Below, one piece after another: positions 1 to 64,000 of a DNA stretch of 64,000 nt; within the stretch, counting starts at the first letter, position 1, and every line of letters starts with the position of its first letter. A model generated the notes under the pieces. It was not told the origin of the DNA, did not search any database, and saw only the letters and a program-made list of their open reading frames with translations. Origin of the DNA: Selaginella moellendorffii (taxonomy: Eukaryota > Plantae > Lycopodiophyta); the NCBI RefSeq assembly GCF_000143415.4, contig NW_003314385.1, positions 215,296-279,295 on the forward strand. Reading direction: 5' to 3'. The position numbers were made by a program, and so were the translations under genes.

Positions 1-984
1 CAGCCCGGAAACGCTGTGGTTCATCAGTCGAGAGCTCTCATGGAAGCCCGTGCTCACAACTATTCCTTGGCGCGCTCCAACTTTCGGCTGGCTGTCAAGG
101 CGGACTCACACGATGCAAAGTGCTGGCAGGCTTGGGCCTTGTTCGAGGCAAGCCAACGCAAGTTTCGAGAGATGAGGCAGCTCTTCTACCGTGCTTATCT
201 CGTCAACACCAACGATCTATACACTCTCCAGGTAGAACCAAAGTTTTTAGTTCCAAGGTTCCTTCTTATTTTCTTTCCATACAAAACAGGCATGGGCTCA
301 TCAAGAAGCGCTCATTGGCACCACCAAGTCCAAGAACCGGGCTAGAAAATTATACCAACGATGTGTGGAGATCTCTCCAGAGAATATTTATTCCTGGCAG
401 GTTTGTCACTAGATTTCTTTTCACTGGCTTCACGAGACTTTTGTTTTGGCCAGTCGTGGGGTCTTTTGGAGGAGAGATCGGGGAACCACCAAGGTGCTCG
501 AGTGCTCTACGAACAGGGGCTTCGGATCGATCCTTCAAGCGTTCCCTGTCTCCAAGTAAGTTAGTCGTGGCGATTTGTTTTTCCTCTTTTGCTCGAAAAC
601 CATGTCGTCACCATATCACAGGCATACGCTCGCCTGGAAAAAAGCCAGGGGAACATTGAGACTTCGAGAAAACTATTGCAAGCTGCTCGGAAAATTGATC
701 CTCACAATGCTCCATCGCTCATGGTCAGTAAAATCTATAGACTATTCTCCATCTCTCTGTTTTAACAAAGAAAACTGGCACTGACCCAGGAATCCGGCCT
801 GATCGAGCTTGAGCTCGGGAACAACGACGTCGCTCGCGAATTTTTCAAGCGCGCGCGGAAGATCGACAGGGAAAAGAGCCGTATCAAGAAGCGGATGTTC
901 ATCTCGCGCAAGACATCGAGGTTGCAAAGCCCGGGAACCACCGTCAAATTCGAAAATCTAAATCCGAGGCAAGCAACGGTCTAG
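1..984 (+). CDS. 3' part of a HAT/TPR-repeat protein (HCF107/Mbb1-like family); exons <1-231, 290-400, 454-555, 622-723, 790-984
   Basis: The spliced frame gives HAT-like repeats (WQAWALFE, LQAWAHQE, WQSWGLLEERSGN..GARVLYEQGLRIDP, LQAYARLEKSQGN). All introns are GT-AG and the TAG is at 982-984. Confidence 0.8.
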
Positions 985-1089
985 ATGGGCGTGCCGAGAC
1001 GGACGGTTCACAGTAAAAGAGCCTAGGATATACCCATAATTTGAATTGCTCTTAAGCCCTAAAGGGCGCGGAGAGGAGAGAGCTCGGCT

Positions 1090-2541
1090 ATGGCGCCGAC
1101 GGCCGACTACGATCTGTGGAAGAAGCACACGCCAGATCTCTACGATGTGATCATCACTCATGCTCTTGATTGGCCGGTGACGTCGGCGCAGTGGCTCCCT
1201 GATCATCAGAGGATCTTGCTTGGAATCAAGGCGCTGGATGATCCCGAAGATTGTCTGGAGAATTGCGTCCTCATCGTCAAGCTCGCTGTCCCAGCCGATC
1301 TTGACGCCGAGATCCCTGAGAACTGGGTAAGGCCCCCCTCCTCCTTCCTTTCATGTCTTTCTTGCGTTTCTTGATCTTTGTCCGATGAGGCTGAAATTCG
1401 ATGTGGAATGCCCCATCCTAGGTCCAGATGACTCAATGGATCAAGCACGAAGGCCAGGTCAATCGAGCTCGCTACATGCCGCAATGCCCAACCATCGTCG
1501 CCGCCAAGGGCGAGACGTCGCGAGTTTGCATCTTCGACACCACGAAGCACGAGAATTCCGGCGGCCTGCCGTCGCAAGTGATCGCCCAGACCCAGCCGGA
1601 GATGCTACTCGAGGGGCATACCAAAGGTGGCCATGGTTTATCCTGGAATCCCTTCGGATGTGGCATCCTCGCGAGTGGATCACGCGATGGTCTCGTTTGC
1701 GTGTGGGATGTGGGCGCCGCTGGATCATCGTCTCGTCCCATTATCACTTACCCGGTACGTAGACCTCATGAGGCAAAGATATTTGATGCTTGCTCATAGT
1801 TTTTTCCTCGTTTTTTTCTTAGCAAAACACTCCAGTGGGAGACCTTACCTGGACGTCAAAACACGAGAACGTCTTTAGCACCGGGGATGAAGCAGGCTGG
1901 ATGCGGACATGGGACTTGCGAGATCCTCTCAATCCAGTGGTTGCGGCGCGTGCTCACTTAGACCCATTGGAGTCACTGGCCTATCATCCTTATGACGAAT
2001 TCTGTCTCGCAACTGGTTCGTGCGATAACACTGCCCGGATCTTCGACATACGCGCGCTCTCCCAGCCTATGCACACGTTCGTCGGTCACAGGTAAGTGAT
2101 CTCTTTGGTCGAATAATGTTCCTCTCTTCGATCAATCCATTTTGATCTAGGGATACGGTTGTACGCGTCGACTGGAGTCCCAAATATCCGGGTGTGTTGG
2201 TTACGTCGTCAGAAGATCACAGGGTCATGCTTTGGAACGTGCAAAGGTGGCCTTTGTGAAAAACAGTAATCTATAGAGTAACTTTTTTGCTCGTCCTCGG
2301 TGAATCCAGGATTGGGGACGAACAGAGCGCCGAGGATGCCGAAGACGGACCACCCGAGCTCGTGTTCATCCACGGTGGACACTGGGACATAGTCCACGAC
2401 TTCTCCTGGGACGCCACCGCCAATCTCATCACCAGCGTCGGAGAAGATCAAACTGTTCAGATCTGGAGGACGGCAAAACACATCAAGCGCACTATGAAGG
2501 GCTCTTCGCCATCCAGGGTGGAGATCCCTTCCTCTCCATGA
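1090..2541 (+). CDS. MSI1/RBBP4 (CAF-1 p48)-like WD40 histone-binding protein, divergent but intact; exons 1090-1326, 1422-1754, 1823-2091, 2151-2246, 2310-2541
   Basis: Motifs [45 protein letters not shown] and [24 protein letters not shown]. Exons sum to 1167 nt in frame. Confidence 0.9.
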
Positions 2542-2864
2542 TCAGAGAACGAGCAACAGTCTCCTCGAGCTCTAAAACAGCGTCAACGTTGCAAGAGCAC
2601 GAAGGCACTGCTGCTGTCACTCGCTCTACTCCCAGCCTACCAGCTCAAGTATCATCCGATCTGTCACAAGGACGGCGGCCGTGTTTCCTTTTGTCATGGC
2701 AATCTCTTGAGCGGATCATGCCATGGTCTTGTGTGGTGAGATCTCGTCTCATTAACCATGTATAGCGCAATTTCTCGTCTTGATAAACTCTTATTTCTTC
2801 AAGCTCAAGTTGGAGAAGTTACTTAGTAGTAGAAAATCCGTATGAAGATTCTCTACCCGCGAAA

Positions 2865-4060
2865 ATTTAAATCCAATACAGGCAACGGTCTAGATGGGCT
2901 TCACAGTAAAGGACCTTAGGATATGCCTTTATTTGAAATCCTACGGAGTCACCAGAGGATCTTGCTTGGATCCAAGGCGCTGGATGATCCCCACGATTGT
3001 CTCGAGAATTGTGTCCTCGTCGTCAAGCTCGCTGTCCCAGCCGATCTTGACGCCGAGATCCATGAGAACTGGGTAAGGCCGCTTCTCTTGACCTCTAGAT
3101 CTTGTGAGTGTGTGGAATAGGTCCAGATGACTCAATGGATCAAGCATGAAGAAGGTCAGGTCAATCGAGCTCGCTACATGCCACAAACCCCTTCCATCGT
3201 CGCCACCAAGGGCGAAACGTCACGAGTTTGCATCTTCGACACCACTAAGCCCGAGAATTCCGGCGGCCTGCCGTCGCAAGTGATCTCCCAGGCACAACCG
3301 GAGATGCTACTCGAGGGGCACACCAAAGGCGACCGTGGTCTCCCTTCCGATGTGGCAACCTTGTGAGTGGATCACGCGATGGCCTCGTATGCGTGTGGGA
3401 TGTGAGCGCTGGTAGATCTCGTTTTACACGGTACGTCTGGAAAAGATTTTATCCTTGCTCACAGTTCTTCTTCGATGGAAGCAGCACAAAACTCCAGTGC
3501 GAGAAGCTACCTGGGCGGCGAAACACGAGAACATCTTTAGTACCGCGGACGAAGCAGGCTGGATGCGTACGTGGGACTTACGAGATCCTTTCAATCCAGT
3601 GGTTGCGGTGCGTGCTCACCTAGACCCATTGGAGTCACTGGCCTATCATCCTTATGATGAATTTTGTCTTGCAACTAGTTCGTGCGATAACACCGCGGTT
3701 GTACGCGTCGACTGGAGTCCCAACCATCCAAGTGTCTTGGTTACGTCGGCAGAAGATCACAGGCTCATGCTTTGGGACGTGAAAAGGTGGTCTTGTGAAA
3801 AAGTATAGTTTAACATTAACTTGGCCTCCGTGAATGCAGGATTGGAGAAGAACAGAGCGCCGAGGATGCTGAAGACGGACCACCTGAGCTCCTTTTCATC
3901 CACGGTGGACACTGGGACATAGTCCACGACTTCTCCTGGGACGCCACCACCAATCTCATCACCAGTGTCGGAGAAGACCACACTGTCCAGATCTGGAGGA
4001 TGGCAGAACATATTGAGTGCACTATCAGGGACTCCTCCATTGCTTCCCCTTCGGGATGTA
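2865..4060 (+). pseudogene. Tandem MSI1-like pseudogene (copy 2)
   Basis: Close DNA similarity to 960-2540, but the 5' coding start is deleted, there are frameshifts/deletions near 3330-3420, and the exon 3/4 junction is deleted near 3695. Confidence 0.85.
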
Positions 4061-4619
4061 ATCATGGAGAGCAGGGGTCTCCATGATCACAAACGAGCAA
4101 TAGAGATGTTACTATGCCTCTCCTTCAATCATCGCCATCATGTCCGAACTGTTGCAAAGACACTAGCAAGCACGAGGATCAGCACAAAGTATACTCGGAT
4201 CCAGTGTTGTTCAAGGGACACAAGGATTGCATTTATCATGGCAATCTCTTGAGTGGATCATGCCATGGTCTCTCGTGTGTTTGTGGGATGTGAGTAGTCG
4301 TCCCATATTAACATGCCCACAGTACGTCGCAATTGTATAGCGCAATTTCTCGTCTTGTAAACCAGTTTAGTTCGAAGGTCCAAACATGAGCACGTTCCAA
4401 GATCTACAAATTTACCATAAACTGCCTGAAAATTTTAAACTTCACAGCCTCACACCCCAAAGATCTCCCTTGAGTTCTCAGAGAAGAGGTGTCATTGTTC
4501 CGACTCTCGGGACATCATTCTCTTGCAAATTGTTTCACTTTTAGCTCACAAACTCTAAGCCATGACACTTATTCCTTGAATTCGTTGATGAATTCCACCT
4601 TTACCGAATAAATTCCATG

Positions 4620-4870
4620 AGTGCTAGGATTTTTGTGTTAAAAGTCAAAAGATTTTGAGAGTGAATGATGTCCTGGGAGATGGAACGATGGTGCCTCTTC
4701 TTTAACCAACTTCTTTTGTTCGTTTTTTCATCAAGAGTTAAATTAATAACCTGGAGAGTGTATAGACGAGTGCCAGGAGCACACCAGGGGGCTTCCATGA
4801 GAGCTCTCTGATGGACCACAATGTTTCTGGCTGAATGGCTGCCGCTCTTTGCAAAGCTCTCGTGCCTGAC
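4620..4870 (-). pseudogene. Inverted, internally deleted fragment of the HAT/TPR gene
   Basis: The minus strand reads GTGGTCCATCAGAGAGCTCTCATGGAAGCCC...TATACACTCTCCAGGT, matching positions 16-50 and 218-233. Confidence 0.7.
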
Positions 4871-5414
4871 TCAAGTTTTCAACTTTGTCTTCCACATGTG
4901 CAAGCAGTAAACTATGGCTAGCTCAGTAAAGGAAAACTAAGAACACCAGTGCCTACCTTTTAGCCACGAATATGGATTCCTTCCAAGCTTTTAACGATTT
5001 GGAAGCTCTGGCTCCAGAGAAGTCCCATCCTTGCAGTGTAAGCACGTAGTAGTTGAGGTTTCCAGTTTCTTCGAAGATTACAGCACGAGAGAACAAGATG
5101 CCGCCGCAACCAGCATGAAAAGAGTAAAAAACACAAACCTTTTCTCGCTTCATACTCTACCCAAGGTGCGTAAAATTTCGCTCATGCTATTGATCTCTTG
5201 TTTTAACAGAAAAAAAACTGATGTTCATCTCCCACAAGACATCAAGGTCTGGGAAAATTCGTGTTTTGGCAATGTCTTTTTAGCCATCTGACCCAATCCA
5301 CACCCTTGGTGGTGTTGATGGGATAGTCATTCCAGTCATCAACTGGTTCTTATCGTAATGATTTATATAATATACACTAGTCTCCATGAAGTTAATTTCA
5401 GCTCCGTCACTGCC

Positions 5415-5755
5415 AGTCAACAGTCTAGAGACAGACGGTTCACAGTAAAGGAGCCTAGCATATGCCATAATTTAAATTAAGCTTGTGGAGGAGAGAGAGC
5501 TCAGCTATGGCAATGGCGGATTACGATGTGTGGAAGAAGCACATGCTAGTCTCTACGATGTGTCATTACTCATGCTCAATTGGCCACTGGCGAATGGGCT
5601 CCTGATCATAATAACATTGCCTGGATCTTTGACATACAGACCTCCAGTGCATACATTGTTGGTACTCTTATCATAACTTGATCAATCCATTTCATCCATG
5701 GTACATAGTCTGACTTCTCTTATGACACCACCACCAATCTCATCACCAGCATTAG
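5415..5755 (+). pseudogene. Collapsed MSI1-like remnant (copy 3: promoter, 5' exon and pieces of the 3' exons)
   Basis: GACGGTTCACAGTAAAGGAGCCTAG...GATTACGATGTGTGGAAGAAGCAC and CCACCAATCTCATCACCAGC match copy 1. Confidence 0.75.
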
Positions 5756-6654
5756 TCTCTGTGCTCTTGTAACATTAGATGGCAGCTGTTTAGTAACATC
5801 TTGCTCTCCATAATTCAATGTCAAAGAAGTAGTGGAGGAGTTTTTTGCTGCCCCGATGATGTATTCCACTAGACTCTAGTCAAATCTAGTGCTAGGTGAA
5901 GAGATTGATAGATCTGTCCACTTTGAATTCAGTTTCCACTATAGAAGACCCTTAATCAATTAAAAAACAATCTAGTCAACCAAAAAGTAAAGACTTTTTT
6001 ACTTTTAATACCCTTAATCATTAAAAAAAATGCCCATATCTTTAAACCTTAATGAATCTCTTTCAATATAATTCACTAACAGATTGATGATGGTGCCCAG
6101 ATCTGTCCAGATCTAGAGGATGGTACATATTCAAGAGCAATAGAGACTCCACTGGGACATCATACAAGACAAGGATTTACACTATATATGATACACTGTT
6201 AATGTGACTACCCACATCCTATTAATACACCCCACAGTTTGACAAACACAATGCTTCATGTGATGATTCATAATATGGTGATGATTGAAGAATAGGCATC
6301 TAGCACATGTGACAATGCTTCTGTACTCTTGCAACATAATGACAATTATTTAGTAGCATCTCTTTGTTACTAATTTGTGATCATGGAGTGCTCTCCATGA
6401 TTGAATGCTGAAGAGGGAGCAGTAGTAATTTCTTCCACTAGAGCTAATTTAATTCTTCAAGATCTAGACATGTTACCTGGACAGCTAAACACAAGTATGT
6501 CTTCAGCCTTGGAGGAGTTATGTTCCAGACATACTTGCAAAAAGTGTAAAATTTCCTTCTACTAAAATTTAAATATTGACAACTCCCTTCTCAATCTTTT
6601 CACTTTTTGAATTCCAAGCCACTCTTGGAATTCTTTGACCAATTCCTAGAGTTT

Positions 6655-7276
6655 GCGTGTGTCAAATATTCTTAGAATTAGTCTATATCATGAAGCTTCT
6701 AACCCCTTGAATAGGCTCTTTTTGTTAAGATTCTATCCCTTACACCCTAAAGCAAATCTTCCCCTCACTATCCATGATCATACTTAGGCCACCCTTCAAA
6801 TCCATTATGCCATACTTCTTTTAGGGTTTACTAAATTTTATTTCTCCCTCTAGATCCACCATGTTAAATATTCTTTCAAAATATTCTTGCCTCACTCACT
6901 AACCACTAGAATTGAAATAATCTTAGGATCTTATCCCTTACACTATATGAATTGTAGAGCCCTTTTTTATTCTATTATCCTAACCTCATGCTTAGGGAAT
7001 GATAATCCAAATCATTCTTAATCCACCTCCACTATCCTTTTAGGATTTACCAAACTTCAGTTTTCTTTATAAATCCACTATGTCAAATATTCTTTTAAAA
7101 TATTCTTGAACCAAGCTATGATACCAATGTTATGATTGTGCTTAAGTATGATCATGGATGATCATTCCCTAGGCATGTTAAGCACCAAATCAGTATAATA
7201 GGATAAAAAAAGGCTCTATAATCAATTAATCCCTTTTAACTAGTTGGGATAAGGTGTAAAGGATAATATCCTAACA
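6655..7276 (-). mobile_element. Decayed tandem array of a small TRIM (about 150 bp LTR, about 100 bp internal region)
   Basis: The internal unit repeats at about 6820-6890 and 7038-7108. LTR 7128-7276 has TGTTA...TAACA ends next to a PBS-like TTGGTATCATAGC (minus strand). LTR-like copies at about 6724 and 6922. Confidence 0.55.
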
Positions 7277-8659
7277 TAATGATATGCTTGGATTATTAGC
7301 AGCATGAAAGATGCCAAATTGGCAACCAGCCATTCCCAATTCAACTAGGCTTGCAAGTGTAAGACAAAGTATAATAAGTCAAACCAAATATATTTGGCTT
7401 TAATACTGAATTACTTTTATAGTTAGCACTTTCTAGACCCACATCAACACTATAACATTTCTTAAAGGAGAAAATGGATTTGAAGAAGAGGGACTTTAAT
7501 TATGAAATTTCAGATGGACTAATCTCTCAAGCTCAAGTCTTGGGAGCTTATTGATGTGGCAACAAACAACCTGCAAGCATGTTAAGAAAATTACATAGGA
7601 AACTTGCTGTACATTGATCGTGCAAATGCCTGGAACTGAGGAGATGAGGAAGACTAAACGTTGTGCAAAAAAAAACGCTCAGAATCTGAAAATGGAACTT
7701 CTTGCAACTATTGCACATAAAAATAAAAGAGTTAATAATTGATTCCTCCCATAGAATAGCCACCTTAGTATCTTATTCTTGATCAATATCCCAGTGAGCC
7801 AAGAATAGTATCCCAACGACCAAAGGAGCAAGACCAGGACTCTCTCTATGGAGACTTTATTATGAAAAGCCTCTCCAGCAGATCGATGCTCTAGCATGTG
7901 GATAAAATTTATAAAGGTGTCATTTTAAAGTCTTAGTTTGCTTTTCTTTTCTAGAGGCAATGCAAGGACTTGATATTCAGCAATTTTCAAGTGATCTCTT
8001 CATGGTTTCTATCCTGCTGTGGAATGTGGATGCTTGATAGTGAGCAATTCCACAATATGTGATCATTCCATTGTACAATATCAATAGGCTTTGATTATAG
8101 ATTCATAATTAATGTTGGGAGGTTATTTTGCTAGGAATTTCATAACATGTAAAGATTATGACATGCAAAATAATTGTATGACACATAAAGATTATGATAT
8201 GTTTGGTAATTGCATAACATGTAAAAGAAATTAATCTCTCAAGCTCTATGATGGTATTTTGTCTAAAATATACAGGCAATTTGTGTTTATCAATCTCTAG
8301 AACATGAGATATATTGAGAGGACAAACTTCACCTAGAACAAATGCCAATGAGTGAATGCTTGCAAGAATGTAGAAAACAACCTAAATAATAATTCATTCA
8401 TTCATCCATATACTGTTTATTAGAAGGTCTTACAGCAGCCCTAAGAAGCATGAGACTGATGGGTTCAAATATACTGTAGTGACAATTGCTATGGCTGTTT
8501 ATCATCCAATCTCATTAACATCTATATCATCCACCTCAGCACTTGTGGTTGGCCTTAGTCCATGTGCTTCAGTTGGCATGGCCATATTCTATCACAGATG
8601 AATACAAACACTGGAGTGCCATCATTTCCTCGCCCCCCTCTACAGCTGTAGTAATTGTT

Positions 8660-8890
8660 AAACACGATAATAGAATAAGAAAAGGTGCAATTAAGTGACC
8701 ACTTCTTTAGCCAGTTAATTTAAGGTGTAAAGGATAAAATACTAACATTGTCATTAAGCTTAGTTAGATTCTAATGGCAAACCAGTAAGAATATTTTGAA
8801 GGGATAAAAGGAGGGGATCTAAAGGGAGAACTAAAGTTTAATAAACCCTAAGAGATGATTATCTATATAGGGGAGAATTGTTAGACACCA
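8660..8890 (+). mobile_element. Further decayed copy of the same small TRIM
   Basis: LTR end AAGGTGTAAAGGATAAAATACTAACA, then an internal region that is the reverse complement of 6820-6890, a purine tract AGGGAGAAT and TGTTAG. Confidence 0.45.
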
Positions 8891-9099
8891 GCTCAAGATA
8901 ATAAAATAGGAAAGGCCTTGAAATCAAATGATCACCCATAGGATCCTAACAGTATTGGCAATGAGGTAAAACACAAATTGGAAGTATGAAACTTTAACAA
9001 TGCCCTCAGGAATTATGTAGTCCGTAAGAATGTAGGCATGTGCTAACACTGATTCATTGTTCATGAGCTCCCATCATGTGGATCAACCAGCGTGTCCAA

Positions 9100-9310
9100 G
9101 AAGCTGAGAGACCATCCGAAAGGATCCTTTTCATTCCACAAAAATTGTCATAGCCCACAATTTCTCCTTACCAACAATCTTATCACCAGTGTCAGAGAAG
9201 ACAGCTCACTATCCAGGTCTGGAGGATGGCCAAACACATCACGGCCAACTTCGTTGCTGCCATTTCTTCGGCATCCAACTGATACGGCTCTCTATGTTCA
9301 GAGAACGAGG
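9100..9310 (+). pseudogene. MSI1-like last-exon remnant overlapping the PPR stop region
   Basis: CAATCTTATCACCAGTGTCAGAGAAGAC...GGTCTGGAGGATGGCCAAACACATCA matches 2421-2485. Confidence 0.7.
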
Positions 9311-11434
9311 ATTTGTGGCATAGATGTTAGACAGAAGAATGTATGGAGCTGCCGTCTCCTCGAGCTCTAAAAAGTTGTCCATGATGCTGGCTCCGAGCTG
9401 AACGTCGCCATGGAGGTTGCAAGAACCCAGCAGTGACGTCCAGGCGGCGGAGTTTGGTAGGCACGGCATGCTTCGTATCAGCATCTCGGCTTGCACTAGC
9501 AGCCCGGCTCGTCCCAGACAATCGGCAATGCAGCAGAAGTGTTCCACCTCTGGGACCAGCCCGTGATCCTGCTGCATTGAAATGAAGCAGTCCCTCCCTC
9601 CATCAACGTAGCCTTCGTAGCTGCAAGCGGCAAGAACTATCTGCAACGTTGCTTCATCCGGAGTCGGGCAGCTCTCCAAGTTCATCACGTGAAAAATCTC
9701 GAGCGCCTGACGGCAGTGTCCATCTTGTGCGTAAGCTTGGATCATCAAGTTCCACAACAGCAAACTCTTCGTTGGACACCTGTTGAATAGATCTCTAGCG
9801 TGCTCCATCTTTCCGGCTTGGGCGTAAGACGTTACCATGACTGACCACGTAACCGCGTTCTTCTCGTTCGGGAAACCATCGAATATGTCTCTAGCCATAG
9901 TCAGCTGACCGTGGTAAGCATACACGGCCATCATGATCGTCCACGAGATCACTGTTTGCTCCGGCGAGTTGTCGAACATAAACTTGGCTTCCGCAAGTGA
10001 TGATCCTCCGAATCCATAGGCCGCGGACATGGTGTTCCACGACACGCTCGTATGCTGCGCCATCCTCTTGAAAACCACCTTTGCTAGCTCCAAGTCTCCA
10101 ACGTTTGTGTAGGCGTTCATGAGCGAGTTCCAAGAGATGAAGTCCCTCAGCGCCATCGCGTCAAAAAGCTTTTTTGCGTCACCAATCTGATCTTCCACCG
10201 CGTAGGCAGCCAGCATGGCATTCATGGAAACAATGTCCGGGTGTTCCATGCGATCAAAGAGAAGCTTTGCTTGCTCCAAGTTCCCAACCTGTGCATACGA
10301 AGAGATTATAAAGTTGTAAGAAACGACATGAAAATGCGGCATTTTCTCAAAGACTTGCCTGGCCTCAACCAGCTTCTCGTTGAAAACATAGGCCTGGATG
10401 AGCGCGTTCCAGGAGCTTGCGTTCCTGTTTGGCATCCTTTTGAAAAAAGAAGCCGAGTGGCTTATCTTTCCTGGAAGAGAGACGATCATTGCGTTCCAAG
10501 TCACAGTATTCCGAACCTCGGCCTTTTCAAACAGCTCCAGCGCTCGCTGGAGATCGCCACACTCGGCATACCCGGTGATCATCACGTTCCAAGTCACCAC
10601 AGACTTCTCACGCATCCGCTCGAACAAGTCCCTGGCCTCCTCGAGAAGCTTGTTACAAGCGCACCCCTGGATCATCGCATTCCACGAGACACTATCTCTG
10701 TGAGGAATGGAATGGAACACTCGCCTGGCCTCCTGCAAGTCTCCGTTTTCCGCAAAGGCCGCGACCAGGGTGTTGTGAGACGCAGCATCACGCGAAGGCA
10801 TCCTCTCAAAGACTTGCTTCGCCTCTCCAAGATTCCCACTGTGTGCGTAAGCTTGAATGAGAGCGTTCCACGAGACGACGGTGCGCTGCGGCATAGATTC
10901 AAACAGGCCGCGAGACTCCGTGTAATCCCCCTTGTGGGCATTTGCAGAAATCAAAGGAGTCCAAGCAACTGGGTCGTGCTCCGGCATCTTTCTCAGCACC
11001 GCGGTCGCTTCTACAAGAAAGGATTTGTTGGCGTACTCCTGTACCATGACTGTCCACACAACAACGTCCCTTTGTGGCATCCTGATGAAAACACTCCAGG
11101 CTTCCTCAAGATGCCCATTGAGGGCATACGCTTTGATGAGAATCGTCCACGAGAAGAGATTGGGGTCCTTGATCTGATGGAAGACCAAGACCGCATTACC
11201 CACACTGCCACACTTGCCATACATCTCCACCAGGAGATGCGCCAGGTATCGCTTTGGATCCCCGCCGATGAGCGCATGGGCACGCTTCCCCTGGAACAAA
11301 TCCCTGGAATTCCCGGCCGCTTTCACCAGGCGCGCGAGATTTGCCTCGCCTGTGCCATCGAGCGCAGCAGCATTGGAAGAAGAAGAGCAAAACTGGCGCC
11401 ACAGAAGGAGCCAAGAGGATGGCCGACGTGGCAT
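9239..11434 (-). CDS. Intronless PLS-class PPR protein with E domain and no DYW (organellar RNA-editing factor type)
   Basis: 731-aa ORF of S-type PPR repeats (VVSWNALIQAYA..G...A..VF..M) with a C-terminal E motif (HFCCIADCLGRAG..AE..I.SMP..P....W.SLL..C..H; PYILLSNIY). Confidence 0.95.
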   Translation of the reverse strand: MPRRPSSWLLLWRQFCSSSSNAAALDGTGEANLARLVKAAGNSRDLFQGKRAHALIGGDPKRYLAHLLVEMYGKCGSVGNAVLVFHQIKDPNLFSWTILIKAYALNGHLEEAWSVFIRMPQRDVVVWTVMVQEYANKSFLVEATAVLRKMPEHDPVAWTPLISANAHKGDYTESRGLFESMPQRTVVSWNALIQAYAHSGNLGEAKQVFERMPSRDAASHNTLVAAFAENGDLQEARRVFHSIPHRDSVSWNAMIQGCACNKLLEEARDLFERMREKSVVTWNVMITGYAECGDLQRALELFEKAEVRNTVTWNAMIVSLPGKISHSASFFKRMPNRNASSWNALIQAYVFNEKLVEARQVFEKMPHFHVVSYNFIISSYAQVGNLEQAKLLFDRMEHPDIVSMNAMLAAYAVEDQIGDAKKLFDAMALRDFISWNSLMNAYTNVGDLELAKVVFKRMAQHTSVSWNTMSAAYGFGGSSLAEAKFMFDNSPEQTVISWTIMMAVYAYHGQLTMARDIFDGFPNEKNAVTWSVMVTSYAQAGKMEHARDLFNRCPTKSLLLWNLMIQAYAQDGHCRQALEIFHVMNLESCPTPDEATLQIVLAACSYEGYVDGGRDCFISMQQDHGLVPEVEHFCCIADCLGRAGLLVQAEMLIRSMPCLPNSAAWTSLLGSCNLHGDVQLGASIMDNFLELEETAAPYILLSNIYATNPRSLNIESRISWMPKKWQQRSWP

Positions 11435-11523
11435 AAACCATTAAGAAATCCAGGCCGTAGATCAAAGCTAAGCTCATGGGATTCTTCTAGGGTTAGAGAG
11501 GGCTTTGTTTGGAGCTACTGGCG

Positions 11524-13306
11524 ATGGCCGCGACCAACAGCAGGATCTCCTTCACGAAGATCATGAAGAAGGCACACATGGCCGAAATGGTAATCCCCAT
11601 CTCCTTCTTTTCCCTCTAATTCTCGTTGTGATCGATCAGCCAATTCCCAAGCCAGTGTACGAGAAGTACTCCACTGGCGCTCTGCGGGGCACCGTGATCT
11701 TGGAGCTGGGAGGCAGCGACTGGCAAGTGGAGGTGGGCTCCGGATCATTCACCACAGGATGGAAGCAGTTCTGCCTCGACAACGCGATCAAGGAGAACGA
11801 CTCGCTCGTCTTCCACCACCAGTCGGCCAGGCGCTTCTCCGTGGAGCTCTACAGCAGCGATGGATCCGCCAAGCCGGGAGGAGGAGCCAAGAGCTCCACC
11901 TCCGGAGGAAATGCCCTGGCGGAGGCCATGGAGAAGGTGATCAAGGAGTGCGTCGTCCATCTGGATGAGGAGTCGAGCCTAAAGTTCGTCATCTCCAAGG
12001 TTCCCAGAGTGGTCGACGTCGAGGTCGCGGAGCCTTCCACTCCTCGCAAGATCGTCAAGGCCGCGGGGATTGGGAATGGACCGTCCGCCAGGACGAGGTC
12101 GTCGCCCAAGACCGCCCCACCCCCAGCGGCGGTGGCGCGAGTGGAGTCGAGGAAGAAGAAGAAGCAACCACTGCCGGTGTCGGAGTCGGACGCCGAGGAG
12201 GAGGCTCCTCCTGCCAAGAGGGCCAGGACCGAGCCATCCAAGAGGAGGGAGGTAACGCGAGCTTCCACCAGGCGCTCGCTAGAGTCGGGTAGTGGCAGCA
12301 AAGGGCGGCCCAGCAGGAGGAAGAGCAAGGTGGTGAGCAAGATCACGGCTCTGGAGGTGCGTGTGGATTCCACTTCCACTCTCCCTGCAGCGAAGCAGGA
12401 TGACACTCCGAGAGAGAGGAAGAAGGTGGCCAAGTCGGGAACAGCCGAGACCAAGACTGGAACAGCCGAGAAGAAGACGCGAGAGAGGAGGAAGACGAGT
12501 TCTGCGAGGAAATCATCGAGCTCCAGGGGAAAGAAGCAGGTTGTTCCTGCGGCAGACTCGGCAGCTCTCGCACAAGCGGTGGCATTCAAGACGAGCAACC
12601 CGAGCACCGTGATAGTGATGAAGAAGAGCAACATCGCTCCGTGCTTTTACCTGGTAGCCATCCATCTCCCTGCTTTTGCTGCTCCTTTGCCGTGACTGAC
12701 ACACGATCGATCGTGGTTTTGCCGCAGAGCATTCCGAACGAATTCGCGAAGGTGCACCTTCCGGAGGATCTCAAGGAGTTTGACATGGTGGACTCGACGA
12801 ACAAGGCGTGGGGCGTGCGGTGGCTCGGCCCTCCAAAGCGTGCCTTCAGCGGAGGGTGGTGCTACTTTGCGCAGGATCACAACTTGCAGCTCAACGACGT
12901 GTGCGTGCTGGAGATGCTCGGCGAGAACAGGGTCAGAGTTAACATCTTCAAGGCGGATCCAAAAGCAGCCCAAGGAGGAGGAGAAGCGGCAGCTCCTCCT
13001 GCGAATCCAGCTGCAAACGAAGGCGCGGGATTTGAGGCCGCCAAGGAAGATGGCCATGGCGATGTGGATGGTGGCGATGGTGGCAATGGTGGCGATGGTG
13101 GCGGTGGTGGTGGCGGTGGTGGTGGTGAGCGTGATCTGGATGCTGTTGTGACTGGTATCACTGGTGGATCAAACAGGGATGAAGATGGCATCGCGGAGGA
13201 AGAGGCGGACGATGACGAGGAGGGCGATGACGAAGACTATGATCCAAAGGAAGACGATGGGGGAGACGACGGAGATGGAGGCGATGATAAAGAAACTTGG
13301 AAGTAA
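11524..13306 (+). CDS. REM-like protein with two B3 DNA-binding domains, basic linker and acidic tail; exons 11524-11589, 11640-12653, 12728-13306
   Basis: B3 motifs FTTGWKQFCLDNAIKENDSLVF and FSGGWCYFAQDHNLQLNDVCVLE; GT-AG introns fall before the (P/S)IP motif of each B3. Confidence 0.88.
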
Positions 13307-13502
13307 TTTCTTCTTGTTAATGTGTGAAGTAACAAAGATTTTTCTTGTATGACGTGGCATAAAAGCGTAGTGTGACGTGGCACGTCTCTTCCTCGCCAAG
13401 AAGCCCTAAAAAGAGTGTTTGCAACCTTTTGGCGGCGAGGACGGTGTTTTGATGCGGGAGCGCGAGCGCTACGATCGTCCTCCATCTCGGTGAGTGCCAG
13501 TC

Positions 13503-15165
13503 ATGCCGCAGCAATCCAGGAGGAAGGAGGAATTGAACAAGGGCGCCTCCAAGAGCAAGAAGGACAAGAAGGACAAGAATGCGGCGAAGAAGAAGAAAGA
13601 GCTCCAGAAGCGGCAGGAGAAGCCCATCAGTTTCATCGATTGCCCGGTGTGCCACAAGGTGTTGAAGCATCCGGTGGAGATCGAATGCGGGCATGTGTTT
13701 TGCAATCGATGCCTTCGAAGGAAAATGGGACGCCAAAAGATGTAAGCTCTCGTTCTTTCTTTTCTTCTACCTTGTATCGAGCTCCAGCTAAAGCTCTCTC
13801 CTAGTTGGACTGTTCCAGGTGCCCGATTTGCAAGAGCGAGATCGAGTACATCCATCCATCATACTTGATGAGGGAACTTGTCCGAAAGTTTGGTGTGAAA
13901 GATGGTCCCAAGAGGCTCAAGGCCGAGTTGCTTCAAGTTTCGGGGTACTACGACGAGTATGCAATCGAAGATCCCATTGTCATAGCCGCGCAGTTCGTAC
14001 CAGGTAGCAATGGTGGTGCGTTTGATCCTGCGGACTTGTACAAGGTTGCGAAGCTTGAGGACTTTGTGACTGCCGAGGAGTACTTGGACACGATCAAAAT
14101 GGTCAATCACATCTTCTCGAGGTACTTAGAACTCTCTCTTTCTTTTGTTTTGTCGAGAACTAAGGCCAGTGATATGCAGCTGGACGTCAGGCCCGATAAG
14201 TGCGTGTTTGGGAACGCTGTGCTTCTGCGTGTTTCCTTCACCTGCGTAAGTGTTTGAGCTTTGATGTAGCAGCTATTCGGTTGATGACTCTCCTTTCGTT
14301 TTTTTCCCCTTTCCAGCCAGAAAGCAGTAAACATGATTGAAGTTGTGCTTGGGGATTGCAACCTCAGATGGGCTGAGACTGGCTGCTTCTGGACGCTCTT
14401 GTACATGGACGGCGACACCCGTTCGGTATAACAAGCTGGTTTGGGACTTACATTGGCCCTGGCAAGTCCTTTTGCAGGCTAGCTCTTTGGGAGACAAGTT
14501 TTACCTTGTGTTGCGGATTGATCGTTCCAAAGCTCGGGCTTACCAGAACTCTCTAAAAGCCGGTAATGAAAGTGTTTTTTCGAAGTGTTCTGTCGAGCAT
14601 AACAGTCGTTGTTTAAAGGCTCCAGGTGGACAGAGGAAAGACGTGGAGATGGCACGTCTGAGAAAGCAGAATGCGCTCATGCGGCATAAGATGCTTGAGC
14701 TCGGGGAGAATGGTTTCATTCGCGCGCTTGCTGGACGAAAATCTCCCAGGTACGCAGACGAACGAATAGCTCCGAAGTCTTTGCTTTTGTTCTTTTGCTT
14801 ACAGATATAGTCTCAAATCAGGAGCAAGTTTGGCTTTCGCAGACGAGTATCCTGGTAAACACCAGAGACAGTTTTTTTTATGAACCTTGCTTGATGGTTT
14901 GTTTTGCTGCAGACTTTCCAGTGATCTCCCCGCACACTTTAAGGGATCTTGTACTTCACAATCCACTCTCGAAGCGGCCTTTCGTACCACCATGGAACCG
15001 GTAAGTTTGCGAAAACCACGTAGCAACCTTTTCTTTAAATCTCTTTTGCAGCATGAGATCTACCAGTACTGGACCACTTCCGACAACGAGGGAGGAGGAT
15101 TGCCGGATGAAGAGCCATTTAACAACAATGGTGTCATCGAGATCAGGATCGCCGGGTCCATATAA
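13503..15165 (+). CDS. C3HC4 RING protein with a probable Golgin-A7/ERF4-like domain; multi-exon, 3' exon structure uncertain
   Basis: CPVC..PVEIECGHVFCNRC|..CPIC with an intron at about 13742-13804; VTAEEYLDTIKMVN and terminal VIEIRI resemble ERF4. Confidence 0.65.
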
Positions 15166-15599
15166 CGTAGACAGTGCCAGATCACAATCTCCAGCCGCAA
15201 GACCAAAGTCCCCTCCCAGTCCGGAAAAGGTTAATTCTGCTTATTACTGCCGTTTTCTCTTCGATCTCACCCTCGTTTGTCACTGCAGTCCCCACCTTGG
15301 AAGTAAGTATTGGCTTTGAAATGCGAAGTTATACCCTTTTTTTTTGTGCTTGAAGCACATTCTCTGTTCGTGTTTAGAATATTCATATTTTTGGCTTGGG
15401 ATCTGGAATGTGAAATGAGAATTATTATGATCATAAAACATCTAACAGAGGGAAAAACTCTTTAACATGTAACAGGCATTTGGATGCTAAGAAACCTGAC
15501 TTTGAAATGAAAATTATTATGATCATAAAACATCATGTAACAGGCATTTGGATGCTAAAGTTTGACACTGTTGAAACATTTCAGCAAAATTTGTTTTAG

Positions 15600-16368
15600 C
15601 AACAATGCTATGGTCAGCGCCTCGGATTCTACCCCAGCGACTGCCTCTAGCGCCGCTACAAGGCGCTTGCCGCCAGATACCTGATCAAACGTGTTTCCCA
15701 GCGAGCTCCAGAGTCGTGCAGAAGGAAGACTGAATAACAGTCACGGGCGTGAGGATCTAAGCTTAACGCAGGAAAAAATATTGGAGATGATCCGGAGAAG
15801 CAGTGATTGACAGCACCAAGCATGTAATGGAAAGGTTCCTTTGATGAGCTAATGTAGTTTGCCAAGTCTGCTGGACAACTGAAACAACTCATTACTGCTC
15901 TACCCAAGGCAGAAGACAATTGCAAGAAGAAAGCTAAAAACGAGACTACCAGATGCACAAATTTGCAAGAGAACAGGAGAGAAGCCTTTAACGAGTGCTT
16001 GACAATAGCTGCCAAGAAAGCAGTAGTTCCACTCGTTTTGTTTTTAATTCTGTCTATGGGAAATCACTCTTAGGTGGAACGCTTTTTTCCCCTAAAGAAA
16101 AAACACACCAAAGGAATCTTGCTGCTATACATAATTGTGATGCTATAAATACCAAGGTTATGGGCAAAGAATAAGCACTTGATTGAAATGGATGATCAGA
16201 GTATGACCACTGCAAAGCAGCTTGTGGGGTGAGCAATCAGATTTTCTGTTGCTACTGGCTGTTCCTTTTTTAAATATTTTAAAGAAGCCGTTGTGGTGGA
16301 AAGAAAAAATCAATATGGAAAAAGAGACCTTCCTCCTGCGGCTCTTACTGTCTGTAAAAACAGAAATA

Positions 16369-16399
<31 letters not shown>

Positions 16400-17650
16400 G
16401 GAAACAAACCAAAACAATATATGTATGTATATACATGTATTACCCTGGCTAGGTAATACATTAATTATAATAATATAACATATGGATGGAGGATTATTTA
16501 AATGATAGAATGCAAAAGAGAAGTTTCCAAAGGAAAAAGTATGCATTAGAACTCAAACCATGGATTTAGACTTAGCATGAAGTTTCATGAAAAAGCTAAG
16601 AAACATCACAAAGATAAAACTCAAGAGGGAGTTACTGACCACGTCCACATGAAGAGGTGCCTGCAGCCTATAGCCTTTGCCATACTCTGGCACCGTTCTC
16701 CTACACACATAACAAAAATTGGAGCAAAATATCCAAAAATGCAGGGTCTCTACCTCATCTAGACACAAGGATTGAGCAAAATTTACTTGATGCCAGGGTC
16801 TCCTCCCCAGAGACATCTGCCTCTGCAATTGTATTCTCTGCATATTGCCACAATTCTCAATCTATTGGCATTCACTCTATGATTGATTCAATTGCTTATA
16901 TGGTATTATCATTTATCATTTATGATGGAGTATGCAAAAATGTTGGACAGTGCTGGAAAGGGAATTGATTCTTCTGCAAGATGCAAGATCATCATGCCAC
17001 AACTGGTTGATAAGTTTCTCCTTCTCTAACCATTCTCTGAGGGACTCTACTGGAGTAGCTTCTGATGAAGATGGAGATAAGGGATGCACCACAGCTGCTA
17101 ATCACATTTCTTGTCAGTTTTGAAAACTCTAGAGAAAATACAATGATATTCTTTGTGTTCAATAGCACAAATAGGTGTGCATTAGTAAAGGTTTCTTCCA
17201 GAGCTTGCTAATTTCCTTTTCCCCATAGTTTGTAGTGCCATTTGCTTATCCTATTAAATTCATTTAAGACAAAGATCCTACAACATGCAATGCAAAAGCT
17301 GGAAGAGAGTTCCTGAAAGCTACCCAAGTTTTTGACTAGTTTGTTCCAGGGTATTTGCTTGTGCAAGCGGAGGTATGCATAGGATAGACAAGCAGGAAAT
17401 TTTTGTAATGTGACTTTCCATCATTTGCTGGAACGATGTTACATCCAATGAACAGGTTGCAATCTATCAAGTCTCCAGATCACTTCATCCATTTTGTTGA
17501 TCAGTGCTTTCCTCTGGAACTTGCTATGGCTATAATATATAGTGAAATAACACTGCTGCTTCAAGCCAAAAGAATCTACAGAAATGAACAAACTTTCTAT
17601 GCCTTATTGGGATCCTTGGGAGAGTTTACTTTGGGAAGAAGAGTGACCTA
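15600..17650 (+). pseudogene. Probable terpene synthase-like pseudogene (highly decayed)
   Basis: Collinear fragments LIEM/..SEYDHCKA (cf. LELAKLDYN.CQ), LWWKE, SPETSASAIVFSAYC..MIDS (cf. EPE.S.ARI.FAK.C..DD), YLLVQAEVCIG and WNDVTSNEQ (NSE/DTE-like); many stops. Confidence 0.35.
16368..16397 (+). repeat. (TAA)n microsatellite
   Basis: Direct reading. Confidence 0.9.
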
Positions 17651-19879
17651 TTTAGAGCTTTAGACCCTTCTCATCCGTGTTGTGAGTAGCAGAAAAAGGC
17701 ACACACAAGTCTAATGTAAGGAATAAACTCTTCAAGATGTTATATGCTAGAGAAATCTGAAATCACAATTGAAACAATAAAGAGTTTGGGTAGGATGAGA
17801 ACAAATTCAAAACCGAGTCCAAATATTAATATAGGTTATAAGGTAAAAGCCCAAAGCACTTGTCTCTTAGGGGGTTGTGGGAGGTTATAAAAGTAGTAAG
17901 GAGAGTGAGGCTAAAGACTTAAGTTATAATAATATTAAAAAATTTATAAGTAACTACATGGTTTTCACTCTTTATCCTATGGTGTTTTACCATAGGATAA
18001 CTACGAAGTGGAACCTAAACCCTCCATATGCTATGTGTTACATGCCACATGCCACATGCCATTGTGAGACACAAAATCCCTAGGCCCCAAAGTGGAGCCG
18101 GAAGGGCGCCACGTGGTAGTGGCTAAAGCGAAAGCCAAACGAGTGTAACACGTTTGGACTAAAAGCTCCGACTTGATAGGTCGAGAGCGGGAGTGGAACT
18201 CTCAATAAAGTGCTCGAGGAATGAGCACAAAGTGAGCAATAAGCGAGGTTCTAAAAAGGGACCCAAAAAGGACTAACACATGACATGTGGAAGTGTCCGA
18301 GATGGAGTCCAAGATGGACCCGAGACGGAGTCCAAGATGGACCGAGACAGAGTCCAAGATGGACCGAGACGGAGTCCGAGATGGAGTCCGAGATGGACCG
18401 AGACGGAGTCCGAGATGGAGTCCGAGAAGGACCCGAGATGGAGTCCGAGGTCGAGGTTGAGACCGAGACCGAGACCGAGACGGATTGGGACCGAGACCGA
18501 GACCAAGACCGAGACCGAGACTGGGACCGGGACTGAGACCGAGACCGGGACCGGGACCGAGACCGAGACCGAGGCCAAGGCCGAGTTCGAGTCCGAGTTC
18601 GAGTTCGAGTCTGAGAGGGTGAAAGCCCAAAGCGTTCATCTCCCAGACCCTGGGGGGTTTGGTGAGCTCCAAAAGTATAGTAAGGGGGAGGACTGCAGTG
18701 GAGCCAGTTTGGCTAGGAAAGGCCAATTTGGCCCAAGAAGGCCAGACCCAGTGTTGGGTGATGAACTGACCACTGGGAAGTCCAAGACTAGAGTGAATAC
18801 GGACTGACAAGCGGGGTAGCTTGGTGAAGTGTTCAAGAGCCAGCTCTAGTTCCCCCGGGAGATCAACTGGCCGATGCTCCCAGTCTAAGTGTGGGTGGCA
18901 CTACCTACTTGGATACCAGGCGTGGCTCAACAGAACCTCGCTCTAAGCCCATGGCTAAAGCACCTAAAGGCAGAAGGTGGGGAGAGTACCCACAAGGCTC
19001 GCGTAGGCCCACGGCGTTCCGAAATGTTGTCTCGGAGTCCCAAATGAGGGAAAGGAGGAGGAGCAGTCCTTAGGAATGTCATCCAAGTCATAACCAAAAC
19101 TCGGAAACACTTTCTTCATGTCATCCTCAATTTCTAGGTGTAGTGACTAAGGATACAGTCACATGGTGAGGAAGTCCCAGAGGACCATGGGACTTAGTGG
19201 TCGGGCCTGTGGGCCTTGATCTAGTGGCAGTGTCGGCGAACATGGCCATGGACAGAAAAGGGACTTGGTAGGAATTGACAAAGGGATATTGGGGAAGGCT
19301 ATTCCCCATGTCTGTAGGCATCCTAACGATGCTAAGGAGTGGATCTGGGTTGATCACTTGTGGACGGATGGCCCAATCTTGGAGAGACGGGATTGTGATG
19401 TAAGTGGTATTGGACCACTAGTGCGACAAAGGTGAATGGGCATGGCCTTAGCGTAACGGGCTGATATATTAGTGGTACCTTTGGGTGTCGATCTTGGGAC
19501 TGGACACGTGGAGCACTTGGACTAAGTGCAAGGGATGAGTGGCATGGATGCCATCCTCGGGGCTAGCAAGTCCTAAGTCCTAAATTGGACTTAAGGAGGT
19601 TGTGAATGAGACTCCTCCAAGTGGTCAAAAGTGTGGTTAAGTGACTAAAGTAGAATGGAAAATTTAGTTGCTTACAACTTAGTATCGGAGCTATTCCTTA
19701 ATCTGACTTTTATTGGTGCTCAAGTATATCACCATTGATGTTGGCATCGGAAGGTCCTAGGAGTGGGCCTATCCTTGAAGAGTAGCATGTCGAGAGAACA
19801 TGGCTCTCCACTCAAGTTCATGCGTGAACTTGGGCGTGATGTAGTGGATAGAAAAGGGCCAGTAAGGGAACAACTTTAG

Positions 19880-20532
19880 TGTAAGCAACCAAAGGGAATA
19901 ACTCGAGAGACGATCCATAGGGGTTCAAATATAGAGGGAAAGGGCCCATGAACAAGAGTGCACCCCCTTTTCCAATCAGTTAAGGGTCTTGGGATATTTA
20001 GAGTTAAGCGTCCTTGAGTTTGAATAGTACTGGGCTGGGTGACTTCCCGGGAAGTCCAAACTCAGGAGCTTACATTTGGTATCAGAGGGGTCTCGGGTCC
20101 GACTCTGTTGGTTGGCTAGGGGAATCACACCACATGTTGATTGACATCTAGCTGGTCCGACTCTGTTGGTTGGCTAGGGGAATCACACCACATGTTGATT
20201 GACATCTAGCTGGTCCAGTTTGCTCCCTCTGGGCTCGACCCGAGGGGTAGGGTGTCAAGAGAGCGGGGCTCTCGGGAGAGCTACAGCTCTCAGCTTCCGT
20301 TCACGAGGGCGTGAACTTGTAGGGAAGCGTGGTGGATTGTAAGCAACCAAAGGGAACAACTCGAGAGACGATCCATAGGGGTTCAAATATAGAGGGAAAG
20401 GGCCCATGAACAAGAGTGCACCCCCTTTTCCAATCGGTTAAGGGTCTTGGGATATTTAGAGTTAAGCGTCCTTGAGTTTGAATAATACTGGGCTGGGTGA
20501 CTTCCCGGGAAGTCCAAACTCAGGAGCTTAAA
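19880..20532 (+). mobile_element. Cassandra-type TRIM with a 5S rRNA segment in each 195-bp LTR (19880-20074, 20338-20532); TSD TTTAG/CTTAG
   Basis: The LTRs differ at about 4 sites. PBS TGGTATCAGAG at 20077, purine tract before 20338, 263-bp non-coding interior, 5S-like core in both LTRs. Confidence 0.92.
20002..20057 (+). ncRNA. 5S rRNA-derived internal control region (A box-IE-C box) in the Cassandra 5' LTR; second copy at 20460-20515
   Basis: AGTTAAGCGTCCTTGAGTTTGAATAGTACTGGGCTGGGTGACTTCCCGGGAAGTCC aligns without gaps (about 46/56 by eye) to the plant 5S 3' half as recalled: AGTTAAGCGTGCTTGGGCGAGAGTAGTACTAGGATGGGTGACCTCCTGGGAAGTCC. Confidence 0.85.
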
Positions 20533-23500
20533 CTTAGGAACTCAGGAGTATAAGGGTTTCCTCAGAGAGTTGAGGATGTGATTCAGATGAGCATTTGACT
20601 TAGCAAACTGGCTGATGTGGTTGTGGTAAAGAACTATAGTTGGGATCATGGGAAAGATGTAGACTCCAAAACAATAAAGGAGTCACAAGATTACCCTTAT
20701 ATAATTGAGGCTACTCATAAATTTGAGACTGGAATTTGTGACTGTGGGAGGTCAAATACAAAAGAGGACACAAGTCCTTGAAATGGTAGCCGGGGCTACC
20801 TCTAATAAATACTGGAACAACCCAAGGAGTTGGGGGTGTACTTAAAGATGAGTTGCCATTCTCATCACATGGATAAGTAGTCCTAAGGGGCAAAGGTTAG
20901 CCCCAAGAAAATCATCAAGTATTGGAGTAACACTTGTGAAGATGGTCCTAGTGAGCAGGACTTGAATACAAGAAGTTATATTCCAGTGAACTGGCACCTC
21001 AAAGGTAGGACCTCACATACAAGAAGTTATATTCCAGTGAACTGGCACCTCAAAGGTAGGACCTCACAGGTCGTCTAATTAGCAAAGTCCAAAAAGTTGA
21101 ATGACTCAAATAGAGTCAAAGAATAATCCTAAAGGATTGATGGAAGCATTTGGATTAAGGTGTGTTGTACCCCATAAAGGATGGGGGGGGGGGGGGAGGG
21201 GGATCATAGGATCCAAGTATGAGAACAAAAGGGAATCTCATCGATGGCAGAGTATGCCATGCTAAAGTCGTGGGAAAGGTGTTCCCCAAAAAGAAAGCAA
21301 CTTTGGCATAGAGGTGTGTGAACACTATGGTGCAATGCTAATTGATAGTGGCATGAGAAACGACTTCTTTGGTCTTGGCAAAGACCCCGACACAAGTGGG
21401 GAGTGTCGTAAAGGCAAGCTTGTAGAGCCGAGGGTGTGAAGACATTGAAGGTGCCAAGGCACGTTGCTTTGAGGTCAAGTTAGTGGGTTTATGAGAACCC
21501 CTTCCCAGTGGAATCCTAATGGAAGCGGGAATGGCATGGCTTAAGTTGGAAGGCATGTGATTGGACTGTGGTGACCCAGATGATAATGGAGGTGTGGAAG
21601 TACCACGCAATGAGTTGTAGGACTTGACAACTATGGGGCAACTAAGCAAGAGGTGCAAAGATAATTGGTTAAATGGGTAGAAGGTAGCTGCCCAAGACTT
21701 TTTAATGGCATAAAGAAGTTAGATATACCCTTACAGGGGATAAATTGCTTATGTTGTGATATAATAAGTCAATGTTATAAAAGAAAATGCTCATTGTCAA
21801 GTAGACCATCATTGGGACACCTAAATACTCTGGAACACCAGAAGGTGGTGTTTAGTGTTGCGGGGGCGATAGATAGGGAGGCCTTAGCAAACTAAGGGAG
21901 GCTTTAGCAAACTAAGGGATAGAGTCCCTTCAAAGTTCCCAAAAACAATTCTAGGTAGTTTAGTACCTAGAAAGGCTAAGTGTAAATGGTTCATGGAACG
22001 TGCGAAACCAAAGTGGCGTAGCAGAAGCGTGGTCTTGAAGCTTGCCATGAGGCAAGGCTATCAAGGTTAGAGAAGTGGTTCTCGAGTGTTTAAAGAGAGG
22101 GCTTTGAACAAAAGTCGATGGTTAAGGACTTTCACACTTATGCAGGAATCATGTTACGGTGGTCAGAGGACTTGCCAAGTGAGACTGGCAAGTTGGGGGA
22201 ACACATACCCTAGTTGAAGGTGATAACTTCAAGAAGGGTGGGCCATGGGGCCAAGCATGGAGGAGTCCATGCATGCTCACAGACGTGTCAAGTGAGAGGA
22301 CTTGGCAGTGTGGAGGAACTAAGTTCCTAAGTTATGATCTGTAGCACGCTTTGAGTAAAAGTTGGTGCACCGGCGTGGATCCTGGGTGATGCCATCCGTA
22401 GATGCATATATGGAGGTTGGGTTCGAGTCCCGACCCTCTAGTGCTTGGGTTCAAGTCCCAAATCACTAGGGCGTGGTGATGGTTTGGAATATGAGGACAC
22501 TCATATTTTAGTGGTCATGGACTCTCAATGAGGAGATTGGCTTGGGCACACTGCCAAGTGGGGGATGCCCCGGAGTCGTGATGCACAATTAGATTGCTTA
22601 GAGTGAAAGCTCGGCATATCTAACTTGAACATTTTGGTGCAAAGGGCACCAAGGACGTGGTGAATGAGATGGGGACACCCAGTCTCAGTTGCTATGGATC
22701 CTTGGCCGAAAGGGCTAGCTTGAACGCACCACCAAGTGTGGGGGATGCCCCTAGGGTCATAGTCAACAACTTAGAAGGGTTTAGAAGACCTAATTCCTAT
22801 TGGTAGACCTATTAAGGGGTCAAGATGAGATCACTAAGTGATCTTGTGGCTAAATAAGAACAAGGTCTTTGTTTGGGTTAAGGAATATGATTCCCAGTTC
22901 AAAGTGTTGATTTGAACTATTGATAAAGGTGTGGCTTGGTCAAGGTGACCAAGTGGGAAGAACACCTAAGGGAAATGAGCTATGTCAATGCTATGGCAGA
23001 GAAAGTCTGAGGAAAGTAGTCTCTATAAGAGATCCAAGGGAGGGTCTCAAAAGGTTGGGCCATGGATAGAGCCCACGGCAGAAAATGTTAAAGAGACATA
23101 CTAGGGGTGAACACCCTCTGGACTTGGCAAAGCAAAGTTTTTGTTATGGAACCGAAAGGAAACCTCAAAAATGGAGGTAGCGATCCTATGTCTCTGGGTG
23201 CAACAATCAAGGATAGGAGCAAAAGACTAGCGGCTAAGAAAAGAGCCATGGGAATCATGGGAAAGAAACCAAATGGCAAAGTTAGGCCAAGAACACTAAC
23301 GTGTTGAGTGCTAACGGATTGTGGGAAAGGCAATGTTTCCCCAAGGATGGATTCCCAATCTCTCCGATTTGGCGAAAGTGGATGCTCCAAAGGGGGGAGC
23401 GGTAAAGTAGCCAAATAATAAGGTTGTGGGCAACCCTAGCACCAATTATGATAACTAGAACTTAGTGCCAAAGGTGGCACGATATCGAAGGGAGGGTGAT

Positions 23501-26500
23501 GGTGCCCTCAAGTAAAGAACTTCCTAGGATAGGGAAGTGGAGTTGCACCATGTGCAACGTAAGGTGTCGGAGACACTTAAGAAATTGACTCTGAGAAGTC
23601 AAAAATTAAAAGTTCCAAAGTGCAAATATTAGGTCAATGGAATCTGAGACTACTTGAGAATGAGTAGTGGAATTGAGTTAGAGAGGGTGTCTCTAACGGG
23701 TTTCGCGAGAATTGAACTAATAAAAGGGAGCAAACCACCCTAGGTGGTTGAGTGAGTCTCGAGATTGGAGAGATTATGCTCCTTAGAGGATGGACAAGGC
23801 ATGGTGAGCCTTCGGGGTCAAACCATAGACAAATATTGGCTGGGTGCCAAGGATGGAAATAGTAATACCTGCGGGTGTTACTTTATAAAAAGGGTTTACT
23901 ATTTGATGAGGATATCAAACTTCGTTTATGGGTGGTGGAGTTGTGAGACACAAAATCCCTAAGCCCCAAAGTGGAGCCGGAAGGGCACCATGTGGTAGTG
24001 GCCGAAGTGAAAGCCAAACGAGCGTAACACATTTGGACTAAAAGCTCCGACTTGATAAGTCGAGAGCGGGAGTGGAACTCTCAATAAAGTGCTCGAGGAA
24101 TGAGCACGAAATGAGCAATAAGCGAGGCTCTTAAAAGGGACCCAAAAAGGACTAACACATGACATGTGGAAGTGTCTGAGATGGAGTCCGAGGTGGACCC
24201 AAGATGGAGTCCGAGATGGACCCGAAATGGAGTCTGAGATGGAGTCTAAGGTGGACCCAAGATGGAGTCCGAGATGGAGTCTGAGATGGAGTTCGAGATG
24301 GACCCGAGATGGAGTCCGAGATGGAGTCCGATATGGAGTCCGAGATGGAGTCCGAGATGGAGTCTGAGATGGACCGAGACGGAGTTCGAGATGGACCCGA
24401 GATGGAGTCCGAGATGGACTGAGACGGAGTCCGAGATGGAGTCTGAGAAGGACCTGAGATGGAGTCCGAGGTCAAGACTGAGACCGGGACCGAGACCGAG
24501 ACGGAGACCGAGACCGAGACTGGGACCAGGACCGGGACCGAGACCGAGACCGAGATTGAGACTGGGACCGGGACCGAGACCGAGACCAAGACCGAGACCG
24601 GGACCGAGACTGCGACCGGGACCGAGACCGAGGCCAAGGCCGAGACCGAGCCCGAGCCCAAGTTCGAGTTCGAGTTCGAGTCCGAGTCCGAGTTCGAGTC
24701 TGAGAGGGTGAAAGCCCAAAGCGTTCGTCTTCCAAACCCTGGGGGGTTTGGTGAGCTCCAAAAGTATAGTAAGGGGGAGGACTGCAGTGGAGCCAGTTTG
24801 GCTAGGAAAGGCCAGTTTGGCCCAAGAAGGCCAGACCCAGTGTTGGGTGATGAACTGACCACTGGGAAGTCCAAGACTAGAGTGAATACGGACCGACAAG
24901 CGGGGTAGCTTGGTGAAGTGTTCAAGAGCCAGCTCTAGTTCCCCTGGGAGATCAACTGGCCAATGCTCCCAGTCCAAGTGTGGGTGGCACTACCTACTTG
25001 GATACCAGGTGTGGCTCAACGGAACCTCGCTCTAAGCCCATGGCTAAAGCACCTAAAGGCAGAAGGTGGGGAGAGTACCCACGAGGCTCGCGTAGGCCCA
25101 CGGCGTTCCGAAATGTTGTCTCGGAGTCCCAAATGAGGGAAAGGAGGAGGAGCAGTCCTTAGGAATGTCATCCAAGTCATAACCAAAACTCGGAAACACT
25201 TTCTTCATGTCATCCTCAGTTTCTAGGTGTAGTGACTAAGGATACAGTCATATGGTGAGGAAGTCCCAGAGGACCATGGGACTTAGTGGTCGGGCCTGTG
25301 GGCCTTGATCTAGTGGCAGTGTCGGCGAACATGGCCATGGACAGAAAAGGGACTTGGTAGGAATTGACAAAGGGATATTGGGGAAGGCTATTCCCCATGT
25401 CTGTAGGCATCCTAACGATGCTAAGGAGTGGATCTGGGTTGATCACTTGTGGACGGATGGCCCAATCTTGGAGAGACGGGATTGTGATGTAAGTGGTATT
25501 GGACCACTAGTGCGACAAAGGTGAATGGGCATGGCCTTAGCGTAACGGGCCGATATATTAGTGGTACCTTTGGGTGTCGATCTTGGGACTGGACACGTGG
25601 AGCACTTGGACTAAGTGCAAGGGATGAGTGGCATGGATGCCATCCTCGGGGCTAGCAAGTCCCAAGTCCTGAATTGGACTTAAGGAGGTTGTGAATGAGA
25701 CTCCTCCAAGTGGTCAAAGGTGTAGTTAAGTGACTAAAGTAGAATGGAAAATTTAGTCATTTACAGCCATGTGTCCAAAGGGCAATAGAGTGAAACCCAA
25801 GTTTCAAGGCCTTGGGCCACTGAATGAAAGATTAGAGCTGAACTCCCAAGTATGGAGCCAAAGAGTGAAAGAACCAAAGTACGGAGTAACTCCCAAGTGT
25901 TCAACCCAAGGAGTGAAGGAACAGGAGTACATAACGACTTAGGACAGTCCTAGCATCTTAATGCCAAGACCAACACGCAAAATGGAGCCAAATGGAGTTT
26001 TGCGTTATTTCAGTATACCAGTGGTCTAACACAAGGATATGGGTACTCCATCAGCTAGCATGGAATGGAACTTAGGATTAGACCCAAACCGAATGCAAAA
26101 CAAAGATAAGCATGCAAGTGAGAGCTAAACTATGCTTCAGGTTGGTCGGCCATATCTGACCTATCCACTATCTCTATTATACATTTGGACCCCCTATAAC
26201 CCCTCCTGAGGAACATATGCTTTGGGCTTTCACCCTTAGTTATTCTTAGTACCAAGAGTTAGTCTTTGGGATTAACTCGAAACCTACTAAATATGGAATG
26301 TCCTTAGATTGTGAATTTTGACATAGGATGAACACCATTGTGTTCAAGACAATTTCTACATTCTATAGATATGCCAAATCAACAAATCTAAACACTTTCT
26401 ATAAATAGCATTTAGGACCGAATGGTACTAACACAAAGTGTATGATAGCGAGGGTGTTTGGCAGACACGGTAAACTATCATTTAGCAAATATTAAGGGAT

Positions 26501-29500
26501 TAATCTTAATATCACAGGGGTTCCCAACACTAGCAAGTGCAAGTCAATGAATGAGTTTCTCTAACTAGGTCAAATATGTTTGACTAATAGCACTTAGGAA
26601 TTCTGTCTTTATGCTCATTTGGTCAAGTGCACATGCGAAGACTAGTTCTCAACTAGCTAGGTGGAGACTAATAACGAGTACAGTAATACCGGCCTCCTGC
26701 CATCGTGGTAGTAAGGAAAGAATATCCAAAAGGACTAACTGACAGGTAACTTTTGATACCCGTAGTCACATTTGCGACACTCTCCCCCCGTTAGACATCC
26801 TTGTTAATGTATACTCGAGTCTAGACCATTGGCAAGGAAACAACTCTAGAAAAAGTTCATGGTGATCACACTATATGAGAAATGCACCAATTTAAATGAG
26901 TTAGGGTAACCTCTTTATCTAACACAGATGCGTTACCAACTCAGATACCTTCCGACCGTTGCCGACAAGGAAATGACCAATGGAGTTAGCCATCCTTGGT
27001 ACTTTGGGTGTCACCCAGCTTACAAAAGTGTGATACGCCCCTACCCGCAAGGACATAGAGAGAGAAGCCAGAGTAAAGAAACCAAAGTAAGTAAAGAAAA
27101 CCCCCTAAGTAAAGAAACCAAACCCGTTGGTAAGGTTTAGATAAACTACTGTAAATAGGTAATTAGAGTTATTTATACGATCACACCTTTTTATGAAATA
27201 AAGAACATCAATAGAGAAACGGGTGATATGGCCAGTCGATAGTAGCTACCTCATGACTAAAGATTTCACCATGCATACGAAGTACTGAAGTCAGTTTGCC
27301 TATACTAGCCCAAACTCAAAGATTAATAGATAGACAATATCAAAGTTATAAACAATGATATCTTAGAGACTTAATTATCAATAAATAAATCTTAGATTAG
27401 AGTTATCATCAAATAAATTAATATTATAGTATAGGAACCAAGATCTTTAAGGTTAAGAGCATAGGATTAACCATCCAACAAAATTCAATAGCAAGTATAT
27501 TATCAAGTAAACTCAATGACAAAACTTAACTATCAAAGATTGCAAATAGAATGCCAAACAACTTACAAAAAATAACTCAAAGAACACAAAATATTATCGA
27601 TTAGCAAACAAAATGCTTGCGAATATATCACCCCAAAGAAATAACTTCCCAATCTATTAAAACTAACTCGAGAAATAATCAACAGAAAAAAATGAATGCA
27701 GTAAGACCAACAAACATTCATTCATGCTAACTATCAAATTAGCTAATCTAAATAAATCTTGATCAACAATATGAAAGAACTTAAGTTGCTTAAGCAAGTG
27801 TTAGCAATATCCTATAGATGTCTTAAACCCAAGATATGTGGCAATGCAAAAAGCCATAAGCCATCAAAGAGAATAACTAACTATCATGAAAGATCATCAA
27901 TCATCCTAACAAAAAGGGAAATACATAATCATCGTCAAAGAAGAAATTCACCATCTTGAAGAACAGCAAATCATTCTATATCAATAACAATCAAACAAAA
28001 CCTTTGATAAGGATAATCAACTATCCTAGATGATAGTCAATTATCACCAATGATTGCTAGATGCAAAAGTTAATTTCAACATTGAAGCTAATGAGCTAAA
28101 ATGCTTTCCCTAAAAACTTTTAATAAATAGACCACAAACATGAAAACTTAAGGAACCAAAAGCTCAAAGAAGCTTATAATTAAGTCTTGTCTAACAATGA
28201 TTACAAGTGTTAAACTTCATAATGCAAAGCTAATGAAGAGTATTTTTGGATTAATCCAAAAGCTAAATATAACAAAGATATGCTTAATAAGTGACCACCA
28301 AACTAATCCTCCATAAATCCATCTATAGCAAAATATAACTCACTTCATAACAAGCACAAGAAAAATCATTAATGATTAATATATTCCAACTCAAATCCAA
28401 TAAGGATTCAAATATTCCAATATCAATCACTAACTCTTCCTCTCATAAAGCTAACATAGTCAACAACTGAATCACTTTTTTAAGGAAAAGCTCAAAGCTT
28501 AACCCCTACTAAACAATCTTGTCTAAAACACAACTAATTCAACTTATTATGCAATTCATTTGAATGTCAATACAGTTGCTAACTAGCAAATGCATGAATG
28601 CCAATAACACAAAGCTATAGCCAAATCATCAACACTATCTTTAATAAGACTAATGAAACTCAATATCAATTTTACGGAGAGACATATCATTTCACTCGAA
28701 TCTCAACATCAACAATGTTAACGACAAAGCATCACTTTAATACCATCAACACCAGAACAAAGCTAGAAGAAAACAAGAGTGAATCACCACTTAAAGCTCT
28801 CTAACAACTAAGTCAAAGATACTTTACTCAGTATCTGAGACTAATTCTTCAACAAAACTTAGTTACAAATAACACATCAGCAAGGAGTGAATCACCACAT
28901 CCAAGACTCAATGAAATCCAATACTACGGATTAAATGCAACCAAAATGATATTGACAGAGGTAAAATTGATATGCCAACATAGAAAACCCATATAAGCTC
29001 ATGACATGATCCTCTACAACACCATTTGGTAAAGCAAGTCTATCACTACTAAATCATCATCGAGCGAAGTAAGTGTTAATAGTCCTTGACAAAATTTACA
29101 AGTAATTACTAGTAGTAAAACAACTAATAATCACTTTTCAACTTGCCTTCAGAAGACCCAAACACTAAACTTATGCCATTGAGTCATATACTTGTCCAAT
29201 ATGAACTTAATATCCCAGGTACGAAATAAAAGTTCATAGACAAGCACGAACTAAATAACTACTCGAATCCAACTCAACCGCAATAAGTTCACTAATGCAT
29301 TTAGCCAATAGCTCTAAACATGCCTTGAAAAAGCTAGTTATGCATGATCAACACTTAGTTAAAACTAAAGTGAAAACCATGAGATAAACTCATATTAGTA
29401 CATAGCCTCCTCATAGATAAGGCTATAGTACGGGTACTAACATCTTAACGTCAAACAACTAAGTTGGACATCACTATCTTCAGCTAAGGTGTAGGGCCAC

Positions 29501-30353
29501 CAAGACCAAGTCAAGATCAGTGAAAGCTCACTACTCTCATAGAGTCTTAACGAAATGCAAGATGCAACTTACCATCAAGCATAATGCTATAAAAGAAAGG
29601 CACAAGAGTCACCCTTCTTAGAAAAGTGCAACAACCACTTTTTACACCAACTCTAGACTTTATCCAACTCAATTGCCTTATCCCCAAAAGTTAACATCCC
29701 TTTTAGGTTGCATTATATAAATTACTTACTAAAGTTTAAGCTAACCGAAGTCAACTCCAACCCCTTCACTAGTTTGTACTGGCTGATGAAAATGAAAAGG
29801 TTTTCAGACAAAATGATCAATATATTAACCATTGGAAAAGTTTAAGAAAATTTGTGAAAATTTTCCCATCCTAGAGAAAGAATGACTCTCATTCAAGAAA
29901 TGCAAACTTTCAAGACTCAACCAACTTCCTTCTATTAACAACTTATCAGGCTCATCTCAACATTATGCTTAAGCATCAAACATCTTTGCCCGTATATCTG
30001 ACATCCAATACTAACACTTGTAAAATGCAAAATGAACATTCAATAGCTTGATCATGAAAACTATATCTTTGGATATCCACATTGCACTAACACTCTTCTT
30101 CAACCACCTTCAAGATCCAATATGAAGTTAAAACACTAACAAGGAAAATGACATAGAAAATCAAGGTCTAAGGAACATTCCTCATCACTTGAAAGTACAA
30201 TGCCACTTTCACTAACACAAATGTTACCGATGTCAATACCTCAACTACACACCTTCTCCATCCAACAATCTACTCCAAGTGTTAACGGATCAATGATGAG
30301 CTATAGCAAATGAATGTTACAACCCTTTTCCAACACTTTATGGGCAAAGCCAT

Positions 30354-30732
30354 GGGATACCAAATATAAGCTCTTGAATTTGGACTTCTCGAGAGGTCAC
30401 CCAGCTCAGTACTATTCAAACCCAAGGACACTTAACCGATTGGAAAAGAGGGTGCATTCTTATTCATTTCCCTCTATATTTGAACCCCATGGATCATCTC
30501 TCGAGTCGTTTTCTTTGGTTTCTTACAATCCACCACGCTTCCCTGCAAGTTCACGCCCTTGTGAACGGAAGCTGAGAGCCGTAGCTCTTCCGAGAGCCCC
30601 GCTCTCTTGACACCCTACCCCTCGGGTCGAGCCTAATAGGAGCAAATTGGACCAGCCAGATGTCAATCAACATGTGATGTGATTCCCCTAGCCAACTAAC
30701 AGAGTCGAACCCAAAATCGCTTCGATACTAAA
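30354..30732 (-). mobile_element. Second Cassandra copy, single LTR (about 30365-30527) with interior, nested in family-B internal region
   Basis: Reverse complement of 20075-20532, including the 5S core and the GTTCACG/CGTGAAC hairpin; lacks the 58-bp internal duplication. Confidence 0.85.
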
Positions 30733-33130
30733 ACCATAAAACTTTTTTTATGGGTAAACAAAGTACGAACATAAGCTTATCATAATTGGACCACCATTGA
30801 GAATCCAGTCAAAGCTACTTCAATGTTACTATTTGTGTAAACTAGCTTCACCATCAACCACTTTGGGGTTGATCATTGTTTAACCAAGCAACTTCGTAAA
30901 CATATTACTCACGATCACATGGATATGATATAAAAATCATAATGACTTGATCATCAATTGAGCAACACCACAAGCAACACCCACGTCATTACTTCAAAAG
31001 TTTATGTGACTATTAAGTGTCAACTCGATTTGATAAAATGCAACATAAATGCCACACTTCATCGATAGAGATTTACAACACCCAACACCACTAACTCCTA
31101 TTCACAACACGGATAAGCTCATATTACTCTCTATCCTACCAAACTCAAACTAATCCAACACCAAGCTACTCAAGGAGCAATAACAAGGTTCCTTGGAAAA
31201 GAATTAAGCATTGTAACTCAAGCCTTAAATAGCAAGCCTAAACAAAATGGTTTAGCGCTTCACTGCTATCCACTCCATGATTCACCACTTGTAAAACCAT
31301 CATTTCCAACATGCATCAAGGTAGGGACTCTTGATTGTATAATGTGAGTATGAGTAATGAGTTAACACCTCACTGCAAATCATTTCTCCAAGAAGAGAAA
31401 ATGATTTACATGTTTGATCCTTCATCCTTGAAAACTCTTTTTTTGGTCTCATCTTTGATTAAATGTCAAGCTTGCATTTGCACTACTTTCAGTTCAATCC
31501 AAGAAAAATTTATGAGAGAGTGTGGCAATGACTATTTGAACCAATAGACTAATCCTTACAGTCTTGGTTGATCCACTTGTAATCATGCATAGGAAGGATC
31601 CACTAGTGCCGTGCTAAACAGCTATGGACCAACCTATTTGTCACTCATAGCAAACCCAAAGAAGGTTTACTTTCACCCATGGTACATGGAACAACTCATG
31701 AAACCACTTATAGGCTAATATTAATCTTGCCAACTCAAAGTGTAAGTTGCTAATGTGCCTCACTCACGAGCCCAAGTGCAAACTCGTGTAAAATGGTATA
31801 CCTCAAATCCATCCTATGAGCCCAAACGCAAGCTCACACAATATGGTACAAAAATGTAACCAAAATCCATATGAAGGAATGAATGTGAAGCCTTTACACC
31901 CAAACATGTACCCACTCAAATCATCATTTTCATCTCTGCATATGCAACGAGATTAGTTGCCCAATCTCATTAGATAGTACTCACTGAGACATATTCTCTG
32001 ATACCAAATGTAGCACATATAGTTTTCACCCTTTATCCTATATTGTTTTACCATAGGATAACCATGAAGCGAAACCTAAACCCTCCATATGCCACGTGCC
32101 ACATACCACATGTCTAAAGGATAGTGAAGTGGAACCCAAGTTTTAGAGCCTTGGGCCACTAAATGAAGGATTGGAACCAAACTAAGTATGGAGTCAAGGA
32201 GTGAAGGAATTGAAGCACGAAGTAACTCTCAAGTGTTCAACCCAAGGAGTGGAGGAATAGGAGCACGTAATGACTTGGAACAGTTCTAAAGTATCTAGCA
32301 TCCCATTGCCAAGATGAACAAGCAAAACGAAGCCAAACAGAGTTTGACAATATTTTAGCATACCAGTGGTCTAACGCAAGGATATGGGTACTCCACCAGC
32401 TAGTATGGAATGGAACTTAGGCTTAAACCCAAGCCAAATGCAAAATAAAGATAGACACACAAGCAAAAGCTAGACTATACCTTAGGTTGGTTGGCCATAC
32501 TTGACTTACCCACTATTCCTATTATACACTTGGAACCCCTTATAGCACCCCCCCATGAGGAACGCATACTTTGGGCTTTCACCCTTAGCCATCCTTAGTA
32601 CCAAGAGTTAGTCTCTGGGATTAACTCGAAACCTATTAAATATGGAATGTCTTTAGATTGCGAATTTGGACATAGGATGAATACCATTGTGTTCAGAACA
32701 ATTTCTACATTCTGTAGATATGCCAAATTAGCAAATCTAGACACTTTCCATAGATAGTATTTGAGACCAAATGGTACTAACACAAAGTGTATGATAACAA
32801 GGGTGTTTGGCATATATAATAAACTATCATTTAGCAAATATTGAAGGACTAATCTCAATACCACAGGGGTTCCCAACACTAGCAAGTGCAAATCAACAAA
32901 TGAGTTTCTCTAACCAAGTCAAGTATGCTTGACTAATAGCACTTAGGAATTCAGTCTTTATGCTCATTTGGTTAAGTGTACATGCGAAGACTAATTTCTC
33001 AACTAGCTTAGGTAAAGACTAATAACAAGTCTAGCAATACTGACCTCTTGCCATTGTGGCAGTAAAAAAAGAATATCCAAAAGAACTAGCTGATAGATAA
33101 CTTTTGATACCCGCAGTCACATTCGCAACA

Positions 33131-33218
33131 GTAACCAAAGAGAACAATTCGAGAGACAATTCATAAATAAAGGGAAAGGTCTATGAACAAGAATGCACCC
33201 CTTTTTTTAATTAGTTAA
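33131..33218 (+). mobile_element. Truncated Cassandra LTR fragment
   Basis: GTAACCAAAGAGAACAATTCGAGAGAC...AAGGGAAAGG..ATGAACAAGAATGCACCCC matches 19885-19985. Confidence 0.7.
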
Positions 33219-33219
33219 A

Positions 33220-36200
33220 CGGCATCTATGCTACTCAGCTTTTACACTTGGTCCAAGTGGTCCACATGTCCGATCTCATGACAAACACCCAAAGGTACCA
33301 TTGACATATTAGCCCATTACACCAAGGTTATGTCCATTCACCTTTGTCTCATAGGTAGTCTAAGACCAATTGTACCATAATCTCATTTCTCAAAGATTGG
33401 GTCATCTGTCCATGAGTGGTTATCTTATAACCACACTTTAGCATCCTTAGGATGCCTGGGGACATAGAAAACACTTTTCCCCAATATCCTTTCTTTGGTC
33501 CCCACTAAGTCTCTTTCCGTCCACAACCGTGCTTGCCAAGTACTAGGTCAAGGTCCGAAGGTTTGGCCACTAAGTCCTATTGACATTTAGGACTTTCTTG
33601 CCATGTGACTATATCTTTGGTCATTACACAAGAGGATTGCTCCTCTTCTTTTGCACAGTTCAAGACTTTGGGATAACATTGCAAAACACCATAGCCTAAC
33701 ATAAGCCTCATAGGTACTCTCCCCACCTTCCACCTCTAAATGCCTTAGCCATGTGGCTAGAGTGAAACTCTGATAAGCCATATTAAGTATCCAAGTAGGT
33801 AGTGCCACCCACACTTGGATTAGGAACATCGACCATTTGATCTCTTGAAGTAAATAGAGTTAGCTCTTGAACATTTCACCAAATTACCCCATTTATCCGT
33901 TTATGTTCACTCTAGCTTTGGACTCCTTAATGGTTATACCATCACCCACCACGTGGGTATAGTCTTCTTTGGTCACACTAACCTTTCTTGGCCAAATTGG
34001 TTCCACTAGAGTCCTCGCCCTACTATCCTTTTGGAGTTCACCAAACCCCCTAGAGTTTAGGAGATGATCACTTTGGGCTTTCACCCTCAAACTCGGATTC
34101 AGACTTGAACTTGGTTTTAGTCTTGGACTTGGATTCGAACTCAGACTCGGACTCGGTCTCAATCTCGGTCTCACGGGCTCCATCTCGGTTTCGATCTCGG
34201 ACTCAACCTCGGACTCCATCTTAGACTCCATCTTGGACTCTTTCTTAAACTCCTCAAACTCCATCTTGGACTTCATCTCAAGCTCCTTCTTAGACTCCAT
34301 CTCGAACTTCATCTTAGACTCCTTTTTAGATTCCATCTCAGACTTCTTCTCAGATTCCATTTCAAACTCTTTTATAGACTCCATCTTGAACTCTTTCTTG
34401 GACTCTATTTTGAACTCTTTCTTGGACTCCATCTTGGACTCCTCAAACTCTATCTCAAACTCTTTCTCAGACTCTATCTCGGATTTCTTTTTAGATTCGG
34501 TCCCGATTCTTCCATGTGTCATGACACTTGCTATGTGTCAATCCTTCTTATGTCCTTTTCTAGAGACTTATTTATCAATCACTTCGTGCTCATTCCTTGA
34601 GCACTTTGTTTGGAGCTCCACTCCCACTCTCAACTTTTTGAGTTGGAGCTTTTTGTCCCAATGTGTTACACTCGTTAGACTTTCATTTTGACCACTGCTA
34701 TATGGCACATTTTTGGCTCCACTTTGGAGCTTAGGGATTTATATCTCACAACTCCATCACCCATAGATGAAGTTTGATGTCTTTATCGAATAATAAACCA
34801 TTTTATAAAGTAACCCTATCATGGATTACTATTTCTGTTCTTAGTACCAAGCTAATATTTATTAATAATTTCACAGTGAAGGCTCATCATGCCTTGCTCA
34901 TCNNNNNNNNNNNNNNNNNNNNNNNNNNNNNNNNNNNNNNNNNNNNNNNNNNNNNNNNNNNNNNNNNNNNNNNNNNNNNNNNNNNNNNNNNNNNNNNNNN
35001 NNGTGAACTATCGAGTGCTGAGATCTCACTCTTGGCACTAAATTCTACTTATCTATACTTTATACTTAAGCTATCCATAGCTCTATATTTGGCTATTTTG
35101 TCGCTTCATCTCTTTCGGAATTTTCACCTTCGCCAAATTGGAATATTTAGGAATCCCATTCTTTGAAATATACTTCCTTTCCGACAATCTATTAGCACTC
35201 ACTCTATGGTAGTTCCTCGCCTAATTTATCACTTGGATTCTTTTCAATAATTTCCAAAGCCCATTCTCAACTATTACTCTTTTGCTCTTATCTTTTGATT
35301 ACTTGATCTTTTGATTACTTGATTATCCCATCAAGTAACATGGGATCACTATTTCCATCCTTAAAATATCCTTTTGAGTCCATAGCAAAGACTTTGCTTT
35401 GCTAAGTCCAAGGGGTGTTCACCTCTAATAAATCTCCTTAGCATTTTTTATTATGGGCTTTATCCATAGCTCAATCTTGTGACCTTTTTATAGGTCTTTC
35501 TTTAAAAATAACTTTCTTGGACTCACAATACTATTGCATTGGCACAACTTATAGGAACACCATTCTTCAACCCATCTATTCTTGATTATCAACCATGGAA
35601 TCATTTAGTGATCCCACATAAACATCTTAATAGATTTACCAATAGGTATAAAGTCTATTAAACCTTTAAGTTGTTAACCACAACTGGGGGCATCTCCTAC
35701 ACTTGGTGGTGCACCCAAACCAACCCTCCCAGTCAAGGGTTCATAACAACTGAGAATGGGTGTCCCCATCTCATTCACCACGTCCATGGTGCCACTTGCA
35801 TTAAAGTGTTCAAGTTAGATGTGCTGAGCTTTTTTACTAAAAGTCCATGACTATAAAAGAATAAATATCTTCGTATTCCAAACCATCACTACGCCCTAGT
35901 AGATTGGGACTTGAACCCAAGCACTAGAAAGTTGAGACTTAAACCCAACTTCTATATGTGCATTTATAGATGATATCATCTAGAATGCCTAGTGTGACTC
36001 CCCACATTAGTACACCAATTTATACCTAATGTGAGTTATAAATCACAACTTAGGAATTTAGTTCTTTCAAGCTTCCAAGTCTTATCACTTGACAGGTTAG
36101 TTGATTAGCCTATAATTATGCATAGACTCCTCCATATTTAGCCACATAAGCCACCCCCTTTTAAAGTTATCACTTTTAACTAGAGTCTTGCCAATCCCAC

Positions 36201-36480
36201 TTAGCAAGTCACCCAAGGAGTATAACATAGTTCTTTACATAAGTGTGAAAGTTTTTAAATGTCAACTTTTGCTCAAAGCCACCTCTTTAAACACTCGGGA
36301 ACTATTTCCCTAACCTTGATAGTCTCGCTTCATAACAAGATTTAAGGTTATGCTTCTACTATACCACTTTGATTTTGCACATTCTTATAAACCATCTACA
36401 TTTGGCTTTCTAGGTACTAACCTATTTAGAATTGTTCCTAGAAATATTGAAAGGACTCTATCCCTTAACTTGCTAAAGCT
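33220..36480 (-). mobile_element. Older, partial family-A element (3' LTR about 33220-34750, PPT, part of the internal region)
   Basis: Reverse complement of LTR A ends TCTCACA at 34750, followed by ACTCCATCACCCAT (PPT); interior matches about 21900-23940. Confidence 0.85.
34903..35002. other. Assembly gap (100 N)
   Basis: Run of N. Confidence 0.98.
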
Positions 36481-37150
36481 TTTTCTTTCATAAGCTTTTT
36501 AACTAGCATAAGGTTTAATATACAAAATTCTATATTTTAAATGCTCTATGACACCATAGTTGCTAGTAATAACACCTTTGAACACCCATTTGATTCTCTA
36601 CTCCTAACTTGCATAATCATATTTGACTATGCTATTTGATTTCTATAGTTCAGTTCTATCTTTTTACTTCTTGTTCTTGGCATTACACATCCCTTCTAGT
36701 TATTTTCCTCCAAGCTAAGAGGATAGTTTTTCACTTTCTATTATGCCTTAGCAAGTATTTTTAGGGATGAACCTATCTAATAGCTTAGGGACTAGTTCTT
36801 CAATCCATATATCCTCACCTTGTAATCTTATTGAAGCATATCTAATTAGCCATGCATTCGGGCATTTTTTTTATAGTCAGGATTGCAACTTTGACACTCA
36901 AGATTACGATCTTCATAGTCAGGACTTAGGAAGAAGTGGCAGTTGCTACTATGTAGGAGTATTTAAGGGGGAGAGTTAGCACTCAATCCCTATCCCTATC
37001 TCTATTGTACTTCAGCCTATCACTAATGCACATCCATTTGCTCAAGACTTAGAGTATTCTAGTGATGTCAAGCTTATCTTTACTCACGACCACTTGCATG
37101 AGCCTTCTTGGGGATCGAAGGTCTCAAATTAGTTTCTAATTGATTCATGT

Positions 37151-50726: not shown

Positions 50727-52472
50727 TCTCTCGAGCTTGCTCATCATCGAATCTAGCACAGGAAGCTCCTTGACAAGCTCTTGCCATTCAGGCATTCCCT
50801 GTAGCAGCACCCAAATCACTTTTGCTCTCTAGCCAACTAGATTAAGAAGATTTGCTTACCCGACCCGATTTGCGGATTCTCCCATCGAGCCGGAGCACAA
50901 TGAAAACCTCTTCGCCACCGGTTACTCCTTCCGACTCTTGCTGCTCAAAGATCCACCTGATTGTCGTTTCCACACTCTAAACGCTCAAACAAGGTAGAAA
51001 CAAGATACTCACCTCTCCCATTCTGCTTGAGAAACCACCTCCGCTACAAATCGCTTCTCACTCTCGAGCACTGCCTTCAGTGCCGCGTCCTGCGCTCGTT
51101 TTTGAAAATCATCCTGAATCACGAGAGAAAAGGGAAATTTAGGAACCACGGATTGGATAAGCTTACGCTGCCGGAGCCAGCTGCTGGAGCTTTTACGGAG
51201 CGTCCAAATCCTTTCTTCTTAGGCGTCTCGTCCTTTTTCCTCCACTCGACCGGAATCAAGAGCACGCCTCGTTGGAGGAGATCTTTGCGGTATCTCTCCG
51301 CCTTCTCCAAAGCTCCCTTGATCGACTCTTTGGTACCGGCCAATATCACCTTTCGCTCCAAGAGAACATATAAGCAAGCTTGGTTTGATATTGGAAAAAA
51401 AATTAAAATTCTTACCGGTCGTGTGATCCCTCGAAGTTGCACCACCTCCACGATGCGTCCAGTCCCGAGCCGGACAGGAAGCCTTGACAAAGTCTCGTTT
51501 CTTGTGATTTGAGACATTTGCGTCTCTTCTTTCTTGCTGTCCCAGATAAACAAGGACACAAAAGCCACTATACCTGTGAAAAAGCGCAACCTTGATTAGG
51601 TGAAAGCACACTCTCGTCACATTTACCTGCGAGGTCTATGGCCAAATTCTGTGCGGTCTCCGTGACGCTTGGAGCGTCCTCTCCCCCCTGCAGTGCCCGA
51701 ATGAGCCTCGGGACCGTGATGAAAGTCGCGATCCCAGCGGCAATCGTGAATGCGACGTAGAAAAACTTGCGAACGCCACGAAACGGTGCCTGGACTTCGC
51801 TGATGAGCTTTAAGTCTCTTCGGAAGCTGCTTCCAGTGTCTTCGCCACCTTTCCTAGCCTGTCCAGTGCACGGGAAAGCTCATCACTTCGGGCCCAGCAA
51901 AGATTGAGAGAGAGAGAGATTGGCTCAACCTCGTCCTGGAGAGCCTTGAATTCTGGAGACGCTCGGAAGGGAGCAAGGTCCGGATCATTGAGGATGACAT
52001 GAAACTTGACGTTGTAATCGCGCAGCGCTGTTTGCAATGCCTGTGCTGCTTTCGCGGGTTCTTCCCTGGAAACAAATGGTCACGAAAGGAGAGAAGAAAC
52101 GAAAGAGTCGAAGAAAGCACGAAACCTTGAAGCATGGCAGCAAGCTTTGTTGTAGTACGCGGCCTGCGCCTCATCGAAGTTTGGATTCATGGCCAGGGCG
52201 GTATCAAACTGATGCAATGCGTCCTTCACCTGCCTAGTGAGAACAAACCAACACGTATGGAATCATCCACATCCATGGAGCTTCGCTAAAGTACCCTTCC
52301 TTTGGAGAAGAGTGACAAGCCCAGATTGACGGCGTCGGTTGCTGTTTTCACCTGTGATTCGCTTCCATCCTTGGCAGCGCGCACCCTGATCGCGATCTTG
52401 GCGCGCCCAAATGCGAGGCGACGAGGGGCGGCACCACACCTGAGCGTCACGCACCCGGAAAAACACAAGACA

Positions 52473-52477
<5 letters not shown>
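50724..52477 (-). CDS. LPA1: LOW PSII ACCUMULATION 1 (TPR + DUF3493 thylakoid PSII assembly factor), multi-exon
   Basis: VNLGLSLFSKGRVKDAL, AYYNKACCH, ILNDPDLAPFRASPEFK.LQDEAR.GGED.G..FRRDLKLISEVQAPFRGVRKFFY, ITRNETLSRLPVRL; C-terminus GMPEWQELVKELP..LER*. Confidence 0.92.

Positions 52478-52550
<73 letters not shown>
52478..52550. repeat. (CT)n(CA)n compound microsatellite directly upstream of the LPA1 ATG
   Basis: Direct reading; reads as GA repeats on the LPA1 sense strand. Confidence 0.95.
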
Positions 52551-52690
52551 CAAAAGAGAAACCCTCTTATCTTTCTTTTGTGACCTCTACGAGGATCTTA
52601 GCCCGCGAGACATCGATCGTTCTTTACGTTTAGATAGAACCGCACTTTCTTTACCCTTTGCTCGAATCCATTTCCAGAGATAGCGGAGTA

Positions 52691-53746
52691 ATGGCGTCTT
52701 CTCTCGTTGCTACCAGGTCGCTCCTTCTCCCGCATCAATCTTGCTCCTCTACTCGAAGAAATGGCGGCCACATTGTAGTTTGCTCTTGCTCCTCCATGGA
52801 AGACTTCACCAGAAAAGCAGGCAAGCTCGCATTCGCTACAGTGGCGGCCACAGTCCTCCTCGCCGGGGTAAGCTCCTCGCCATAGACCATCTTTCACCTC
52901 CTCCTTCGACACAGCATTTGCCCGGTGTGGGCATTTGTGAGTTCTCTTAGAGACCTTGTGTCCCTTGTCTTGCATTGATAGGCAGCAGATGCCCGGCCGC
53001 GCCCCCGCTTCGGATCCAGCGACGAGGAGATCCGCGAATACCTGGACAAAACCCCCAGCTACGACGATCAAATGATGCGAGCCTATCTGGACGTCAAAGG
53101 TAAGTGGACAGGAACCAAATGCCCGAGCCCCGTCACCAGCGGTGGCACCGACGGTTTCAAGCTGGAACCCGGTGACTACTACGTGACCAACATGTGTTTG
53201 CAGCCAACCTCATACCAAGTCACCCGGAAGGCCGGGATTGGCGAGTTTGACATCTCGACAACGTACGAGACCAAGCTGCTTGCGAGGGTGGACGGGATCG
53301 AGGGCTCCCTGGCCGTGGCTCCAGACGGTGGTGTCAAGTTCGAGGAGAAGAAAGGGCTCAACACGGACACCACCATCGCCAAAGTCATCGCTAGGCTTCC
53401 CGGGAAGCAGGAGCTGGTGCCCTTCATGTTTGGGATCCAAGACCTGGTTGCGTCGGGCAGGCCGGAATCTTTCGGTGGCCAGTTTGTAGTTCCCACAGCG
53501 ACGATCCAACCGAAGAAACTGGACGTGGATGAGATCGAGCCGCTGGAGAGCACCACCACGGAGGGCAGCATTGTGTTCAAGGTGACGAGGAGCAACTTGG
53601 AAGCCAAGGAGCTGGGTGGCGAGTTCGAAACCAGCCAGCTCTCGGGCCTGGATCTACGGTCCAGATCCAACGCGGGCTTCCTCATTGGAAACAAGGAGAA
53701 GAAGAGGGTCAAGGTATCGGGCGTGTGGTATGCAAAGCTCGATTGA
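52691..53746 (+). CDS. Divergent PsbO (OEE1/MSP)-like protein with bipartite thylakoid-lumen transit peptide; exons 52691-52867, 52982-53746
   Basis: YLDVKG...CP, MCLQPTSY, LPG..LVPFMF and KVSGVWYAKLD; same intron position as the PsbO neighbour; ADA cleavage motif; the [14 protein letters not shown]...GYDNAVALP loop is absent. Confidence 0.88.
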
Positions 53747-53896
53747 TTGCTACGAGATAACTCTGATAGAAAGAATGTAAAGAAAAACAGTACCATGGAT
53801 TGGATATCTCAATCAAACAAAGCTAGATATCATATCCTTTGGCTTTGAAAGTGCCAGGTGGCGCGTGCCCATTGGTTTCTCCAGCTTGTGGCGGCA

Positions 53897-53910
53897 AACC
53901 TCTTATCCAT
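53897..53910. promoter_or_regulatory. I-box-like element (CTCTTATC = GATAAG on the minus strand) upstream of PsbO; same motif at about 52563-52570
   Basis: CCTCTTATC precedes both PsbO paralogues at similar distance; I-boxes are known in light-regulated genes. Confidence 0.4.
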
Positions 53911-53987
53911 ATATCCTCGCTATCCAAGAGCCCTAAACGCTCTGTTTAGCCCTAAAACAGAGCAGTGCTAGAGATCCAAGCAGCGCA

Positions 53988-55061
53988 ATGGCGGCATCGG
54001 TGGTAGCAGCCAAGGCCGGGCCATCGCTCCTCCAGCCCAAGCTCGATGCCTCTGCCGGATCATCCGCCAGCCTCCGCCCGGTGTCGGTGTCCAAGGCATT
54101 TGGATTGCGCAGCAATGGAGGAGGAGCGCGCCTCACTTGCTCCATGGAGGACATTGTCAAGAGGGCCACGGATGTGGGCAAGGTCGCCGTTGCCACTGCC
54201 GCAGCCACATTGCTCGTCGCAGGGGTAAGCAAAAGATCTCCTGAATTGAGAGAATTGGAGCAAGTCTGGTAGTGATTCTCATGAATTTTCCCCTGTTTTG
54301 TGATGCTCTAGACCGCCGCCGCGAATCCAAAGCGCCTCACATACGACGAGGTCCAAGCCCAGACGTATCTCGAGGTGAAAGGCAGCGGCACCGCCAACCA
54401 GTGCCCGATCCTGTCCGGTGGCGACGGAGGATTCAAGTTCAAGCCCGGCAGCTACAGCGTCAAGAAGTTCTGCCTCGAGCCCACGTCCTTCACCGTGAAG
54501 AAGGAGTCGCCATTCAAGGGTGGCGGCGATCAATACGTCGACACCAAGCTCATGACGAGGCTGACATACACGCTGGACGAGATCGAGGCCGACTTGAGCG
54601 TGGACGAGAAGGGAAACCTCAAGCTGGTGGAGAAGGATGGCATCGACTACGCTGCGGTTACCGTCCAGCTCCCCGGAGGCGAGCGAGTTCCATTCCTCTT
54701 CACGATCAAGGAGCTCGTAGCGACTGGCTCCCCGGATGGATTCAGTGGAAGCTTTCTGGTGCCGTCTTACAGGGGCTCCTCGTTTCTAGACCCCAAGGGA
54801 CGCGGTGGATCCACCGGGTATGACAATGCGGTGGCGTTGCCGGCCGGAGGCGCCGGTGACGAGGAGGAGCTCGGCAAGGAGAACCTCAAAGATACGTCGG
54901 GGTCGACCGGGAACATCACCTTGAAGGTGGCCGAGAGCAACACCGCCACTGGAGAGATTGCCGGAGTGTTTGAGAGCATCCAGCCCTCGGACACGGATCT
55001 GGGATCCAAGGCTCCCAAGGAAGTGAAGATCCAAGGTATATGGTACGCGCAACTTGACTAA
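53988..55061 (+). CDS. PSBO: Oxygen-evolving enhancer protein 1 (PsbO); exons 53988-54224, 54312-55061
   Basis: [81 protein letters not shown]. Confidence 0.98.
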
Positions 55062-55482
55062 AGAAAGAGTCACAAAATCGAGAGGAGAGATGATGTCCGC
55101 CGGATGTTTGATCAGGAAAAAATCCTTGCATAAGAAGGCTGTCATCTTCTCAAACGAGCGATCTCACATTGTAAAGTCTCAAATCCTTTTTAAACTACAA
55201 AGCTATTCCAAGATTCCATCTGTAGTAGCTAAAGCTAAGATCAAATCACATCTTGCCTAGATCAGCAATTTCAACGGTCACGATGGATTGAATCTTAACC
55301 GTCAGTTTGAACGGCCATGATCATTCTCTCTCAACTATAAACTAAAGGATAGGGTAAGAGTTTGCCACAATTCGTGGGCGGTGGTTGCGTTTCTTGGTGA
55401 GTGGCTATGGCGGTGTTGATTTCTTGCTTGGGTCGGTGTGTGTGATCTCTCAAGGATTTCGTGATTTCCTTACCGGATCTGA

Positions 55483-56454
<972 letters not shown>

Positions 56455-56824
56455 GTTCTCTACTGTGAATGTAAGTAACCTCTCTTCCATGCAATAAAAA
56501 ACGCACTGCCGCTTTCAACACCATCTAATTGATGTCGACAAGGTGTCTAAATATAGTATCAGAGTTCTAAAGCTAAACCTCCAACCCATCTAGTTTGAGG
56601 TGGTTGTGCATAATAAACAGCAATAAAAGAAAAGAACATAATTATTAGTAATACACTTTGGGAAGTCATTGAGATGATTGTAACAAAAAAATGTTTTTAA
56701 CCCTGTCCGTTTTAGGATTTTTCCACTTATACGTATAGAAGTCCCAGATGGCGTGACGAAAGCCCGCTGCAGAACTGGCATATTCTTCAAAACCCCACCT
56801 TTAAACAACACATTATGTAAGCTT

Positions 56825-58890
56825 TTACACAGCACCAGTTTTACACCATTGGCGATCTGCCTTAGTGACAGCGATAACAAGTGCTGCCACCCAGAACATC
56901 ACCACAACCACGTTGGCTATGGCCTCGTAAAACATGGCTGACCAGTGCCACTTTGGGAGATGGTCTCCCTCCACGAAATGTGGAACCTTTTCCTTGTAGT
57001 GAAGCAGCCCCTTGCGCTGCCCAGGCTTGTAGCTGGGCGGACACAAAATGTACACAATCGGTACAAGCATGTGTGTACAAGTTGAAAGAAGAAAGAAGGA
57101 CATTGCGATCACGTAAAAATCATGGCTGCAATTTCGGCCTCTTTGCTTCGCTACCCAGGAAATTCTGTAGGCCACCACTCCCAAGACCAGGAGTATGTAG
57201 ATGATGTGAACCTTTACATGTTTGAGCTTGACAAGGAAAAATTTGATCAAGGCTGGCTGCTTGGTGAGCTTGGCCTGTGCCGCAACTCGATCGGTGCTGC
57301 TTGTTGGAGTGAATGTGAAAGTGGAAGAGTACGAAAAAATGGACTTGTATATGGTTTGGAGGAAGAAGGGTGTCATCCACCAGAAATGTGACTCGTCCCG
57401 GTTACGACTCTGGATGGATTGTGGAAGACCGAGCCAGACTGAGATCCAAGAAAGGCGCCAGAAAATGAGGAAGATGGCGAGCTGGATGATAACACGCCGC
57501 GCCTCATGGGAGGTGCCGATCATGAGGTCCAAGTGAAGTGCAAGACAAACGATGAAGAGGAGAAGCATAACAAGGTTGACGATTGCGATGAAGTAATATC
57601 CCGTGTGCCAGAAGAAACTCACCTTGAGAACCAAGGAGAGTTTGCTCTTTGGCCCAAGCATCTCTCTCCATGTCGCAGAGAATTGCTGTATAGCTCCCTG
57701 GCACCACCGCTGCCGCTGCTTGATATATCCTTCAAACGTCCATGGTGTAAGACCAATCTAACAATCAAAGGGGGAGTCAACAAAAGTCACCGTGTTTTGA
57801 GCAACAGCAGACCTGAAGCTTGCGGTTGAGGTAGACGGACTTGAAGCCCTGGTTGAAGAGCTTGAATGCGGTCATGGTGTCTTCTGTGATTGACATTGGC
57901 TGGAAGCCTCCAATCTCGTCCAGATGTTTCCTTCGGAAGATTGCTCCAGTTCCAACGCAGGGTGCGGCCCCAAATGTGTCCCTGTGAATCATGACACGCT
58001 CGTAGCCAAATCCGCAAGCATCATTTAGAGGGTCTCCCACTGGCAGGTTATAAAACGATTGAGGGATTTGCACGAATGACACTTTGGGGTCCTTCACTAT
58101 GTGAGGGAGCAAAGTCTTCAGGAATGAGGGGTGAAGTATCATGTCTGCGTCCATCATCACCACGAACTCCGCGTCGGAATGCTCCAGGCCGTAGTTAAGG
58201 TTACCGCATTTGAAGTTGTGTGGGACTCCTGGAATCTGCAACAGTGAGATCATGAGCACGCACTGGGAAGGGAATAACAATATTGTAAGCTACCTTCTTT
58301 CGACGAAGATATTTGACACAAGCGCTCTCCAATTCCTCACAGTATCGTTTTAGCTCGTCGTCCCCTCCATCATCAAGGACCAAAACTCGAAACTGGTGCT
58401 TGGGATAATCCATGGCCAGGGCAGCCTGAATGGAATCCTCGGGAACGTCAGTGGGCTCTTTGCAGCAGGGAAGAAATATGTCAACCGTCGGAAGCTCTTC
58501 CCAATTCAACGATAAACTCTGACGGGGCAGCCATATTCGAGGCGGTAACACCAGATCCGCAGCCGAAATAACGCTGCTCGCAAAGTATATCACCTCGCAA
58601 GCCGTCAAAACTATAAGCCACGGCCTTCTCGCGAGCTCTCCGGGATGTTTAGAGTAAACATAGATCCTATAAACGAGGTAATTCGCAAATGCAGCTATAT
58701 GTGCACAAACAAGGATGCAGATAATAGTGTGCCAGATTAGCTTCCCCCAATGTGATGTCGATACTGGATGAAGAGAAGACGAATTGGATGAAGATGGAGA
58801 AGAAGAATCATGGGAATCGCTTTGATCACTAAGATCACTCGGTGGTGTCTCCTGCTGCTGCTGCAACTCAAGATCTTTAATGCTAGACAT
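56825..58890 (-). CDS. GT2 processive glucan synthase (moss AGlcS / fungal mixed-linkage glucan synthase-like), copy 1; exons 58890-58294, 58235-57813, 57757-56825
   Basis: DIFLPCCKEP, VLDDG, FKCGNLN, DADM, QIPQSF, CVGTG, ITED and QRQRW; 2 N-terminal and several C-terminal TM segments; no plant CesA zinc finger or P-CR/CSR inserts. Confidence 0.85.
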
Positions 58891-59495
58891 GTTACTATCT
58901 TAATGAGTTTCCTTCGTTCCAGAGAATTTATTCGTGAGCATAATTTACTTTTCGTACAGCTGCATTTGTGTATGGTTGGTTGCTGTCTTGCAAATTGTGT
59001 CTTGAATCGTGTAAAGTTCCACTGAGAAGAGTTATTTCGTAAGTATGTTAAGAACTGCAAGCGAAAACAAAATATCATGTGTAAAAGCCAGCTAAATATT
59101 CCGGTTTACATTGGTGGTGTACCATATGACGCCGACCAAATCAGAAAAGTCCACAAACTGCCTTCGAATCCAAATGTGTTTTTGCGAATCAAGTAGCGTG
59201 TTCAATTCTACTTCTTTCTGCTACCGACAACTTGTCATCGTCTTGCATTACAAGTTTGCTGTGATAACAGGGACAAAGGTTAGCATTCAAGACCGCCACA
59301 CTCACTGCGAGTCTGATGCCTCCTTTCACGAAACTTATATGCATCCCAATGTTGACCACTAGCAATCCTCAAGAGATTTCTGGGACAGAAAAGAGAATTC
59401 AAACTACATAAGAACTTTGGCTATAGGTCTTTTCTCAGAGATCGTTTGCCACTTTACTAAATAAAGAAGTGGCATGTACAACGAATGTTGATTGA

Positions 59496-61574
59496 CTATA
59501 TAGCACCTGCCTTACACCAGCGTCGATCCGACTTGGTGACGATTATAACTAGTGCCGCCACCCAGAAGATACTCGTAGCAACGTTGGATATCCCCTCGTA
59601 AAAGATTATTGACCAGTGCCACTTTGGGAGATACTCTCCCTCCAGAAACTGTGGAACTCCTTCCTTGTAGTGAAGCAGTGACTTGCGCTCCCCAGGCTTG
59701 TAGCTAGGTGGGCACAAGATGTACATAATTGGTATAAGCATGTGTGCACAGGTGGAAAGTAGAAAAAACGATATGGCGATCACGTAGAAATCATTCTGGC
59801 AGTTTTTGCCATCTTCCTCGGCTATCCAATAAATCCTGTAGCCAACCACACCCAAAACCAGGAATATGTAGATAATGTGCACTCTTACATGCTTGAGCTT
59901 GACAAGAAACTTGATCACCGCTGGTTGCTTCTTGAGCTTGGCTTGTGCTGCAGCACGGTCAATGTTGCTTGTTGGAGTGAATGTAAAGGTGGAAGAGTAT
60001 GAAAAGATCGACTTGTATATCGTTTTGAAAAAGTAGGGGGTCATCCACCAGAAATGTGACTCGTCCCGGTTGCGACTTTGGATTGACTGGGGAAGACCGA
60101 GCCATACCGCGAACCAAGACAGGCGCCAGCAGATGAGAAGAGCTGAGACATTGATAAGAATGCGTCGGCTTTCGTCAAAGGTGCCAACAATGAGGTCCAA
60201 GTTCAAGGCAAGGAGAACTATGAAGAGCAGGACCATAACAATGTTGAAAACTGAGATGAAGTAGTATCCAGTGTGCCAGAAGTAACACACCTTGAGTAGG
60301 AATGAAAGCCTGCTCTTTGGCCCAAGCATCTCTCTCCATGTCGCAGAGAACTGTTGTATGGCTCCCTGGCACCACCGCTGCCGCTGCTTGATATATCCTT
60401 CAAACGTCCACGGTGTAAGACCAATCTAACAATAAAAGGTGGAGTCAACAAAAGTCACCGTGTTTTGAGCAACAGCAGACCTGGAGCTTGCGGTTGAGGT
60501 AGACGGACTTGAAGCCCTGGTTGAAGAGCTTGAATGCGGTCATGGTGTCTTCTGTGATTGACATTGGCTGGAAGCCTCCAATCTCGTCCAGATGTTTCCT
60601 TCGGAAGATTGCTCCAGTTCCAACGCATGGTGCGGCCCCCAATGTGTCCCTGTGTACCATGGCGCGGTCATAGCCAAACCCGCTCGCATCATTTAGAGGA
60701 TCCCCCACTGGAAGATTGTAAAACGACTGAGGTATTTGTACGAATGACACTTTGGGATCTTTCACGATATGAGGGAGTAAAGTCTTCAGGAACGATGGGT
60801 GAAGTATCATGTCTGCGTCCATCATCACCACGAACTCCGCGTCGGAATGCTCCAGGCCGTAGTTAAGGTTACCGCATTTGAAGTTGTGTGGGACTCCTGG
60901 AATCTGTAACAAATGGTCATGAAAAAAGAACTGTTATAAAAGTTGACCTTTTCTCGACGAAGATATCGGACCGAAGCACTCGGAGGCTCAACATGCTCCA
61001 ATACCTCACAGTATTGTTTCAGCTGGTCGTCCCCTCCATCATCGAGGACCAAAACGCGATACTGGTGCTTGGGATAATCCATAGCCAGGGCAGCCTGAAT
61101 GGAATCCTCTGGAACGTCAGTGGGCTCTTTGCAGCAGGGAAGAAATATATCAACTGTGGGGAGCTCTTCCCAATTCAATGACAAACTCTGACGGGGCCGC
61201 CACATTCGAGGTGGTAACACCAGATCCACAGCTGCAATAACGCTGTTCAGAAAGTATATCACCTCGCAGATCGACAAAATTATCAGCCACGGCCTTCTCA
61301 CGAGCTCGCGGGGCTGCTTGGAGTAGACATAGAACCTGTAACCGAGGTAATTCACAAATGCAGCTATATGTGCTGAGACAAGGAGACAAATGATTGTGTG
61401 CCAGATTAGCTTTCCCCATGGAGATGCTTGAGGAGCAGCTAACACAGATGTGGATGATGAAGGAGAACTAGACAGAGAAGAAGAAGAAGATTCATGGGGT
61501 GCATTAGAATCACTATGGTCGCTAACATTATCACTTGGTTGCTGCTGCAACTCAAGATCCCCCACACTAGACAT
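59496..61574 (-). CDS. GT2 processive glucan synthase, copy 2; exons 61574-60948, 60903-60481, 60425-59496
   Basis: Same motifs and intron positions as copy 1. Confidence 0.85.
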
Positions 61575-62037
61575 GATGTTGTGGGAGGAGGAATCACTGG
61601 AACATCTTACATATTCATGTTTGAAAGGGTTATTATATTACGTGCCATGTCGTCCAGCTGTGCATTTTGGTTGAGCAGTCATTTTGTACATCATGGCGGT
61701 TGTGGACAGAAACCCAAACTTTTTAACCCAAACTAAGCTATCTTAGAAAATATCCTAGCACGGGACGACGTGAGAACGATTAAATAGAGGAGTCTAATAA
61801 ATGGCACTCAGCTCATTGTTTAGATACAAAGTAGTATTCAAGGGAACATAAACGAGCTGACTGATGAACTACTCCCTCGTGCGGACAACCTTGACAGACT
61901 AGCTAATTCTTTTACGTGATCATAAGTGGATTACAATGGTCTCTTTGAATAATAAATCAGATGTGTATTAACGAAGCAACTCCTCGGAAAACACTTGCAT
62001 GCAATGGAGTGATGAAAGAGAGCTGTATAAACCTTGT

Positions 62038-63490
62038 TTACTTGTTGACATACTTTTGAGAAGCGTTGAATTCCACCGAGTAGAGCCTCTCGGCCTCGCG
62101 GTTGCTCCCAAAGTTGACGCGCAGGGCAGACAGCTCCTCCCAAAGAAAATTGTCAGGGCCACCTCGCGATCCTCGTCAATGTCGAAACTGTAGTTATCCA
62201 GCTTCTCACAACCTGTTTCCGTGTAGCGTGGAACGTCGTTGCTCTTCGAGCTGAAAAAAGTAATCTTCATCGCCTTCTGATTACGATATAGCTATATACC
62301 GGAAAGAACGAGTGCGTTACCAACTGATCCTCCGTCACCTGCTTGAAAACATTTGACACCTCTCGATCCCAAAGCAGTCCAAGAACTTGTACTCTAGTGG
62401 ATCGACGTCCCAGCGAAAGATGTGGCTTGTGGAGATCCCGTAAGACTTTTTGGAGATTCTCGCGAGCACCACTCCTGTTCCATTGCCAAGAGCCACGGCA
62501 CCTCGGCAGATTGAGGATTAGAAGGGCAATCCACAGCTTCTTCGAATCGCACCTTGATCTTTTTCACCAACCAGAAATATGTACTCGATACCGTCAACTT
62601 TGTCAACATTCTCCTCGATCAGCTGGATAGTTTTGTTGATTTCGGTGTCAAAGATTGCGCACATCTCCTCACAGTCGATCTCAATCTCATCGTCGTCATC
62701 ACTCTGGAGCAAATCCCAGCTTCCTGTATCAAACTCCCTTCCATGCCTTCGACAGTTTTGGTGGAACTTTCATGAACTTGGAAAGAGTTCCGTCAAACGT
62801 GCACTTTCAAGTCCGAGCCACCAGCTCAAGATCCTGTGGACAACATCCGGCTCCTGCCGCTTGAAAGTGTCGAAGCAGCTCCAGAAAGTTAGAGTCGACG
62901 TAAGGACCACCTCCAAGTGTGCCGGAGCTAGCACGAGCTTCATGGACCCTGTGGGTGACGCAATTCTCCTTCTCGCGAGAAACAGTAGAATGACGCCACC
63001 TCGGGCTCCAAGATGATCCTCAGAGGGTAAACACAATAGCATCTGCGCTATCACAAAACTTACCTCCCACATCTCGGCGTAGACTTGCATCGCGTGCTTG
63101 GGCTGGTCAGTCCAGATTGCCAGAACTGTGAGGCACCACTGCACATCCCTCTTGCTAAAACCCCGGCTATAAGGTGGAGGACGATAAACTAACCTCTGCT
63201 TATCGATTACTTTCGTCTCGTTTGAATTACCTTCTGTGAGCAGCAGCTTGAAGTTGATCTTGAAAACACCGACGCGACGCTCGATATCCTCGGGGCAAGG
63301 TGGATCATCCGGGTGCTCTTCGGCCCACTCCGATCGAAACGCCTTTGAGACCACGACGAACTTGTCCTGCGCATTCCAGCTCCAATCCCCTCCTTCTTTG
63401 TATAAGATACTTCTGGGTTTTACAGTATGAGCTTGGAGCTCCAGGCCAAGTCGGTGAAAAGATGGACATCCTGTGGATCGGAGCGGGCAT
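62038..63490 (-). pseudogene. HSPA12-like atypical Hsp70, frameshifted and internally deleted
   Basis: NFKLLL, DVQWCLTVLAIWTDQPKHAM (cf. W.LTVPAIW...AK..M), YIFLVG and C-terminal FFGRS; pieces lie in different frames. Confidence 0.65.
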
Positions 63491-63605
63491 AGTTTTTAGT
63501 GAGATCTTCTAAATGACACTTCTACATGTTCTCACACAAAAACACAGATAGAGAAACATGAAGAACTACTAAGATAAAAAACATGGAGAAGAACTTGTTG
63601 ACACT

Positions 63606-64000
63606 CTACTTGTTGACATACGTTTGAGCCGCATCAAATTCCACCGAGTAGAGCCTCTCAAGCCCACGGTTCCTCCCAAAGTTGACGCGCTGTGCAGACA
63701 CCTCGATGCTGCTCCGTCCAAAGTACATTGTCACGGCCACCTGGCGACTCGTCCCCAGCTCTAGATCCTCGTTTATGTCTATGCTGTAGCTGTCGAGCAC
63801 GGCACAGCCTTCGTCGACAGTGTACTCTGGAATCTTGCTGCTGCTCGAGATGAGTAAGTATCCTCAAGGCTTTCTGGTCAGTGTACATGGGAAAGAACGA
63901 GTGCGTGATCTCCTGGTTCTCCGAGACTGACTCGTCCTTCTTGACGTAGAGGCTAAAGACGCTGCATCTCTCGATTCCGTAGTTGTCGATAAACTTGGAT
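63606..64000 (-). CDS. 3' end of a second HSPA12-like gene (continues beyond the window; coding integrity uncertain)
   Basis: LDSYSIDINED..RQVAVTMYFGRSSIEVSAQRVNFG...YSVEFD parallels 62038-62340. Confidence 0.6.

Follow-up and report, generated by a model that had tools for sequence, protein, structure and literature searches.

A divergent, transcribed tandem duplicate of psbO in Selaginella moellendorffii with remodelled photosystem II-facing loops

The analysed window, a 64,000-nucleotide stretch of the Selaginella moellendorffii genome, contains two tandem psbO genes, with a divergent copy upstream of a canonical one. The canonical gene (53988-55061, plus strand; exons 53988-54224 and 54312-55061, intron 54225-54311) starts 241 bp downstream of the divergent copy, and its product matches SELMODRAFT_272235 / XP_024521333.1. 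On the other side of the divergent copy, and considered here only as context, lies a gene of the LPA1/REP27 type with TPR and DUF3493 domains (50700-52477, minus strand; 3′ limit approximate). It stands head-to-head with the divergent psbO-like gene, and its DUF3493 match ('Low psii accumulation1 / Rep27') had an E value of 3.2e-24 at 51628-51822 on the minus strand. At the same place, the other haplotype has a 422-amino-acid gene with TPR_16 and DUF3493.

The divergent gene and all its features described below are on the plus strand. Exon 1 (52691-52867), which translates into 59 codons, encodes a predicted stromal transit peptide followed by a thylakoid-transfer segment, with a hydrophobic stretch at its end (...LAFATVAATVLLAG). 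It is collinear with exon 1 of the canonical gene, and 31 of the 59 residues are identical. The intron (52868-52981; 114 nt, GT..AG, phase 0) is skipped in spliced transcript contigs and precedes the predicted A-x-A cleavage site by 12 nt, which is the position of the conserved land-plant psbO intron (PMC4459440). Exon 2 (52982-53746; 254 codons and a stop by translation) encodes the AADA end of the signal and then a mature protein of about 250 amino acids. The whole product is identical to RefSeq XP_024521334.1 (313 aa). An earlier note, made from the DNA letters, had described a tandem psbO duplicate with the same intron position; this agrees with the two-gene locus, where both introns lie 12 nt before the transit/mature boundary.

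Spliced contigs of the divergent copy (52563-52866 joined to 52981-53874) were found in three studies, one each in runs X1, X5 and X10. They matched the gene end-to-end with 0-1 mismatches per piece. The 5′ UTR extends over 52563-52690 (contig starts at 52563 in X1 and X5 and at 52636 in X10), which is a minimum extent because the contigs end at a microsatellite, and the 3′ UTR over 53747-53874 (contig ends at 53874 in X1, 53832 in X5 and 53765 in X10). Contig depth, a poor measure of expression, suggests a transcript level well below that of the canonical gene. Both haplotype scaffolds carried the same two-gene arrangement and exon structure, with 95-96% identity, and in both the frame of the divergent copy was open over 313 codons with GT..AG kept. 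The divergent gene is represented by automated RefSeq models only, without an accession from the original annotation.

The mature parts of the two copies were 37% identical (BLASTP, E 1e-43). Against the Pfam family MSP (PF01716; gathering cut-off 25), the divergent copy scored 96.9 bits in two stretches, the best covering residues 34-172, versus 328.6 bits for the canonical copy. A bipartite chloroplast/lumen transit peptide was predicted, with the A-x-A site 4 codons into exon 2. The hydrophobic transfer segment, the A-x-A site and the GVWYA C-terminus were all kept, and conservation in the transit-peptide exon (53% of aligned residues) was no lower than in the mature part (44%). Cys47 and Cys72 (numbered within exon 2), both conserved, delimit the segment at 53120-53197; they are in invariant columns of an alignment of 78 sequences and would form the disulfide of the family. 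The N-terminal SYDD...AYLDVKG, which resembles the canonical LTYDE...TYLEVKG, was also kept. The divergent protein is less acidic than its neighbour, with a pI of 5.6 versus 4.8.

An AF2 model based on alignment A2 had a pLDDT of 82.7 and a pTM of 0.76, with barrel strands above 90; the alignment behind this barrel consisted almost wholly of canonical PsbOs, and AF2 with the single sequence gave an unusable model (pLDDT 34). In a Foldseek search of the PDB with the A2-based model, the 43 best matches were all PsbO chains (TM 0.45-0.85), and the engineered barrel-only PsbO 5G38 was among the matches (TMt 0.79). The divergent protein is confidently predicted to retain the eight-stranded PsbO beta-barrel fold. 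Translation, alignment and AF2 recovered the intact transit peptide, both cysteines, the barrel and the GVWYA end that the earlier note had listed.

Changes in the divergent copy were mapped by aligning it with a profile built from 77 canonical PsbOs. It kept 55 of 119 family-conserved columns, while the canonical copy kept 117. Among the 64 lost columns, 18 were deleted in the head loop and 46 were further substitutions across the barrel. Glycine, proline, cysteine and hydrophobic residues were kept more often (39 of 60) than polar residues (16 of 40; p = 0.023).

The changes are spread along the mature protein. A novel N-terminal extension (RPRPRF...LDKTP; 52994-53056, alignment A1) precedes SYDD...AYLDVKG and leaves the mature N-terminus with about 16 net extra residues; the AF2 model has a predicted helix at residues 14-23 in this region. 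The conserved LTYT is missing at the junction between TKLLAR and VDGIEG (53287-53288). The head-domain loop, SYRG...FLDPKGRG...GYDxAxALP in canonical PsbO, is replaced by a loop of 23 residues (53495-53563) versus the canonical 48, and is therefore 25 residues shorter: SYRG, the Arg of DPKGR and a further stretch of 10 residues are gone, both conserved arginines are missing, and the Asp of DPKGR is replaced by Gln. In the second contact loop (53642-53686), SDTDL has become SGLDL, which retains one carboxylate of the SDTDLG cluster; directly after it, 10 residues (RSRSNAGFLI) are inserted. Confidence of the AF2 model was low in both loops (pLDDT 63-65 in the head loop and 64-65 in the second). 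The head-loop replacement, the LTYT deletion, the SDTDLG change with its insert and the N-terminal extension had been noticed from the letters and were reproduced by the profile alignment. The alignments also contain a 4-residue insert, TDTT, inside a conserved segment (53363-53374), which was absent from that first list of changes.

In PsbO of Thermosynechococcus, the Asp158-Lys188 and Asp222-Ala228 loops contact D1 and D2 (PMC7318136, PMC12661325). The two remodelled loops of the divergent copy correspond to these, in line with the claim that the lost segments contact the PSII core. Mutations of Asp158 alone impair binding and activity, and the PsbO N-terminus has been implicated in specific PSII binding (PMC12661325). 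The earlier note had further proposed a targeted loss of the loops in an otherwise intact gene. The loops are indeed lost and the frame is open, but the loss is not confined to them, as the 46 conserved residues substituted across the barrel show.

Between the two haplotypes, the divergent copy had 9 synonymous versus 4 non-synonymous differences, a dN/dS of 0.14 (binomial p = 0.0008 against neutrality, from only 13 differences). Haplotype divergence was 1.2-2.3% in its exons and 3.5-4.7% in intron, UTR and intergenic DNA. The two paralogues were saturated at synonymous sites (pS 0.66), with identical third bases at 13 of 54 fourfold sites. When neutral evolution was simulated to the observed divergence, 2 of 2000 sequences were free of stops. 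All indels in the divergent copy, at least five, are in frame. The divergent copy is under purifying selection, and none of the marks of a pseudogene (a broken frame, no transcript, neutral dN/dS) was seen. The earlier note had named lack of expression and a dN/dS near 1 as results that would speak against its reading; the copy is intact, transcribed, spliced in contigs from three studies and under purifying selection, so neither was found.

The tandem duplication is old. The best tree placed the divergent copy inside embryophyte PsbO as sister to the canonical Selaginella copy, with weak support for the sister relation (53/14). Its end branch was about ten times as long as that of the canonical copy (3.34 versus 0.31), long enough for placement artefacts. 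A placement outside embryophytes was marginally rejected (AU p = 0.042). The shared intron position implies a duplication at the DNA level and not a retrocopy. It says nothing about the date, because every land-plant psbO has an intron at this place, 12 nt ahead of the mature N-terminus (PMC4459440).

Across all searches, only the two S. moellendorffii alleles of the divergent copy were found. When a collection of 1.84 billion representatives, in which there is no other Selaginella, was searched exhaustively, no sequence shared the derived traits. In a control with the canonical copy as the query, the best non-self match was 75-78% identical, so no PsbO of another Selaginella was in this collection. 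The only named lycophyte outside Selaginella among the matches, Diphasiastrum, had canonical PsbO alone. Several of the 86 non-self phmmer matches showed no additional residues in their alignment across the C-terminal half and resembled loop-less relatives; on inspection, all were canonical PsbOs or truncated or frameshifted models of them. A word-index protein search with exon 2 recovered its own cluster only and missed canonical PsbO too, which makes it uninformative for distant relatives. No relative was found when metagenome contigs were scanned with the divergent protein. Run X18, from another organism, yielded canonical psbO pieces only and is silent on an orthologue. In the ESM Atlas, MSP clusters were matched by features and outer-membrane-type barrels by structure (TM about 0.5), and kinship with the latter was discounted. 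A PsbO-like family, which the earlier note took to be undescribed, was absent from the literature searched: nothing relevant was found for either RefSeq accession or for DPKGR, and a 2025 review of extrinsic subunits does not mention PsbO-like relatives.

We consider, with a probability of roughly 0.6, that the divergent copy is an old tandem psbO duplicate that is a working gene and no longer encodes a canonical manganese-stabilising protein. To our knowledge, PsbO is the sole extrinsic photosystem II subunit common to all oxygenic phototrophs, and its isoforms are normally a few per cent apart with an invariant PSII-facing surface. Here, a duplicate in the Selaginella lineage would have been kept while both loops that meet D1 and D2, close to the Mn4CaO5 cluster and to the Cl-1 proton channel, were lost or remodelled. 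Judging from its transit peptide, the protein would reach the lumen. By analogy with the engineered loop-less PsbO-beta, it could fold there as a soluble barrel, and it would be unable to form the canonical cap over the oxygen-evolving centre. As both D1/D2-docking loops are remodelled, the protein probably no longer performs the normal job of PsbO. Because a binding-type N-terminal motif and the barrel are retained, it might associate with PSII, or with an assembly or repair intermediate, without contacting the Mn cluster, or it might serve the lumen in a way that has nothing to do with water oxidation; we hold this suggestion about its role only weakly.

It is unlikely, in our estimate, that the divergent copy encodes a specialised PsbO isoform, still an extrinsic PSII subunit that binds through its N-terminal motif and barrel and gives the oxygen-evolving centre altered properties in certain tissues, kinds of plastid or light conditions. 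Such an isoform would fit the retention of the lumen-targeting peptide, disulfide pair, barrel and SYDD...AYLDVKG motif, the implication of the PsbO N-terminus in specific PSII binding (PMC12661325), and expression beside the canonical gene in every run. It fits poorly with the extent and place of the changes: 63% of residues differ, compared with 2-9% in angiosperm isoforms with their conserved PSII-facing surface (PMC4459440), and the Asp158 loop and both flanking conserved arginines are deleted or replaced, when Asp158 mutations alone already harm binding and activity (PMC12661325). We find it more doubtful still that the copy is an expressed relic in slow decay, with no function of its own and with an open frame and low dN/dS that reflect chance or weak residual constraint. 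Its presence in one species only, the loss of over half of the residues conserved in the family, the contig depth below that of the canonical gene, a selection test based on 13 sites and a precedent in Brassicaceae, where a third divergent psbO is a pseudogene in Arabidopsis (PMC4459440), could all be explained in this way. However, a 942-nt frame that stays open despite synonymous saturation, as it did in so few neutral simulations, would be surprising in a relic, as would the in-frame state of every one of its indels, the dN/dS of 0.14 with exons less diverged than flanking non-coding DNA, and the preservation of splice sites and targeting peptide in both haplotypes.

An artefact of assembly or annotation, that is, a chimeric or mis-assembled psbO copy, could be suspected since the assembly includes both haplotypes as well as small extra scaffolds with psbO pieces, and since the gene has automated RefSeq models only. 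The two haplotype scaffolds, 95-96% identical here, have the same exons in the same two-gene arrangement; this and the near-perfect match of independent contigs from three studies effectively refute the artefact explanation already.

If the copy is indeed a working gene that has left the canonical role, a further step can be proposed, which we put forward as a tentative possibility: that it represents the first natural PsbO-like protein, a lumen-targeted barrel that has shed its loops, conserved throughout Selaginella and with a part in the assembly or repair of PSII or in a different lumenal complex. Neofunctionalised paralogues form large families in the case of PsbP and PsbQ. If the proposal is true, PsbO would gain relatives of a kind so far known only for these two subunits, and co-regulation would account for the head-to-head position of the copy beside a PSII assembly gene of the LPA1/REP27 type. 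If the copy is confined to one species and has no detectable protein, it would be a mere curiosity of lycophyte gene turnover. A transcribed and constrained head-less PsbO offers a natural experiment on the barrel without its Mn-proximal loops, with regard to proton handling, docking and assembly, and is also a candidate for a novel role in the lumen.

The divergent copy derives from the PsbO / MSP family by tandem duplication. It is like canonical PsbO in Pfam family, barrel, disulfide pair, transit peptide and intron position, and differs from it in its low identity (37%), its short head loop, the loss of LTYT and the new N-terminal extension. PPL, PPD and PQL/PnsL proteins are paralogues of other extrinsic subunits of the oxygen-evolving complex that kept the fold and lumen targeting and lost the canonical role. 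The evolutionary pattern may be the same in Selaginella, although the sequences are unrelated. The PsbP-like, PsbP-domain and PsbQ-like families are conserved across green plants with demonstrated functions, while the Selaginella protein is known from one species.

Isoform pairs in other land plants, such as Arabidopsis PsbO1/PsbO2 and those of Physcomitrium, are likewise lineage-specific duplicates with a conserved intron (PMC4459440). In angiosperms, such isoforms differ at 2-9% of residues and the PSII-facing surface is fully conserved (PMC4459440); the Selaginella pair differs at 63%, with changes on the PSII-facing loops. The third psbO of Brassicaceae (At4g37230-type) is also an extra, unusually divergent copy in one lineage; pseudogene status is reported for A. 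thaliana, A. lyrata and B. rapa, and expression for Thellungiella (PMC4459440). The Selaginella copy, likened to it by description only, is unlike it in that both haplotypes have it intact and that it is spliced and under constraint. PsbO-beta (PDB 5G38/5G39) is the T. elongatus barrel from which residues 1-15 and three loops (55-63, 149-192 and 220-231) were taken out; it is soluble and folds alone without the loops that contact D1 and D2 (PMC7318136). PsbO-beta is a laboratory construct with its N-terminus removed, whereas the Selaginella protein is the product of a natural gene, with shortened and rewritten loops and an N-terminal extension.

The upstream member of the psbO tandem pair of Selaginella moellendorffii (52691-53746, forward strand) has two exons by translation, 52691-52867 and 52982-53746, with a 114-nt GT..AG intron in phase 0 between them. 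Its product is identical to RefSeq XP_024521334.1, "oxygen-evolving enhancer protein 1, chloroplastic-like", and the allele on the other haplotype scaffold is XP_024522430.1. The canonical psbO, with exons 53988-54224 and 54312-55061 on the same strand, has the same structure and lies 241 bp downstream. In both genes the intron is 4 codons ahead of the A-x-A end of the thylakoid-transfer signal, a position reported to be shared by every land-plant psbO gene (PMC4459440). The upstream copy thus arose from a psbO gene by duplication at the DNA level; the intron position gives no date for this event. RefSeq already carries the gene as an automated "-like" model, and the original annotation has no accession for it. 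Neither accession occurred in the full-text literature searched. Extra canonical psbO models (EFJ04421.1, partial, and XP_002994513.2) are found on a separate 11-kb S. moellendorffii scaffold, which may represent a third copy or an unplaced haplotype fragment.

The mature parts of the two copies share 37% identity (E 1e-43). The Pfam MSP profile matched the upstream copy with 96.9 bits in two stretches and the canonical copy with 328.6 bits. The earlier note, a model's reading of the sequence alone, had described an intact lumen-targeted PsbO paralogue without the Mn-proximal loop, and each change it listed was reproduced when both proteins were aligned to a profile of 77 canonical PsbOs and with MAFFT. 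LTYT is absent after KLLAR, the region that runs from SYRG past DPKGR up to the next strand is 23 residues long as against 48 in canonical PsbO, SDTDL is changed to SGLDL followed by a 10-residue insert, and the mature N-terminus is extended ahead of a retained SYDD...AYLDVKG motif. Both cysteines, the hydrophobic transfer segment and the GVWYA C-terminus are present. The note did not list a further insert, of 4 residues, within the [10 protein letters not shown] segment.

For a broader measure, we used the 119 columns with 85% identity or more among the 77 canonical sequences, which come from land plants, algae and other representatives. Of these columns, 117 are conserved in the canonical Selaginella protein and 55 in the divergent one, in which 18 are deleted and 46 substituted. 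Retention was higher for conserved glycine, proline, cysteine and hydrophobic residues (39/60) than for polar or charged ones (16/40; Fisher p = 0.023), a bias that fits a protein whose fold was kept and whose surface was rewritten. The mature protein is predicted to be less acidic, with a pI of 5.6 and a net charge of -2, as compared with 4.8 and -9 for the canonical one.

AlphaFold2 failed on the single divergent sequence (pLDDT 34). With a 78-sequence alignment it gave a pLDDT of 82.7 and a pTM of 0.76, with barrel strands mostly above 90, in a model that leans on the canonical PsbOs making up the alignment. Confidence was low precisely at the rewritten loop (residues 171-190) and the insert (221-240). 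The 43 best Foldseek matches in the PDB were all PsbO chains (TM 0.45-0.85). They include 5G38, an engineered barrel-only PsbO of Thermosynechococcus, which lacks residues 1-15 and loops 55-63, 149-192 and 220-231 and is still soluble and folded (PMC7318136). In PsbO, the loops Asp158-Lys188 and Asp222-Ala228 contact D1 and D2 (PMC7318136), and the two most heavily remodelled segments of the Selaginella paralogue are those two loops. The PsbO head domain inserts close to the oxygen-evolving centre; at the Cl-1 channel gate, D1-Arg334 and D1-Asn335 are hydrogen-bonded by the backbone amides of Leu157 and Asp158, and Asp158 mutations reduce activity and binding alike (PMC12661325).

Synonymous sites between the paralogues are saturated (pS 0.66, dS at least 1.5; third bases identical at 13 of 54 fourfold sites), whereas dS between haplotypes is 0.04-0.06, which makes the duplication an old event rather than a recent one. 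Maximum-likelihood analysis of 43 PsbOs placed the divergent protein inside the embryophytes and, in the best tree, as the weakly supported sister (53/14) of canonical Selaginella PsbO. Grouping all canonical embryophyte sequences without it was marginally rejected (AU p = 0.042). Its end branch is very long (3.34 changes per site; its neighbour has 0.31 and the median is 0.17), so we treat this placement as consistent with, and not proof of, a tandem duplication on the lineage of lycophytes or of Selaginella. The exon for the transit peptide shares 31 of 59 residues between the paralogues, or 53% of aligned positions, as against 44% in the mature part. It is unusual for this exon to be at least as conserved as the mature part, and this suggests that targeting is still under selection.

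The gene is transcribed. Spliced contigs were found in three runs from three different studies (one record each), extending from 52563 or 52636 to 52866, joined to 52981 and ending between 53765 and 53874. They match the predicted mRNA, with the intron removed and UTRs present. The RNA label of the runs was only a guess; splicing, contig sets the size of a transcriptome and very deep coverage of canonical psbO all fit it. Contig depth was 18-64 for the divergent gene and 73-4225 for the canonical one. As contig depth is a poor measure of expression, we conclude only that the transcript is present and is probably the minor one of the pair. A run from another organism (X18), of the same study as one Selaginella run, had low-depth contigs at 54777-55021; some are identical to Selaginella canonical psbO and are probably carry-over, and others, about 87% identical and running into unlike sequence, probably represent the psbO of that organism itself.

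Over the region, the two haplotype scaffolds share 95-96% identity, and both carry the gene pair. Between them, the divergent gene has 9 synonymous and 4 non-synonymous differences (dS 0.040, dN 0.0056), giving a dN/dS of 0.14, not near 1 (binomial p = 0.0008 against neutrality). The canonical gene has 13 and 1 (dN/dS 0.024). Codon tallies pooled the aligned exon segments, and the phase-0 intron has no effect on the counts. Haplotype divergence is 1.2-2.3% in the exons of the divergent gene and 3.5-4.7% in its intron, UTRs and the intergenic spacer. All its indels are in frame, and neutral substitution of canonical exon 2 to the observed identity left a stop-free frame in only 2 of 2000 simulations. 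Because of its transcription, selection and open frame, the gene is unlikely to be a decaying pseudogene. Of the rival readings, an expressed relic has to be weighed against the constraint on the exons, and an artefact against splicing seen in separate studies and a pair present on both haplotypes.

Head-to-head with the divergent gene lies a minus-strand gene with TPR and DUF3493 domains (50700-52477, first ATG at 52477). Its match to DUF3493, "Low psii accumulation1 / Rep27" (E 3.2e-24, 51628-51822), identifies it as homologous to LPA1/REP27, a factor in PSII assembly and repair. Fewer than about 90-210 bp, largely a (CT)n(CA)n microsatellite, separate the 5′ ends of the two genes. This repeat, (CT)26 then (CA)10 at 52478-52549, makes up most of the spacer between the two genes and was skipped as a repeat in read mapping, so that the 5′ limits given for the two transcripts are provisional. 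On both haplotypes, three PSII-related genes thus lie within 4.4 kb, which is compatible with shared regulation, though only a hint of it. Also on both haplotypes, a block of 25-35% G+C (44000-51000) abuts this cluster of 50-60% G+C; it holds an open 177-aa ORF with a bulb-type mannose-binding lectin domain (49652-50185, forward; B_lectin, E 1.5e-11) and a local direct duplication around 50230-50726. Downstream of psbO, a polyubiquitin gene (55501-56454, forward) has four ubiquitin units. On the other haplotype scaffold (L001, 8847-9536), the open frame and called product have three (229 aa), a possible difference in unit number between haplotypes.

Searches with individual exons or the two allelic proteins recovered no orthologue. 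A word-index protein search returned only the gene's own cluster, and a metagenome scan no relative. Exhaustive phmmer against 1.84 billion cluster representatives gave 87 matches, with the self cluster alone below 1e-30. Candidates possibly lacking the loop were rejected, all being canonical PsbOs or broken gene models on reading. A control query with canonical Selaginella PsbO retrieved thousands of plant PsbOs, the best non-self ones 75-78% identical (Diphasiastrum and mosses) and none clustering with Selaginella in the tree; the collection evidently has no congener of S. moellendorffii. The lack of orthologues thus applies to the sampled mosses, liverworts, ferns, seed plants and one clubmoss, and not to the genus itself, where orthologues would be expected.

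The upstream gene is thus an intact, transcribed, selectively constrained and old psbO paralogue that keeps the targeting signal, disulfide cysteines and barrel, and in its product both D1/D2-contacting loops and half of the family-conserved residues are lost or rewritten. Such a protein would reach the lumen and fold as a soluble barrel, and presumably could not cap the Mn4CaO5 cluster as PsbO does. A third rival reading, a specialised isoform that still binds, has to be weighed against the rewritten contact loops. The PsbO N-terminus has been implicated in specific PSII binding (PMC12661325). Because of the kept N-terminal motif and the neighbouring LPA1-type gene, we weakly favor the view that the protein would associate with PSII or with intermediates of PSII assembly and repair; a role in the lumen independent of PSII is roughly equally probable.

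The protein belongs to the PsbO/MSP family on the grounds of its descent, its profile match and its fold, and it fails two features defining a functional PsbO, namely the two contact loops. The earlier note knew of no described PsbO-like family, and we likewise found none in the full-text literature searched or in a 2025 review (PMC12661325). Ordinary PsbO isoforms differ by 2-9% and conserve the surface that faces PSII (PMC4459440). In the literature searched, the one natural copy of comparable divergence was the Brassicaceae At4g37230 type, which is reported to be a pseudogene in Arabidopsis.
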